A DNA stretch of 64,000 bases from contig BK006937.2 in assembly GCA_000146045.2 (NCBI GenBank), forward strand, positions 160,001 to 224,000. The letters are read 5' to 3'. The DNA comes from TPA_inf: Saccharomyces (lineage: Eukaryota). The first letter of the stretch is position 1, and every line of letters starts with the position of its first letter. Position numbers and translations under genes: made by a program. The notes below the pieces were generated by a model. That model saw only the letters and a program-made list of their open reading frames with translations. It was not told the DNA's origin and did not search any database. Positions 1 through 64,000 of the stretch are shown piece by piece.

Positions 1-373
1 GCAATCCCATTAAACTTCTTGCCACCAAAGCCTGATAGAAATTGCGTGAAAATCCCAGTATTAACAATGATACAGATGTTCCTATAAGCCCGCAAGTCAA
101 TGTTATTTTTCTGCCATGCTTTTCAGAGAATCTACCCCAGTGGTACGCAGATATGACTTGGCATAACGCAAATGATGAAGATAAATAACCTGAATATTTG
201 GACACTTGAGCATCATTGGGAGCAATATTAAAATCTCTAACCATGAAATAAACATAAGGAAATAGTGACGAAAACGCAATTGGTTCGCTGAACCTAACTA
301 AGGACACAACAACAAGTTGGACCCAGGGGAAACCATCCATTTGTTCTTTGAAAGTAAGCTTTTGACGCGCCAT
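1..373 (-). CDS. YCR023C: 5' portion of a major-facilitator-superfamily membrane transporter ORF that runs off the left edge of the window. It starts with ATG at 371-373 and reads MARQKLTFKEQMDGFPWVQLVVVSLVRFSEPIAFSS.
   Basis: Manual reverse-complement translation from 373 downward gives an open frame with a hydrophobic MFS-like N-terminus. Its position immediately left of SLM5 matches the chrIII gene order. Partial, with no stop in the window. Confidence 0.7.
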   Translation of the reverse strand, partial: MARQKLTFKEQMDGFPWVQLVVVSLVRFSEPIAFSSLFPYVYFMVRDFNIAPNDAQVSKYSGYLSSSFALCQVISAYHWGRFSEKHGRKITLTCGLIGTSVSLLILGFSRNFYQALVARSLMGL

Positions 374-743
374 ATCTTTTATATTCGTGTGTTCATATGC
401 TTACCACTTCCTAGTTCCTTTGCTAGCATTCCTTTAGGTGATCTAAATTCAAGCTCTGTGGATAAGGACCATTATAGTATTTTTTACTAATGATAGATAC
501 TTTTTGTTATATTTTGTTTTGGCATTTTCGTATCCGAGATTTCCAATGAGCGGAATGTGTCATTCTTTGTCAATTAACATAGGTCAGGCCGAATGCCAAA
601 TGGAGTTTAGTACCTTCATATTGAAGAAAAATGCTACATTATTATATTTACAAGGATGGTCTTAAATAAAGCTTACTTTTAAGGGGGGAAGAATGGTGAA
701 CAGTGAGTAAATACATAGAAGGAGATAAGAAACAAATGGAATA

Positions 744-2222
744 TCAAAAATCGATGGATTCTGCAGATGTTCTATAAAAGGGTATGGCATCCTTTATATT
801 ATGGTTGCCATATAAGTATGAGATAAATCTCTCAAACCCTAGACCAAAGCCTCCGTGTGGTGCACTTCCTTCTTTTCTCAGAGAAACATACCAGTCCAAT
901 TCTCCAGATCTATTCATCCCGCGTGCTTTCATTTCTCTACATAACTTGTCATAGTCATCTTCCCTTAAACTCCCACCAATTATTTCACCCATTCCAGGAA
1001 CCAGTAGATCAAAGCATCCAACAGTATCGTCAGGAGTGGAATTTTGTTTCATGTAGAATGGTTTACAAAGACGTGGATAGTCGGTAACGAAAACTGGGGA
1101 CTTAAAATACTCTCCGGCTAAAAATTTTTCATGTTCAGTTTGCAAAGGCTGTCCCCATTTAGGTTCATACTTAAAGTGTGAAACTTCATTGTGGCGTTTC
1201 TTGAGAATTTCTATTGCATTGGTATACGTTATATTGTGCCATTTTTCATTTATTAAATCTTCCCATCGTGTTTTAATTTGTTGTGTCTCTTGATTTATTG
1301 ATAGCTCTGACGATGCATTATTTTCTTGTGAAGAGATAAATTGCTTCGGCAAGAGTTCTTGTTGGTTATCTATACAAGCTTTAATTATGTGTTTTATTGT
1401 AGTCTCAACAAACGATGTTAGCTCGTTGACGCTATTAACAAAGCACATTTCCACTTCAAGCATCCAAAACTCCGAAAGGTGTCTTGGAGTATCACTCTTT
1501 TCGGCTCTAAAGCAAGGAGATAACGTCCAACACCTTGACAGTGATAACGCTAAAATTTCCAAGTGCAATTGAGTGGACACAGTCAAATAAGTCGGCTTCC
1601 CAAAGTACGAGGATGCAGTTGGCGACGTATTGGTGGAGACTTGAAACAACTCGCCGGCACCTTCACAATCGTTTGAAGTTAATATTGGTGGTGAAACTTT
1701 GGTGAAGTGGTTTTTCTGGAAATATAGCATGAACTGGAATTCTACAAAGGATCTTAACCGTAAAATTGCACTTAAGTAAGCGGTTCTGTATTTTAGTGTA
1801 GGTAAGGACCTTAAATAACGTAAGGTTTGATATTTCTTTTGTAATGGATAGTTTTCTGAAACGGGACCCACAAGTTTAATTGACTTGACAGGATTTTTGA
1901 TTTGCAATTCAAAAGGTTGTTTTCTATTAGGGGTGCTTTGCCAGGTAGCATTAGATATAGATAAAGTTTGACCAGTTTTCAGAATTTTTAGGAACTGTAC
2001 TTCATCAGTATTTGTGAGTGGAATAACTATTCTTAATGGGTTCACAGAAGTCCCATCTTGTAAATCCAAAAACGCTATACGTTTTAATAGTCTTATGGAT
2101 TTGATCCATCCATTAATTGAAATGGGATCATGGCTAGTATGGTGTACCTGCTCGTACAATGATTTAACTGTTAGTGAAGAGTAAAATCTACCACCTTTAA
2201 GGAAGGTGAAAGCATGAAACAT
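744..2222 (-). CDS. SLM5: Mitochondrial asparaginyl-tRNA synthetase (class II aaRS), 492 aa
   Basis: 492-aa ORF with class II aaRS motif 2 (FRAEKSDTPRHLSEFWMLEVEM) and motif 3 (GGSLREDDYD, GFGLGFERF). The length and sequence match my memory of YCR024C. Confidence 0.92.
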   Translation of the reverse strand: MFHAFTFLKGGRFYSSLTVKSLYEQVHHTSHDPISINGWIKSIRLLKRIAFLDLQDGTSVNPLRIVIPLTNTDEVQFLKILKTGQTLSISNATWQSTPNRKQPFELQIKNPVKSIKLVGPVSENYPLQKKYQTLRYLRSLPTLKYRTAYLSAILRLRSFVEFQFMLYFQKNHFTKVSPPILTSNDCEGAGELFQVSTNTSPTASSYFGKPTYLTVSTQLHLEILALSLSRCWTLSPCFRAEKSDTPRHLSEFWMLEVEMCFVNSVNELTSFVETTIKHIIKACIDNQQELLPKQFISSQENNASSELSINQETQQIKTRWEDLINEKWHNITYTNAIEILKKRHNEVSHFKYEPKWGQPLQTEHEKFLAGEYFKSPVFVTDYPRLCKPFYMKQNSTPDDTVGCFDLLVPGMGEIIGGSLREDDYDKLCREMKARGMNRSGELDWYVSLRKEGSAPHGGFGLGFERFISYLYGNHNIKDAIPFYRTSAESIDF

Positions 2223-2598
2223 TAGCTGTTTGTATTCGCTTGTTCTCTTTCTTTCTCTCTTAGTAAGCGATAAGTCGAGCTCTACTTAAATTGTGGTACG
2301 TTTTCTTTTTTTCCTATAATATAAAAAAGATAAAAAATCAGGACGAGAAAAAGTAGATCATAACTATAAGTTGTGCATACTCATACTCCACACTCGACGG
2401 CCTAATCTCTGTAAGGATTGTATTTTATTTTTTATTTATTTATTATTTAGATTTTCTAAAAATAAAAAAAAATCATACACTATTTTGATTACACTACTAT
2501 GTAATTTATCTTTGAAAACAACCATGAAAAACTCAATTTTACACACACATGAGTTATCATGAGGAGTCATCAGCCAGACTTAACAATCACACACATTG

Positions 2599-2865
2599 TT
2601 AAGAGTGGAAAAAAATAATAGTGATAAAAGGAAAAAAGCTAACAATTTGGATTTTACGGGATCTGTCTAAATACGAAACACACACTCGTTTTAGTTCAAA
2701 TATCATAACCATAAAAAAAAAAGCACAATTCAACTTGAGCACGCACACTAAGTAGTAACAACGTTCATTTACAGTAAAGCGAACGGACGAAACAAATAAA
2801 AGAAAGGCATAGTGAGGGATAAAAGGTAGAAAGAATTCAAAAAAGGGTATCGCACACACACACAT
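2599..2865 (-). CDS. YCR024C-B: Small 88-aa ORF lying inside the PMP1 3' UTR (annotated in yeast as a protein of unknown function)
   Basis: 88-aa ORF in the track. It is hydrophobic and Phe-rich with no recognisable domain. It sits between the SLM5 start and the PMP1 stop, in what is probably PMP1 3' UTR. Confidence 0.25.
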   Translation of the reverse strand: MCVCAIPFFEFFLPFIPHYAFLLFVSSVRFTVNERCYYLVCVLKLNCAFFFMVMIFELKRVCVSYLDRSRKIQIVSFFPFITIIFFHS

Positions 2866-2944
2866 AGTAGTCTAATTCATGTTCTAGAATGGATATAAAC
2901 AAAGATGAAGGGGACAGGAAATAAAATGGCTCGCTCCGCCCTTT

Positions 2945-3067
2945 TTAGAATCTTTGCAATCCTCTTTGTCTAGCTTGCCATTTTCTGTAGATAATGGTAG
3001 CAATAATGGCAATACAAGCCAAACCGACCAAAATGAAAACTAAAATAACACCACCTGGTAAAGTCAT
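2945..3067 (-). CDS. PMP1: Plasma membrane proteolipid, 40 aa, a regulatory subunit of the Pma1 H+-ATPase
   Basis: Reverse complement of 2945-3067 translates to MTLPGGVILVFILVGLACIAIIATIIYRKWQARQRGLQRF followed by a stop. That matches PMP1 from memory. It falls below the 60-aa cutoff of the ORF track. Confidence 0.9.
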   Translation of the reverse strand: MTLPGGVILVFILVGLACIAIIATIIYRKWQARQRGLQRF

Positions 3068-3445
3068 TTATGATAGATTAAAAGTGCTGAAATGGGAAGA
3101 GGAGAAACAAACAAAGGATATGTAGGAACAAAAGTTTGCTTGAGTGACTAGTTTGAAGTTGAGAAAAAAAAAGAGATGAAAAAGTTAACTTATTTGCTCT
3201 TCCTTCAAAGTGTGTAGCGTCTTCCTTTAAATACTATTGAAAGGGAAAAAGAATAAATGGAAAAAGGGTAGTAATGAAAAACTCTAAAGGAAGATAAGAC
3301 GCAATAAGAGAAAAAAAGGGAAGTTAAGATTACAAGAGAAACAATAAATTGCTTTCAAAGCTTTATATACTGGCAAGCACGGAAGGCTAAATTTGAAAAA
3401 AAAAAATGGGAAATTATTATCGGAAAAAATTGAAGCTATCTTCTA

Positions 3446-3856
3446 TTACGCAGTGACAAGTCTATATTGACATCTTTCTGCTTTCTGCTTTCTGTTTGTT
3501 GTTTTTTTTCTCATAGTTGTTTTGATTTTACTCTGTTGGAAATGCGAAAATTGTTTTGATTTTACCCGATTGCGACCTATTCCCGGCTTTCCCAAAAAAG
3601 GAATTCCTGTCCAATGCAACGACAGCCATAGAAACAGCCGCGGTTGGGTGCGTGGGTGCGGTAATTTAACGATCATATGGTATGGGTGCACGTGGGATTC
3701 TAGGGGAAGTGCGCGCGGATACCGAATCGGCCATCGAACCGGCCACCCGGATTGAGTTTGGTATGTTGCCTCTTTGCGCAATTTTATTGAATGCAAAGTT
3801 TCTCCTTCTAGTAAAGGACAACAGCTGAAAAATGCTCGATGTCCAAATGACGACAT
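3446..3856 (-). CDS. YCR025C: Dubious 136-aa ORF in the PMP1 upstream region
   Basis: ORF in the track with no domain. It overlaps a GC-rich promoter-like patch containing a CACGTG E-box. It is annotated as dubious in yeast and is probably not a real gene. Confidence 0.12.
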   Translation of the reverse strand: MSSFGHRAFFSCCPLLEGETLHSIKLRKEATYQTQSGWPVRWPIRYPRALPLESHVHPYHMIVKLPHPRTQPRLFLWLSLHWTGIPFLGKPGIGRNRVKSKQFSHFQQSKIKTTMRKKTTNRKQKAERCQYRLVTA

Positions 3857-4110
3857 AAACCTCCTCGTTTAGGAAAGAGTTAACACGCCTAGTTTCAGCT
3901 TGTTTCTTTTTATTGTGTAATTAGTTTTCTTACTTAGTACATCTTATTGACCCCACTGTCATCGGATGTGAGAGAGTGGTTCACTTCTGAATTAAGTTTA
4001 GAGATATACTAAATCTAAATAAAAGTCTCTTTCTGCGTGCATATGTTTTCTTGCGCGGGACTCACAAGGATGCGTCTTTTATTTCATAACGCGGTTGTCC
4101 CACCTTAAGC

Positions 4111-6339
4111 TTAGGTATCAGAATCGACTAAATCGTCGATGCTGTCAATTATGTCGTCAATGAGATCTTTTGCGTCGTTGATTATGTCTTGAAGCCAATC
4201 CCCCACTGTGCTAGCAGTAGCGCTAGCTTGTATGCTGCTGCTGCTGCTGCTTCTTGATGATGGTGATGTTTCGCCCAGTAGAGTCTCAGTTGCTGATGGT
4301 ATTGAAGTTGTCATTTCTAGTTTTATCGTTAATGACGAAGATGGCATAGCGGCTATTTCATCAGTGTTTCCATCGTCGTTGTCATCATTATCATTGTCAA
4401 CATTGTCTTGTTCTGTCTCTTCGGGGTACCCGCCCCAAATTATATTATAAGTGCTGAATTCACCAAACTTACTGACCAAATAATCAAAGTCATCTTCAAT
4501 CTCTACTTCTTCGCTGCTCTGGGGTTCGCGGAGTTGGTTCATAAGCATCCCAGTCCCATCATTGGAATTTCTGTCCTTTTCTGCCACACCGCAAATATCA
4601 CACAAAAGGTTGTAAATTTCGGTATTTTGGAACGGCTCAATGTATCCCTGTGGAAAATATGGCCCCATACCAATAAATACAGATCTCATATCGATCGCGT
4701 TATTGTCGTATCCATGTGATCCAATCGTGAACACATTGTCTTCGTTTTTGTCCTTATGATCACCTTTTGCCACCTTCTTCAATTGTTCTTTCTTCATCAC
4801 TGCATACCCAGGCTCGGGCACAATCCAGATTGACGCCATGTGATGATTTTTTCCATCATTAAAGTTCCATTCTTTGGGGAAATTTCCATTAACGTAAACC
4901 GTATACTTGTCTTCATCTATAGAAGTCTTTAAATTGTGGTAAACCTCATTGATGTTTCCGGAATCTTTCAACGATATAGCCATCATCGGACCCTCTAGAT
5001 ATGCGTGCGATACATAATCCTTCCTCAATTTTTCGTCCAGTAAGTCTTCCCATATAATAACATTTGAGGGAACTACGATATCGCTCATACCATGATCGCT
5101 AACAATGACCAAATTAGTAAAGCTGGTTAAATTTCTTTCTTGCAGCGATTCCACTAGTTGCTTCAGAAATGTATCTACTTCCCCCAGTGTTTCAGTGAAG
5201 TCTTCATAATAGTATTCCGACTCTGACGGATATCCATGCTTATGTCCAAAGGCATCTACGTTCGGTACATAACCGAGAATTAGCTGTGGTCTTTCGTTCA
5301 GTGTACTCATATCCACATATTCAATAATCTTGGATAATTTTTGCGAAAGTGGTTCTTTAGCATTGAATTCGTCGAAGTAAAATGGAGTTCTCTCTCTAGC
5401 AATAGGATTTTTATGTTCAGGTTGTAGTTTCTCTTCATTATACTTGGTATAATTCACATCGCTACCTGGCCACATATGGGTAGCAGCTTTGAATGGTATA
5501 TCACCGTCAAATGCAGACTGAACAGTTTGCCATATTGGTTCTGTATCATTATTGTTCCATATTCGAGGGTCCAATACACCTGGATGGAATTCCTCATTAA
5601 GATCAGGATCCCAAAATACGTTAGAGACTATACCGTGGTGTATTGGGTATTGTCCAGTAACCAACGTCCAATGGTTGGGAAAGGTCTCCGTAGGGAAGCT
5701 GGGTACCATAAAAGGTGTGGACGTGATATTCATACCTCCATCATATTTCAATTCATATAAGTCATGTAAAAACGGTGTGTTCCTCTTAGATATGAGTGAA
5801 GGATGGAAACCGTCTAGTGAAATTACTATCGTTAAGGGGAAAAATTCATGCGTACCGTTAAAATACTTCACGTAAGGGTCAAATTCAGGACTGCCAAAGT
5901 GCGATAGCACTCTCGTGGAGTGATGGGGTTTTGCTATGTTAATCATCAGAATTAAAAAAATGGCAAACACCAGCGAGCCAAACAATGTGCGAAATATTAT
6001 TTTAAAAGGCACTTTGGAATGAAATCCCGTTCCAAAAGAAAGTTCATTCTCATCAACAAGTTCAGTATCAATGGGTTGACCATTCGCGTCTAATTCATAT
6101 AGCGGTATACCCCTTCTAAAGTTAGAACCATCCCTACTATCTTTCGCGTCGCCAATCACTATGGGATTGTTTGTCCACTTCAGTCTATTCTTATAAAACC
6201 AATATTTCATCCTGGTCCACGCAGATCGCCACCCCGATCTTACAGCATCTTCATCCGTTATGAAATCATCACGAAATGGATCTTCACTAAAATCATTCAG
6301 CTCGTTATCGAGCGACTCTAAATCATTCTGAAGTTCCAT
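4111..6339 (-). CDS. NPP1: Nucleotide pyrophosphatase/phosphodiesterase (ENPP family), 742 aa
   Basis: 742-aa ORF with an ENPP alkaline-phosphatase-like core (ISLDGFHPS, and the catalytic Thr context TFPNHWTLVTGQYP). It has an N-terminal TM segment and a C-terminal Ser/Asp-rich tail. It matches YCR026C in length and position. Confidence 0.92.
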   Translation of the reverse strand: MELQNDLESLDNELNDFSEDPFRDDFITDEDAVRSGWRSAWTRMKYWFYKNRLKWTNNPIVIGDAKDSRDGSNFRRGIPLYELDANGQPIDTELVDENELSFGTGFHSKVPFKIIFRTLFGSLVFAIFLILMINIAKPHHSTRVLSHFGSPEFDPYVKYFNGTHEFFPLTIVISLDGFHPSLISKRNTPFLHDLYELKYDGGMNITSTPFMVPSFPTETFPNHWTLVTGQYPIHHGIVSNVFWDPDLNEEFHPGVLDPRIWNNNDTEPIWQTVQSAFDGDIPFKAATHMWPGSDVNYTKYNEEKLQPEHKNPIARERTPFYFDEFNAKEPLSQKLSKIIEYVDMSTLNERPQLILGYVPNVDAFGHKHGYPSESEYYYEDFTETLGEVDTFLKQLVESLQERNLTSFTNLVIVSDHGMSDIVVPSNVIIWEDLLDEKLRKDYVSHAYLEGPMMAISLKDSGNINEVYHNLKTSIDEDKYTVYVNGNFPKEWNFNDGKNHHMASIWIVPEPGYAVMKKEQLKKVAKGDHKDKNEDNVFTIGSHGYDNNAIDMRSVFIGMGPYFPQGYIEPFQNTEIYNLLCDICGVAEKDRNSNDGTGMLMNQLREPQSSEEVEIEDDFDYLVSKFGEFSTYNIIWGGYPEETEQDNVDNDNDDNDDGNTDEIAAMPSSSLTIKLEMTTSIPSATETLLGETSPSSRSSSSSSIQASATASTVGDWLQDIINDAKDLIDDIIDSIDDLVDSDT
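4234..4251. repeat. (GCT)6 trinucleotide repeat, read as AGC codons on the coding strand. It encodes a poly-Ser run near the NPP1 C-terminus.
   Basis: gctgctgctgctgctgct is visible directly and corresponds to SSSSSS in the NPP1 translation. Confidence 0.9.
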
Positions 6340-6755
6340 CTATAGAGAGTGTTATACTGTACCTCTTTTCAGATATATGTAATTACCTCGCCTCACTTAT
6401 TTTGCTTATTTGTGGTTTGTTAGGCAGTTTGCATATCGTACCAATGTTTTTTTATAACTTCATGTCTTTTCTTTTTTTTCATTTTTAGCATCGTACGCAG
6501 ATATCTTGTCTCGTTATGATATTTTGTGAGATAGGTATCCAAAATTAATAAGAGAAAATGTCGTATTGTGTTCACAATTCACCTGATTGTTTGACTAGTC
6601 CAACCCCTGGTATAATTGTCACTTAATATATTCTTAGCTTCCAGGTGATGTTTTATTCCATTATTTATGTTATGTATATATAATCGTAACTCTTAGAGCA
6701 AAAAGTAAAAAAAAAGGTGGTACTTACCGAGGGAGAATATATACAAATTTATTCG

Positions 6756-6766
6756 TAAATGTAAAT
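6756..6766 (-). other. ARS310: Perfect 11/11 match to the ARS consensus sequence (WTTTAYRTTTW) in the AT-rich NPP1-RHB1 intergenic region. Candidate replication origin.
   Basis: Reverse complement of taaatgtaaat is ATTTACATTTA, which fits WTTTAYRTTTW at every position. The surrounding 1 kb (6340-7369) is very AT-rich. The ARS310 name comes from my memory of chrIII origin positions and is not verified. Confidence 0.3.
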
Positions 6767-7369
6767 AATTAATTGAAGCAGAGCTAAAAGAAAAATACAA
6801 GAAAATTTATTTACACTCGCTGTTTGGTTCTGATCTTTTGGTATTCACAATTTTAGTGCTGTCCAAAAATATTGCGATGTGCTGATAAAGTACATAGTGT
6901 GATCCGACTTCGTCCCAGTCAAAGAAAGGATGAAATATTAGTTAGTACATTTACTGGTTGCTACTGGATGTCCTATCTGAATCTTCCATCTTAGGTACAA
7001 AAAGATTAAGAAAGTCAATTGTCCTTAGTTTTAAAAGACAGTTACTTCATGTCTTTAACATCAACGGCAAATTACTTTGAAAAAATGCACTAAAAGTTAA
7101 CACATGTAGGAGCATTCTAAACATGAAATTTTTAATGGTACTTAGGTTTGCTAACGCATCTTGAAAACTAGCAAAAACCCCATAATTAAAATATTCTTGC
7201 TTGTTAAACGAGGCGTCCAAGCCATTGAAAGGTTTTATCAATATTCAACCTCTTACTATAAATGCAGCACACCGTAACAGGTATGAGAAAGATGTGGTAT
7301 TATTATACAAATTGTACTGACCGCTTTCCTACTAATAAAACCAATGATATCCTAGGGACGCTCGAGTTT

Positions 7370-7999
7370 TCACATTATAGAACATTTATTATTATTTTCG
7401 GCATCAAGCCCCAGAGTTCCTTCGACACGTTCCATTTGTTTCAAAAGGAGCATAAAAGTTTCTTCAACATTATAATCTAACTCGGCACTGCATTCTATAA
7501 ATGCTGCCTGGTTCCTCTTATCTTGACTGCCAATTGTCGAAGCTAGTTTCTCTCCTTCAGCTTTCGTGACACACCTTTTTACACCTTTTGTACTCCTTCC
7601 CAAATCAGCTTTGGTACCCACAAGTATTACCGGGAGGTTATCCTTACCCAGCTGATCTACCAGCTTGTCCCAGAGAATGGGAATAAGATCAAAGCTAGCA
7701 CGATTTATTATACTATAGCACAGTATTATGCCTCGTACGCCCGTCAACGATTTAATGTTTAATAGAGAAACTTCATCTTGGCCTGCAGTATCTAGAATTT
7801 CCAGAGTACAGTCATGACTTTTATAAGGAATTATCCTGGTAAATTCATTTTCAATAGTGGGATAATAGGATTCAACGAACCGCGATTCTACGAAGCGAAC
7901 CGTTAATGTGGTTTTGCCGACATTTCTAGCTCCTATAAGAGCAATCTTTCTCTGAAAGTTATGTGTGGAGTTCGAAGAAGACATAGTGGCGTATTCCAT
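7370..7999 (-). CDS. RHB1: Rheb-family small GTPase, 209 aa, with a C-terminal CAAX box (CSIM)
   Basis: G1 motif GARNVGKTT, DTAGQ, and NKAD/GTKAD, ending in CSIM. Matches YCR027C. Confidence 0.92.
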   Translation of the reverse strand: MEYATMSSSNSTHNFQRKIALIGARNVGKTTLTVRFVESRFVESYYPTIENEFTRIIPYKSHDCTLEILDTAGQDEVSLLNIKSLTGVRGIILCYSIINRASFDLIPILWDKLVDQLGKDNLPVILVGTKADLGRSTKGVKRCVTKAEGEKLASTIGSQDKRNQAAFIECSAELDYNVEETFMLLLKQMERVEGTLGLDAENNNKCSIM

Positions 8000-8300
8000 T
8001 ATGTCACAGGTTATATCTTTTCTCGCCGTGCCCCAATAAAACTGTTTCGGTAAAGAGACAATTCGAACCAGCCCAAAAGAATGAATATGAAAATATCAAT
8101 ATGCGTCAATGAAAATGGAGGCAAGTTCAATAATTTCACTGGAAATATAACTAGTAATAATTCGTGTAACTGCTGTAGAAATTGTTAGATATTAAACCTG
8201 GCAGAAGCGTCTTGTTAATACTTATAGAGAAACCACCAGTAGCGTTCTTCTGTATCTGAAGATAGTGAAAAATCAAAAAAATAAATCTGTATTCAAAAAA

Positions 8301-8372
8301 AGGTCCTACCCGGATTCGAACCGGGGTTGTCCGGATCAAAACCGAAAGTGATAACCACTACACTATAGGACC
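8301..8372 (-). tRNA. tQ(UUG)C: tRNA-Gln with anticodon UUG, 72 nt, no intron
   Basis: Reverse complement is GGTCCTATAGTGTAGTGGTTATCACTTTCGGTTTTGATCCGGACAACCCCGGTTCGAATCCGGGTAGGACC(T). It has a 7-bp acceptor stem, an A-box (TAGTGTAGTGG), a B-box (GGTTCGAATCC) and an anticodon loop TTTTGAT giving UUG. Confidence 0.93.
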
Positions 8373-8388
8373 AGGACTTCTTGTAATA

Positions 8389-9068
8389 TTTTGTATCTCA
8401 AAATGAGGTATGTCAGTATGACAATACGTCATCCTAAACGTTCATAAAACACATATGAAACAACCTTATAACAAAACGAACAACATGAGATAAAACCCGG
8501 CCTTCCCTAGCTGAACTACCCAAAAGTATAAATGCCTGAACAATTAGTTTAGATCCGAGATTCCGCGCTTCCACCACTTAGTATGATTCATATTTTATAT
8601 GAGAAATGGGTGAATGTTGAGATAATTGTTGGGATTCCATTGTTGATAAAGGCTATAATATTAGGTATACAGAATATACTAGAAGTTCTCCTCGAGGATT
8701 TAGGAATCCATAAAAGGGAATCTGCAATTCTACACAATTCTATAAATATTATTATCATCGTTTTATATGTTAATATTCATTGATCCTATTACATTATCAA
8801 TCCTTGCGTTTCAGCTTCCACTAATTTAGATGACTATTTCTCATCATTTGCGTCATCTTCTAACACCGTATATGATAATATACTAGTAACGTAAATACTA
8901 GTTAGTAGATGATAGTTGATTTTTATTCCAACATTATATAATATATAAGATAAGTAACATTCCGTGAATTAATCTGATAAACTGTTTTGACAACTGGTTA
9001 CTTCCCTAAGACTGTTTATATTAGGATTGTCAAGACACTCCGGTATTACTCGAGCCCGTAATACAACA
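8389..9068 (+). mobile_element. Solo Ty3 LTR (sigma element) of about 340 bp. It is interrupted at 8600-8933 by a Ty1/Ty2 delta insertion, leaving sigma parts at 8389-8599 and 8934-9068.
   Basis: It starts T(G/t)TTGTATCTCAAAATGAG...GTATGACAATACGTCA and ends ...CTCGAGCCCGTAATACAACA, which is the sigma sequence from memory. The sigma edge lies 17 bp from the mature 5' end of tRNA-Gln, the expected Ty3 Pol III-targeting distance. Confidence 0.85.
8600..8933 (-). mobile_element. Solo Ty1/Ty2 LTR (delta), 334 bp, inserted inside the sigma element
   Basis: Reverse complement begins TGTTGGAATAAAAATCAACTATCATCTACTAACTAGTATTTACG and ends GGAATCCCAACAATTATCTCAACATTCACCCATTTCTCA. It is flanked by a 5-bp target-site duplication, TTATA at 8595-8599 and again at 8934-8938. 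The intact sigma sequence is restored when the delta plus one TSD copy are removed. Confidence 0.88.
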
Positions 9069-9206
9069 TAATATCTACATTCTAGATACCGACATATCAA
9101 TATAAAAATACTGAATATTGAGACATCTTTTAGATTACGTTTTGGTTGCCGCAAACCAAAAATGCAATTTAAATGGGTGAATAATTTGAATGGTTAGAAA
9201 TCTATT
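9069..9206. mobile_element. LTR debris. There is a probable truncated delta end fragment (AAATGGGTGAAT core) between the sigma and the next delta.
   Basis: The 12-mer AAATGGGTGAAT and flanking similarity to the delta terminus (TGAGAAATGGGTGAATGTTGAG) occur in reverse orientation around 9170-9200. The remainder is unassigned. Confidence 0.3.
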
Positions 9207-9544
9207 TGTTGGAATAAAAATCCACTATCGTCTATCAACTAATAGTTATATTATCAATATATTATCATATACGGTGTTAAGATGATGACATAAGTTATGA
9301 GAAGCTGTCATCGATGTTAGAGGAAGCTGAAACGCAAGGATTGATAATGTAATAGGATCAATGAATATAAACATATAAAACGGAATGAGGAATAATCGTA
9401 ATATTAGTATGTAGAAATATAGATTCCATTTTGAGGATTCCTATATCCTCGAGGAGAACTTCTAGTATATTCTGTATACCTAATATTATAGCCTTTATCA
9501 ACAATGGAATCCCAACAATTATCTAATTACCCACACATTTCTCA
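9207..9544 (+). mobile_element. Solo delta LTR (Ty1/Ty2 type), 338 bp
   Basis: Starts TGTTGGAATAAAAATCCACTATCGTCTATCAACTAATAG. It contains GAAGCTGAAACGCAAGGATTGATAATGTAATAGGATCAATGAATAT and CCTCGAGGAGAACTTCTAGTATATTCTGTATACCTAATATTATAGCC. It ends CACATTTCTCA. Confidence 0.82.
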
Positions 9545-9572
9545 CTATTCTCGGTAAAGGTTATAATATTAG

Positions 9573-9888
9573 TGTTGGAATAAAACTCTAAAATACCATC
9601 CATTCAGAAGTATTCATGCTACTAGCATTTTATCACATGAGGTGTAAGAAGATGACATAAAGATTGAGATACAGTCATCAAACCTAATGGAAGCGAAATG
9701 CAGGGATTGATAATGTAATAAGATAATGAAACATAAGAAACAGAAGGTAGGAGTATTATTATGTAGAAATACCGATTCCATTTTAAGGATTCCTATGTCC
9801 TCGAGTAGAACGTCTAGTATATACGAAATATTATACCCTTTAAAAAACAGTGGACCCAACGATAATCACAACATTCACCGATTTCTCA
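9573..9888 (+). mobile_element. Diverged (older) solo delta-like LTR, 316 bp. It lies in direct tandem with the previous delta, separated by 28 bp.
   Basis: Starts TGTTGGAATAAAACTC and ends CGATTTCTCA. It has recognisable but diverged delta core blocks (GATTGATAATGTAATAAGATAATGAAACATA and TCCTCGAGTAGAACGTCTAGTATATAC). Confidence 0.7.
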
Positions 9889-10885
9889 CCTGAACAGATC
9901 ACGATCATCCTTCAGAACATCTTGCTGTAGCCATATTAAATTCCTTTGTCTCTGGACTCTTTCTCGCGCGACTGATCTCCCAATGAAGAACTGCGTCAGG
10001 TCATCTCGTCCTCAATTTCTAACCAAAATTGGATGATTTTAGTTCTCACTGACGCTGCTTGAACGTTAACACCGAAAGAGCATGCAATAATCACAGCACG
10101 GTAAACCAACTTGTGTCATATTTAAGAGAAATATTAAAACGCTAAGAAGATAGCTCCCATAATAGAAGTACAAGTTATATTTATCGTTGTCCAACTGCAG
10201 AAGTTAAATAAAGGTAAATAAATCGAGCTAAGAGAAAAAAAAAGTATAGGCAAAATTCCGACCGGAGCTAGCTTTATCTTGCTCCTCCACCTAAGTCACC
10301 TGCTCAGGTCACTCAAGTTCACAATCTTCTGAGAGGATAGATAAAGGAAAAATTGGAACAGATCTTTTCATGGCCTGGCAATTGTCTGTGGATTGGTAAA
10401 GCTCTGTCAGTGAAAAAAAAAGTTCTCGCTCCTTCTTGGTCTCTTCTATTGCCTGAGATTCTAATGCTTTCCTTACATTGTTTCATAAAATAACCAATTT
10501 TTCGTGTCACAATAATCTTGAAATTTGAAGTTTCTAAAATGCATCAGACATGGTGTCGTAATTAGTTGACTTACTTTAACTTCTACCAAGAAGTAGAAAA
10601 TAGCAGAGTGCGTGAACGCATAGCAGAGAACAAAATACTTACTAAACCTTTTCGAATAAGTTAGCAAGAAGCTTTTAAAAACATAGACTTAGAAATTGTC
10701 CTGCACTTGGCAAGGAAGAAAAGAAAGATTAGTTAAACAGAAATCGAAAAATGCATGATGAAAAACTAAGTAGACCTCTTTAGAAGTGTCTTAGCGGCTA
10801 TTGTTCATGATACTTTTGAAAAGAGCCCTGAGATTTTCCATTACCATCAACAGGACCAATGAATAGCTAAAAGAATCGAATGTAT

Positions 10886-12424
10886 CTATCGGAAAGGATT
10901 TGAAATTTCGGCCATTTCCTCATTATGAAGTTCAACTTCCATACTCTCGTCGTCGCCATCATTTTCATTATCCTGGTTGTCGTCATCGTCATCTTCTCCG
11001 GGCATGTCATTAGCATCTATATAAGGAACCTGTTTCTTAGACAAATTCTCTTTTATCTGTAGTGAGCGTATGACGACCGAGACAATTCCGCTTGATATTG
11101 CCGTAGCCAAGAGGGCGTAGCAACCTCTCTCAAACTTGGGCACCATATCTGAAGCAAAGAATAATATAGACCACCATGCGTTAACGGCCCCTGAAAACAT
11201 ATTCATGGAAGCAAGAACGATAGCACGTTCTTGAAGATCTGCATGACAAATAATGTTTGCCCACGAAAAAAAAACCGCTTGTCCAGCGTATGCTACGCCT
11301 CCAAGATACTGTGCAGAAAAGACGACTTTTGGATTTAGTGGGTCTGCACGTATTAGTACCGCAACAATAACCATTACCAATGATATGAAAACAGAAACAT
11401 GCCAATGCCTAGCTCTTGGGATCTTACTCATATATACAGCAGAACAAAGCGTAGAAACTATACCTACGGCAAATATCCCCGAAGGATAATTATTTCTTTG
11501 CGCCAACGTATATTTTTGGTTTTGTAACCATAATGCAAATGTAGAATTAGATGCGAAACCCAAGTTCTCACCTCCCAGAACCCAAACAAGAGAGAACATC
11601 CACCAGTGCCACCTTTTTAAGACTCTAGGAATAGTCGACCAGTCTAACCGGGTGCTTTCGTCCCTAGCGGGGAGCCTTCTCCTAGCATAATGTAGCTCTT
11701 GTTCATTAAAAATGTATCTCGTCATAGAAAATTTGCTAACAGCACTTGTTTGATCAGGAAGGCCGGGGAAGAAAATAAACCCATAAATTGCAATGGGTAA
11801 TGTGATACAAAAATCAATAATGAATAACCATCTCCAACCCGCCAAGCCATTCCGCCCATTCAAATGAGTAAAGATACTTGTTTGCATAAATCCACTGAAC
11901 ATAGATCCCACCAAACCGCTACCTGTAAAAATAGCACTTCTAATGGGCAATTCGTCTTCTTTATACCACGAACCCAAAACAAAATGTGTTCCTGAAAATG
12001 TGCAACTCTCAAATAAGGCTTGAAAGAATCTAATTGCGCAAATATGTTTGAACGATGTAACTTTGTACATTCCCAAGGTCAATAAACCCCAAGCAAACGT
12101 ACAAAAACTTAGCCATATCCTGGGCGGAACACACAATAACATTAAATTATTGGGGACCATACCTACAATGTAACCAATCATGAAAACTGTGTTAGACACG
12201 GTCAAATCGTTTCCGACCATCTTAAGATCTTCCTTCATACCGGATATATATGCATTGGTGAAACCGACACGGTCGACATAATTAATCCAGTATTGCAAGC
12301 AAACAAATGATAGCACAAACAAGTCTATTTTAAACAGAAGTAATCTCTTTTTAATGGCACGCTTGGAAGAAACAGATTCTCTCTCAACCTCATGTTGAGT
12401 GATAGATTTCGATTCCTTCATCAT
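10886..12424 (-). CDS. FEN2: Plasma-membrane H+-pantothenate symporter of the MFS Dal5/allantoate permease family, 512 aa
   Basis: 512-aa ORF with 12 predicted TM segments, MFS signatures and an acidic C-terminal tail (DDDDDNQDNENDGDD). Matches YCR028C. Confidence 0.92.
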   Translation of the reverse strand: MMKESKSITQHEVERESVSSKRAIKKRLLLFKIDLFVLSFVCLQYWINYVDRVGFTNAYISGMKEDLKMVGNDLTVSNTVFMIGYIVGMVPNNLMLLCVPPRIWLSFCTFAWGLLTLGMYKVTSFKHICAIRFFQALFESCTFSGTHFVLGSWYKEDELPIRSAIFTGSGLVGSMFSGFMQTSIFTHLNGRNGLAGWRWLFIIDFCITLPIAIYGFIFFPGLPDQTSAVSKFSMTRYIFNEQELHYARRRLPARDESTRLDWSTIPRVLKRWHWWMFSLVWVLGGENLGFASNSTFALWLQNQKYTLAQRNNYPSGIFAVGIVSTLCSAVYMSKIPRARHWHVSVFISLVMVIVAVLIRADPLNPKVVFSAQYLGGVAYAGQAVFFSWANIICHADLQERAIVLASMNMFSGAVNAWWSILFFASDMVPKFERGCYALLATAISSGIVSVVIRSLQIKENLSKKQVPYIDANDMPGEDDDDDNQDNENDGDDESMEVELHNEEMAEISNPFR

Positions 12425-12949
12425 GACTTAGGCCCAGGCTCTCTCCAATCAAAAATTCTGAAAACAGCTTCTCAATCTTGAATAAATCGGAATACTTTTA
12501 TATCAGAATTACAGGTCCGCCTCATTTCTCTTAAGAGCCGATGTCTTCCTTTACAATATACGCATGTAGAAGATTTGATCGATGCTGAGTTCTTGTAATT
12601 CGTCAAAAATGCCTTTCAAGATCGACTACTCAAAATCTACAATAATCGGACTGCATGGATCAATGGAGGTGTAGGCAATTTTGTAACAATGAAGGATATG
12701 TTAAATTCGCTAAAGCTTCCTCCTCTTTTGCTAAATTTCATCATCAAAAAGCATTTTGCATAACACACGTTAACCAATATATTATAGTATATATACATTC
12801 TATTTGAGAATAAGCATAGTTTTACATAACTAGTTCGTTATTCCAAATGTATTTTTCCTATTTGCCATAAATATTTTAAGTAAAAGAAAGCATGCTCTAG
12901 ATAAAAAATATCGAGGAAGAGTCGAAATAAGCAAGCGTAAATATTACAA

Positions 12950-13440
12950 TTATTCTGAAGAAGCAGCATTTTCTTGGCCCTCAGCATCTTCTAATTTCTT
13001 CCCATTCTTCAATAAATTAATGTCCTTTTGAACTAAGCTCAAAGTAGTACCCTTAGAACCGTCGTCTCTCTCGAAGACATAGTTAGCAGCATCTGCTTCA
13101 ACATATACCAAAGCGCTGAATAAATTATGGAAAGGAAATGTTAGTAAATTATAACGCGTAATTGTAAAGTAAGTAAAATTGAAGAATAAATAACATACCC
13201 TTTTCTAACATATTCTGTCAAAAAATTGATTTGAGGTTCATTGAAAACGGTGATATTATACCAATTGGTTTGGCCATCTCTTCTTGGTTGCGAAGCGATA
13301 CTATATTTCAAATAACGATTGTTATTAGCAGAAGTATGTTCAGTGAATTCAGAGCCAATGCGGCCGACGATGGACATTTTCGAGAAGTCCATCTTCTTGG
13401 TAGTAGCATGGAAGAAACGAGCTTGAGTACGTAAAAACAT
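12950..13440 (-). CDS. RIM1: Mitochondrial single-stranded DNA-binding protein, 135 aa. It is spliced: exon 1 at 13199-13440, an 83-nt intron at 13116-13198, and exon 2 at 12950-13115.
   Basis: Exon 1 encodes MFLRTQARFFHATTKKMDFSKMSIVGRIGSEF...EYVRKG. A GTATGT 5' splice site follows directly after the K-G(G) codons, with a TACTAAC branch point and a TTCAG 3' splice site upstream of CGCTTTGGTATATGTTGAAGC. Exon 2 encodes (G)ALVYVEADAANYVFERDDGSKGTTLSLVQKDINLLKNGKKLEDAEGQENAASSE and then a stop. The spliced length of 408 nt gives 135 aa. The protein has an SSB/OB-fold. Confidence 0.9.
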
Positions 13441-13825
13441 TACAATGGATTAGTGGATTTTTGTTTGTTTTGTATTTGTCAAGGACACACAATTAGCAAA
13501 TGACTTGTTATCAAATTCGTGGTATTTGTCTTTCTCAACTACTGTGTTAGCTTTTTTTTTTTCGTCTGGGCGCAAACGCCTTTTAAGCACTCCTCCACAA
13601 ATAATAAGTATTAGATGAAAAGTCCTAAAAGTCCGAAAAATGGAATAGAAAAGAACGAAAATACAGAATCTTTACAGAACATTATAGTACATAAGTGTAG
13701 TTCTACGTAAGTCTTAAACAAAGGTTTCAAAAGGAAAATATGATTTAGCGGCGCCACCTCCATAAATTATGGATTAGCAAACAAAAGAACAATTAATATT
13801 GAAAAATAGAAGCATAGCAGAAATA

Positions 13826-16438
13826 TCAAGCGAGACCATGGTAGTTACCAGTGGTCAAAGTTCTTTTTGTGTTTACATCGAGCCACTCACCACCAAATGG
13901 ATTGTTTTCATCCAGCTCCTGACAAGTCAAGGTGATTCCACTGCCGGCTCCGCTATGGGGTAGAGCCACGTTATCCGTCTCACTGATAGTGAATTTGGTA
14001 ATCACGCCTTTAGCGGATTCATGTGCCAGGCCGTCTGTAATAAATCTGGCGATTAATCTTTGACCTTCACCATTTCTTGTCAAAACAACTGGTTCTTTAA
14101 ATCTCCACGTTATTCTCTTCTTTTCTTTACTGAAGGAGCCCTGAGGTTTTGATAAAGCGCTTGTTGCATTAGCACCATCGATATTCACAAAGACAACGAG
14201 GTCTTCTATTACGATTTGTGATATTTCATCGGGTAAGCTTGGTGACATCTTGACAGTCAATACAACACTTGCCTGGTGAGATTCAAATCTCCAGACCGGA
14301 TGAATAACAATAGGCGCGATCGGCTCCTTTATGGAATATTTAATAGCTCCTAAGGTTCTAGAATCGATAAATGAAGGGTTAACTTTGAATTCTTCTGGAG
14401 CAACACGCTCAATAAAGGCTTGGTTCAGAATGACCTTTTCGAACTTAGCGCCATTATTGATTCTCAAATTAATACCGATAGGTAAAGGCGAATTCATGAC
14501 AGAATTGGGTAAATAGTTGAGGGCAATTTCCCCAATCAGTTGGGAGTTCTGCAACATACCGTCTTTGAAAGAAGCATTGAGCACTTCTGCGATACTAGCA
14601 TTCAACCCAAATTGAGATGTATCTAAAGAGGAGTGCTGAAACAACGATTGACCAACTAAAGATGTTGAAGAGCCCGTGGCTTGAGGATTTAGTTCTCTTA
14701 GCTCGCCAGTAATCTGAGAGGAGAGTGTGGAAACTGGACGTTCCTGGGGAATAGAGGACAAGGAAGAAGAAGTAGGGGTAGCGCCTGAGCCGTGATTAGG
14801 CAAAGAGTCATAGAGTTGAGAATCCCTGTTATGAATGAAATTTTGTTTCCTTGAGGGTGGTAAAGCAGGTGCGCGGATATGCAAGGGCCTTGAATCAACT
14901 TGACCTGAAGGTTGGTTATCAACCGTAGCAGTAGGAAGTGAAATACTGGGAGAGGCAGGCTCAACTGGTAATGGTTTTGTTTTTGATTGTGGCTGAAGTG
15001 GAGGTTGAGAAATTGATATCGGTACTGTCTTGGGTAAGTTACTTGAGTCTGGTTCTTTCGCAGTGGGTGGAGAACTTTGTTGTGGCGTTGAAGGAGGCAC
15101 TTCAGAAGGAGTAAAAGTTTGCGCAGGTGGTGTATCGGCAGTAACAGGTGCATCTACGTTTTTAGGAGTAGCATGGGGAGGAAGAGGAGGAGTGTCACTA
15201 GCTTCACCCGGGGTCCAATTGTTTGATTTTGATGATGAATAGGTGGGTCGACGTTGCTTCTGATAAATAGAAGAAGTTGCAGTTGAAGACACTCTGGTGG
15301 AAGAATTATTCGGAGTCTCAGTGATGGATGCCTGAATATGAGAGTTTGATGATGATTGTTGTTGTCTCTTGTTCTTGGTCTTATTTCTACCGAAAATTGA
15401 GCCCACTTTAGATCTTAGGGTGTGGGACGACTTTTTTGATTTCAAGGAAGAATTATTAGTAGAGTCTGAAAATTCGTTATTCATGAGATCATTATGAGTG
15501 AGACTGGAAGATGCAGAGGCAAGACGATGTCCAATGTTTCCAAATGCACTCTTACGCTTATCCTTTTGTGGGGATTTCTTTTCTCTTTCCGTATTAGCGG
15601 CACCATTGGATACAGAGACCGGGCGGGCACCAGTGGCAGAAGCTGGCGAAGCATTATTAGGAACTACTTCTTTGGAAGAAGAGGATAGTTGGAAGTTGTA
15701 TTGACTGGCATCTTTGGCAAAACGATCAATTTCACTTTGCGGTTCGAATGCCAGGAATTTCGTCATCACCGTTTCGCATTCTTTGGTAGTATTTAGTAAA
15801 TAATCGCTAAAACTGGTTTGAAATCTAAGCATACAGTTTTTTAAAGTGTCCAAACGGTTATAGTCAATAGTCTCGAACAGCTCAAACAAATAGGGGCTTT
15901 GCTGGTCCCATTGCCTTCTTGCCTCTTCTAAGTGACTAGAGTTTTCGTTATTCTTACTATAGTGCTCAATTGAAGCTGCATTTTTACTAAGCTTGGAATG
16001 TAAGTCCTTGCTTTCTCTCCAGCTAGTATTGTTCTCCACGGATTCCTTCAATTCACGAACGACTTGCTGGTCCAAAGTGTTGTAGTATTCTGTACTTGAC
16101 TTCAAATCTGATTTTAGTTCTTCAATTACAGTATCCCATACATTTCTTAGCTCTCCCAGCGAGTTGAATCTGAATGCACTCATTTCCTGCGGAGTCAAAA
16201 CATTACTTTCAATCATTTGAGCGTTTAAGATCTTTGTTATATCTTCATTTTCAGCTATTATTTTTCTCAATTGCTGAGCATAGTTCCTCTTCAGATTTGC
16301 CAATTCCTTAAATAACAGGTAAAAGTCTTTATTCAACAATTTGACCTGCGATAACCTGATTCTAATAGTTTCGGTAGCCTCGTAAGGACTCTTAGTAGTC
16401 AATATGCTATCTGCATATTTGGTTCTTTGTTCCGTCAT
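13826..16438 (-). CDS. SYP1: F-BAR (FCHo-like) endocytic adaptor and septin regulator, 870 aa, with a C-terminal mu-homology domain
   Basis: 870-aa ORF with an N-terminal coiled-coil/F-BAR region, a long Ser/Pro/Thr-rich low-complexity linker and a C-terminal muHD. Matches YCR030C. Confidence 0.9.
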   Translation of the reverse strand: MTEQRTKYADSILTTKSPYEATETIRIRLSQVKLLNKDFYLLFKELANLKRNYAQQLRKIIAENEDITKILNAQMIESNVLTPQEMSAFRFNSLGELRNVWDTVIEELKSDLKSSTEYYNTLDQQVVRELKESVENNTSWRESKDLHSKLSKNAASIEHYSKNNENSSHLEEARRQWDQQSPYLFELFETIDYNRLDTLKNCMLRFQTSFSDYLLNTTKECETVMTKFLAFEPQSEIDRFAKDASQYNFQLSSSSKEVVPNNASPASATGARPVSVSNGAANTEREKKSPQKDKRKSAFGNIGHRLASASSSLTHNDLMNNEFSDSTNNSSLKSKKSSHTLRSKVGSIFGRNKTKNKRQQQSSSNSHIQASITETPNNSSTRVSSTATSSIYQKQRRPTYSSSKSNNWTPGEASDTPPLPPHATPKNVDAPVTADTPPAQTFTPSEVPPSTPQQSSPPTAKEPDSSNLPKTVPISISQPPLQPQSKTKPLPVEPASPSISLPTATVDNQPSGQVDSRPLHIRAPALPPSRKQNFIHNRDSQLYDSLPNHGSGATPTSSSLSSIPQERPVSTLSSQITGELRELNPQATGSSTSLVGQSLFQHSSLDTSQFGLNASIAEVLNASFKDGMLQNSQLIGEIALNYLPNSVMNSPLPIGINLRINNGAKFEKVILNQAFIERVAPEEFKVNPSFIDSRTLGAIKYSIKEPIAPIVIHPVWRFESHQASVVLTVKMSPSLPDEISQIVIEDLVVFVNIDGANATSALSKPQGSFSKEKKRITWRFKEPVVLTRNGEGQRLIARFITDGLAHESAKGVITKFTISETDNVALPHSGAGSGITLTCQELDENNPFGGEWLDVNTKRTLTTGNYHGLA

Positions 16439-17174
16439 GAGAGGTGATTATTCGCAATTTTCAAATAAGCTTGCTTCAATACGACTACAGCAAAAGTAAT
16501 TCCTTTATTAAGGCAATAACTACGAGACCTTTTCTTTGTATTTCGTGAAAACTTGAATGCAATATAGAGTTTTTCAATCTGCAAGTACTTAAGGGGCCCT
16601 TTTAGCTACACATAATATAGAAATGAAAGATCACGGGCTACGAAAAGCCATTCATAATCATATACAAATATCACCTGTAATATATAAGAATATATGAGCT
16701 ATTGATTTTCTTCTACCGCCTGATTTAGTTGTTTTCACTCTTCAAAACTAAATTCAGTATTAGCGACAGTGGAGGTGCTAGTACTCTGTAAATGAAAGTA
16801 AACGCTGGTATTCATGTAGAGCACCAACCTGACTGTGAATGCGTAAGCTGAAACATGATAGCCGCCTGTAAAATATTGTTATCAATAAGTAGACCGGCTT
16901 ACACGAATAGGATTCGCTTTATTCTTTACTCCCCACTCAACCCTAAGCAATGTTCAAAATAGTGTGAGATTATTTTATGCGCGCCTCCTTCAAAAAAAAA
17001 TTTACATATATAACATAGGTGGAAAAACTTCCCTCCGATGTCTAATAAGTTAATCAATAGAATGAAATGGACACGAAAAGGCGTAGACATGGAAGATGAC
17101 AATGACGAGAACGTCATTTTTTTTTCCACGTATTTTAAAAAGGGGTAGCCTGCTTCACCAGATGTTCTTGTCAA

Positions 17175-17290
17175 CAAAATTCTAAAATGATGATTTTTTT
17201 AAACACAATTTATGCTAGATAGTATCTGAAAGCATTCAAACTTTATGATTACAGTGTTTTCGACAGTTTTAAATCTCTGAACCGATTTTG
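17175..17290 (+). ncRNA. SNR65: Box C/D snoRNA candidate (rRNA 2'-O-methylation guide). The ends are approximate.
   Basis: C box AUGAUGA at 17187-17193, a D' box CUGA at 17226-17229, a C'-like UGAUUA at 17246-17251, and a D box CUGA at 17277-17280. A terminal stem is formed by CAAAAU (17175-17180) and AUUUUG (17285-17290). The snR65 name is from memory of a chrIII C/D snoRNA between SYP1 and RPS14A and is not verified. Confidence 0.5.
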
Positions 17291-17499
17291 TAACTCTTGG
17301 TAATTGTGTCCTTACATTTCCGTAATGACGTTAATCAAATCGCAATCTTGAATCTTCTTAACTAAAAGGTTATAAGGGCTTTTTTTTATTACTAAATTGA
17401 CGTATGAGCTGATTTGATTATGGGCGCTATATAATTATATGTACACATTTTTTAACTGTAAAAAATAATACGGCAATACAAGTACAATACATGCATAAC

Positions 17500-18220
17500 T
17501 CATAATCTTCTACCTCTTCTACCACCCTTCTTTCTGGTGGAGTCAGATGGAACTGGGGTAACATCTTCGATACGGCCAATTCTCAAACCAGATCTGGCCA
17601 AAGCTCTCAAAGCAGCTTGACCACCTGGACCTGGAGTCTTGGTTCTAGTACCACCGGTAGCTCTGATCTTAACGTGAACGGCAGTGATACCGACTTCCTT
17701 ACACTTAGCGGCAACATCTTGGGCAGCCAACATAGCAGCGTATGGAGAAGATTCATCTCTGTCAGCCTTAACCTTCATACCACCAGTAACTCTGGCGATG
17801 GTTTCCTTACCAGATAAATCGGTAACATGAACGAAAGTATCGTTGAAAGAAGCGTAAATTCTAGCAACACCAAAAACTTGGGAATTGTCACGAGCTTGAA
17901 CAACGTCTAAATGGAAATAGTAAATCGATATCGGACGATATCAAACGTAATGTTGTTAGTATCCAAAAGTTTTTTTTTTTAATTCTTACATAGTATCTTT
18001 GCTTTTCCATCGAAAAAAAAGTTGACAAAATATACTGCCATTGACACAATAGGCTCAACTAATCGCTATGAATTACTTTGGAGGCAATGAATTCGTTGAA
18101 TTGTCTTTATGTTTCTGACTTTCAATGTATCTTGCACGTCGTCAGAAACATTCAACAACAATCAATGGAAAATAGAGATGCTTTAAAAATGTTCACTATG
18201 TGATTAAACATACTAGACAT
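17500..18220 (-). CDS. RPS14A: Ribosomal protein S14 (uS11), 137 aa. It is spliced: exon 1 at 18214-18220 (ATGTCTA, 7 nt), a 307-nt intron at 17907-18213, and exon 2 at 17500-17906.
   Basis: Exon 2 ORF is ...[92 protein letters not shown]. Upstream on the same strand there is a CCATTTAG 3' splice site followed by ACGTTGTTCAAGCTCGTGACAATTCCCAAG. A TACTAAC branch point (GGATACTAACAAC) is present, and ATGTCTA followed by GTATGT lies at 18208-18220. The joined sequence gives [48 protein letters not shown]... and is 414 nt in total. Confidence 0.92.
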
Positions 18221-19519
18221 GGCGGGTTCTTGTGGTTTCTTACTCTCCTTGGGTTTAAAATAGAATCTTCATTAAAAAGTGCTTTCTGTAATATATAGTG
18301 ATTAATAACCAATTCATTTCAACTGTCTACCTGAGGAAGCCCTGCACCATATGGAATGAGCCAGGAGGCGGGATGGTCTGCCGCAAGCAGACAAATTTGC
18401 CAAAATGCAGTAGAGAATGGCAATGCTCGTGCTGAAGGTGAAAAAAAGAACGCAAAAAAAAAGAGTAGTAAAATGTACAGATGTTTATTAAGTCCGTACA
18501 CCGCACGTAAGTACTCCAAAGCAGTCTCTATTACATTTTAAATAGGGAGAAAGAAGATACATAACAAGTATGAACAAGAACGATAATCAGTGAGTAACAA
18601 GAATAGAGATGTCAGGCCCGTGTGAAGTACTTGAAAGTAATAAGTGAGTATATAGAATATACCAGAACTTGTAAGCTTTCGAATAACAAAAAGAGCCATT
18701 TGTACTTATTCTCGAACTCGGTTGTAGAGAGGACGTTGCCTTGAAAGTCACAAATCCCCTACAATAATACCGGTCCTTGGAATGTAAATTATTTTGTTAA
18801 TTTTCTTATAAGTTCACAGTTGAAAAAACAACGGTCACAGTGAATCAATAAAAGAAGGATCTCACTTTATAAAGAAAAGAACAGGAAAAAAAAATGTATA
18901 TCTGGGTATATTACCCGGCCCTTGATAATATTTTTCAATAATTTTGCCAGGTAACAATGTGATTCATGCATGGCTTAAAGAAAATACATTGCTGAAGCAA
19001 AAGCTCACCAAAAATTTGCGTTGCAAAGCTTTGTTTGCGGTATGTTAATAAAGTTACCATGAAGCTTTTTTACTGCTCTCAGACCATAAAGACAGGAAGC
19101 AACTTGTCATATCTATTTCGACTTCAGCGGTTATTTTCTTCAGCCCATTGATAAGGCGATATATGCCTAGAAGAAAGGAAGAGTGCAGACTTGATAATAA
19201 AGCAAGACCAAGAGCAACTAAATAGACTAAAATATAGAGCCTTCCAAACTGTTAGTTATTATTACTTAATACTCGTACGGGTGATGAAGGTAGTGACTTT
19301 GTAATCCGGGTAATGGGGAAAATAAGAAGCCTTCAAAGCTATAGCATTTGTCCCTACTGCATCGGCCCCTTTCCAGTACAATAGAATCTCGTTGATGTGA
19401 TTACTGATTCAACTGACCCAAATAAATCATTTGAAGAACTCATAAAAGGACTATAGCAGCAAGAACTGCAAGCCAATTGGTTCTTTCTCCTTTCTGCCAA
19501 AAAAAAACACAATACGGAT

Positions 19520-22500
19520 ATGAATTCAATTATTAATGCTGCTTCGAAAGTCTTAAGACTCCAAGACGATGTGAAGAAGGCTACTATAATATTAGGAGAT
19601 ATACTGATATTACAACCAATTAATCACGAAGTTGAACCAGATGTAGAAAACTTGGTACAGCATGAACTAACCAAGATAATACAAGGTTATCCCATACAGG
19701 ATAATATGATTATTAATAGCAAAAAAGGCACAGTTGAAGATGACTTATGCGAACTCAATAACTATACCTGTTTTGCACTTTCGAAAAGCTTTGATTTATG
19801 CCATGATAGCAGAAATTTCAACATAGCGCAGCCGAAACGATGGATACAATTATTAGAGACATTAACTGACTCAGTTAGTTTCGCAGTTATTGTTCAAATT
19901 ATTCTCACTTTATCTAACATTTCGCTAATAAATAAACAAACCTTGGGGAAGTTAAAAAAACTGAGGATTCGAATTTTCGAAATACTATCAAATAAAAACG
20001 ATAGTTGGAAATCTACATTACTACAGAAAAATCTTATAGAATGGTACATTTTTATGCTTTCCGTGGATTGCACACCTTTAGAATTGCAAAACTTATATCT
20101 CCATAAGGAGTTGAAATTCTGTAACGGTATCTTGAATTCATTAACACTCCAAGTTTCTGATCCTCGCTCACAAAATTACCTGCAATTTGAGAACACGTAT
20201 AAGCTTTTTCAAATACAAAAGTCATCTAGAATTAACAACTCGTTCCTTTTTTACATAGAATTCAATTCCGTTACCTCAAATAGGATAATGACCATAGAAA
20301 GACACATTTATTTGGAAATTAAGGAAGGCCAGTTTTGTATTTCAAATGATAACTACATAATCGGTTTATTTGAAAACTTCGAATTCGAAGCGGGCACTTT
20401 GTACTTTATTGGAGTTTTAATTGATCACAATAATCGAATAACTCTTTATGTTGATGGAAGTATGATCAATCAGCTCACGTTATTTGAAAACTCTATATGC
20501 CAATTAAGCACTTGTGAACTGGGATCCATGATTTGTTCAATTAAAGTATATAGATTTTATTTGTGGGATGGATTATTAACAGAATTTGCGATAAATATAC
20601 TTCAAGCTATCGGCACCAATTACCAATATACATTTAGCAAGAAAAAAGAAGGGCCTGAAGTTTTATCGCTCTGCCAAGACTTTTTGATCGCTAAGGCTCA
20701 TTTAATGGCCAGGCCTACAACAGAAATATCTTCCACAAAATACATCGATGAGATTGAACTTCTTGAAATGGAAAATATCATTATTGATGTTAACCCAAAT
20801 GATATTCTTCAAGATTTCACCGAATCGTCTAATTTTACGGTAAAATTTGAGGAAAGCACGAACTCGAAAAATATTCCGGAAGTGGGTAAGTGCTATTTCT
20901 ATAGGAGTTCAAACTTGGTTTCAAAATTTGTGTCCATTGATTCTATACGGCTTGCGTTTTTAAACATGACAGAATCCGGTAGTATAGACGATCTGTTTCA
21001 TCATGTATCACATCTGATGAATCTTTTACGAAATATTGATATTCTTAATTGGTTTAAAAAAGACTTTGGCTTTCCTTTATTTGCTTATACTTTAAAACAA
21101 AAAATAACACAAGATTTATCTCAGCCTCTGAATATCCAATTTTTCAATTTATTCTTAGAATTTTGCGGGTGGGATTTCAACGATATTTCCAAATCCATAA
21201 TTCTAGATACTGATGCCTACGAAAACATAGTCCTTAACTTGGATTTATGGTATATGAATGAGGATCAAAGTTCTCTGGCGTCAGGCGGATTAGAAATTAT
21301 CAGATTTCTTTTCTTCCAAATTTCAAGTTTGATGGAAGCCTCTATTTATTCTAAGTTCAATTCCAATAAATTCAATGATATGAATATCCTAGAAAAACTA
21401 TGTTTAAGCTATCAGGCTGTCACAAAAAGAGAAAATCAGAACAGTAAATTTAATGAGCTATCAAGTGATTTAATTTCTGTATTTGTTACTTTATTGAAAA
21501 GCAATACTGATAAACGACATCTGCAGTGGTTTTTACATCTCTCATATTACTTTATTAAGAGAAAAGATGTACGTTCTACAGAGATTATACTTCAAGCGGT
21601 AGATCAACTTTTTTCGTTTTACTTAGATCAAGGTAGTGACGAAAATGCGAAGATACTTTCAGAGATTATACCACTTAAGCTAATACTGATGATTATGGAT
21701 CAAATAGTGGAAAATAATGAATCAAACCCTATTACGTGCTTGAATATCTTATTTAAGGTAGTTCTGACCAATAAACCGCTTTTCAAACAATTTTACAAAA
21801 ATGATGGTTTGAAACTCATATTGACTATGCTTTGTAAGGTAGGGAAAAGCTATCGAGAGGAGATTATTTCTTTGCTTCTCACATATTCTATTGGCAATTA
21901 TACCACAGCTAACGAAATATTTTCAGGTGCTGAAGACATGATTGGAGGAATTTCAAACGACAAGATAACTGCAAAAGAAATTATTTATTTGGCTGTCAAC
22001 TTCATTGAGTGGCATGTGATTAATTCTAATGCCAGTGATTCTTCTTCTGTATTGGACCTGAACAACCATATATTAAGATTCGTCGAAGATCTGAAATCGC
22101 TGAGCGCTGTTCCGATTAATGAATCTGTATTTGATCCTAAAAAAAGTTATGTGATGGTTTCATTATTAGATCTCTCGATAGCTTTGAATGAATCGGAGGA
22201 CATCTCAAAGTTCAAGAGCTCTTCAAAAGTGATTTCAGAGCTCATTAAAGGTAATATAATGTGTGCTCTTACGAAATATGCCGCTTATGATTTCGAAGTC
22301 TATATGAGCACATTTTTTTGTCACAGTACAGAATACAAACTGGTTTATCCAAAAACTGTAATGAACAATTCCAGTTACTTAGAGCTATCATTTATAGTGA
22401 CACTCCTACCCGAAATACTTAATGACCTGGTAGATAGCAATAACAATTTGAACCTGATGATGTTGAAGCATCCATACACGATGTCAAATCTCCTTTATTT

Positions 22501-25500
22501 TCTTCGCAAATTTCGACCTGATACGTCACAGATAGTTATGCCTAAAGATTTTTATTTCTCAAGTTATACATGTCTCTTGCATTGTGTTATTCAGATTGAT
22601 AAATCATCATTTTACCATTTCAAAAACGTTTCTAAGTCGCAACTGTTACAGGACTTCAAAATCTGCATAATGAACTTAATATATTCCAATACTCTAAAGC
22701 AGATAATCTGGGAGAAAGAAGAATACGAGATGTTTTCTGAGTCACTGATGGCGCATCAGGAAGTTTTATTTGCACATGGAGCATGTGATAATGAGACCGT
22801 TGGCTTATTGTTAATATTTTTTGCCAACAGATTACGTGATTGTGGATACAACAAAGCAGTCTTCAATTGTATGAAAGTGATCATTAAGAACAAGGAAAGG
22901 AAACTAAAGGAGGTGGCGTGTTTTTTTGACCCAGCGAATAAAAGTGAAGTACTCGAAGGTTTAAGTAATATCCTCTCATGCAATAACTCTGAAACAATGA
23001 ACCTCATAACTGAACAATACCCATTTTTTTTCAACAATACACAACAGGTACGGTTCATAAACATTGTCACCAATATCTTGTTTAAGAACAACAATTTTTC
23101 TCCAATAAGCGTTAGACAGATCAAAAACCAAGTTTACGAATGGAAAAATGCAAGATCAGAATACGTCACCCAAAACAATAAAAAGTGCCTTATTTTATTT
23201 AGAAAAGACAACACATCCTTAGATTTTAAAATCAAAAAGTCCATATCAAGATACACTTACAACCTCAAAACGGATAGAGAAGAAAATGCAGTTTTCTATC
23301 GAAATAATTTAAATCTTTTGATTTTTCATCTGAAACATACACTGGAGATACAATCAAATCCAAATTCGTCCTGCAAGTGGTCATCGGACTTTGCAGAAGA
23401 TTTTGATGGGATGAAACGGAGGCTTTTGCCTGCTTGGGAACCAAAATATGAACCACTCATTAACGAGGAAGATGCTAATCAAGATACTATAACAGGTGGT
23501 AACAGACAAAGGAGAGAAAGTGGAAGCATTTTATCCTACGAATTTATCGAACATATGGAGACTCTTGAGTCGGAGCCAGTTGGAGATTTGAATGAGAATA
23601 GAAAAATTCTTAGACTTTTGAAGGATAACGATTCCATTGCAACTATTTGGAATTGCAGTTTGATTATTGGATTAGAAATTAAGGAGGGGATTTTAATTCA
23701 TGGCAGTAATTACCTTTACTTTGTAAGTGATTACTATTTTAGTTTAGAGGATAAAAAGATTCTAAAATTATCAGAAGTATCGCAAGAATCACGGGATATG
23801 ACGGTTAGCTTAATTAACGGCCCTGATGTTAAAAGGGTATCAACTTTCCTAAAGCACGAAGTCTTTGTTTGGAAACTTCTCGATATCACTTTCGTTACCA
23901 AACGACCCTTTCTACTTCGGGATGTCGCCATCGAATTATTGTTCAAAGAGAGAGTTAGCGCTTTTTTTAGTTTTTACAACAAAAGAGTGAGAGATGACGT
24001 TTTACGGGTACTGAATAAGATCCCGAAGCACCTTCCAGCAGATCCAATTTTTTCAAGCGTTTTACAAGAAATAAACGACCGAGGAAATAGTATAGTGGCA
24101 AGAAATGGAATAGGAAAGGCAAGCATTGCTTCTAAATTCACTAGCGTCTTCTCAGCGAACAACAGCCTAATAGATGGATTTGAGATCAGCAAAAAATGGG
24201 TTAGGGGAGAGATTTCTAATTTTTATTACCTGTTGAGTATCAACATCCTAGCGGGAAGGTCATTCAACGATTTGACCCAATATCCAGTGTTTCCGTGGGT
24301 TATTGCAGATTACGAAAGTAACGTACTCGATTTAGAGAATCCTAAAACTTACCGGGACCTATCGAAACCTATGGGCGCTCAAAGTGAGAAAAGGAAATTA
24401 CAGTTTATAGAGCGTTATGAAGCTTTGGCTTCCCTGGAAAATGCTGATTCCGCACCATTTCATTATGGCACGCATTATTCCTCAGCTATGATAGTATCTT
24501 CATATCTGATAAGGCTGAAGCCCTTTGTCGAATCCTTTTTGTTATTGCAAGGCGGAAGTTTTGGCCCTGCAGATCGTTTATTTAGTTCGCTTGAAAGGGC
24601 CTGGAGCTCTGCTTCTTCTGAAAATACAACGGATGTCAGGGAATTGACACCTGAATTTTTTTTTCTACCTGAATTTTTGATCAACGTTAATAGTTATGAC
24701 TTTGGTACAGACCAAAGCGGTAAAAAAGTTGACGACGTCGTACTTCCACCCTGGGCAAATGGTGACCCAAAGGTTTTCATTCAAAAGAATAGAGAAGCTT
24801 TAGAAAGTCCTTATGTATCAGCACATTTACATGAATGGATTGATTTGATATTTGGTTACAAACAAAAGGGGGACATTGCTGTGAAATCTGTTAACGTATT
24901 CAACAGATTGAGTTACCCAGGCGCTGTAAATCTAGATAACATTGACGATGAAAATGAGCGCAGAGCTATCACAGGCATTATTCACAACTTTGGTCAAACG
25001 CCTTTACAAATATTTCAGGAACCTCATCCGGAAAAAATAGCCTGCAATGTTCAACAGCTAACAACAGAGGTATGGCGTAAGGTTCCAATGAAGCCAATAT
25101 TTGAGAAGACAATCTTTAATTTGAATGAAAAGAACAGGTCCGTCGATTATGTTATACACGATCCTAGTTACTTCGATTCATTATACTGGAGGGGCTTCGC
25201 TTTCCCAAACTTGTTTTTCAGAACGGAAGAATCGTTAGTGTCATTGAGAATTGTGCATAAAAATTGGTTAAAAATTGGACTAGATATTTTTAAAAAGACG
25301 CATATGGCTCAGATTACATCGTTTGCGTACTGGAAGTTGGGCGAATTCATAACTGGCGATAAAAATGGGCTGATAAAAGTTTGGAAATATCGTAAAGATA
25401 AGCATTCGGTTTCAGGTAACCTTGAGAACAAAAAAACAATGTTTGGGCACCTATGCGAGCTAAAGGAGATGCGCTGTTATCACGACTACAATACGCTTTT

Positions 25501-26023
25501 AACCTTAGACATCAGCGGCTTAGTATATGTCTGGGACATGATTAATTTCGAACTAGTAAGGCAAATAACAAATGATGCGCAAAAGGTCGCAATATCTCAA
25601 CATGCAGGGAGCATTATGGTATTGACTAAGAATAACGCCATTTCGATCTTCAATCTAAATGGACAAATATATACATCAAAGAAATTCGAACCAGCTAAAA
25701 TTGTAAGCTCAATTGATTTTTTTGACTTCACTAAGTTAGACGCAGGTTACAGAAAGCATATCTATTGGAAAGAGATGGAAATACTACTAGTGGGCTTTGA
25801 AGATGGAACTATAGAAATTTACGAGCTCTTTTTGAATTTTCATAATGAATGGGCGATAAAGCTACTGAAGCAGCTCTGTACCGAAAAAGGGAAAGCCATA
25901 ACTAGCATTAAGGGACAGGGGAAGACATACCTGTCCCAGAAAAGACGCAAGGATACAGCAGAGCCTCATGAGATAGAAGTGATTGCGGGAACATTAGATG
26001 GCAGATTAGCTATTTGGTACTAG
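19520..26023 (+). CDS. BPH1: BEACH-domain plus WD40 protein (LYST/Chediak-Higashi homologue), 2167 aa
   Basis: 2167-aa ORF. The BEACH domain is recognisable (NDLTQYPVFPWVIADYES...DLSKPMGAQ...FHYGTHYSSAMIV...EWIDLIFGYKQKG) and is followed by WD repeats. Matches YCR032W. Confidence 0.94.
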   Translation: MNSIINAASKVLRLQDDVKKATIILGDILILQPINHEVEPDVENLVQHELTKIIQGYPIQDNMIINSKKGTVEDDLCELNNYTCFALSKSFDLCHDSRNFNIAQPKRWIQLLETLTDSVSFAVIVQIILTLSNISLINKQTLGKLKKLRIRIFEILSNKNDSWKSTLLQKNLIEWYIFMLSVDCTPLELQNLYLHKELKFCNGILNSLTLQVSDPRSQNYLQFENTYKLFQIQKSSRINNSFLFYIEFNSVTSNRIMTIERHIYLEIKEGQFCISNDNYIIGLFENFEFEAGTLYFIGVLIDHNNRITLYVDGSMINQLTLFENSICQLSTCELGSMICSIKVYRFYLWDGLLTEFAINILQAIGTNYQYTFSKKKEGPEVLSLCQDFLIAKAHLMARPTTEISSTKYIDEIELLEMENIIIDVNPNDILQDFTESSNFTVKFEESTNSKNIPEVGKCYFYRSSNLVSKFVSIDSIRLAFLNMTESGSIDDLFHHVSHLMNLLRNIDILNWFKKDFGFPLFAYTLKQKITQDLSQPLNIQFFNLFLEFCGWDFNDISKSIILDTDAYENIVLNLDLWYMNEDQSSLASGGLEIIRFLFFQISSLMEASIYSKFNSNKFNDMNILEKLCLSYQAVTKRENQNSKFNELSSDLISVFVTLLKSNTDKRHLQWFLHLSYYFIKRKDVRSTEIILQAVDQLFSFYLDQGSDENAKILSEIIPLKLILMIMDQIVENNESNPITCLNILFKVVLTNKPLFKQFYKNDGLKLILTMLCKVGKSYREEIISLLLTYSIGNYTTANEIFSGAEDMIGGISNDKITAKEIIYLAVNFIEWHVINSNASDSSSVLDLNNHILRFVEDLKSLSAVPINESVFDPKKSYVMVSLLDLSIALNESEDISKFKSSSKVISELIKGNIMCALTKYAAYDFEVYMSTFFCHSTEYKLVYPKTVMNNSSYLELSFIVTLLPEILNDLVDSNNNLNLMMLKHPYTMSNLLYFLRKFRPDTSQIVMPKDFYFSSYTCLLHCVIQIDKSSFYHFKNVSKSQLLQDFKICIMNLIYSNTLKQIIWEKEEYEMFSESLMAHQEVLFAHGACDNETVGLLLIFFANRLRDCGYNKAVFNCMKVIIKNKERKLKEVACFFDPANKSEVLEGLSNILSCNNSETMNLITEQYPFFFNNTQQVRFINIVTNILFKNNNFSPISVRQIKNQVYEWKNARSEYVTQNNKKCLILFRKDNTSLDFKIKKSISRYTYNLKTDREENAVFYRNNLNLLIFHLKHTLEIQSNPNSSCKWSSDFAEDFDGMKRRLLPAWEPKYEPLINEEDANQDTITGGNRQRRESGSILSYEFIEHMETLESEPVGDLNENRKILRLLKDNDSIATIWNCSLIIGLEIKEGILIHGSNYLYFVSDYYFSLEDKKILKLSEVSQESRDMTVSLINGPDVKRVSTFLKHEVFVWKLLDITFVTKRPFLLRDVAIELLFKERVSAFFSFYNKRVRDDVLRVLNKIPKHLPADPIFSSVLQEINDRGNSIVARNGIGKASIASKFTSVFSANNSLIDGFEISKKWVRGEISNFYYLLSINILAGRSFNDLTQYPVFPWVIADYESNVLDLENPKTYRDLSKPMGAQSEKRKLQFIERYEALASLENADSAPFHYGTHYSSAMIVSSYLIRLKPFVESFLLLQGGSFGPADRLFSSLERAWSSASSENTTDVRELTPEFFFLPEFLINVNSYDFGTDQSGKKVDDVVLPPWANGDPKVFIQKNREALESPYVSAHLHEWIDLIFGYKQKGDIAVKSVNVFNRLSYPGAVNLDNIDDENERRAITGIIHNFGQTPLQIFQEPHPEKIACNVQQLTTEVWRKVPMKPIFEKTIFNLNEKNRSVDYVIHDPSYFDSLYWRGFAFPNLFFRTEESLVSLRIVHKNWLKIGLDIFKKTHMAQITSFAYWKLGEFITGDKNGLIKVWKYRKDKHSVSGNLENKKTMFGHLCELKEMRCYHDYNTLLTLDISGLVYVWDMINFELVRQITNDAQKVAISQHAGSIMVLTKNNAISIFNLNGQIYTSKKFEPAKIVSSIDFFDFTKLDAGYRKHIYWKEMEILLVGFEDGTIEIYELFLNFHNEWAIKLLKQLCTEKGKAITSIKGQGKTYLSQKRRKDTAEPHEIEVIAGTLDGRLAIWY

Positions 26024-26488
26024 GCATCACATCGTAACGCCTTTCTTTAAATGATTCAATTTTTGTAGTTTATATCTTTACTTTTGAAACTGATTTCTCA
26101 TCCCATCTAGTATTGTAATTGCGTACGTATCCAATATCATTACCAACGCCGGGTATTTTTTTCTAGTATTTCTTCTCCATTTCGCCTATGGAAAACGGCA
26201 AAAGGGTAAAAGAAAAAAACAAACGATTAATTCTTCTTTGAATTATGTAAAAATCAAAACGCAACCGCAGATTTAATAGAGACCAGAAATTCGGATTACT
26301 ATTGACTTTGTGCACCACCTTCAAATTTACTCATTGTTTAAGACAGGCAGTGGGAAAGAAGCCGTCATATTGCTCGAATCCTTAACAAGCAAAATATACA
26401 ACCACTAAATTATTCCGAAAGGGCCTGCTTAATAATTTGCCTACTAACTTGTGCATAGAACAGCAAACAGAAACAAAGCGTAAGAAAC

Positions 26489-29400
26489 ATGGGGTATCCG
26501 CCACCTACACGAAGGCTTGGAGATAAGAAAAGGTACCATTATTCCAATAATCCTAACCGAAGGCATCCTTCCGCTGTTTATTCCAAGAATAGCTTTCCAA
26601 AATCAAGCAATAATGGATTTGTATCTTCTCCTACTGCCGATAATTCAACAAATCCGTCTGTAACTCCCAGTACTGCATCTGTACCTCTTCCTACAGCGGC
26701 ACCTGGAAGCACGTTTGGTATCGAAGCACCCAGGCCATCTCGATATGATCCGAGCTCAGTCAGTAGGCCTTCGTCATCATCTTATTCGTCAACAAGAAAA
26801 ATTGGAAGCCGTTATAACCCAGATGTGGAAAGATCCTCTTCAACCACTAGTTCAACTCCGGAAAGTATGAATACGAGCACCATAACACACACCAATACGG
26901 ATATCGGAAACTCACGCTATTCTCGAAAAACCATGAGCAGATATAATCCTCAATCTACTAGTTCTACAAACGTTACCCACTTTCCCTCGGCATTATCAAA
27001 CGCTCCACCGTTTTATGTTGCCAACGGGAGTTCTCGGAGACCTCGATCAATGGATGATTATAGTCCTGATGTAACGAACAAGCTCGAAACAAATAATGTT
27101 TCATCTGTTAATAATAACAGCCCTCATTCTTATTACTCTAGGAGCAACAAATGGAGATCCATTGGAACGCCTTCCAGACCACCATTTGATAATCATGTCG
27201 GCAATATGACGACCACCAGCAATACTAACTCGATCCATCAAAGGGAACCTTTTTGGAAAGCAAATAGTACTACTATTTTAAAATCAACTCATTCACAGTC
27301 ATCGCCTTCCCTTCATACTAAAAAATTTCACGATGCGAATAAATTGGACAAACCAGAGGCTTCAGTTAAAGTTGAAACACCCAGTAAAGATGAGACAAAA
27401 GCCATATCGTACCATGATAACAATTTTCCACCAAGAAAATCAGTTTCTAAACCTAATGCACCTTTAGAACCCGATAATATCAAGGTTGGCGAAGAAGATG
27501 CATTGGGGAAAAAAGAAGTACATAAAAGTGGGCGTGAGATAGCAAAGGAACATCCTACTCCTGTAAAAATGAAAGAGCATGATGAACTAGAAGCTCGCGC
27601 TAAAAAAGTAAGTAAAATCAATATTGATGGAAAGCAGGACGAAATTTGGACGACGGCAAAAACAGTGGCCAGTGCAGTCGAAGTTTCCAAAGAAAGTCAA
27701 AAGGAACTAACACGCTCTGTTGAAAGGAAGGAAAGCCCAGAAATTAGAGATTATGAAAGAGCATACGATCCGAAAGCCCTGAAAACAGACGTAACAAAGT
27801 TGACAGTAGACAATGATAATAAAAGTTACGAAGAACCTCTTGAAAAAGTGGAGGGGTGTATTTTCCCATTACCAAAAGCAGAAACGAGATTATGGGAATT
27901 GAAAAACCAGAAAAGAAACAAAATAATAAGTGAACAAAAGTACTTACTGAAAAAGGCAATTAGGAATTTCTCAGAGTATCCTTTTTACGCACAGAACAAA
28001 CTTATACATCAGCAGGCTACCGGACTTATCTTGACGAAAATTATATCAAAGATAAAAAAGGAAGAACATTTGAAAAAAATAAATTTAAAACATGATTATT
28101 TCGATCTCCAGAAGAAGTATGAAAAAGAATGCGAAATTTTGACTAAACTGAGTGAAAATTTAAGGAAGGAAGAAATCGAAAATAAACGTAAAGAGCACGA
28201 ACTAATGGAGCAGAAAAGACGTGAAGAAGGTATCGAAACAGAAAAGGAAAAAAGCTTACGGCATCCATCCTCGTCTTCCTCATCTCGTCGCAGAAATAGG
28301 GCTGACTTCGTTGATGATGCGGAAATGGAAAATGTATTGCTACAAATCGACCCAAATTATAAACATTATCAGGCTGCTGCAACAATTCCTCCGCTAATTT
28401 TAGATCCAATCCGCAAACACTCTTACAAATTCTGTGATGTAAATAACTTGGTTACAGACAAAAAGCTTTGGGCGTCTAGAATATTGAAAGACGCCTCTGA
28501 CAACTTTACTGACCATGAGCACTCTTTATTTTTGGAGGGTTATTTAATTCATCCTAAAAAATTTGGTAAAATTTCTCACTACATGGGCGGCTTAAGAAGT
28601 CCTGAAGAGTGTGTCCTACATTATTATAGAACAAAGAAAACTGTGAATTATAAACAACTTCTTATCGATAAGAACAAGAAAAGAAAAATGTCAGCCGCTG
28701 CCAAGCGCCGCAAGAGGAAGGAAAGAAGTAATGACGAGGAAGTCGAAGTTGATGAGAGTAAAGAAGAGTCAACGAACACGATAGAGAAGGAAGAAAAAAG
28801 TGAGAACAATGCCGAGGAAAATGTTCAGCCGGTTCTAGTTCAAGGTTCTGAAGTGAAAGGTGATCCATTAGGTACACCGGAAAAAGTTGAAAATATGATT
28901 GAACAGAGAGGCGAAGAGTTTGCAGGTGAATTGGAAAATGCTGAGAGGGTAAACGACTTAAAAAGGGCGCATGATGAAGTTGGAGAAGAGAGCAATAAGT
29001 CCAGTGTAATAGAAACCAACAATGGGGTACAAATAATGGATCCAAAAGGAGCTGTTCAGAATGGTTATTATCCAGAGGAGACCAAAGAACTTGACTTCAG
29101 TTTAGAGAATGCGTTACAGAGAAAGAAACACAAATCTGCACCAGAGCATAAAACAAGTTATTGGAGTGTTCGTGAATCTCAACTCTTTCCAGAATTGTTG
29201 AAGGAGTTTGGCTCTCAATGGTCTCTCATATCAGAAAAACTGGGTACCAAATCTACTACAATGGTAAGGAATTACTACCAAAGAAATGCAGCTCGCAATG
29301 GATGGAAATTACTGGTTGATGAAACCGACTTAAAGCGAGATGGGACTAGTTCAGAATCTGTACAACAATCTCAAATTTTGATACAACCAGAACGACCAAA

Positions 29401-30169
29401 CATCAATGCCTATAGTAATATTCCTCCTCAACAAAGACCGGCTTTGGGTTATTTTGTTGGACAACCAACTCATGGGCATAATACATCTATTTCATCTATC
29501 GATGGCTCTATAAGACCATTTGGGCCTGATTTTCATCGTGATACCTTTTCTAAAATTAGTGCTCCTTTAACCACTTTACCACCACCAAGACTACCATCTA
29601 TTCAGTTTCCTCGTTCAGAAATGGCAGAACCTACAGTGACAGATTTGCGTAACAGGCCCTTAGACCATATTGACACGTTGGCTGATGCAGCTTCGTCAGT
29701 AACAAATAATCAAAACTTCAGTAATGAAAGGAATGCAATTGACATTGGCCGTAAATCGACGACAATCAGCAATCTATTGAATAATTCGGATCGAAGCATG
29801 AAATCTTCTTTCCAAAGCGCTTCAAGACACGAAGCACAGCTCGAAGACACTCCCAGCATGAACAATATTGTAGTACAAGAAATAAAACCGAATATTACTA
29901 CGCCAAGATCGAGTTCTATTTCTGCATTACTAAATCCTGTAAATGGGAATGGGCAATCAAACCCAGATGGAAGGCCGTTGCTGCCATTTCAGCATGCTAT
30001 TTCTCAAGGCACTCCTACTTTCCCTTTACCGGCCCCTCGCACTAGTCCAATAAGTCGTGCGCCTCCAAAGTTCAATTTTTCGAATGATCCGTTGGCAGCT
30101 TTGGCTGCGGTTGCCTCCGCGCCAGATGCAATGAGCAGTTTTTTATCTAAAAAGGAAAATAATAATTGA
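26489..30169 (+). CDS. SNT1: Set3C histone deacetylase complex subunit with two SANT domains (NCoR/SMRT-like), 1226 aa
   Basis: 1226-aa ORF with an S/T/N-rich N-terminus, a coiled-coil K/E-rich middle region and SANT domains (HEHSLFLEGYLIHPKKFGKISHYMGGLRSPEECVLHYYRTKK and YWSVRESQLFPELLKEFGSQWSLISEKLGTKSTTMVRNYYQRN). Matches YCR033W. Confidence 0.92.
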   Translation: MGYPPPTRRLGDKKRYHYSNNPNRRHPSAVYSKNSFPKSSNNGFVSSPTADNSTNPSVTPSTASVPLPTAAPGSTFGIEAPRPSRYDPSSVSRPSSSSYSSTRKIGSRYNPDVERSSSTTSSTPESMNTSTITHTNTDIGNSRYSRKTMSRYNPQSTSSTNVTHFPSALSNAPPFYVANGSSRRPRSMDDYSPDVTNKLETNNVSSVNNNSPHSYYSRSNKWRSIGTPSRPPFDNHVGNMTTTSNTNSIHQREPFWKANSTTILKSTHSQSSPSLHTKKFHDANKLDKPEASVKVETPSKDETKAISYHDNNFPPRKSVSKPNAPLEPDNIKVGEEDALGKKEVHKSGREIAKEHPTPVKMKEHDELEARAKKVSKINIDGKQDEIWTTAKTVASAVEVSKESQKELTRSVERKESPEIRDYERAYDPKALKTDVTKLTVDNDNKSYEEPLEKVEGCIFPLPKAETRLWELKNQKRNKIISEQKYLLKKAIRNFSEYPFYAQNKLIHQQATGLILTKIISKIKKEEHLKKINLKHDYFDLQKKYEKECEILTKLSENLRKEEIENKRKEHELMEQKRREEGIETEKEKSLRHPSSSSSSRRRNRADFVDDAEMENVLLQIDPNYKHYQAAATIPPLILDPIRKHSYKFCDVNNLVTDKKLWASRILKDASDNFTDHEHSLFLEGYLIHPKKFGKISHYMGGLRSPEECVLHYYRTKKTVNYKQLLIDKNKKRKMSAAAKRRKRKERSNDEEVEVDESKEESTNTIEKEEKSENNAEENVQPVLVQGSEVKGDPLGTPEKVENMIEQRGEEFAGELENAERVNDLKRAHDEVGEESNKSSVIETNNGVQIMDPKGAVQNGYYPEETKELDFSLENALQRKKHKSAPEHKTSYWSVRESQLFPELLKEFGSQWSLISEKLGTKSTTMVRNYYQRNAARNGWKLLVDETDLKRDGTSSESVQQSQILIQPERPNINAYSNIPPQQRPALGYFVGQPTHGHNTSISSIDGSIRPFGPDFHRDTFSKISAPLTTLPPPRLPSIQFPRSEMAEPTVTDLRNRPLDHIDTLADAASSVTNNQNFSNERNAIDIGRKSTTISNLLNNSDRSMKSSFQSASRHEAQLEDTPSMNNIVVQEIKPNITTPRSSSISALLNPVNGNGQSNPDGRPLLPFQHAISQGTPTFPLPAPRTSPISRAPPKFNFSNDPLAALAAVASAPDAMSSFLSKKENNN

Positions 30170-30591
30170 ACAAACGGCTGAGACGGGCAATACATATGCT
30201 CTACTTCTTTTCCATCCAATGGTTGGTGAAACTCTCGAGCATACATTACCTTACGTGTGTTAGTGTACTATATTATATATATATATATGTATATATATAA
30301 AGGGAGGAGTTTTTAATTATAATTGTAATTTCGTATTTTTTCTGCATTATACAGTTTTTTCCGATTTTAAACGACTTTATTTAAGTGTCGTGTAAATATG
30401 TCACATTTTATTTTTGTACGTATTCACATGTCCTGGCGTGCGGCCATTGCTGAAAATCGCAAAACCCACAGAGAAATAAACATCGCGAAAAAGTCAATGA
30501 AAAATTGGAAAATATTTTTCATTTCACTATTATCCACAAGCAATTTTGTACAAAGTGAAAAGGTTGAACTAATTATCTTCGTCTAGAAGCC

Positions 30592-31635
30592 ATGAATTCA
30601 CTCGTTACTCAATATGCTGCTCCGTTGTTCGAGCGTTATCCCCAACTTCATGACTATTTACCAACTTTGGAGCGACCATTTTTTAATATTTCGTTGTGGG
30701 AACATTTCGATGATGTCGTCACTCGTGTAACTAACGGTAGATTTGTTCCAAGCGAATTCCAATTCATTGCAGGTGAATTACCATTAAGCACTTTGCCCCC
30801 TGTGCTATACGCCATCACTGCCTATTACGTTATTATTTTTGGTGGCAGGTTTTTGTTAAGTAAGTCGAAACCATTTAAATTAAATGGCCTTTTCCAATTG
30901 CATAATTTGGTTTTAACTTCACTTTCATTGACGCTTTTATTGCTTATGGTTGAACAATTAGTGCCAATTATTGTTCAGCACGGGTTATACTTCGCTATCT
31001 GTAATATTGGTGCTTGGACTCAACCGCTCGTTACATTATATTACATGAATTACATTGTCAAGTTTATTGAATTTATAGACACCTTTTTCTTGGTGCTAAA
31101 ACATAAAAAATTGACATTTTTGCATACTTATCACCATGGCGCTACTGCCTTATTATGTTACACCCAATTGATGGGCACCACATCTATTTCTTGGGTCCCT
31201 ATTTCATTGAACCTTGGTGTTCACGTGGTTATGTATTGGTACTATTTCTTGGCTGCCAGAGGCATCAGGGTCTGGTGGAAGGAATGGGTTACCAGATTTC
31301 AAATTATCCAATTTGTTTTGGATATCGGTTTCATATATTTTGCTGTCTACCAAAAAGCAGTTCACTTGTATTTCCCAATTTTGCCACATTGTGGTGACTG
31401 TGTGGGTTCAACAACTGCCACCTTTGCAGGTTGTGCCATTATTTCTTCATATTTGGTACTATTTATTTCATTTTACATTAACGTTTATAAACGTAAAGGC
31501 ACCAAAACCAGTAGAGTGGTAAAGCGTGCCCACGGCGGTGTTGCCGCAAAGGTTAATGAGTATGTTAACGTTGACTTGAAAAACGTTCCTACTCCATCTC
31601 CATCACCAAAACCTCAACACAGAAGAAAAAGGTAA
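30592..31635 (+). CDS. ELO2: Very-long-chain fatty acid elongase (ELO family), 347 aa
   Basis: ELO family HxxHH motif (LHTYHHGATALLCY), multiple TM segments and a C-terminal K-rich tail. Matches YCR034W (FEN1/GNS1). Confidence 0.92.
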   Translation: MNSLVTQYAAPLFERYPQLHDYLPTLERPFFNISLWEHFDDVVTRVTNGRFVPSEFQFIAGELPLSTLPPVLYAITAYYVIIFGGRFLLSKSKPFKLNGLFQLHNLVLTSLSLTLLLLMVEQLVPIIVQHGLYFAICNIGAWTQPLVTLYYMNYIVKFIEFIDTFFLVLKHKKLTFLHTYHHGATALLCYTQLMGTTSISWVPISLNLGVHVVMYWYYFLAARGIRVWWKEWVTRFQIIQFVLDIGFIYFAVYQKAVHLYFPILPHCGDCVGSTTATFAGCAIISSYLVLFISFYINVYKRKGTKTSRVVKRAHGGVAAKVNEYVNVDLKNVPTPSPSPKPQHRRKR

Positions 31636-31833
31636 GTGTAAAATCTTTGAAAGAATTTAAGTATTCAACTTTCGTATATTCGTTTTTTCTTAGTGGATCT
31701 ATTGTTACTATTATCACTATTATTATATTGTAAAAGACCGGATGGTTTTGTTATATATTACATACACATGTTATCGTTGAAAAAAGTTTTCCGTTTCCTT
31801 TCGACAGTCATCAGATAATTTTATCCGAGTCTT

Positions 31834-33018
31834 TTATATGTTAAATCTTGTTGACAAATCGTCCGCTCTAACCCTAGATAACAACAATGATCTTTTTATC
31901 ATTTCTGGCGTTATTTTAGCGCCTCCTCCCACTAATGTTAATTGCTTATAGTTACCTGAAGGAGCAGCGAGGATGGAGATCGTACTGTGTATACTTGTTT
32001 CTTCCGCTTCAGTATCTAGGTCTGCTATTAGCACAGTGTTCAATTTATCCATATCAATGTCCACTTCCTCTTCTTCAGAGTTATCAGAGTTTTGTAATTG
32101 GCATTCGGGGTCTAACTCCACTATCCCATAATTTGAAGCAAATGCAATATTCTTTGCGTTTATCATTAACGGTACTGACTTAGTTTGGTCGCAAATAATT
32201 TCATACGTTTCTCTTATGGTGGCACTTCTTCCTCTTGTTCTTATAGTCATTCTTAAATCGGACGCACGCTCATCTATAAATGCTCTAGGTAACTTTACGC
32301 TCTGTAAAGCGTACATCAAAGAATTCCAACACAAATCGAAGACTGGACCAGTGCGACTCAAGACTACAATTTTCGCATACAAAACGTATGACCATTTTCT
32401 TTTCATTTTCAGGTTTGTTTCATTCAGCGTATCATCTTCTAATTCATCGGGATACAAGACGGAAAACGTACCGTCTTCATTCGCACTACGAACACCAGCT
32501 TTTACCTTCAAGGCTTTTTTAGGCAATATCCTAGAGTGCAATATGGAATCGTGTAGTTTTTGTGATATAGTCATTTCTTCATCGGTGCAAGCGCCCACTC
32601 TACCTCTTTCAACTTCCACCACCGGATAGACAGAAGCATAATTTGCAATTATGTCCTCCTCTTTGGTCACTTCGAACAATTCTTCCTCACCGAAATCATC
32701 CAAATCTTTAATCGCGGCGCTAGTTTCTTCTATTATTCCACCCGTAATAGAAGTTATGACTATGGTTTTCCCACTTTTCAAAACATTTGAGCCTAAAATG
32801 TTGTTTTTAGTGTCTATATTACCAGCATCCGCATAACGCGATAAAGTATTATTTTCTATAGCAACATCTCTAAATTCTTCATATTTTCTTAGACATGGCC
32901 TGATTCCTAGGGATAAGTGTCTTTGTAAAGACAATTCTGGAGATATTCTCGCAAGAACTTCAGGTGGAAAAGTAATTGGGTGTATCTCAATAGTTTCTAA
33001 CGTGGTACTTTCAGCCAT
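31834..33018 (-). CDS. RRP43: Exosome non-catalytic core subunit (RNase PH-like, Rrp43/OIP2 family), 394 aa
   Basis: ORF 31834-33024. The six-frame ORF begins MEMAEST. I place the start at the MAEST Met at 33018, which gives the 394 aa I remember for YCR035C. The upstream in-frame ATG two codons earlier is an alternative start. The protein has an RNase PH-like fold. Confidence 0.88.
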
Positions 33019-33296
33019 TTCCAATATTAGATGCCTGTGAAACTACTGTCAAACTTATTTGTGTAACAATACTCATCGTCTAATTTGTCCATTATTGTTA
33101 TATACTCTGTCATAAAAAAAGAAAGAAAAATCTTATACTTTCGTCGACTGTGATTTGAAAATCTCTCCAGATCAAACGGGAATAAAAGGGTTTATATCCG
33201 AAGGTGGCCAGAACAATCATGAAGCAAATAGGATAAAAATAGCCAATAAGATGTTTGTTGTCTTTCATCCCAAAGTTCCAACAGCATATTTCAAAG

Positions 33297-34298
33297 ATGG
33301 GTATTACAGTAATAGGTTCTCTAAACTATGATTTGGACACATTTACGGATAGATTACCTAACGCTGGAGAAACTTTCAGGGCTAACCACTTCGAAACACA
33401 TGCTGGTGGTAAGGGATTGAACCAAGCTGCGGCCATTGGTAAATTAAAAAACCCCAGCAGCAGATATAGTGTTCGAATGATTGGTAATGTTGGAAATGAT
33501 ACATTTGGTAAACAATTGAAGGACACTTTATCCGATTGCGGAGTCGATATCACTCACGTCGGTACTTACGAAGGCATTAATACGGGTACCGCTACCATAC
33601 TAATTGAAGAGAAAGCTGGTGGCCAAAATAGGATATTGATTGTAGAAGGTGCTAACAGCAAGACTATTTATGACCCGAAACAGTTGTGTGAAATTTTTCC
33701 AGAGGGCAAGGAGGAAGAAGAGTATGTTGTTTTTCAACACGAAATTCCTGATCCTCTTTCCATTATTAAATGGATACATGCGAACAGGCCGAATTTTCAG
33801 ATCGTATATAACCCCTCACCTTTCAAGGCCATGCCTAAGAAAGATTGGGAGTTGGTAGACCTTTTGGTCGTTAATGAAATTGAGGGTCTTCAAATCGTGG
33901 AAAGTGTATTTGATAATGAACTTGTTGAAGAAATAAGGGAGAAGATAAAGGACGACTTTTTAGGAGAATATCGTAAAATTTGTGAGCTTTTGTATGAAAA
34001 ACTCATGAATCGAAAGAAAAGAGGAATTGTGGTTATGACTTTGGGTTCGAGAGGGGTGCTTTTCTGTTCGCACGAAAGCCCTGAAGTACAATTCCTTCCG
34101 GCTATTCAAAATGTTTCGGTTGTTGATACTACAGGAGCTGGAGATACTTTCCTGGGCGGTTTGGTTACTCAATTGTATCAAGGAGAGACCTTGTCTACGG
34201 CTATAAAGTTCTCTACATTAGCTAGTTCATTGACCATTCAAAGAAAAGGTGCTGCTGAAAGCATGCCACTGTATAAAGATGTTCAGAAAGATGCATAA
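33297..34298 (+). CDS. RBK1: Ribokinase (PfkB carbohydrate kinase family), 333 aa
   Basis: PfkB motifs are present ([10 protein letters not shown] and [12 protein letters not shown]). The six-frame ORF starts 14 codons upstream at 33255 ([14 protein letters not shown]). I start at [12 protein letters not shown] to match the 333-aa length I remember. The true start is uncertain. Confidence 0.85.
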
Positions 34299-34413
34299 AA
34301 TCTACTGCAATTTTTTACTTTTAGTTTGTTAAATTTTAGTTTTCGTCATATATATAAAGTTTAAAAAGGTACAAAGAATGCAGTAATAAGAAATGTAATT
34401 ACATGAGGGCAGT

Positions 34414-37185
34414 TTAAGTGCTACCTTTTAAGACGGAAGAACTAATACCATAACCGAGAGTAATTACGCAGACAAACGCTAACAACGAAGCAGGAACACC
34501 TCTGGAGATAAAAGCGCCTACAGTTAGCCATCTATTACCCTTTTTATCGGTCATAGAAATAGCAGTAACGTTTGGAAATCCAGATGAAGCCAACCCCATA
34601 CCGCATGAGGCTAACAAGGCGCAACCGAACACAAGAATTGGAGCTGCCTTTGGATCGGATAATTTGTCACCAACTTCTTGCACCAAGGGAATAATGATGA
34701 TTGCTGACACAGTATGTGAGACAAAAGTGCCCACAACTAACATTAAAATACCGAAAATACATAAGATAGCAAAAACACCATCGTTCTGAATTTTCTTTTG
34801 TAATGCTCTTGCAATAGTTACCAACAAGCCTGAAGATGAAACTGCCTTACCAAGGGCTATACCACCCATAGCAAGAACAACAATTGACCAAGGGAATGTG
34901 TTGAAATCCTTTGTTGATAGTAGACCTGTACCAAAAAACAGGACTATCGGTATTACTGCAATTTCACCGGACGATCCAAAAGCACTTTCTATTTGTGACT
35001 CTACACACCATAGAAGAATAGTAGCAATAGTTACAATGATGATAAAATATTGCTTTATAGTAAATCTGGTCCTTATTGGTTTAAATTTTTCCAGTTTAGT
35101 TTTGCCTATTTTAAAGGTGAGTATCATCAAGGCCCAGGAGCACAGCATCGATAGAATACCTGTAGGCAGAGCGACAGCAAAAAATTGCCCCCAGCCGATT
35201 CCATAAGGTTTTAAGTACTGCATGGAGATGATATTCTGTGGCGAAGAAATAGGTGAAGCCATACCACCAATATCTGCCGAAAGTGCAACACCCATGACTA
35301 ATGCCTTAGCAAACGGTGAAGTGTAGTCCAGCGGATCTAGTAAGGGTGTTAATAGAGAATATGTCAATACTGGGGAGGCAACGTTGGAAATCCACATCGA
35401 AAGAAAGAATACAACACTCATTGCCATTAAAAGGACATTTCTTGGCTTGGTACCTGCAAGGGCCAATAACCACGATGCCAAAACTTTCGCAACGTTATAT
35501 TGCGACAAGGCTTCACCCAATGTGAAACCTGCTAATAAAATCATAATTGTTGACGACCACATTGTACCTAAGATTTCTGTAGAGGCAGCTGCTGCTCCCA
35601 TTACCTTACCGTCATCGTCTTTTAGTACCCTAAAAAGGACAGTTAGAAGGGGAACCAATAAACCTGTGATGTGTAATGGAATGGCTTCACTAGCCCATAA
35701 GAAAGCACAGCATTCTACCAATGCCATACACCGGTGTTCGACAGGGTCATTGAAAGTTTTAACACCCAACAAAACACCTGTGACAATGATAATGAAGCCT
35801 ATTTTCATTGCTCTTTTCCCAAAAAATAGCTTAGGAACTGCCAAATTTTCAATTTTAGTAAACTTCAAATTAATTGGCTTAGGCAATGGATACTTGAAAT
35901 ATTCAATTTGAAGCTTTTCTTGCATAAGTTTCTCAGCTTCATCTTCAATAGTTATTATATCGTTATTTTGCGAAGAGAGGCCCAACATGTCTTTCCATGT
36001 GTTGCTTCTTTCCCAAACAATGTGGTCGTGCAGGTACGACTTTAACTCTTGCTTGCATGAATCTACGTTCCCAGGCTGACCCATGAGAACAGCATAAAAT
36101 TCAATAAGTTGTGCAATTTTACTGTTTAAACTGCTTAAAGTTTCATGCTGGAAGATGTAGGTGTCTTTGAAAAATTCTTCACTTTCTATTAATTCTTGCC
36201 TAGTGTTCATGTGCAATACTTTATCAGACTTCTTAGTAATTTTACTGAAACCCATTCTGTTCAATTCGATAAAAGATTTCAACTGGCAAAGGTCTATGTA
36301 AAGATTTATTATTGTCTGTTTTAATAATGACTTTTTCTGAGATTTAATGTTAAATTGCGAATAATTCAAGAGGGCGGTATTGTCGGTAGTGTCAGCAAAC
36401 ACGTCAACGTCATCATCTTCATCCATTTCTTCTTCGCTGTAATCAAACCTATTTCTCAATTCACTGTCGATGTTTGAAGAGTGTATTTCAAATGGGTTAT
36501 TAGATGAATGTGTCTCTGATGTACCAGAAATAATTTCTCTTAAAGGAGGCAATGCTTGAATTTCAGGATTGAAAGTTTCATTCAATCTTGTTACAATGCC
36601 TTCCTTCTCCAAATCATTAATCAAGTGGTCAAATCTTTCATAGAACTTAGCTTCCATTCTTTTGTAGAAATCATCTACTTTCAATTTCTCGTCGCTCAGG
36701 TTAGTTACGAATGTATCATAAGAACTGAAGAGCGTCTTTCCCTCGCTACTCACAGATGAGCTGCGTGATTCAAAGAATTTCTTACGTATAAAATTCTTAT
36801 TGAAAGAGGTGGTTTTCCCTTGAGGAGATAACTCGTCTAACTCAATTGTTTCCTCGTTAATATTGTTCCCATCTATGGCCTTTTCGTCGGAGTCTCCCCT
36901 TTTGCTTCCTGAAGGTGTTTTAGAACCAAAGAGCTTACGCTTGAGTTTATGTGTAAATCTTCTTTTCGATGAAGATGGTTCTCCTGCAGCTATGTTGCTT
37001 TCTATATCAGCGATTGGACCTGGAGTCTGAGAGTCAGCGTCATCGTTTAAGTCACCGGTTGGCGTTTCTTGTTTCAATTCATCTGTCTGTAATGTGTAGA
37101 TCAAATTTTTCAATTCGTTATAATCTAGGTAATGATTCTGCCATTCAGGGACAGCGTTGTATTTGAGAAAGTGTGAGAATCTCAT
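34414..37185 (-). CDS. PHO87: Low-affinity inorganic phosphate transporter with an N-terminal SPX domain and a C-terminal divalent-anion:Na+ symporter-like membrane domain, 923 aa
   Basis: The ORF extends to 37197 (MCLEMRFSHF...). The start is placed at MRFSHFLKYNAVPEWQNHYLDY, the canonical SPX N-terminus, which gives 923 aa. About 12 TM segments lie in the C-terminal half. Matches YCR037C. Confidence 0.9.
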   Translation of the reverse strand: MRFSHFLKYNAVPEWQNHYLDYNELKNLIYTLQTDELKQETPTGDLNDDADSQTPGPIADIESNIAAGEPSSSKRRFTHKLKRKLFGSKTPSGSKRGDSDEKAIDGNNINEETIELDELSPQGKTTSFNKNFIRKKFFESRSSSVSSEGKTLFSSYDTFVTNLSDEKLKVDDFYKRMEAKFYERFDHLINDLEKEGIVTRLNETFNPEIQALPPLREIISGTSETHSSNNPFEIHSSNIDSELRNRFDYSEEEMDEDDDVDVFADTTDNTALLNYSQFNIKSQKKSLLKQTIINLYIDLCQLKSFIELNRMGFSKITKKSDKVLHMNTRQELIESEEFFKDTYIFQHETLSSLNSKIAQLIEFYAVLMGQPGNVDSCKQELKSYLHDHIVWERSNTWKDMLGLSSQNNDIITIEDEAEKLMQEKLQIEYFKYPLPKPINLKFTKIENLAVPKLFFGKRAMKIGFIIIVTGVLLGVKTFNDPVEHRCMALVECCAFLWASEAIPLHITGLLVPLLTVLFRVLKDDDGKVMGAAAASTEILGTMWSSTIMILLAGFTLGEALSQYNVAKVLASWLLALAGTKPRNVLLMAMSVVFFLSMWISNVASPVLTYSLLTPLLDPLDYTSPFAKALVMGVALSADIGGMASPISSPQNIISMQYLKPYGIGWGQFFAVALPTGILSMLCSWALMILTFKIGKTKLEKFKPIRTRFTIKQYFIIIVTIATILLWCVESQIESAFGSSGEIAVIPIVLFFGTGLLSTKDFNTFPWSIVVLAMGGIALGKAVSSSGLLVTIARALQKKIQNDGVFAILCIFGILMLVVGTFVSHTVSAIIIIPLVQEVGDKLSDPKAAPILVFGCALLASCGMGLASSGFPNVTAISMTDKKGNRWLTVGAFISRGVPASLLAFVCVITLGYGISSSVLKGST

Positions 37186-37620
37186 TTCGAGGCACAATAA
37201 TAGCCGCCTTTACCGTAGTTTTGCTGCACCTTTATCTGAGAGCTGACTGCTTTTTTGGTGTGAAACACTGTTTTCTGGTAATAATTTTTCAATGCATCGG
37301 ATTACTTTTCCCACGTGCGAAATCATCAATTAATTAGATTGAAAAAAGGGTAAGGGAAAATAAGAAAGAGGCGGTAGCCTAAAGATACGGTAATTGAAAC
37401 GTTTCCTATGCACAATCTTAAACCTTTTTAGGTAATTGATTAAGTTGACTGTAATATCTGTAAAAGATTACATCTAATTTACGTCTGGTTTCTTATCAAA
37501 AAATATTATCTACTGTAGTTATGCAAGTATTCTTAATTTTCAGTACTAAACATGAATATTAATTATTTGTGAGCGTACAAGAAGCAAAAGGAAGTCATCT
37601 TTCTTTGAACAGTTCTGTTT

Positions 37621-39549
37621 TTAGGTAAGCCTTGGAACCTTAGCTATACTGACTTGATACGCCCTGTCTTTGTTGTCGTTATATAAAGTGTGCACCTTTA
37701 TCATAGCCCCTAATAAGCTTCTTGCAGTAGTATTTGAACAGTGTATATCTTCATATTGCTTTTGTTGTAAATATTGCGCAAAAGCGACTATCTTTGTGAT
37801 TTGGTTGAACTTTTGCATATTCACGTTATTACCATCTTTAGTGAATGTATCGTTTCCGTCTCTTATGAAGGTAATGTCCCTGATAAGCAGTGATGTAAAA
37901 GGTACACAAGGAAGCTGACTGTGGAAAATATGTTTAATTGTTCTTCTATAAACGTTGTAGTTGTTGTTTGGATGTACGACGACTTTTAGGCGCTGAAAAA
38001 GGTGGTCTGATTTAACATCTATCGGGAGAGATAGTCTTTCTATTGAATGATTTTGCAATGATGTAATGATTGAAGCAAGTGAGTTTAAGTTTCGTAAGTA
38101 TAGACAAGACAGTGCAACTTGTAACCAGTAGGAAATGGTGTGCGTTTGCTGCAAAGTTGTCTCAAGAACGTAGGACGATAACTGGTTGGAAAGCGTAAAC
38201 ACGGAGTCAATTGTTGTATCGTTGTGTTTGAAATGTCTTGTGAATTCTATTGTTTCAATATCCAAGTAAAGAGAAGATTCTAAGAGAGTCAATGTCTTTG
38301 CAAGTGACCATGGAGATACGTTTAGAGCGAAGGCTTCGACTTCTAGAAGTTCACCCTGTTTCCATTGGAAAAGTAAATCACTGAGGTCAGTTGCACCGCA
38401 CAATTCATCATTTGCGTTCGTTTTGTCTATCTCGTATTGGAGAAATAAGTTTTCGTAGTCCAGGGGCGGTTTATTTTCTTCGATTTCCTTATCAGTTAGA
38501 CCAATGTAATGAATCTTCAATTGCCTCGTTCTTTTTTTGTTTATAAACAGCTGAACTATGTCTGCAAACAGTTCTTGGTATTCATAATATTCAGCCAAGT
38601 GACTGTACCAAAAATTGAGGATATCTTTTAATGTTGTCTCACTATCTTGCCAATAAGACTCTACCCAGATTTGTATTAGACGAGGGACGGAGTGATTTTT
38701 GTGTTTGTTTTTATTAATTGTGGGATAGGATAGTAGCAACTCTTGGAGGAGAGCATTGTCAGTTGTCCAGTCTCTGAAGTTAAGTAGTAAGTTTGCGGAG
38801 TCAAAGGGGGATGGCTTTTGCCATTTGTGAGAGTTGTGCGGCAGCATCTTATTCAAATAGAGCTGTATTCTGAAGACCTCTTGTAGAACATCATCCATAC
38901 TAAAAAGTAAATCGTCCTGTCCCATTACGAGCTGTATTAGTGCTGTGACCCTCTGTATATTTACGTTGCCATGAAGAAGGTAATGGGCGATATTTTGATA
39001 CAATTCCTGAGTTGCATGTTGGATTGAGTTTACGAAGGGTCGCCAGACGGCCAGAAACCTCCAGGCGGAGTTAACAACTAGTAATACGGCATCCATGTTT
39101 GCATCAGCGCCGAGCCTATACCAGTCACTGAGTAGACGTTTTCTTGCTCTTTTTATGTCCTGACTTCTTTTGACGAGGGGGCATTCTCTAGAGACACAGG
39201 CAGTTGCTTCCAGCAACTGCCGTACGGCCGTTCTCATGCTGTCGAGGATTTTTTTTGGGACGATATTGTCATTATAGGGCAGTGTGTGACTTATGAATTG
39301 TTGTAGAAGGACGTCTGTGATGTTGGAGATATGTATTTTGTTAACTCTTCTTGAGACGATTTGGCCCTGGATAGCGAAGCGTGCGGTTACAAATAGGTCG
39401 TCTTGTTCAAGAAGGTAGGCGAGGACATTATCTATCAGTACAAACATCTTAGTAGTGTCTGAGGAGAGGGTTGATTGTTTATGTATTTTTGCGAAATATA
39501 TATATATATATTCTACACAGATATATACATATTTGTTTTTCGGGCTCAT
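37621..39549 (-). CDS. BUD5: Cdc25-family guanine nucleotide exchange factor for the Rsr1/Bud1 GTPase (bud-site selection), 642 aa. Its 5' part lies inside the MAT W/X region.
   Basis: 642-aa ORF with a C-terminal RasGEF (Cdc25 homology) domain. Its ATG at 39547-39549 overlaps the MATalpha2 stop codon at 39546-39548 (ATGA on the minus strand). Matches YCR038C. Confidence 0.87.
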
Positions 39550-40178
39550 TCTTTCTTCTTTGCCAGAGGCTCACCGCTCAAGAGGTCCGCTAATTCTGGA
39601 GCGATTGTTATTGTTTTTTCTTTTCTTCTTCTATTCGAAACCCAGTTTTTGATTTGAATGCGAGATAAACTGGTATTCTTCATTAGATTCTCTAGGCCCT
39701 TGGTATCTAGATATGGGTTCTCGATGTTCTTTGCAAACCAACTTTCTAGTATTCGGACATTTTCTTTTGTAAACCGGTGTCCTCTGTAAGGTTTAGTACT
39801 TTTGTTTATCATATCTTGAGTTACCACATTAAATACCAACCCATCCGCCGATTTATTTTTCTGTGTAAGTTGATAATTACTTCTATCGTTTTCTATGCTG
39901 CGCATTTCTTTGAGTAATACAGTAATGGTAGTAGTGAGTTGAGATGTTGTTTGCAACAACTTCTTCTCCTCATCACTAATCTTACGGTTTTTGTTGGCCC
40001 TAGATAAGAATCCTAATATATCCCTTAATTCAACTTCTTCTTCTGTTGTTACACTCTCTGGTAACTTAGGTAAATTACAGCAAATAGAAAAGAGCTTTTT
40101 ATTTATGTCTAGTATGCTGGATTTAAACTCATCTGTGATTTGTGGATTTAAAAGGTCTTTAATGGGTATTTTATTCAT
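39546..40178 (-). CDS. MATALPHA2: Homeodomain transcriptional repressor alpha2, 210 aa
   Basis: 210-aa [33 protein letters not shown]... with a homeodomain ([60 protein letters not shown]) and a C-terminal a1-interaction tail. Exact match to alpha2. Residues 92-210 (MRSIEND...) correspond to the a2 ORF and so lie in X. Confidence 0.96.
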
Positions 40179-40324
40179 TTTTTCTTGCTTATCTTCCTTT
40201 TTTTCTTGCCCACTTCTAAGCTGATTTCAATCTCTCCTTTATATATATTTTTAAGTTCCAACATTTTATGTTTCAAAACATTAATGATGTCTGGGTTTTG
40301 TTTGGGATGCAATTTATTGCTTCC

Positions 40325-40344
40325 CAATGTAGAAAAGTACATCA
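40325..40344. promoter_or_regulatory. a1-alpha2 (haploid-specific gene) operator in the MATalpha1/alpha2 divergent promoter
   Basis: The sequence CAATGTAGAAAAGTACATCA carries dyad half-sites ATGTA and TACAT separated as in the hsg operator consensus (CATGT-N-TACATCA). It lies about 100 bp upstream of the alpha1 ATG. I remember it as the site that shuts off alpha1 in a/alpha diploids. Confidence 0.5.
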
Positions 40345-40441
40345 TATGAAACAACTTAAACTCTTAACTACTTCTTTTAACCTTCACTTTTTATGAAATG
40401 TATCAACCATATATAATAACTTAATAGACGACATTCACAAT

Positions 40442-40969
40442 ATGTTTACTTCGAAGCCTGCTTTCAAAATTAAGAACAAAGCATCCAAATCATACAGAAA
40501 CACAGCGGTTTCAAAAAAGCTGAAAGAAAAACGTCTAGCTGAGCATGTGAGGCCAAGCTGCTTCAATATTATTCGACCACTCAAGAAAGATATCCAGATT
40601 CCTGTTCCTTCCTCTCGATTTTTAAATAAAATCCAAATTCACAGGATAGCGTCTGGAAGTCAAAATACTCAGTTTCGACAGTTCAATAAGACATCTATAA
40701 AATCTTCAAAGAAATATTTAAACTCATTTATGGCTTTTAGAGCATATTACTCACAGTTTGGCTCCGGTGTAAAACAAAATGTCTTGTCTTCTCTGCTCGC
40801 TGAAGAATGGCACGCGGACAAAATGCAGCACGGAATATGGGACTACTTCGCGCAACAGTATAATTTTATAAACCCTGGTTTTGGTTTTGTAGAGTGGTTG
40901 ACGAATAATTATGCTGAAGTACGTGGTGACGGATATTGGGAAGATGTGTTTGTACATTTGGCCTTATAG
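40442..40969 (+). CDS. MATALPHA1: Alpha-domain transcriptional co-activator alpha1, 175 aa
   Basis: 175-aa ORF MFTSKPAFKIKNKASKSYRNTAVSKKLKEKRLAEHVRP... is an exact match to alpha1. The ORF crosses the Yalpha/Z1 junction, with the last ~39 codons (about 120 nt incl. stop) in Z1. Confidence 0.96.
   Translation: MFTSKPAFKIKNKASKSYRNTAVSKKLKEKRLAEHVRPSCFNIIRPLKKDIQIPVPSSRFLNKIQIHRIASGSQNTQFRQFNKTSIKSSKKYLNSFMAFRAYYSQFGSGVKQNVLSSLLAEEWHADKMQHGIWDYFAQQYNFINPGFGFVEWLTNNYAEVRGDGYWEDVFVHLAL
40843..40866. other. HO endonuclease recognition and cleavage site at the Yalpha/Z1 border
   Basis: ACTTCGCGCAACAGTATAATTTTATAAACCCTGG contains the conserved Z1-side HO core CGCAACAGTATAATTTTATAAA. HO cuts within CGCAACA|GTA and leaves 4-nt 3' overhangs. 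The site is embedded in alpha1 codons (...YFAQQYNFINPG). Confidence 0.8.
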
Positions 40970-41243
40970 AGTGTGGTCGTGGCGGAGGTTGTTTATCTTT
41001 CGAGTACTGAATGTTGTCAGTATAGCTATCCTATTTGAAACTCCCCATCGTCTTGCTCTTGTTCCCAATGTTTGTTTATACACTCATATGGCTATACCCT
41101 TATCTACTTGCCTCTTTTGTTTATGTCTATGTATTTGTATAAAATATGATATTACTCAGACTCAAGCAAACAATCAATTCTTAGCATCATTCTTTGTTCT
41201 TATCTTAACCATAAACGATCTTGATGTGACTTTTGTAATTTGA
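40911..41243 (+). CDS. YCR041W: Dubious 110-aa ORF spanning Z1/Z2. It overlaps the alpha1 3' end and the TAF2 3' end.
   Basis: ORF in the track only. It is Cys/Leu-rich, has no domain and overlaps two real genes. Confidence 0.1.
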   Translation: MLKYVVTDIGKMCLYIWPYRVWSWRRLFIFRVLNVVSIAILFETPHRLALVPNVCLYTHMAIPLSTCLFCLCLCICIKYDITQTQANNQFLASFFVLILTINDLDVTFVI

Positions 41244-44200
41244 ACGAATTGGCTATACGGGACGGATGACAAATGCACCATTACTCTAGGTTGTTGTTGG
41301 ATCTTAACAAACCGTAAAGGTAAACTGCCCATGCGGTTCACATGACTTTTGACTTTCCTTTGTTTGCTAGTTACCTTCGGCTTCACAATTTGTTTTTCCA
41401 CTTTTCTAACAGGTTTATCACCTTTCAAACTTATCTTTATCTTATTCGCCTTCTTGGGTGCCTCCACAGTAGAGGTTACTTCCTTTTTAATATGTACTTT
41501 TAGGATACTTTCACGCTTTATAACAATATCAAGTTTACCTTCTTCATTACTATTCATCTTCGCCACAAGTCTTCTCTCCCTTGGTGTTTCCAATCTAACT
41601 ACAAAACTGTTGATTAGGGTGTACATCACCCTAACAAGATCATGTATTTGCTTCCTCTGGTACAAGCTAAGAACAGGTAAATTCAAAACATCCCAGAGTA
41701 ATATCTTCAAAGGGCTATACCCTTTAAACATATCTCGGCATATTTGTATTAACCCACTAATATTTTGACGGCCAATCTTTTCTATTTTTATTTTCATATC
41801 ATCGACGTAATGACCACTTAAAAACAACTCAATATCATCCTCACTTTTTATATTTTTAACTTCATTGTGCACAGATTGGACGGAGGACTTAATATCGTCA
41901 CTTATGGTATCCAAACTACCATCCATAACAACTAGATTTACACATTCAGAAAGCACATCAACACTTTTATCCCTAATATAAGAATCCTCATGGAAGCAAA
42001 GTATTTCAGTAAACAAAACAAGGGCATCCTTGTTTTTTAAACCACCTTCTAAAAGCATGATTTTCAAAACCATTAAAAACTCATTCTGAAAGCTTTCCCT
42101 GGAAATATCTCCGTTATTTATACCTAATGTTAATGTATGCATTATCATTCCTGTCAATTCCGTAAAGTCATAAGCACCCACTTTATGCAATTTGTACTTA
42201 GCATACATGATAGTAGTCTTAATCAAAGACTCGTATGATGAAAGCCAATTCACCAAATTTTCGTACCTCAATAACTGAGTCTTAACTTTTTCCATATATG
42301 CTTTATCTTTATACTCATTTAAAGCAACTTTAACAACATTTTCAATCAAGCTGCGGACGTACGCATCATCACTGTATTTATTTTCACCATTCTCATTATA
42401 AACAAGAATATCCAGTAAAAATTGCTTCACCAATTTTGGACATTTACCATTTTCATTTTTCACTTTAGCCAAATATTTGGGAATATTACACTGTAAGAAA
42501 TACAACTTAGGATTCTCAAAGTTATTACTCTTTGGAATATTAGAGTCTTCTAGGCAAAACAAAATCTGAAAAATCTGAATTAAATGCTTAACACCGCCAG
42601 TAAAATCCGGATCATATACGTATTTACTAAGCGCTTCGCACGCCGCGAGTCTTATGCCAAAAAAGTAACGCTCGTCGATCGCCGTTCTAAACAAAATACT
42701 TGAATAAACAAGTGATTTCACACCACCATTAACAACGACGTCCTCATAATATCGTATGGCTTCTAGTTGGGCCTCTATGTCCCCATCTTGTCTCAACTGA
42801 GAAGAAAACATGTAATCCGGCTGATTAATGTGCATTTGGCAAATCCATTCCAGATCAGAGTCTATGCGTATCCACTCAAATGCTTCGTTTTGCTTAAGCA
42901 ATTCATTACTCTCAGACGTACGATTAAATTCCGTCAAACTGAATCGGGAACACTCTTCGGGCGACATGTATACATTTCCTAGACAATTCACATCCACAAC
43001 AATAGGCTTCTCCTCATTATTGTTTTCAACACCATTTTCATCATTTGCACCACCACCTCTTTTCCTTAATCTTCTGTACTTTGTATTGTACTGAATATCT
43101 ATTTTTGTGAATGTATCTTTGATTTCCACAATATGCTCATACGGAGTACCATCGTGTTCATGGATCCTTATAGTCATCGAGCCCGTGAAGCATTCGGTTC
43201 GGTTCAAATCTGGATGTTCTAAGTGGTCTAGTGCACTTTTGAAAAATCCTTCCTCCCCTACCACTTTTTCGTGGCCAAGTTCTTCATCTTGAACTTGCCT
43301 TATACCCAGTTCTATAACCATCCTCTTCCTATTAAATCTTTGGGTGACACGTAATATGGGTACCCCAGACCCATATACCCATTCGTTGAAAAAATTCTCT
43401 AATTTACTTTTATTAACTCTTTCGCAAACATGTTGAAAATGCGATGAAGTCAACGAATTATTCGGTAAATCACCAGACATAGCTTGAAGGAAAATTTTAG
43501 GTAATACTCGAGACATACCGAAAGATCGTTCTGTTTTAGTCATCCTTCTGTCAAGTATGTGTAGTATCATCGGTGCCTTCAATTGTATAAAGGACAAATC
43601 TTTAGAAGACCAAGATATTGGCCTAGAACTGCCGGTAAAAGTGCTCCCAATAGGCGGTTTCTCGAAGTCTTGTTCCACAATCGCCTCACTATTACGCTTT
43701 AATTGATATTTATACGTGTTATTACCCATTAATTTTTTGGTTACCTGAAACACCATATAACCAGCAATACCAAGACAGCACCAGTAGTCGTTCATATCTA
43801 AAGGAGTTATATTCACACAAGACCATTGGTTAGCAAGTGCCCATGCTAACTCATTCGTAGTACTGAATGCTTTATCAATAACTTCTAGAGGGTACAATAA
43901 TCTGGTATTACAAATGCCTAATGCTGCAAAATCCATATGCTTAGAAGGTGCGGTAGGTAAAAACACCATAGAGTAACAAGTGAAAGGATAAGACCCAAAT
44001 TCTTTCGAGTAGAAATCTATAATTTTTTGGCAGACAACTGTCGAATTTATAACTGTTAACTCATCTGTTTCCTGCGTCGGAAGTGTGAAAATTTGAATGG
44101 GTATAATATCCGAACCAATGTCGTCATCCATAGTATCGTTAACATTGTCCACAACATTCTCTCTCAACTTGTCTTCCTCTACTTCGTCCTCGGCATCAAC

Positions 44201-45397
44201 ACTTGGAGGTGATATCAAAGGTAAAGACCATGAATTAAAGGCGCCTATAGCCCAACCAATGTGATGTGGAGCCACAGGATTAATTATCTGAAATATGCAT
44301 TTTTTTTTCGTCAAATCAATCGGGTGCGGAAGTTCTTTAATATTTGAATATTCTGAACAACACACAATCACATCCCTCAAACTCGGATTGTTGCTTTCCT
44401 CAATATTCCGCCTTTCCTCTTCCCCTTCCTCTTCCTCTTCGTCACTTTCGCCTTCCTCTTCTTCTTCATCATTATCTTGTGCATCTTTGCTTTTACTATT
44501 TTTGCCTTCTTCGTCATTTTTCAAGTTAGAATCCTTATCTTCGTCTTTGATAACTCTTGCCGGCTTCCCCTCTTCCTCTTCATCGTGCTCAGGCGTATCC
44601 TCCTTCTCTTTTTCACTCTCTTCTCCATTTTGTCCGATTAATTTCGAAGTACCTATATTTTTAACCAATCTCGGTACGCTGAATTCTAACTCCCATGTAG
44701 ATTTTTCATCAAGCAAATCGACACATGGGACCCAATATGATGCAGAACTGCAAATCTCACCATTTGAAGTGTAAACGTTCCATAACCAGGGCTTGTCAGC
44801 ATACACAGTATCGAATTTAATACCCGACTTTGGGTTTCTGATTTCATATTCAATTTGTAATGTAATTGGAGTGAAAACAGATTCTTGAAACCCAGGGGTA
44901 GTCTTAATTGAAGGAGTAATCGGAGTGTAATTACTTAATGCATTGGCGTCCTCCAAAGATATTTTGATGGAAGATGGTATTTTTATAGTTAACTGGGATT
45001 TAGAGTCCGTTTCTGGGTATTCATTCAAGCTAGCAAACTTAGATCTCAAAAAATGTGACTGTTCAATGGAATTGTCGCTGTATAATACATTTTGTGAAGT
45101 CAATCCATTCAAATTTGTTTGAAGTGGGTCGTCATGAATAAATTGATCACATCGACGATTTTCGACCAGAACATCTTTAATAGTCATTTCCTTGCAATCA
45201 AAAGTTACATATTCTAGGTTTTGGATCAACGGAATGATTATTATAGTAGCGCTACCGGTAATGCAGTGAGTAGCTAGATCTATATCCAACGAGATTTTTT
45301 CATGGGCAACTCTAAAATTTCTAAACTTCATCTCATGCAAAGTGCTAGATTCACTAACAATGGCTCTAGGAGTGGCGTTTTTGGAAAAGGACATCAT
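41174..45397 (-). CDS. TAF2: TFIID subunit TAF2 (M1-aminopeptidase-like fold), 1407 aa
   Basis: The ORF extends to 45406 (MDFMMSF...). The start is placed at the 4th codon (MMSFSKNATPRAIV) to give 1407 aa. There is a long acidic Glu/Asp/Ser-rich insert (KDAQDNDEEEEEGESDEEEEEGEEERR). Matches YCR042C. Confidence 0.9.
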   Translation of the reverse strand: MMSFSKNATPRAIVSESSTLHEMKFRNFRVAHEKISLDIDLATHCITGSATIIIIPLIQNLEYVTFDCKEMTIKDVLVENRRCDQFIHDDPLQTNLNGLTSQNVLYSDNSIEQSHFLRSKFASLNEYPETDSKSQLTIKIPSSIKISLEDANALSNYTPITPSIKTTPGFQESVFTPITLQIEYEIRNPKSGIKFDTVYADKPWLWNVYTSNGEICSSASYWVPCVDLLDEKSTWELEFSVPRLVKNIGTSKLIGQNGEESEKEKEDTPEHDEEEEGKPARVIKDEDKDSNLKNDEEGKNSKSKDAQDNDEEEEEGESDEEEEEGEEERRNIEESNNPSLRDVIVCCSEYSNIKELPHPIDLTKKKCIFQIINPVAPHHIGWAIGAFNSWSLPLISPPSVDAEDEVEEDKLRENVVDNVNDTMDDDIGSDIIPIQIFTLPTQETDELTVINSTVVCQKIIDFYSKEFGSYPFTCYSMVFLPTAPSKHMDFAALGICNTRLLYPLEVIDKAFSTTNELAWALANQWSCVNITPLDMNDYWCCLGIAGYMVFQVTKKLMGNNTYKYQLKRNSEAIVEQDFEKPPIGSTFTGSSRPISWSSKDLSFIQLKAPMILHILDRRMTKTERSFGMSRVLPKIFLQAMSGDLPNNSLTSSHFQHVCERVNKSKLENFFNEWVYGSGVPILRVTQRFNRKRMVIELGIRQVQDEELGHEKVVGEEGFFKSALDHLEHPDLNRTECFTGSMTIRIHEHDGTPYEHIVEIKDTFTKIDIQYNTKYRRLRKRGGGANDENGVENNNEEKPIVVDVNCLGNVYMSPEECSRFSLTEFNRTSESNELLKQNEAFEWIRIDSDLEWICQMHINQPDYMFSSQLRQDGDIEAQLEAIRYYEDVVVNGGVKSLVYSSILFRTAIDERYFFGIRLAACEALSKYVYDPDFTGGVKHLIQIFQILFCLEDSNIPKSNNFENPKLYFLQCNIPKYLAKVKNENGKCPKLVKQFLLDILVYNENGENKYSDDAYVRSLIENVVKVALNEYKDKAYMEKVKTQLLRYENLVNWLSSYESLIKTTIMYAKYKLHKVGAYDFTELTGMIMHTLTLGINNGDISRESFQNEFLMVLKIMLLEGGLKNKDALVLFTEILCFHEDSYIRDKSVDVLSECVNLVVMDGSLDTISDDIKSSVQSVHNEVKNIKSEDDIELFLSGHYVDDMKIKIEKIGRQNISGLIQICRDMFKGYSPLKILLWDVLNLPVLSLYQRKQIHDLVRVMYTLINSFVVRLETPRERRLVAKMNSNEEGKLDIVIKRESILKVHIKKEVTSTVEAPKKANKIKISLKGDKPVRKVEKQIVKPKVTSKQRKVKSHVNRMGSLPLRFVKIQQQPRVMVHLSSVPYSQFVQITKVTSRSFMVKIRTKNDAKN

Positions 45398-46260
45398 GAA
45401 GTCCACCTATTTATCCTGTTGTCACCTCTTCACTGTCCAAAACTTCATCAAAAAATACTTTTACATCCGTTCCATTTTACTATAGTTTTCATCTTACGCA
45501 ATTTACCAATTGCCCCATTCGGCAAAAGTATTTAAGTGTTACCCGGTTACTTAAGGTAATACCAAAAATATTCACTATATTGAAAGTTCTATGTATTTTA
45601 TTGAATTAAATAAGACTGATTTTGTAGCACGATATCCGCAAGAATGATTCACAACCATTTTAGATGTCTGCAGCTTTTTTTTTTTTGATTTTTTTACTAA
45701 TTTTAGTGCGATTTTAGAATAACTCTTGGATTAAATAAATAAAAAAAATACAATTATCACTCAGATTTTGAAGCAATCTGATAAAAATTGCAGCATATTA
45801 TTATAACAATTCTAGTTCACTACAAACAGCACATTATCAAGAAACTTATGTTTGATGGACAGTTTCTTCAAATAATTGAATGCAGTAAAAAATAAAAAAA
45901 ATAACCATGGAATATGTTTCTAAGAATTCGCAATCCTTGTTTATATAACTATAGCTTTTTTTATGTTATAAGAAAACATTTATTCCTTTAACCAAAAGGA
46001 AAAAGGTAACAACCCCACTTACCCCTCTGTCAATAGTTAATCATTTTATTATTTTCAACTTTAAACATCCAAAAAAAATAAAATAAATTAAATTAAAATC
46101 AAATAGAAAATGCATTATTACTATAATAATATCTCTATGTAGACATATACATATTATTTCATTGCTTTTTGTAATAAACGAGGAAAATGGTGGGATAAAA
46201 AAATGCATTGTTATTCCTTCGAAACCAGCAGTAATAAGTCGTCCTGAGAACGATGTAGAT

Positions 46261-46644
46261 TTAGATCTTTACATGTTGGTACTCTAAATCACCTCCTTCC
46301 ATCTTAAAGTCGTCCTTCTTCTTGCTCCAATCAAACTTGCTTTTCTTGCTGCTGGGACACCAATTTAAACTTATTAACCAGATAGTAAACAAAATCATGA
46401 AACAACAGAAATAACACCAAAAATGATCGTAAACGTGACCCCTTATGATATCACACACTGAATAATCATACACTTCATCGTCTATAACCAGTCCATAATT
46501 GAAATAACCGAGTCCGTATTTCAATACAGGTTTATATCCACCTTCATCGGTAAACGTACTTGGACTCAAAACTGTGCTTAGATCATTAGTTCCTTGGAAT
46601 GCATGTTCTCTCAATAAGGAAGCATCAAGTGGAGCTGGGATCAT
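46261..46644 (-). CDS. YCR043C: Small membrane protein of unknown function (Golgi-localised in yeast annotation), 127 aa
   Basis: 127-aa ORF with one strong TM segment (CYFCCFMILFTIWLISL). No other domain is recognisable. Confidence 0.7.
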   Translation of the reverse strand: MIPAPLDASLLREHAFQGTNDLSTVLSPSTFTDEGGYKPVLKYGLGYFNYGLVIDDEVYDYSVCDIIRGHVYDHFWCYFCCFMILFTIWLISLNWCPSSKKSKFDWSKKKDDFKMEGGDLEYQHVKI

Positions 46645-46876
46645 CCTTTGCCAAAGTACGTTAAGAGCGCTTTCACTGCCTACTGTTGCCCCAAAAATTT
46701 CTTGGCCTTATCTTGGCACAAATATTCTTTTGCATTTAGTTCTATACATACAGAAAGAGCGAAAAAAAAGTGAAAAATAAACAGAATGTGATAACGGTAA
46801 AAGAAAATCAAAAATAAACAAAAAAAAATACATATATAACTATTATTCATGATAGTAAACAGGTGAATTAAGATAT

Positions 46877-47950
46877 TTAGTACAATTGTCTATTACCCCA
46901 ATAGGCATAATCCTCGAGGAAAAAGTCGTACAATACCCACGAGGGCCATATTGTGCACAGATGCCATAGCGCATGGGCATCAATCTGCCATTCGTAACTA
47001 AAAAAGTCAAACAGTTCCAATGACATGGCCATTGTGGTTACAATCACAAGAAGAATTGGAATGACACACAGTTTGAAGATTTGCCGCTTGAAGCTGGAGT
47101 ACGCGGTTTTCTTGAATTCGCCCATTAGCTTTTGCTTTTGCAGAGCATGGTAGTTTTGGCATGATAACATTATCAATAAAATATACTGTAAAACACCGAA
47201 AAAAATGTTGAATCTCATGTTGTATGTGTACGACCAGTCAACATAGAGTCTCAAGATGTGCAGGGCAAAGATTGCCGCAACTGACGCAGTGAACGCTTGT
47301 GCTATCTTGGGGTACAGGAACATGGAAGTCATTCTTGCAAATATTGCATGAAACCCTGTTAGGACAGTTAAACCTGCGAAAAAGTAATCTAGCTTCTCCG
47401 TTATGATCAAATCACGACAGTGAAAGACCGAGCTTGCTGTCCAAGCCAACATTCCCGCCACAGTAACGTAAAGGTAGTTCCAAATCAGTATACTTCTGCT
47501 GTTTTTTCTCCTCCTATCTCCCTCTTCGCGTATGATTCTAGAAAACTTTACAAATCCCTTATAATGTGGAATAAAGTTACCTATACTGAATATCGTCGAG
47601 AAGAATTCCTGAGTCCCCAATACTCTCAAAAATGGCCATTTCCCATGGAATTGGTATATTTCTTCCTCTTCGTCAATTCTCCAGCGCGTAATGATGTGCT
47701 GACATTGGTAATCACAATCTGAGATACAATCCCAGAACAATAACTTAGAGTACAAAGGCGGGGTATCGAAAAACTCAATATCATGAAACATGTTGGTTTC
47801 AGGGTCAATGTAGTTTATTTGGGAATTCGGACATCTTCTGTTATACTCGCACGCATACGTACAGTCTATAAACTCATCTAAATTATCTCCTGGAGAGCAT
47901 GTCACTAGGAAACAGTGAACAAGTAGGGTCACAACCACAGCTAACCTCAT
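46877..47950 (-). CDS. PER1: ER protein required for GPI-anchor lipid remodelling (PER1/PGAP3 family), 357 aa
   Basis: The ORF extends to 47962 (MARNMRLAVVV...). The start is placed at MRLAVVVTLLVHCF (signal peptide) to give 357 aa. The protein is multi-TM with Per1-family histidines. Matches YCR044C. Confidence 0.87.
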   Translation of the reverse strand: MRLAVVVTLLVHCFLVTCSPGDNLDEFIDCTYACEYNRRCPNSQINYIDPETNMFHDIEFFDTPPLYSKLLFWDCISDCDYQCQHIITRWRIDEEEEIYQFHGKWPFLRVLGTQEFFSTIFSIGNFIPHYKGFVKFSRIIREEGDRRRKNSRSILIWNYLYVTVAGMLAWTASSVFHCRDLIITEKLDYFFAGLTVLTGFHAIFARMTSMFLYPKIAQAFTASVAAIFALHILRLYVDWSYTYNMRFNIFFGVLQYILLIMLSCQNYHALQKQKLMGEFKKTAYSSFKRQIFKLCVIPILLVIVTTMAMSLELFDFFSYEWQIDAHALWHLCTIWPSWVLYDFFLEDYAYWGNRQLY

Positions 47951-48134
47951 ATTTCTTGCCACACTTCTGTTTCTTTTCTCCCGAAGGGTATGGTTTCACA
48001 CCTTAGGTTGCTCTTTTATTCGCTTTATGAAAAATGAAAAATGAAAAGTACAAGAATACGCAAGAGAAGAGCGAAAAAACTAATGTTGACATGACATTAT
48101 GCAATAATTTATTTATGAGAGAAAGAGAAAAACA

Positions 48135-49610
48135 CTACAAATTTTTCATAAAATCACGCCTCTTCAATCGAATCTCACCAAGAGGTAGTGTGACATCGTT
48201 ATTCCAACCCCACAGTTTTGAACCAGATTGAAGATTCTCAGACATAGGAGTTTGTAAAGTGGCATTGTACTCCTCCAGTTCCTTAGCAATTGCCTCTATG
48301 TTCAATCGAGGGAACGTTTCGTCGTCATATGGATCGTCCAGTTTATCGACGCCGTTGTAAAGAATCTGGTTTGGCGTAGAAGGCTTGAAAAACAACGTTC
48401 TTCTATGGAAAACATTACGCGTGGACAAATACTCAATCTCCTGTGCTATCATTTCAGGCTCAATTCCCTTCGAGAGTAGGATCGCTGCAACTCCGGTGAC
48501 AATGGGCGTCGACATAGATGTACCTGACAAAATTAAAGTGTCGTTGTAGTTCAGATGAGATAGCGACTCAATTTCCACGCCTGGGGCAAAGATGTTTACA
48601 CAGGGCCCCCAATTGCTGAACTTGGCAATCGTGTCAATGTGGTCATCAAAGGCCCCTACGGTGATAACGTTTTCTGCAGACGCAGGTGAGGCCCAGTAGG
48701 CGTCTAAATTGAAGTTCCCCGCCGCGGCAACAAATACAATACCTTCTTCAATGGCCCCCTCCACTGCCATGTTGATTATGGGGCTCCTGAAACTCCCTAG
48801 ACTTAGATTGGCCACGCATTTTTTACCCTGTGGGCGACTGACCTTTGTGCAATGTTCCACGATGAACTCCAGACCACTAAGAACGTTACTGGCCTCGCCA
48901 GACCCGTCTTTGCCCAAGACTTTGACCTCCACAAGATTGACCCTCTTTGCCGCTCCATACGTTTTGGAACCTACGAGTCCCGCCACGTGCGTTCCGTGGC
49001 CATTCTGGTCGCCAAACCCTTCTTTGGTCAAGTCAATCCCCTGGATGACTCTGTCTTCGAATTCCGGATGGTCCGCGAAGATACCCGTATCCATGATATA
49101 GGCGTTGACGTCTTGACCTTGATAGTCGTGTTCATAGTAGTAATTGAACCAGCTTTTGTAGCGGTCCTTGTCCCCAACGTCGAATGGGAGTTGGTAGTGG
49201 CGGGAAATCCGGGCCAAGTGACGGGGTGCGTCTGGTTGATACGTTATATTTTGCTCTTCCTCGACGTCTTCGTACGAGTATTTGGCGGTAGCGTTAAACG
49301 TATAACTCGACTCGGCGCTATTTACACTGTCGCCTTCAAAAGCTTCGAACCTGAAGTTGGGCACAATATCAGCCACCAGTGGGCTTTTCTTCAGCTTGTT
49401 CACTAAGTTCTTGGACAGGTTCATGGTCACGCCGCGGAAGGATCCGATGGAGAATTTCTTCTCAATTTTGTTGTCGATGAACTGTCTCCATGACCTGTTG
49501 GAATTCGAAGTGAATTGTTGGAATGCTGTGGGATTTTTGAACCTCACCAAATACTCCTCTGCGTATGCGAGGTTGACCAGCAAAGAGATGAGTATGCACT
49601 GTGGCTTCAT
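48135..49610 (-). CDS. RRT12: Subtilisin-like serine protease (subtilase S8), 491 aa. It is the spore-wall-associated protease in yeast.
   Basis: Signal peptide plus the catalytic triad (DTGI, HGTHVAG, GTSMSTP). Matches YCR045C (OSW3). Confidence 0.9.
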   Translation of the reverse strand: MKPQCILISLLVNLAYAEEYLVRFKNPTAFQQFTSNSNRSWRQFIDNKIEKKFSIGSFRGVTMNLSKNLVNKLKKSPLVADIVPNFRFEAFEGDSVNSAESSYTFNATAKYSYEDVEEEQNITYQPDAPRHLARISRHYQLPFDVGDKDRYKSWFNYYYEHDYQGQDVNAYIMDTGIFADHPEFEDRVIQGIDLTKEGFGDQNGHGTHVAGLVGSKTYGAAKRVNLVEVKVLGKDGSGEASNVLSGLEFIVEHCTKVSRPQGKKCVANLSLGSFRSPIINMAVEGAIEEGIVFVAAAGNFNLDAYWASPASAENVITVGAFDDHIDTIAKFSNWGPCVNIFAPGVEIESLSHLNYNDTLILSGTSMSTPIVTGVAAILLSKGIEPEMIAQEIEYLSTRNVFHRRTLFFKPSTPNQILYNGVDKLDDPYDDETFPRLNIEAIAKELEEYNATLQTPMSENLQSGSKLWGWNNDVTLPLGEIRLKRRDFMKNL

Positions 49611-49913
49611 GACCAGTGTTTTTTTGCTGTTTTTCTTGGCGGATGTTAGAGGATGTCTAGCACTTGAGTATACCTCTATATGCTGTGTAAAATAGAAAAT
49701 AAAAAAGCCAATGAGAACAATATTTTGTGTCGTTTTTTTTATTTTCGCTTCAATTCTCTATACACGTACGTCATCACTACGGGAAACCAAAAAAAAAAAA
49801 AAGAAAACAGTACAAAAAGGTTTACTTTACCCATAGTTAGTATACGTAGATTTTATACACGCACTATTTTTCTTATATACAGGAGATGGGTGGCCACAGA
49901 ACCCGCGCCTAGC

Positions 49914-50444
<531 letters not shown>

Positions 50445-50600
50445 TCAGCAGCTGCTCAGAGGGAAGACTCGATTCTTCTTCTTCTTCTTTACTGGGAGTT
50501 CCAAAGCACCAAAATTGAAAACCAAGAAAAAAAGGAAAATACATCACTACATAAAAGTGCGCGGAGCCATTGACCACTCACATACAGATATAAGTGTATA

Positions 50601-50628
50601 TATACAAGTATACATATACAAGTATACA
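50601..50628. repeat. Perfect 14-bp tandem duplication (TATACAAGTATACA x2) in the IMG1 upstream and BUD23 downstream intergenic region
   Basis: Direct comparison of positions i and i+14 shows identity across 50601-50629. It is embedded in a TA/CA-rich stretch. Confidence 0.85.
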
Positions 50629-50717
50629 TGTAGAAGGAGACAGAGACAGAGGGAAATGTATAAGTGTGTATTTTTATAGTATACAAAAGAATATGCGTGT
50701 GAGGATGTGTGTTTCTT

Positions 50718-51545
50718 CTAGAACCTGTGTCTTCTTTTCCTCCCGGTGAACTTGGAGTCCTTCGCAACTTTCCTCCCACGTCTTTTCATGAGCTCCTTCT
50801 TTCTTAGAATGAAACTCTTGGCAGACTCCTTGTCTTTGCCTCCCTTCAAGCGCTGGCGCAGTTGTTTCTTCAAGTTGACGTTCTCCTCGTCCATGGTCAC
50901 ACCGTCCAAATTCACCTGCTCCTCCCCCTGCGGTGGGGCCCCACTGCTCAACACAAGGTAGTACTTCTTATTCTTTTTAGACTCTGGGTCGTCCACCACA
51001 AGCCCGCCACTGAACCCTGCCACCTTGGCAGACTGCAGTATGTCGTCCACCTGGTCGTCGTTTTTCGGGTAGAACTGGGCCACAAATTTCCCTCCCTTCT
51101 TCAGTGCAGCATACAATGTGTTGAAAAACCTCATCAACCGCTGTTTAGGATCGTTGTATGAAGTGTCCGCATTGCACAGCCATTGGATCGCACTGATACT
51201 AATAGCCGCGTCAAACGAGCCCGCCCGGAACGGTATCCCGGTGCCCATATCCTGCAACATCAAGTCGCCCTCCAGCTCTCTACTAAGACCGGTCGCAAGC
51301 ATGCTGGGCGATATATCCAAACCACACCACACATGGTCTCCCTCCTGCGTCAAAATCTCCCCAGACAGTCCGGACCCGCACCCGATATCCAGAATGAAAC
51401 TGCACGGCTGCAGATTCAAAAGCTCCAACGCCCTCAGCGTCATCTTCGCCTGGATATGCTGCACTCTGGTCGAACCCGTGTACTTGTGTGCTTCGCTATC
51501 ATTATAGAAAATCTCCGGTGGTGCCAACTCCTCAGGACGTGACAT
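50718..51545 (-). CDS. BUD23: SAM-dependent 18S rRNA (guanine-N7) methyltransferase, 275 aa
   Basis: Class I methyltransferase motif I (LDIGCGSGLSG) and a basic K/R-rich C-terminus. Matches YCR047C. Confidence 0.92.
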   Translation of the reverse strand: MSRPEELAPPEIFYNDSEAHKYTGSTRVQHIQAKMTLRALELLNLQPCSFILDIGCGSGLSGEILTQEGDHVWCGLDISPSMLATGLSRELEGDLMLQDMGTGIPFRAGSFDAAISISAIQWLCNADTSYNDPKQRLMRFFNTLYAALKKGGKFVAQFYPKNDDQVDDILQSAKVAGFSGGLVVDDPESKKNKKYYLVLSSGAPPQGEEQVNLDGVTMDEENVNLKKQLRQRLKGGKDKESAKSFILRKKELMKRRGRKVAKDSKFTGRKRRHRF

Positions 51546-51722
51546 TATTTCTTCTCTGATATATTTCCTGTGTTTCCGTACCGCACCTTTTTAGCACTAC
51601 TTTTTTACTATGCTCTTCTTCTTCTGCTTCTTCTGCTTTTTTCCTCTTTATCACACTATGTATGTGCTGCTCATCTCTTCTTTTTATCGATAAAATTGAA
51701 AAATGTGAGATGGTGTAGAGTG

Positions 51723-51737
51723 AAAAAAAAAAAAAAA
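51723..51737. promoter_or_regulatory. 15-nt poly(dA:dT) tract in the BUD23/ARE1 divergent promoter. A nucleosome-excluding element.
   Basis: A run of 15 A in the 383-bp intergenic region between divergently transcribed YCR047C and YCR048W. Confidence 0.7.
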
Positions 51738-51928
51738 TCTGGCTTGGCCATCAAATACCCGGCCGTGGTTGGACTCGTTTAGCGAACAATAGCACCCAGC
51801 AGACCCTGGCAACATGCGGATGATATAAGAAGGACGAGCGTGGTGGAGGAAAGGGGCGCCATTGGCACACTCACGCAGGTGGTTGTTCAGCACGGCTTGC
51901 AGCAAGAGCGCCAAAACAGATTGCAAGA

Positions 51929-53761
51929 ATGACGGAGACTAAGGATTTGTTGCAAGACGAAGAGTTTCTTAAGATCCGCAGACTCAATTCCGCAGAAGCC
52001 AACAAACGGCATTCGGTCACGTACGATAACGTGATCCTGCCACAGGAGTCCATGGAGGTTTCGCCACGGTCGTCTACCACGTCGCTGGTGGAGCCAGTGG
52101 AGTCGACTGAAGGAGTGGAGTCGACTGAGGCGGAACGTGTGGCAGGGAAGCAGGAGCAGGAGGAGGAGTACCCTGTGGACGCCCACATGCAAAAGTACCT
52201 TTCACACCTGAAGAGCAAGTCTCGGTCGAGGTTCCACCGAAAGGATGCTAGCAAGTATGTGTCGTTTTTTGGGGACGTGAGTTTTGATCCTCGCCCCACG
52301 CTCCTGGACAGCGCCATCAACGTGCCCTTCCAGACGACTTTCAAAGGTCCGGTGCTGGAGAAACAGCTCAAAAATTTACAGTTGACAAAGACCAAGACCA
52401 AGGCCACGGTGAAGACTACGGTGAAGACTACGGAGAAAACGGACAAGGCAGATGCCCCCCCAGGAGAAAAACTGGAGTCGAACTTTTCAGGGATCTACGT
52501 GTTCGCATGGATGTTCTTGGGCTGGATAGCCATCAGGTGCTGCACAGATTACTATGCGTCGTACGGCAGTGCATGGAATAAGCTGGAAATCGTGCAGTAC
52601 ATGACAACGGACTTGTTCACGATCGCAATGTTGGACTTGGCAATGTTCCTGTGCACTTTCTTCGTGGTTTTCGTGCACTGGCTGGTGAAAAAGCGGATCA
52701 TCAACTGGAAGTGGACTGGGTTCGTTGCAGTGAGCATCTTCGAGTTGGCTTTCATCCCCGTGACGTTCCCCATTTACGTCTACTACTTTGATTTCAACTG
52801 GGTCACGAGAATCTTCCTGTTCCTGCACTCCGTGGTGTTTGTTATGAAGAGCCACTCGTTTGCCTTTTACAACGGGTATCTTTGGGACATAAAGCAGGAA
52901 CTCGAGTACTCTTCCAAACAGTTGCAAAAATACAAGGAATCTTTGTCCCCAGAGACCCGCGAGATTCTGCAAAAAAGTTGCGACTTTTGCCTTTTCGAAT
53001 TGAACTACCAGACCAAGGATAACGACTTCCCCAACAACATCAGTTGCAGCAATTTCTTCATGTTCTGTTTGTTCCCCGTCCTCGTGTACCAGATCAACTA
53101 CCCAAGAACGTCGCGCATCAGATGGAGGTATGTGTTGGAGAAGGTGTGCGCCATCATTGGCACCATCTTCCTCATGATGGTCACGGCACAGTTCTTCATG
53201 CACCCGGTGGCCATGCGCTGTATCCAGTTCCACAACACGCCCACCTTCGGCGGCTGGATCCCCGCCACGCAAGAGTGGTTCCACCTGCTCTTCGACATGA
53301 TTCCGGGCTTCACTGTTCTGTACATGCTCACGTTTTACATGATATGGGACGCTTTATTGAATTGCGTGGCGGAGTTGACCAGGTTTGCGGACAGATATTT
53401 CTACGGCGACTGGTGGAATTGCGTTTCGTTTGAAGAGTTTAGCAGAATCTGGAACGTCCCCGTTCACAAATTTTTACTAAGACACGTGTACCACAGCTCC
53501 ATGGGCGCATTGCATTTGAGCAAGAGCCAAGCTACATTATTTACTTTTTTCTTGAGTGCCGTGTTCCACGAAATGGCCATGTTCGCCATTTTCAGAAGGG
53601 TTAGAGGATATCTGTTCATGTTCCAACTGTCGCAGTTTGTGTGGACTGCTTTGAGCAACACCAAGTTTCTACGGGCAAGACCGCAGTTGTCCAACGTTGT
53701 CTTTTCGTTTGGTGTCTGTTCAGGGCCCAGTATCATTATGACGTTGTACCTGACCTTATGA
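51929..53761 (+). CDS. ARE1: Acyl-CoA:sterol O-acyltransferase (MBOAT family), 610 aa
   Basis: MBOAT signatures (FYGDWWN and the conserved His in SAVFHEMAMF) and multiple TM segments. Matches YCR048W. Confidence 0.93.
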   Translation: MTETKDLLQDEEFLKIRRLNSAEANKRHSVTYDNVILPQESMEVSPRSSTTSLVEPVESTEGVESTEAERVAGKQEQEEEYPVDAHMQKYLSHLKSKSRSRFHRKDASKYVSFFGDVSFDPRPTLLDSAINVPFQTTFKGPVLEKQLKNLQLTKTKTKATVKTTVKTTEKTDKADAPPGEKLESNFSGIYVFAWMFLGWIAIRCCTDYYASYGSAWNKLEIVQYMTTDLFTIAMLDLAMFLCTFFVVFVHWLVKKRIINWKWTGFVAVSIFELAFIPVTFPIYVYYFDFNWVTRIFLFLHSVVFVMKSHSFAFYNGYLWDIKQELEYSSKQLQKYKESLSPETREILQKSCDFCLFELNYQTKDNDFPNNISCSNFFMFCLFPVLVYQINYPRTSRIRWRYVLEKVCAIIGTIFLMMVTAQFFMHPVAMRCIQFHNTPTFGGWIPATQEWFHLLFDMIPGFTVLYMLTFYMIWDALLNCVAELTRFADRYFYGDWWNCVSFEEFSRIWNVPVHKFLLRHVYHSSMGALHLSKSQATLFTFFLSAVFHEMAMFAIFRRVRGYLFMFQLSQFVWTALSNTKFLRARPQLSNVVFSFGVCSGPSIIMTLYLTL

Positions 53762-54070
53762 ACTGCCACCATACCACGTGTGTCCCTCGCAAGCCCTTGA
53801 TAGATATACAATAGGGAATGGGCGTCCGCTCCACCGTGGTCAAAGACAGGGGCAAAGAGCTCCTAGGTCTATATATATATCTATATACATATTTATATAT
53901 ATTATTAGAACTTTACAATATAGTATATACCATTCATTGTTTAAGTTTCGGGTAATACTTTTTTTTTCCTTGTCATAACCCCAAAAATTTTCGATGCCTT
54001 TGATATAATTGAGAACAAGAAGAGTTTGCAGGTGACAAAAATCGATGATTATAGGTGTTGTGACGACAAA

Positions 54071-54739
54071 ATGAACGCTAATATATGGGTGGCTGCTTCA
54101 GATGGTAATTTGGACCGAGTGGAACATATCCTCCGCGAGAGTAAAGGCGCCATGACCCCGCAATCCAAGGACATTAACGGCTACACTCCAATGCATGCTG
54201 CCGCCGCATACGGCCACCTGGATTTGCTGAAGAAAATGTGCAATGAGTACAATGGAGACATTAATGTGTTGGACAACGACGGCGATACCCCGTTGCACCA
54301 TGTGGAGGATGTGGCCACTGCCAGGTTGATCGTGGAAGAGCTGGGTGGAGACTTCACTATCAGGAATGTGGAGGGCCAAACGCCATACGACTCGTTCGTC
54401 GAGAACGGTGAAGATGGTGAGCTAATCGAGTACATGAGGATTAAGTCCGGCGTGGCCGATGTTCACGGAGTGGACGGCGTGCAGGGTGAGGGTGTCATCG
54501 ACAGCAAATTGCTGGAAGAGTTCAAGGACAACGTGAGATACACCTTGGAAAATGACCCTGAGGAAGGAGCCGATGAGGCCACTCTGCAACGCAGGAGGCA
54601 GTTGGAACAGATCATTACGGGAGACAACGCTGAGGAGGAGTTGGAAAGGTACATCCGTGCTATGGTCAGAGAGCAGATGCTGGGCCAGGGCTCCATGGCG
54701 GGTTCCGGGGACGAACCAGATTCCAAGAGAAGAAAATAA
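54071..54739 (+). CDS. YCR051W: Ankyrin-repeat protein of unknown function, 222 aa
   Basis: Ankyrin repeats are present ([21 protein letters not shown] and [19 protein letters not shown]). The six-frame ORF begins 15 codons upstream at 54026. The start chosen is [13 protein letters not shown], which gives 222 aa. Confidence 0.82.
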
Positions 54740-54993
54740 CGACCCAGCACAAAGGCTCTTACAGCTTGCTAAAAGAAATTGAACGCGACGCTACATGAAC
54801 TACTTCTTTCTCTTACATAGTCTTTTCCCTTATGTATCTTTTCTGTACATTAATAGACGTTCTTACAAGGTAAAATTTCACCGCGTTTTTAAATAGAATG
54901 AAAAAAACGTTGTAGAGTGAAAGAAAAGCAACAAATATACAGTTCACAAGGCAGCTTCGTATAGTAATACAGCACGAAAAACAGCTCATAGAA

Positions 54994-56445
54994 ATGGTAA
55001 CACAGACCAATCCGGTCCCTGTTACATATCCAACGGATGCTTATATCCCCACGTATCTGCCCGATGATAAGGTCTCCAATCTGGCAGATTTGAAAAAATT
55101 GATAGAAATGGATTCCAGACTAGATTTGTATCTGACAAGAAGGAGGCTGGATACGTCCATCAATTTACCTACAAACACCAAGACCAAGGACCATCCCCCC
55201 AATAAAGAGATGCTGAGGATTTACGTCTACAACACTACGGAAAGCAGCCCTCGCAGCGATTCTGGCACCCCAGCGGACTCAGGCAAGACTACATGGACAC
55301 TGAGAATAGAAGGTAAGCTTCTGCACGAGTCCGCAAACGGAAAGCACCCATTTAGTGAGTTTTTGGAAGGTGTCGCGGTCGACTTTAAAAGACTGAAACC
55401 GCTGGGCATGGGCAAGAAGAGGAAACGCGATTCGTCATTGAGCCTTCCTTTGAATCTGCAACAACCCGAATACAATGATCAAGATAGCACCATGGGCGAT
55501 AACGACAACGGCGAGGATGAGGACAGTGCAGAGGCAGAATCCAGGGAGGAAATTGTAGACGCACTGGAATGGAACTACGATGAAAACAACGTTGTGGAGT
55601 TTGATGGTATCGACATCAAGAGGCAAGGCAAGGATAATTTGCGATGCAGTATAACCATCCAGTTGAGGGGTGTCGACGGTGGAAAAGTACAGTACTCGCC
55701 CAACTTAGCTACCTTGATAGGTATGCAAACGGGCTCCGTTAATGACGCGGTTTATTCGATCTACAAGTACATTTTGATCAACAATCTGTTTGTTACGGAA
55801 CAAACAGAGGCTCAAGATGGTTCCAACGATGCCGAAGACAGCAGTAACGAGAATAACAATAAAAACGGTGCTGGTGACGATGATGGCGTCGAGGGAAGTA
55901 CTCCAAAGGATAAGCCCGAATTGGGTGAAGTGAAGCTAGATTCACTCTTACAAAAGGTATTGGATACAAACGCCGCGCACCTCCCCTTGATGAATGTTGT
56001 GCAAACCGTGAACAAACTGGTATCACCCCTACCGCCCATCATCCTAGATTATACAATTGATCTTTCCAAAGATACCACCTATGGTGCTACCACCTTGGAT
56101 GTAGATGTGTCGCACATTCTCCACCAGCCTCAACCCCAGCCAAATTTACAAAAAGAGGAAGAAACAGATGCTGAAGACACAGCAAAACTACGTGAAATCA
56201 CAAAGCTTGCCTTGCAGTTGAACTCTAGTGCTCAAAAATACCAGTTTTTCCACGAACTGTCTTTGCATCCAAGAGAAACGCTGACTCACTACTTATGGTC
56301 TTCCAAGCAAAACGAGCTTGTGCTGCAGGGCGACCAATACTTCAATGAAGATGCTGCAAGAACGAGTGACATATACAGTAACAACAACAATGACAGGTCA
56401 CTAATGGGCAATATCTCACTACTGTACTCCCAAGGAAGACTATAA
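54994..56445 (+). CDS. RSC6: RSC chromatin-remodelling complex subunit (SWIB/MDM2 domain), 483 aa
   Basis: 483-aa ORF with a SWIB-like region and an acidic low-complexity insert. Matches YCR052W. Confidence 0.9.
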   Translation: MVTQTNPVPVTYPTDAYIPTYLPDDKVSNLADLKKLIEMDSRLDLYLTRRRLDTSINLPTNTKTKDHPPNKEMLRIYVYNTTESSPRSDSGTPADSGKTTWTLRIEGKLLHESANGKHPFSEFLEGVAVDFKRLKPLGMGKKRKRDSSLSLPLNLQQPEYNDQDSTMGDNDNGEDEDSAEAESREEIVDALEWNYDENNVVEFDGIDIKRQGKDNLRCSITIQLRGVDGGKVQYSPNLATLIGMQTGSVNDAVYSIYKYILINNLFVTEQTEAQDGSNDAEDSSNENNNKNGAGDDDGVEGSTPKDKPELGEVKLDSLLQKVLDTNAAHLPLMNVVQTVNKLVSPLPPIILDYTIDLSKDTTYGATTLDVDVSHILHQPQPQPNLQKEEETDAEDTAKLREITKLALQLNSSAQKYQFFHELSLHPRETLTHYLWSSKQNELVLQGDQYFNEDAARTSDIYSNNNNDRSLMGNISLLYSQGRL

Positions 56446-56696
56446 CATCACTGTATGATCTCATTCTTTCTGCAATTATTGCACGCCTCCTCGTGAGTAG
56501 TGACCGTGCGAACAAAAGAGTCATTACAACGAGGAAATAGAAGAAAATGAAAAATTTTCGACAAAATGTATAGTCATTTCTATCAATAACGTATACACGT
56601 TTTTTTAATACTATCTATATTGTGTATCTTATATTTTTCCATTTGGTAGTATAGCAGCAAATATTTGTTCTTAGACGGCCACCATCCCTCACACCA

Positions 56697-58241
56697 ATGC
56701 CTAACGCTTCCCAAGTTTACAGATCTACCAGATCCAGCTCTCCAAAGACAATCTCTTTTGAAGAGGCTATCATTCAAGGTCTGGCCACTGACGGTGGTCT
56801 TTTCATTCCACCAACTATTCCACAAGTGGACCAAGCCACTCTTTTCAATGATTGGTCAAAGCTCTCCTTCCAAGACTTAGCCTTTGCTATCATGAGACTA
56901 TACATTGCCCAAGAAGAGATTCCAGATGCTGATCTAAAGGACTTGATCAAGAGATCTTATTCTACTTTCCGTTCTGATGAAGTCACCCCCTTGGTGCAAA
57001 ACGTCACTGGTGACAAGGAGAATTTGCACATTTTAGAATTATTCCACGGTCCTACCTACGCTTTCAAAGACGTTGCTTTACAATTTGTCGGTAATCTTTT
57101 TGAATACTTCTTACAAAGAACCAACGCCAATTTACCTGAAGGCGAGAAAAAGCAAATCACTGTGGTCGGTGCTACTTCCGGTGACACTGGTTCTGCAGCC
57201 ATCTACGGTTTAAGAGGCAAAAAGGACGTTTCCGTTTTCATCTTATATCCAACCGGTAGAATTTCCCCAATTCAAGAAGAACAAATGACCACCGTTCCAG
57301 ATGAAAACGTCCAGACTTTGTCTGTTACCGGTACTTTCGACAACTGTCAAGATATCGTCAAAGCTATTTTCGGTGACAAAGAATTCAACTCTAAACACAA
57401 CGTCGGTGCTGTTAACTCCATCAACTGGGCAAGAATCTTGGCCCAAATGACCTATTACTTTTATTCATTCTTCCAAGCCACCAACGGTAAGGACTCCAAG
57501 AAGGTCAAGTTCGTTGTGCCAAGTGGGAACTTCGGTGATATATTGGCCGGTTATTTTGCCAAGAAAATGGGTTTGCCTATTGAAAAACTGGCCATCGCTA
57601 CCAATGAAAACGACATTTTGGACAGATTTTTGAAATCTGGTCTATACGAAAGATCAGACAAGGTTGCTGCTACTTTATCCCCAGCAATGGATATCTTAAT
57701 CTCTTCTAACTTTGAAAGACTACTATGGTACCTAGCTCGTGAATACCTAGCTAATGGTGATGATTTGAAAGCCGGTGAAATCGTCAACAATTGGTTCCAG
57801 GAATTGAAGACCAACGGTAAGTTCCAAGTTGACAAATCCATCATTGAAGGCGCATCAAAGGACTTTACATCAGAAAGAGTTTCCAATGAAGAAACATCTG
57901 AAACAATCAAGAAGATCTACGAATCATCTGTAAATCCAAAACATTACATCTTAGATCCTCACACAGCTGTCGGTGTTTGCGCCACAGAAAGATTGATTGC
58001 AAAAGATAATGACAAGTCCATCCAATACATTTCTCTATCTACCGCTCACCCAGCTAAATTTGCCGATGCTGTAAACAATGCATTGTCTGGATTTTCCAAT
58101 TATTCATTTGAAAAGGATGTTTTGCCTGAGGAATTGAAGAAACTATCCACATTAAAGAAGAAATTAAAATTCATCGAAAGAGCTGACGTTGAATTGGTCA
58201 AAAACGCTATTGAAGAAGAACTTGCTAAAATGAAATTATAA
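56697..58241 (+). CDS. THR4: Threonine synthase (PLP-dependent), 514 aa
   Basis: PLP-lysine motif (HGPTYAFKDVALQF) and a threonine synthase fold. 514 aa. Matches YCR053W. Confidence 0.95.
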   Translation: MPNASQVYRSTRSSSPKTISFEEAIIQGLATDGGLFIPPTIPQVDQATLFNDWSKLSFQDLAFAIMRLYIAQEEIPDADLKDLIKRSYSTFRSDEVTPLVQNVTGDKENLHILELFHGPTYAFKDVALQFVGNLFEYFLQRTNANLPEGEKKQITVVGATSGDTGSAAIYGLRGKKDVSVFILYPTGRISPIQEEQMTTVPDENVQTLSVTGTFDNCQDIVKAIFGDKEFNSKHNVGAVNSINWARILAQMTYYFYSFFQATNGKDSKKVKFVVPSGNFGDILAGYFAKKMGLPIEKLAIATNENDILDRFLKSGLYERSDKVAATLSPAMDILISSNFERLLWYLAREYLANGDDLKAGEIVNNWFQELKTNGKFQVDKSIIEGASKDFTSERVSNEETSETIKKIYESSVNPKHYILDPHTAVGVCATERLIAKDNDKSIQYISLSTAHPAKFADAVNNALSGFSNYSFEKDVLPEELKKLSTLKKKLKFIERADVELVKNAIEEELAKMKL

Positions 58242-58375
58242 GATCTTCCTTTTTAATGAATATATTTTATCTTATATAACATATAGAATTCTATAATTAA
58301 TAGAGAGTATGAAGTACGATTATCCTTAATGTTAATCAAAGTGAATCATGATTGCGAGAGTAAGGAACCATAAAA

Positions 58376-60067
58376 TTAATCTTCATCTATGCTAATAATC
58401 TCAGAATTCTCGTTCCCAGGGTCTTCTTCTTTAGATACTAATCTAACTTTCCCGCCCTTTTCAACTGATATTTCAAACCCAGCTTTGCTCAATGCATCGT
58501 CTTGAACAACGTCTTGAGCTTCCATTTTTTTGACATATTCCTGATTCTTGGCATTATTCTTTAACAAAAACTTCAAGCAAACAATAGATCTTTCCTTGAT
58601 AAACGGATCATTATCATCGATGACACAATTGGAAAGAATTAATGCAAGACCACCTAATTCTCTTATTTGATCTTGGATTTCAGGATGTGCATACACTAAC
58701 GATGCCAATATTTCGATTATTACTAATTTACAATGGGGAAAATTATCAGCCCTAATAAAGGATTCGTTGGTATTAACACGGTTGAAAATTAATAACCGGT
58801 CCTCGATTTTGTTACCTTCATGATCTGTGATTTTAATTTCATTCACCGTATCACCGTTTCCTTTCAAAAAATTAATCCTCAACAAATTCTTTTGGAAAGT
58901 ATCCAAGAGAGATACCAATATTTTCACAGAGTCATACGAAATTAAGAATTTTCTAACATGATTGAATTTGCACAAGTCAGAAATTATGTCCAGGCAAGAA
59001 AGTAAAGTGGAGTGTAATTGGATGGCAACTGAAGGAGCATAATCGTTACAACTTTTATTGAAAAAGGCAGGAATATCCTTGCATGCAAGACGTTGCAGAA
59101 TGGGGTAGCACCATGACATAATTGCAGTCAACTCATAGGTATTCCAATCTTCTTTACTCGTTACAACCAATTGCAATATCTGCAACAAAGTGGTGAATTT
59201 TCCTGGCTGTCTTTCTTCTAACCCATTGAGGTATTTACCAAAAGAAGCAGTTGTAAGACTTTTGCTAATACATTCTAAGACAGATAGGTCAATAGAAGTT
59301 ATTTCCAATTTTGAATCATCCAGATAGTTTCTGCCCTTCTCAATTAAAAAGGAATTCTCTTGATCCTGGATGAATTTGGCTGTCACTATATCGAAAAATA
59401 TTCTATCCCTAACACAATAATAGTCTTTCTGGGGTGTATCATTATCCCTGAAAAATTCGTTGGAAAATTCATCATTGTTGAGATACGTCTTGAAAAGAAA
59501 TAAATATGGTAGCCAGAAATGCTCTTCTTCTTCACCGTCTTCCAATTTGATCCCATAAGGGTATTGAAGAAATTGTAAAAGAGCTGGAAAAGTAGTCATA
59601 TCCACTGTAGAGTAGTTCTGCTGTATATTGAAAAGGCACGTTAAACATGCGATGTATAGATGTTTGATTAGCGGAGTGTCAACGACATACTCACTAGTTG
59701 CATGCAGAAAACCACGAATTACGAGGTTTTGTAGTAAAAGCTTTTGGGGTATTTCCTGGTTTTCAGCGGCAAGGTTTCTCATCATTAAGATAAGGCCCCT
59801 CACTGTTCTTGTATACGGTATTGAGCTATTCTCATTTAACGACGCTGGCAACAGCATTGCTTCCAAGGTGTCTCTTAATCGTTCCCAAAAAAGCTGGGAG
59901 TTAGCCATTGATTTCCTATGTTCTTCATCATTAAACGTCCTTTGAAATATACGGTTCAGGTTTTCGACGATTGGCTCATAATCCTCGACGCAACATGGGT
60001 CGTTCTTCATCATGGTAATGATTGAATCAAATAAATTGAATTCATCTAGAAAATTGTTCATAGGCAT
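58376..60067 (-). CDS. CTR86: Essential protein of unknown function with ARM/HEAT-like helical repeats, 563 aa
   Basis: 563-aa ORF that matches YCR054C in length and position. No catalytic motif is recognised. Confidence 0.85.
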   Translation of the reverse strand: MPMNNFLDEFNLFDSIITMMKNDPCCVEDYEPIVENLNRIFQRTFNDEEHRKSMANSQLFWERLRDTLEAMLLPASLNENSSIPYTRTVRGLILMMRNLAAENQEIPQKLLLQNLVIRGFLHATSEYVVDTPLIKHLYIACLTCLFNIQQNYSTVDMTTFPALLQFLQYPYGIKLEDGEEEEHFWLPYLFLFKTYLNNDEFSNEFFRDNDTPQKDYYCVRDRIFFDIVTAKFIQDQENSFLIEKGRNYLDDSKLEITSIDLSVLECISKSLTTASFGKYLNGLEERQPGKFTTLLQILQLVVTSKEDWNTYELTAIMSWCYPILQRLACKDIPAFFNKSCNDYAPSVAIQLHSTLLSCLDIISDLCKFNHVRKFLISYDSVKILVSLLDTFQKNLLRINFLKGNGDTVNEIKITDHEGNKIEDRLLIFNRVNTNESFIRADNFPHCKLVIIEILASLVYAHPEIQDQIRELGGLALILSNCVIDDNDPFIKERSIVCLKFLLKNNAKNQEYVKKMEAQDVVQDDALSKAGFEISVEKGGKVRLVSKEEDPGNENSEIISIDED

Positions 60068-60456
60068 TGTTATTTAGTTATCTTCTTTTTTGATGAATCA
60101 ATAATTTTATAAGGCTTAGTGTAATTGTTCTCCCGATGATAGTATGAAACGGTAGTCGATAAATTTGTGTCAAATTTTTTCCTCATCCCATCAATTCTTC
60201 ATTTTTTCCCTTCCTATTTTTTTTTTTACTGAAGCGATGATGCCTTATATATAAGGAAAATAGCCTCGTCAGTCAAAGGACGACTCCCGTAATGGTAGCC
60301 TCAGTTTATATTAGGCGCTCTCATCATGATGTATATCGATATTGGCGATGATATTTTTTTTTGTTGATATTAAATACAAATGTAATGCTTTATATAGTTC
60401 TATACTTGGGGAATACATGATGTGAATGTGCATAAATAGAGGACAGTGAATATTTT

Positions 60457-63228
60457 TCAAGGAAGCTCTTTCTCATTTTCTTCTTCATCACTGGAATCAT
60501 TTTCATTAGACAAGGGTAATTTGTTATCCTTCCCATTGAAACCAATCCATCCTTCCTCGTCGTCAGATTCCATGACTACATCGTTCTCTTCGTTCTCTTC
60601 GTTATCTTCATCTGCGTCATCTTTTAATAGAACCTCGTCATCATCAGCCGCGCCATCTTCCATGGACCCATCAGTTGATACCAAAAATCTATAGGTGTAT
60701 TTGTTATCAGTAGTGGTATTGACTACTTCCTTAGCCACTCTAACAATAAATCTTTGTATCGACCTCATAGCCGTCGAGAAGAGATATTTGTGTTCATTTA
60801 TGTAACCACCGCTCGCAGATAATAGAGCTTTGATCCAAATTAGGTTAAACTCAATGTGTTGGGATTCAATGGCAAAATCACCGATGAACTTCAGAATCCT
60901 CGGTAAATATATTGCAGGAATATTACTTGCAACCAAGGGGATTTCCTTAATAGGTATGGCTTCATAGACTTTATTGATCAAATATTCTTCATTTAACCTG
61001 AACGCCATTACTAATGCATTTAAAAACTGCTTTTCTCGTAGCGCCTCTACAGTAGAATGGGGGGTGACGTCCACATCCAGATCAAAGGGATCAAATAATA
61101 TCGTGTCATTGGTGGAATATATCAATAAACCTTCCGTTGAAGCAGCGGCAAATGCATTCGCCGTTGGGGAGAATTGCACCGAAGTAACTCTAACCTCTGG
61201 TCTCATTTTTCTTGTGGACAGGTCGCCACCTCTTTGAGACCCTGGTAAAGAATTATCAATACGATCCTCCAAATCTGAATTTTCGCCTGCATCGTCAATC
61301 AAATCTAATGAACCTGCTTCAGTCATTTTCTTACTGTTTAAAAATTCGAGAGTACCATTCAAAGCCATGTTTCTGGACACAATGAATCTTTTTAACAAGA
61401 CTTCATTTGGAACATCATATAGACAAATGGAGTTATTATTACCACCAGCCACAATAGCCATACCATCAAAACTGTAATGTATTGTAGTAAAAAATTTGGA
61501 TCGTTCAGAATTTTTGGCAGTGAACCTATCTTGATTAAACCTACCAGATATTATATCCTTTCTACAGTCAATGTTGCCCACCTGCTTGGCATCTTCTATG
61601 TTGAAAATGGATATTTGACCCTTTAAGGTAGATACTGCAACTTCTTTACCATCTGGTCTCATTGATAAGGCTAAAACATCGGAATAAACTTCTATAGGTT
61701 CTACTTGTTGGCTTCTACCAAATATGGACCAGATTCTAATTGTTTTATCCCATGATGCAGAAGCTAAGACACTGTTCTCTTGACTAAATGAAAGACACGA
61801 AACAGGGCCTTCATGTCCGGACAAAGCATCTAATAATTGACCAGTTTGCACGGACCAAACATGAATGTCAAAATTGTCCAGGGACCCGGCACAAACCACT
61901 TCACCTGATGGATCCACCGCTAAACAATTGAATTGGATTCTTTCAGTACCAGTGAATGTTCTAAAATTACGATACCTGATTAAGTCCCACGCTCTCACCG
62001 TACCATCTAACGATGATGAGAACATGACCTGACCCCTTTTCGCAAACTGTACAGCAGTAACTGAAGAGGTGTGTTCTTCAAAAGTGGCCAAACAAAACCC
62101 TGATGTAATGTCCCAAACTTTGATTTTCCCATCTTCGGATGCTGTCACTACACGTGAACCATCCGGAGAGTATGCAAGACTATTTGTGGAATCGAAATGG
62201 CCCTGCTGCTTCAAGATATACGATTCCGATTGCCATTCGTAAACTAGTAATTGGCCCAGTTTGCTGGAACCAAACGCCAGCCATTCGCCGGTTTGGTTGA
62301 CGCTAACGGTGTTGACTGGGTTTTGCCCCATAGAAAGCTGTTGAATCAAAGTGAAATCAGGCAAATCGTAAAGACGGAATTCCCCACTAGTAAATCCGAC
62401 AGCTAAAAGCCTTGTTGCTGGATGGAAGGTGACACACTTTACTTTGGCTTGGTTTGCGTAAAAAAAATGTTTCTTTGTGATTCTCCAGCTGTATTTCGAA
62501 ATATCTACTTCTTCTTGCTTGTCGTCGTCTTCACTTTCATTGTCGTCGTCATCGGATGGCCTCTTGGTAAATTCCCAGACAAAGACAGCACCGTCTTTGC
62601 TTACAGTGTAGATTTTTTCCTGATCATGACTGAAGAACGCACCCATAACGTAGTCTCTGTGCCCATTAAATGTTGTCGCCGCAAGGTTCTTTTCCTCTGA
62701 ATCTACGGACCATATTTTTGCGCTTAAGTCTTTGGAAGTCGTAAGGATAAATCTGGAATCTTGTGACCACGTCAAAGACGTTATGTCTTGAAAGTGTCCC
62801 GCATGCACCCTATGGCGGACGAAGGGAGCAAACTGTCTGTCTTTATTAACATCTGGAGTCTTCCAAATCTGTAAAAACCTGCCTGAGGCTAATGCAAAGA
62901 GTCTCCCATCAGGGCTGAACTTCACAGCGGAGCATTTTTCTTTGAAGTTGAAATGGTGAAGCACGTTACGGGCTTTGAAATTGACAAGGATGGCGCGACC
63001 GTCCTCGTCAATAGAAATCAGCAATGTGCCTTGTTTGTTCAGATCAATGGCAGCAATATTTTTGCGATGCTCGTATTCAAACGTGAACGATTTGTTGTTG
63101 ATTAAGTCAAACACGCTGACCCTATTCCCCACCGGTGAGAGTAGTTGCTTGCCATCATCGGAAAAGGTGATGTTACCTTGCCTGTAGACCGTACCTAAAA
63201 GGTTAGAGAACTTGAAATCGGATTTCAT
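60457..63228 (-). CDS. PWP2: WD40-repeat protein, UTP-B subcomplex of the SSU processome (90S pre-ribosome), 923 aa
   Basis: The ORF extends to 63243 (MNRIPMKSDFKF...). The start is placed at MKSDFKFSNLLGTVYRQGN to give 923 aa. There are about 14 WD repeats and a C-terminal acidic tail. Matches YCR057C. Confidence 0.9.
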   Translation of the reverse strand: MKSDFKFSNLLGTVYRQGNITFSDDGKQLLSPVGNRVSVFDLINNKSFTFEYEHRKNIAAIDLNKQGTLLISIDEDGRAILVNFKARNVLHHFNFKEKCSAVKFSPDGRLFALASGRFLQIWKTPDVNKDRQFAPFVRHRVHAGHFQDITSLTWSQDSRFILTTSKDLSAKIWSVDSEEKNLAATTFNGHRDYVMGAFFSHDQEKIYTVSKDGAVFVWEFTKRPSDDDDNESEDDDKQEEVDISKYSWRITKKHFFYANQAKVKCVTFHPATRLLAVGFTSGEFRLYDLPDFTLIQQLSMGQNPVNTVSVNQTGEWLAFGSSKLGQLLVYEWQSESYILKQQGHFDSTNSLAYSPDGSRVVTASEDGKIKVWDITSGFCLATFEEHTSSVTAVQFAKRGQVMFSSSLDGTVRAWDLIRYRNFRTFTGTERIQFNCLAVDPSGEVVCAGSLDNFDIHVWSVQTGQLLDALSGHEGPVSCLSFSQENSVLASASWDKTIRIWSIFGRSQQVEPIEVYSDVLALSMRPDGKEVAVSTLKGQISIFNIEDAKQVGNIDCRKDIISGRFNQDRFTAKNSERSKFFTTIHYSFDGMAIVAGGNNNSICLYDVPNEVLLKRFIVSRNMALNGTLEFLNSKKMTEAGSLDLIDDAGENSDLEDRIDNSLPGSQRGGDLSTRKMRPEVRVTSVQFSPTANAFAAASTEGLLIYSTNDTILFDPFDLDVDVTPHSTVEALREKQFLNALVMAFRLNEEYLINKVYEAIPIKEIPLVASNIPAIYLPRILKFIGDFAIESQHIEFNLIWIKALLSASGGYINEHKYLFSTAMRSIQRFIVRVAKEVVNTTTDNKYTYRFLVSTDGSMEDGAADDDEVLLKDDADEDNEENEENDVVMESDDEEGWIGFNGKDNKLPLSNENDSSDEEENEKELP

Positions 63229-63453
63229 TGGGATGCGGTTCAATCTGCGGTCTGCTCTCCTGTCTACCTGTTGAAAACGATACTATTATTACTATTATTG
63301 ATATTATACTAGTTATTGTACATACCTAGAACTATACTCGAAACTTTTTTTTTTTTCATCTTTCAGCTCATCGCAAAATTTTTCCAAAAAATTTCAAAAA
63401 GAACTCCCGTCGCATGTGATCAAGGTTACAGGTGCTTGACATAATCATAATGA

Positions 63454-64000
63454 TTACGAGTCGAAGCCGGCCCTGACAACAGCTTCTCTTGCCGTAGAAT
63501 TGATGTGTTTAAACCGGTCGGGACCTATGTGGGCACCGCCGAACCAACGGGCCACCACAACGATGACGTTCCACACATCCATGATGGTGATGAGGTGCAG
63601 CATTCTGGAGCCGGCGGCCGTTTCACCGTCATCATCGGAATCTTGATATGTTGCCGCAGAGCCATCCTGCTTGATTCGCCATGCACTCATGACATGGTTT
63701 GCCTTACGCATCTTGGAGTCGGTCTTCAGTAGGTCTAGCATGGCAAACGCTTGTTCCTCGGAGGTAACATGTGCTGCAAAGGCCATGAAAGTCGAGCCTC
63801 TATCAGTAATGGGGTCCGACGCGGTCCAGCCCTCGAAGGGGTCTGTGGGAATGTCACTCTGCTGGACCGGTTCTGTCTCCTCCTCTGGTTCAACGTACAA
63901 GACACCGTCGAGTTCTGTGAGGAAGTCAAATAGACAGACAGATCCGCGGTGGAAAACAGAGTCCATCACTTCCTGGAACAAATGCTGAAGGTACTTGGTA
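63454..64000 (-). CDS. YIH1: 3' part of the RWD/IMPACT-family regulator of Gcn2 signalling. The ORF continues beyond the right edge of the window.
   Basis: Translation at the window edge reads ...DTKYLQHLFQEVMDSVFHRG..., which continues the IMPACT C-terminal ancient domain (...GGAHIGPDRFKHINSTAREAVVRAGFDS and a stop at 63454). The N-terminal RWD domain lies outside the window. Confidence 0.85.
   Translation of the reverse strand, partial: TKYLQHLFQEVMDSVFHRGSVCLFDFLTELDGVLYVEPEEETEPVQQSDIPTDPFEGWTASDPITDRGSTFMAFAAHVTSEEQAFAMLDLLKTDSKMRKANHVMSAWRIKQDGSAATYQDSDDDGETAAGSRMLHLITIMDVWNVIVVVARWFGGAHIGPDRFKHINSTAREAVVRAGFDS

Follow-up and report, generated by a model that had tools for sequence, protein, structure and literature searches.

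Nested Ty1 and Ty3 long terminal repeats beside tRNA-Gln(UUG) at a transposition hotspot on Saccharomyces cerevisiae chromosome III

Long terminal repeats (LTRs) of different Ty families can come to lie one inside the other, raising the question of whether such an arrangement records successive integrations and, if so, in which order they occurred. The question is posed by a delta that interrupts a sigma beside a tRNA-Gln(UUG) gene on Saccharomyces cerevisiae chromosome III. The window, meaning the whole stretch of DNA analysed here, comprises 64,000 nucleotides (assembly GCA_000146045.2, contig BK006937.2, positions 160,001 to 224,000 of the forward strand), and coordinates are counted from its first letter. 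The locus is almost certainly a nested retrotransposon insertion at the tRNA-gene Ty hotspot FRAHS, which is fragile site FS2.

The neighbourhood was identified by Pfam domains and gene order, and exact protein matches put it on S. cerevisiae chromosome III. It encodes a mitochondrial-type class II tRNA synthetase, a phosphodiesterase, a Ras-family GTPase of 209 aa, an MFS transporter of 512 aa, a muniscin and a BEACH protein, which we take to be SLM5, NPP1, RHB1, FEN2, SYP1 and BPH1, respectively. The flanking proteins RHB1, FEN2, NPP1 and SLM5 served to retrieve the locus from other S. cerevisiae assemblies, and 31 distinct other chromosome III assemblies were classified by junction probes. 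FEN2 itself (10886-12424) varies among the retrieved loci: its product has 512 aa in the window and 386 aa, from the same start, in L001, L003, L005-L008, L037, L042-L044 and L046. These shorter calls reflect either a premature stop or frameshift polymorphism or assembly indel errors.

Anatomy of the nested repeats

The tRNA gene, the two repeats and their target-site duplications (TSDs) are arranged along the window as follows.

8301-8372, minus strand: tRNA-Gln(UUG) gene, called by ARAGORN, with 0-1 mismatches in every assembly whose locus spans the position
8384-8388: left copy of the sigma TAATA TSD, read from the sequence; single TAATA in 16 sigma-less assemblies
8389-8599, plus strand: left part of sigma, a Ty3 solo LTR, contiguous with the right part in 13 assemblies
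8595-8599: left copy of the Ty1 TTATA TSD, part of the original sigma sequence
8600-8933, minus (Crick) strand: delta1, a 334-bp solo Ty1 LTR nested in sigma, recognized by its ends and length
8934-8938: right copy of the Ty1 TTATA TSD; the same junction flanks a full-length element in L031
8939-9068, plus strand: right part of sigma, read from the sequence and ending CGTAATACAACA
9069-9073: right copy of the sigma TAATA TSD, read from the sequence

The inner repeat carries the diagnostic features of a Ty1/Ty2 delta. Its plus strand reads TGAGAAATGGG ... TTATTCCAACA, and TGAGAA...CCAACA is the reverse complement of the delta sequence TGTTGG...TCTCA. It has TG...CA termini, a perfect 5-bp TSD and a length of 334 bp, the length given for delta LTRs (PMC5911963). 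The two outer parts, 8389-8599 and 8939-9068, join without gap or overlap into a sigma of 341 bp that reads ...GATTCATATTTTATATAATATATAAGATAAG... across the junction. This restored repeat shows the length of a sigma (~340 bp), the TGTTGTAT...ATACAACA terminal inverted repeat, a perfect TAATA TSD and a tRNA-proximal position. Its left end at 8389, TTTTGTATCTCA, differs from the canonical TGTTGTATCTCA by one substitution; the same substitution makes the first terminal octamer TTTTGTAT instead of TGTTGTAT, and the right end, ATACAACA, is exact. From these diagnostic ends, the length and the position, together with the general sequence of sigma elements, we take the outer repeat to be a Ty3 LTR.

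Sigma starts 16 nt upstream of the 5' end of tRNA-Gln(UUG), and the point of Ty1 insertion lies 228 bp from that end, in an AT-rich part of sigma. Given the local base composition, two 5-mers would match by chance with a probability of ~0.0013-0.0017. A second sigma was sought as a reference within the 64-kb window and none was found; the uninterrupted orthologous sigma alleles of other strains served as the reference for the two halves. A sequence-only reading of this DNA had proposed a delta nested in sigma with an intact TTATA TSD, and its coordinates, duplication and restored sequence proved correct to the base.

Allele series and order of insertions

The 31 assemblies fall into a series of allelic states. 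Sigma is absent from 16, which carry a single TAATA (for example CTTGTAATATCTACATTC) and read ...GGACTTCTTGTAATATCTACATTC..., the flanks of the window around one TAATA; in another 13 sigma is uninterrupted and TTATA occurs once. Eleven of these 13 also lack delta2, the neighbouring Ty1 LTR, and L041 and L045 combine the uninterrupted sigma with a full-length Ty1 at the delta2 site. In one further assembly, L031, both sites are occupied, that of delta1 by a full-length Ty and that of delta2 by a Ty; in the last, L004, a Ty begins at the same left junction, and the right side is rearranged. The solo delta1 allele was found in none of the 31 classified assemblies, and a full-length Ty3 at the sigma site in none of the strains sampled.

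The restored junction predicted from the window was turned into a probe of 40 bases, formed by 8580-8599 and 8939-8958. It matched with 0 mismatches in 11 of the 13 assemblies with uninterrupted sigma and with one edit in the other 2. The flanks of L041 and L045 are 100% identical to the window (8000-8600 and 8934-9544) over 601 and 611 bp. The proposal that removal of 8600-8933 and one TTATA would restore sigma is thus borne out by alignment of the 341-bp product to uninterrupted alleles, and the suggestion that delta may be missing from other S. cerevisiae strains, with an empty site in sigma, holds in 13 of the 31. Likewise, the integration is a genuine one of the Ty1/Ty2 type, as had been claimed: TTATA is single in the 13 assemblies and is present at both junctions of the full-length Ty in L031. 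Delta1 is left over from a genuine integration into a sigma that was already in place, and sigma itself goes back to a genuine integration at the tRNA gene.

Among the retrieved loci, L016/L028 (GCA_949124545.1) shows a different interruption of sigma, by ~250 bp at the equivalent of window ~8461. The inserted sequence is G/T-rich with long poly-G runs, and it was dismissed as a probable assembly or sequencing artefact.

Two further deltas lie to the right of sigma.

9207-9544, plus (Watson) strand: delta2, a solo Ty1 LTR with a perfect CTATT TSD at 9202-9206 and 9545-9549
9573-9888, plus strand: delta3, an old degenerate delta, ~75% identical to delta1

Delta2 is inverted relative to delta1, to which it is 85.5% identical, and a spacer of 273 bp separates the two. 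Its site is empty in 27 assemblies. In L031, L041 and L045 the delta2 LTR is followed by a full-length Ty1 that starts with the primer-binding site TGGTAGCGCC. An LTR matching delta2 also abuts the right flank in L018, with Ty genes beside it, and in L020, with no gene calls beyond FEN2; the delta2 site thus has a full-length Ty1 in L045/L018 and probably in L020. Delta3 is the oldest Ty layer of the hotspot. The flanking alignment 9545-10885 spans it in every assembly whose locus covers it; in L017 delta3 is split by an extra delta.

That extra delta is found in the sigma-less L017/L030 (GCA_001634645.1), inside delta3 at the equivalent of window ~9671-9678. It is 93% identical to delta2, in the opposite orientation, and represents another independent insertion at the hotspot. 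Between delta3 and FEN2, ~170 bp equivalent to window ~10430-10600 are absent from L009 (GCA_000976815.3).

Empty sites within the species establish which state came first, and the series of alleles seen in the 31 assemblies therefore supports the order tRNA, sigma, Ty1, solo LTR. The chronology of tRNA, sigma and delta put forward in the sequence-only reading agrees with the 16 sigma-less and 13 uninterrupted-sigma alleles. The order can be extended: delta3 came first, followed by sigma, then the Watson Ty1 at the delta2 site and, most likely as the latest arrival, the Crick Ty1 in sigma. The precedence of delta2 over delta1 is the most likely reading if recombination between haplotypes is assumed not to have occurred, and is based on the Ty1 at the delta2 site that accompanies an uninterrupted sigma in L041 and L045.

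Full-length Ty1 and the origin of the solo LTR

The allele of L031 (GCA_947370585.1) preserves a complete element at the delta1 site. Its order is sigma-left, TTATA, LTR, a 5.3-kb interior, LTR, TTATA and sigma-right, and with both LTRs included the element spans 5,924 bp. One LTR adjoins a polypurine tract, which reads TACCACCC in this orientation, and the other a tRNA-iMet primer-binding site. Its open reading frames have Pfam matches to TYA (4.9e-145), rve (1.6e-08) and RVT_2 (3.4e-27). The delta1 of the window is 100% identical to the LTR proximal to sigma-left, and the other LTR differs from it at 7 positions clustered near the U5 end (window 8608-8619). Such a pattern is more readily explained by gene conversion or a recombinant parent than by point mutation. 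The solo LTR of the window has the form of the left LTR, the outcome that a crossover at any point of the other 314 bp would give. Within the L031 element the 5' LTR reads TGAGAAATTTGTGGGTAATTAG, like delta2 (TGAGAAATGTGTGGGTAATTAG), and the 3' LTR reads TGAGAAATGGGTGAATGTTGAG. At both sites in L031 the 5' LTR, beside its primer-binding site, faces the spacer.

The family of the parent element follows from the published hotspot. In its passages on FRAHS, the study of Hoang et al. (2010; PMC2996329) reports a full-length Crick Ty1, YCRCTy1-4, in genuine S288C. A supplementary table of the same paper gives YCRCTy1-4 an identity of 97-99% to YCLWTy1-1 and YCRWTy1-2, and Ty2 elements one of ~76-77% to the same two (PMC2996329). 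Ty1 elements are in general ~96% identical to one another and ~74% identical to Ty2. Because the S288C element at this site is YCRCTy1-4, the parent of delta1 is taken to be a Ty1 and not a Ty2, on the basis of the naming and the identities in that paper. Within FS2, delta1 is the counterpart of the LTRs of the left element, YCRCTy1-4 (PMC2996329; PMC3291544), and delta2 represents the right element, YCRWTy1-5 (PMC3291544). Delta2 is probably the feature annotated as YCRWdelta11. A literature search for SGD names of the LTRs at this locus tied only YCRWdelta11 to it, and yielded none for delta1 or sigma.

The history that these alleles point to comprises three steps. In the first, a Ty3 inserted where Pol III starts to transcribe tRNA-Gln(UUG), with duplication of TAATA, and would later have been reduced to the solo sigma. 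A former full-length Ty3 and an LTR-LTR crossover presumably lie behind this solo state. In the second, a Ty1, presumably attracted to sequences upstream of this tRNA gene, entered the AT-rich part of sigma in Crick orientation, with duplication of TTATA. In the third, homologous recombination between the direct Ty1 LTRs would have deleted the 5.3-kb interior and one LTR, leaving the TSD intact; this step is placed in the lineage or clone that gave the window sequence. The reduction to a solo LTR by recombination, already suggested by the sequence-only reading, fits the identity of delta1 with one LTR of L031, although it is still inferred. Delta2 would have passed through the same history 273 bp away.

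The targeting presumed to operate at tRNA-Gln(UUG) is taken from the known behaviour of the two families (PMC5911963). Ty3 inserts at 1-4 bp from the site where Pol III begins transcription, through the binding of its integrase to TFIIIB, and Ty1 integrates in nucleosomal DNA within ~1 kb upstream of Pol III genes, its integrase contacting Pol III subunits such as Rpc40 (PMC5911963). The position of sigma, 16 nt from the mature tRNA 5' end, agrees with insertion of Ty3 1-4 bp from a start ~10 bp upstream, and the 228-bp distance of the Ty1 insertion point fits the ~1-kb upstream range of Ty1 (PMC5911963).

Three other explanations have to be weighed. It is possible, though unlikely, that the solo state is an artefact of reference production, the Ty1 interior having been lost in a lambda, cosmid or yeast clone or through a collapsed assembly; the nested integration would still be real. 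The FRAHS passages of Hoang et al. (2010) state that in BY4716-derived S288C two full-length Ty1 elements 'almost entirely replace' the reference sequence of the hotspot (PMC2996329), and Chan and Kolodner (2012), where they describe FRAHS, confirm the full-length pair (PMC3291544). The count of solo delta1 alleles, 0 of 31, points the same way. However, the passage of Rosen et al. (2013) on YJM789 describes a natural inverted pair of solo deltas in that strain, allelic to FS2 and with the same spacing (PMC3778018), and Hoang et al. (2010) blame non-standard source strains of the original chromosome III sequence and not an artefact (PMC2996329). Moreover, both solo LTRs of the window retain perfect TSDs and complete ends, as clean homologous crossovers, a common event in vivo, would leave them. 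Loss of the Ty1 interior could have taken place outside S288C, in a non-standard source strain or in the course of cloning. Because solo delta1 is found in 0 of the 31 assemblies, its natural existence rests on the window and on the statement about YJM789 (PMC3778018).

It is very improbable that delta1 arrived as a solo LTR, whether by aberrant integration of an LTR-only cDNA or by gene conversion from a sigma copy that already carried a delta. Nothing specific speaks for such an arrival, and the window by itself does not separate it from the reduction of a full-length element. In L031, however, a full-length Ty1 sits at this very position, oriented alike and flanked by the same TTATA duplication, as it does in genuine S288C according to the FRAHS passages of PMC2996329, and one of the L031 LTRs is the exact counterpart of delta1. 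Loss of the interior is a far more parsimonious account than a separate integration that hit the same nucleotide in the same orientation.

There is next to no chance that the sigma halves are two separate truncated fragments brought beside delta by a rearrangement, with a TTATA repeat that is coincidental in AT-rich DNA: the region is indeed AT-rich and a 5-mer match expected at roughly 0.0015 is non-negligible genome-wide, but the parts join without gap or overlap, the contiguous sequence occupies the same position in 13 assemblies, in two assemblies >600 bp of either flank match the window at 100% identity, and the contiguous 341-bp sigma of other assemblies refutes this origin.

The locus as fragile site FS2

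FRAHS, the far right arm transposition hotspot, is given as SGD chromosome III 167399-170909 in the relevant passage of Hoang et al. (2010; PMC2996329), an interval that corresponds to window 7399-10909. These authors resequenced FRAHS from BY4716-derived S288C and report YCRCTy1-4 and YCRWTy1-5, both absent from the reference (PMC2996329). In the passages devoted to it, FS2 consists of two head-to-head Ty1 elements ~280 bp apart, a distance given as 283 bp in PMC3291544 (PMC3291544; PMC3778018), and YCRWdelta11 is the only feature that the reference is said to annotate there (PMC3291544). The window agrees with this description in position, lying at ~169 kb between RHB1 and FEN2 and beside tRNA-Gln, and in its inverted head-to-head Ty1-derived pair, with a spacer of 273 bp in the window versus ~280/283 bp as published. 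It differs in having solo deltas, whereas genuine S288C, W303-type and other strains have two full-length Ty1 elements. In this respect it resembles YJM789, whose inverted pair is described, in the passage on that strain, as 'delta-only' with the same spacing (PMC3778018).

As individual repeats, both LTRs belong to familiar classes. Delta1 resembles the solo Ty1/Ty2 deltas upstream of tRNA genes in its 334 bp, TG...CA ends, 5-bp TSD and location <1 kb upstream of a Pol III gene, as well as in its derivation from a full-length element by LTR-LTR recombination. It differs from them in nothing essential; the target here is an older Ty3 LTR, a situation common at tRNA-linked Ty clusters. Solo LTRs number 279 in S288C (PMC5911963). 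Sigma resembles other solo Ty3 sigmas at tRNA start sites in its ~340 bp, ...ATACAACA ends, 5-bp TSD and distance of 16 nt from the tRNA, and differs from them in the substitution in its left octamer and in being polymorphic, absent from 16 of the 31 assemblies. The locus and the nested arrangement are already known and not new; the passages of the FRAHS/FS2 literature consulted here make no mention of a Crick element inside a sigma.

The right side of the L004 allele (GCA_030035895.1) has a structure of its own. There the Ty that begins at the delta1 left junction ends against AATATGAATC. Read on the other strand, this sequence is the left part of another sigma copy, which shows 96.7% identity and has the canonical TGTTGTATCTCA end and a different flank. 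This second sigma lies ~6,560-6,770 bp from the RHB1 start (window orientation) and is equivalent to window 8385-8594 inverted. The junction between the Ty and the second sigma (GATTCATATT|) lies 5 bp away from the position that corresponds to the TTATA site, and beyond the second sigma the contig continues into non-syntenic DNA encoding a PPR protein. L004 was rejected as a second full-length allele at the delta1 site, its right flank being a different, inverted sigma and non-syntenic DNA, and it was counted for its left junction only. The right side reflects either a Ty-mediated rearrangement at FS2 or a misassembly.

Since the Ty of L004 abuts a different sigma 5 bp from the TTATA site, two independent Ty1 integrations could be read from this allele and the window. 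The AT-rich, TATA-like stretch of sigma ATATTTTATATAATATATAAG (ATATTTTATATAAT) would then be a recurrent micro-target for Ty1 integrase, an idea that we consider quite unlikely. If true and general, it would give old Ty3 LTRs a role in positioning Ty1 insertions to the nucleotide and in promoting nested inverted arrays that turn into fragile sites.

Nested Ty LTRs with intact TSDs beside tRNA genes are textbook features of the yeast genome, and as an isolated observation the present pair matters little. The inverted Ty1 pair behind these remnants is FS2, which serves as a model for how chromosomes break under replication stress and at which Ty-mediated deletions, translocations and loss of heterozygosity concentrate. 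The reference under-represents this locus, the ~12 kb of inverted Ty1 in standard laboratory strains being represented there by solo deltas.

Follow-up and report, generated by a model that had tools for sequence, protein, structure and literature searches.

A 2507-bp segment assigned to the expressed MATalpha allele of Saccharomyces cerevisiae: homology blocks, flanking genes and candidate cis-acting sites

Known mating-type cassettes and assignment of the segment

The closest described system is the MATalpha locus of S. cerevisiae S288C (MATALPHA1/YCR040W and MATALPHA2/YCR039C, chromosome III), and no difference was detected between it and the segment analyzed here with regard to gene content, exact protein sequences, BUD5/TAF2 flanks, order and sizes of the homology blocks, and HO site. 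The silent cassette HMLalpha has the same 2507-bp W-X-Yalpha-Z1-Z2 sequence, but differs from MAT in chromosomal position and in its flanks, and all that it holds of BUD5 is a truncated copy of the 5' region. In published work, HML lies between the E and I silencers, and it is neither transcribed nor cut. The MATa allele and the HMRa cassette have X, Z1 and the Z1 half of the HO site in common with MATalpha, to which MATa adds W, Z2 and the flanks, whereas their unrelated Y block (642-643 bp) encodes the a1 homeodomain protein instead of alpha1 and the N-terminus of alpha2. In Candida glabrata (MAT/HML/HMR with Ho) and in S. pombe (mat1/mat2/mat3), silent donors likewise convert an expressed cassette once a site-specific break has been made, by way of short homology boxes at the cassette flanks; these systems differ from MATalpha in sequence, in boxes and in how the break arises, and the likeness is one of logic.

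Within the 64-kb window, that is, the whole stretch of DNA analyzed, we regard it as practically certain, judging from sequence comparisons, that positions 38671-41177 hold the expressed MATalpha allele of the S. cerevisiae mating-type locus, of S288C-like type. The 2507-bp cassette sits between BUD5 and TAF2, as seen from the ORFs and from a Pfam search in which the flanking ORFs matched RasGEF (BUD5) and TAF2 domains (features are compiled in Table 1). The locus is already known, textbook material and offers no new biology; this agrees with the earlier note, which had called it well known rather than novel, and the sequence appears to be the reference-type one. In a de novo annotation, 38671-41177 should be marked as MATalpha, and the five homology blocks and the HO site should be entered as well; in other strains an unrelated Ya block is to be expected at the MAT position. 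Read-mapping and assembly problems result from the further copies elsewhere on the chromosome, one of 2.5 kb that is near-identical (HML) and two that are partial (HMR).

Table 1. Features of the MATalpha segment and its borders, in window coordinates
Feature	Position	Strand	Basis
BUD5 (RasGEF), 642-aa annotation	37621..39549	-	ORF, Pfam, exact match; start codon doubtful
W block, 730 bp	38671..39400		HML 728-730/730; HMR similarity begins only at 39401
X block, 703 bp	39401..40103		703/703 vs HMR L012, L013, L015, L020 and vs HML L004
MATalpha2 ORF, 210 aa, homeodomain repressor	39546..40178	-	ORF, Pfam, PDB, exact protein match
Nested 119-aa ORF, 'a2' reading frame, wholly inside X	39546..39905	-	In all three cassettes
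Yalpha block, 747 bp, allele-specific	40104..40850		HML 746-747/747
Divergent intergenic promoter region, 263 bp, between alpha2/alpha1 start codons	40179..40441		Sequence read directly
Rap1-like site, AAACCCAGACATC	40286..40298	-	Two mismatches to ACACCCRYACAYM
a1-alpha2 (haploid-specific gene) operator-like site, TGTAGAAAAGTACATCA	40328..40344	+	Consensus match (putative site)
MATalpha1 ORF, 175 aa, alpha-box (HMG-like) co-activator	40442..40969	+	ORF, Pfam, exact match
HO endonuclease recognition region across the Yalpha/Z1 junction, TTCGCGCAACAGTATAATTTTATAAACCCTGG	40847..40878	+	Unique in window
Z1 block, 239 bp	40851..41089		HMR 236-237/239; HML 238-239/239; MATa 239/239
Z2 block, 88 bp	41090..41177		HML 88/88; HMR 34-35/88 = unrelated
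TAF2, 1407 aa	41174..45397	-	ORF and Pfam

Homology blocks and the genes within them

The HML and HMR donors compared were those of other S. cerevisiae genomes; the window strain's own HML, HMR and HO lie outside the 64 kb. The segment aligned with the HML copy L004 end to end over 2507 bp (99.96%, with one mismatch, which is synonymous), and the HML copies compared in register showed 1-5 differences over this length (99.8-99.96%). Similarity to HML starts exactly at 38671 and stops exactly at 41177, precisely where the earlier note had set the ends of a five-block cassette, and the sequence just outside is unrelated to the HML flanks. HMR has only 39401-40103 (703/703) and 40851-41089 (236-237/239) in common with the segment. 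All five blocks match HML and only X and Z1 match HMR, as had been anticipated, and the agreement far exceeds what chance would give. Since HMRa shares these two inner blocks only, the block borders are fixed: identity of X with both HMRa and MATa ends after 40103, and similarity of Z1 to HMR is gone after 41089. When the comparison was made within one genome (GCA_000976425.2), MAT and HML were 99.92% identical over 2507 bp, and MAT and HMR were 100% identical over the 703 bp of X and approximately 98% over Z1. The sizes of Yalpha, Ya, Z1 and Z2 measured here agree with those given in the literature (747/642/239/88 bp).

Genuine MATa alleles (L021-L024) were retrieved via a TAF2 look-up. In MATa strains, the flanks are more than 99.7% identical to the window. 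The match breaks off after 40103 and begins again at Z1, and between these two points 642-643 bp of unrelated Y sequence (643 bp in L021) take the place of Yalpha. No similarity between Yalpha and Ya was detected by global alignment, the score being 0 compared with 3.4 ± 8.1 for shuffles. Hence, a MATa strain does carry a completely different Y block of about the predicted 650 bp at this position, and Yalpha, which matches HML at 746-747 of 747 positions, does not match HMRa, both as previously claimed. Two further loci retrieved via the a2 ORF, L011 and L019, were rejected as MATa alleles; their Y blocks are blended Ya/Yalpha consensus sequences, which probably come from collapsed diploid assemblies.

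Both mating-type ORFs run out of Yalpha into common DNA, and neither is frameshifted, in keeping with what had been read from the sequence before. In the alpha2 ORF, the first 75 nt belong to Yalpha and the remaining 558 nt to X. Of the alpha1 ORF, which contains the HO site, 409 nt fall in Yalpha and 119 nt in Z1. MATalpha1, alpha2 and BUD5 are all identical to the S. cerevisiae S288C proteins. In particular, alpha1 is an exact match to the S288C 'transcriptional co-activator mating type protein alpha' (HMAL1_YEAST) and hits Pfam MATalpha_HMGbox (9.8e-14), and alpha2, whose exact sequence carries the name alpha2 of S. cerevisiae, hits Pfam Homeodomain (4.7e-9) and also Homeobox_KN. Residues 103-189 of alpha2 are identical to PDB 1mnm_C, and 1akh, 1apl, 1yrn, 1le8 and 1k61 match too; these solved structures were named MAT alpha-2 repressor or homeodomain by their depositors. 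In many assemblies, HMRa and MATa loci have a gene call with exactly this 119-aa a2 sequence.

Chromosomal setting, rival readings and gene borders

The identity of 99.8-99.96% to HML copies over 2507 bp would equally suit a silent HMLalpha cassette, and the cassette sequence alone cannot separate MAT from HML; the distinction therefore has to come from the flanks. In the window, BUD5 extends into the cassette and TAF2 adjoins it, and PHO87-like and PER1-like genes follow farther out. The mid-chromosome copy at ~190-200 kb has this same arrangement, whereas the HML copies, at ~7-24 kb, have an MFS transporter gene on one side and a PALP (CHA1-like) gene on the other. In five strains, MAT and HML were both found on the same chromosome, each with different flanking genes. 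The flanking genes and these contexts in five genomes place the segment at the MAT position between BUD5 and TAF2, not at the silenced subtelomere-proximal site, and beyond both ends of 38671-41177 the DNA shows no relationship to the HML flanks. HML identity was ruled out on the flanking genes, and we consider it extremely improbable. A search for a second cassette copy within the 64-kb window found none.

With the expressed MATalpha allele as the preferred reading, one may ask whether the allele is defective (sterile, 'inc' or 'stk'), its genes being mutated or its HO site resistant to cutting. Sequence alone cannot prove function, but both proteins are exact matches to common S. cerevisiae sequences, the Y/Z junction (40847-40878) is identical to that of all other MATalpha and HML copies retrieved, and Yalpha, Z1 and Z2 are 100% identical to those of the MATalpha assembly L025, which makes a defective allele highly improbable. 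An origin of the block structure in chance similarity or faulty assembly has a precedent in the artefactual blended Y blocks that some public assemblies carry at MAT (L011 and L019), yet its probability here is next to nil. The window is colinear with three independent MATalpha assemblies (L002, L003 and L025) at an identity of at least 99.8% over ~12 kb, with a single base differing from L025 in 11.8 kb, and the borders give the block sizes known from the literature (Y, 747 bp; Z1, 239 bp; Z2, 88 bp); taken together, the independent assemblies and the block sizes refute an artefact. No sequence evidence contradicting the MATalpha identity of 38671-41177 was found.

The earlier note had described BUD5 and TAF2 as essential and housekeeping genes that overlap the W/X and Z2 blocks, and this was only partly upheld. 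TAF2 is an essential gene, which BUD5 is not known to be. The overlap of TAF2 with Z2 comprises 4 nt, i.e., the stop codon and 1 nt, and because of this small extent TAF2 adjoins Z2 rather than meaningfully overlapping it. For BUD5, the overlap stands at up to 879 nt, the start being doubtful: in the 642-aa form, these 5' nucleotides cover 149 nt of X and 730 nt of W, and the ATG overlaps the alpha2 stop codon (ATGA). At HML, the truncated BUD5 copy is called as a 260-aa ORF.

The doubt about the BUD5 start, the one matter here that goes slightly beyond textbook knowledge, stems from a (TA)n run at 39497-39512, a part of X that also falls within the first 34 codons of the 642-aa form. Strains have 7, 8 or 9 units of the run, and with 7 or 9 units the 642-aa form is frameshifted; because these first 34 codons are frameshifted in other strains, the real start is probably downstream. 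The downstream ATG at 39447 (608 aa) is more likely to be the true start, with the ATGA overlap with alpha2 being an annotation artefact. Within each of three genomes, the cassettes had the same (TA)n allele (8/8/8 in GCA_000976425.2, 9/9 in GCA_000976215.2 and 9/9 in GCA_000977385.2), a pattern that is indicative of concerted evolution. It seems very unlikely that the tract switches an N-terminally longer Bud5 isoform on and off and is spread among the three cassettes by gene conversion.

Candidate regulatory sites, HO site and switching

The 263-bp intergenic stretch that separates the two start codons, with a promoter activity taken from the literature, holds TATA-like runs, an a1-alpha2 operator-like site and a Rap1-like site. 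The a1-alpha2 operator consensus TGTNNWNANNTACATCA, reportedly due to Miller and co-workers in 1985, is matched perfectly at a single place in the 64-kb window, the putative operator. The alternative pattern CATGT-N9-ACATCA occurred at chance level in the window (23 found, 23 expected) and misses the site at 40328-40344. The Rap1-like site may be the MATalpha UAS that is expected from the literature; matches to the Rap1 consensus were not above chance window-wide (7 found, 8.8 expected), and for this reason the site was not counted as evidence.

Based on established knowledge, alpha1 would activate alpha-specific genes together with Mcm1, and alpha2 would repress a-specific genes with Mcm1 and, in diploids, haploid-specific genes with a1, including alpha1 itself via the candidate operator. 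Since the E and I silencers, which lie on either side of HML and of HMR, are absent from MAT, the locus would be both expressed and cleavable. In HO strains, the endonuclease would cut in Z1, the cut Z1 end would invade HMRa, which alpha cells prefer as donor, and with Ya being copied and synthesis resolved in X, the locus would become MATa.

The HO endonuclease cuts in Z1 near the Y/Z border (PMC6420890, PMC5765346). The earlier designation of the locus as HO-switchable holds for the cis-acting site, the recognition sequence being intact, and does not extend to the HO gene, which is outside the window and on which the switching ability of the strain depends. S288C-type laboratory strains carry a defective ho allele. 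The HO core CGCAACAGTATA, at 40851-40862, starts at the first base of Z1 and occurs once in the window. A 28-nt core was found in 25 cassettes of other strains, comprising HML, HMR, MATa and MATalpha, and the Z1 side of the site is identical in all of them.

Identity and block structure of the MATalpha cassette

The segment is the textbook MATalpha locus of S. cerevisiae, which is already known, and every defining feature of that locus that can be tested on sequence was present. The two cassette genes form a divergent pair, neither of them broken (see table). With regard to the proteins, PDB chain 1mnm_C was identical to alpha2 residues 103–189, and alpha2 also matched the entries 1akh, 1apl, 1yrn, 1le8 and 1k61, which carry the name MAT alpha-2 in every deposition. 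Exact-sequence look-ups returned S. cerevisiae (S288C) MATalpha1/HMLalpha1, alpha2 and BUD5 (NP_009967.2). Together with the Pfam families, these protein matches therefore established the organism and genes as the earlier note had named them. A further MATalpha locus from another assembly (L025) differed from the window by 1 base in 11.8 kb.

Since HML and HMR lie outside the window, in which no second copy of the cassette was found, the donor copies were taken from other S. cerevisiae genomes. In each of five strains, a look-up of the alpha1 protein hit the chromosome twice, namely MAT at about 190–200 kb, with BUD5 and TAF2 as neighbours, and HML at about 7–24 kb, with an MFS transporter gene and a PALP (CHA1-like) gene on either side. 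HMRa loci, situated toward the right end of the chromosome, were retrieved with the 119-aa ORF of the a2 frame, which is nested in the C-terminal part of alpha2, and each of them adjoined a homeodomain gene or fragment of 113–155 aa, most being of 126 aa (a1-sized). MATa alleles (L021–L024) and the MATalpha allele L025 came from a TAF2 look-up.

The HML copy L004 aligned with the window over 2507 bp (38671–41177) with one mismatch, at 40753, which is synonymous and occupies the third position of alpha1 codon 104. Directly beyond 38671 and 41177 the sequence was unrelated to HML, and the ends proposed previously are hence the exact extent of this alignment. HMR aligned with X (703/703) and Z1 (236–237/239) only, which is the pattern that the earlier note had anticipated. 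Similarly, within GCA_000976425.2, MAT was 99.92% identical to HML over 2507 bp, and its X matched that of HMR at 100% and its Z1 at about 98%. The textbook sizes of Y (747), Z1 (239) and Z2 (88) equal those measured here, and those of W and X agree to within a few bases.

Features of the MATalpha cassette, its flanks and other parts of the window
Feature	Position	Strand	Size	Remarks
W	38671–39400		730 bp	From HML/HMR alignments
X	39401–40103		703 bp	From HML/HMR alignments
Yalpha	40104–40850		747 bp	From HML/HMR alignments
Z1	40851–41089		239 bp	From HML/HMR alignments
Z2	41090–41177		88 bp	From HML/HMR alignments
BUD5 (left flanking ORF)	37621–39549	−		RasGEF protein
alpha2 ORF	39546–40178	−	210 aa	Intact; Pfam Homeodomain and Homeobox_KN
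alpha2–alpha1 intergenic region	40179–40441		263 bp	Divergent promoter
alpha1 ORF	40442–40969	+	175 aa	Intact; Pfam MATalpha_HMGbox
TAF2 (right flanking ORF)	41174–45406	−		TAF2 domains
(TA)n run	39497–39512			Inside X
Pyrimidine-rich tandem duplication	40178–40216		21 bp, 1.9 copies	Imperfect; TTTTTTCTTGCCCATCTTCCT
Rap1-like site	40286–40298
Putative a1-alpha2 operator	40328–40344			TGTAGAAAAGTACATCA
ORF antisense to TAF2	40911–41243	+	110 aa	Probably spurious
TAF2 acidic insert	44295–44774			Codons about 270–350; TRF array 44420–44471
tRNA-Gln(UUG)	8301–8372	−
Inverted repeat pair	8600–9544		Arms about 330 bp	Arms 8600–8933 and 9207–9544
snR65 snoRNA	17183–17282	+		Full-length Rfam match, 125 bits
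snR189 snoRNA	18607–18798	−		Full-length Rfam match, 238 bits

Both cassette genes run out of Yalpha into shared DNA as had been described: after 75 nt in Yalpha, alpha2 continues for 558 nt into X, and after 409 nt in Yalpha, alpha1 continues for 119 nt into Z1. An overlap of the flanking genes with W/X and Z2 had also been put forward. This held for BUD5, but TAF2 contributes only 4 nt to Z2, i.e., its stop codon plus a single further nucleotide. The 110-aa ORF extends from the alpha1 end through Z1 and Z2 into the TAF2 3' end, and is annotated as a gene in one assembly (MATa locus L022), where it has no recorded family match. TAF2 itself, of 1405 or 1407 aa depending on the strain, carries a long Glu/Asp/Lys-rich insert of low complexity that contains a 27-bp imperfect tandem repeat.

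Alternative Y blocks and blended MAT records

In the MATa alleles L021–L024, identity to the window extended to 40103 and restarted at Z1. The Y block between these points, predicted to be different and of ~650 bp, measured 643 bp in L021; the corresponding block of HMRa had 642 bp. Ya is an allele of Yalpha at the same locus, and similarity between the two was not above chance (global alignment score of 0 vs. 3.4 ± 8.1 for shuffled sequence), with word matches of 8–13 nt only.

Two public MAT records, L011 (GCA_029989845.1) and L019 (GCA_947370715.1), carry a Y equivalent to window 40000–41000 that is 71–79% identical to both Yalpha and Ya. Both resemblances fall on overlapping stretches, and mismatches and indels are limited to the Y block, which is of 739 bp in L011 and lacks clean borders in L019. 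Most likely, these Y sequences are a database artefact, a blended consensus from collapsed a/alpha diploid assemblies.

The start of BUD5 and the (TA)n run

In its 642-aa form, BUD5 takes up 149 nt of X and 730 nt of W. HML hence holds a duplicate of nearly half of the gene, and a truncated ORF of 260 aa is called there. The (TA)n run corresponds to codons 13–18 of this form and comprises 7, 8 or 9 units depending on the strain (compared at L005, L006, L009, L010, L016, L017 and L023). Alleles with 7 or 9 units frameshift the first 34 codons from the annotated ATG (39549), and the reading frame then ends at codon 23 or 39; BUD5 is uncalled at L005, L009 and L023, loci with a frameshifting run; and other annotations give shorter forms of 608 aa (ATG 39447) and 538 aa (ATG 39237). 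Based on these observations, the true start probably lies downstream, at 39447, and the 642-aa annotation, in which the BUD5 start overlaps the stop codon of alpha2 (ATGA), probably reaches too far upstream.

In GCA_000976425.2 the run had 8 units in each of MAT, HML and HMR, and in both GCA_000976215.2 and GCA_000977385.2 it had 9 units in MAT and HML. As cassettes of one genome are expected to share an allele under gene conversion, this equal length also points to templated copying as an ongoing process.

Cis elements, switching and other features of the window

The HO recognition core CGCAACAGTATA is intact, begins at 40851, the first base of Z1, within the alpha1 ORF, and occurs once in the window. 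Its Z1 side was identical in 25 of the 25 cassettes containing the 28-nt core, and its Y side took either the alpha form (…GGGACTACTTCG) or the a form (…GTTTCAGCTTTC). HO cleaves in Z1 near the Y/Z border (PMC6420890, PMC5765346). Following the literature and general knowledge, the resected Z1 end then invades one of the silent donors, whose Y block is copied, and repair ends in X/W. Sir-dependent heterochromatin, nucleated at the E and I silencers, shields HML and HMR from cutting and transcription. The capacity of this strain to switch hinges on its HO gene, located outside the window.

The alpha2–alpha1 intergenic region contains a putative a1-alpha2 operator, the sole perfect consensus match in the window, and a Rap1-like site that alone is statistically not significant. 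Alpha1 and Mcm1 activate alpha-specific genes, alpha2 and Mcm1 repress a-specific genes, and a1-alpha2 represses haploid-specific genes. The pyrimidine-rich duplication lies directly upstream of the alpha2 start codon.

Elsewhere, two snoRNA genes were located (see table), and beside the tRNA-Gln(UUG) gene, the arms of an inverted repeat pair are 85–87% complementary. Given their size and their position beside a tRNA gene, these are probably two solo Ty LTRs that have diverged and lie in opposite orientations.
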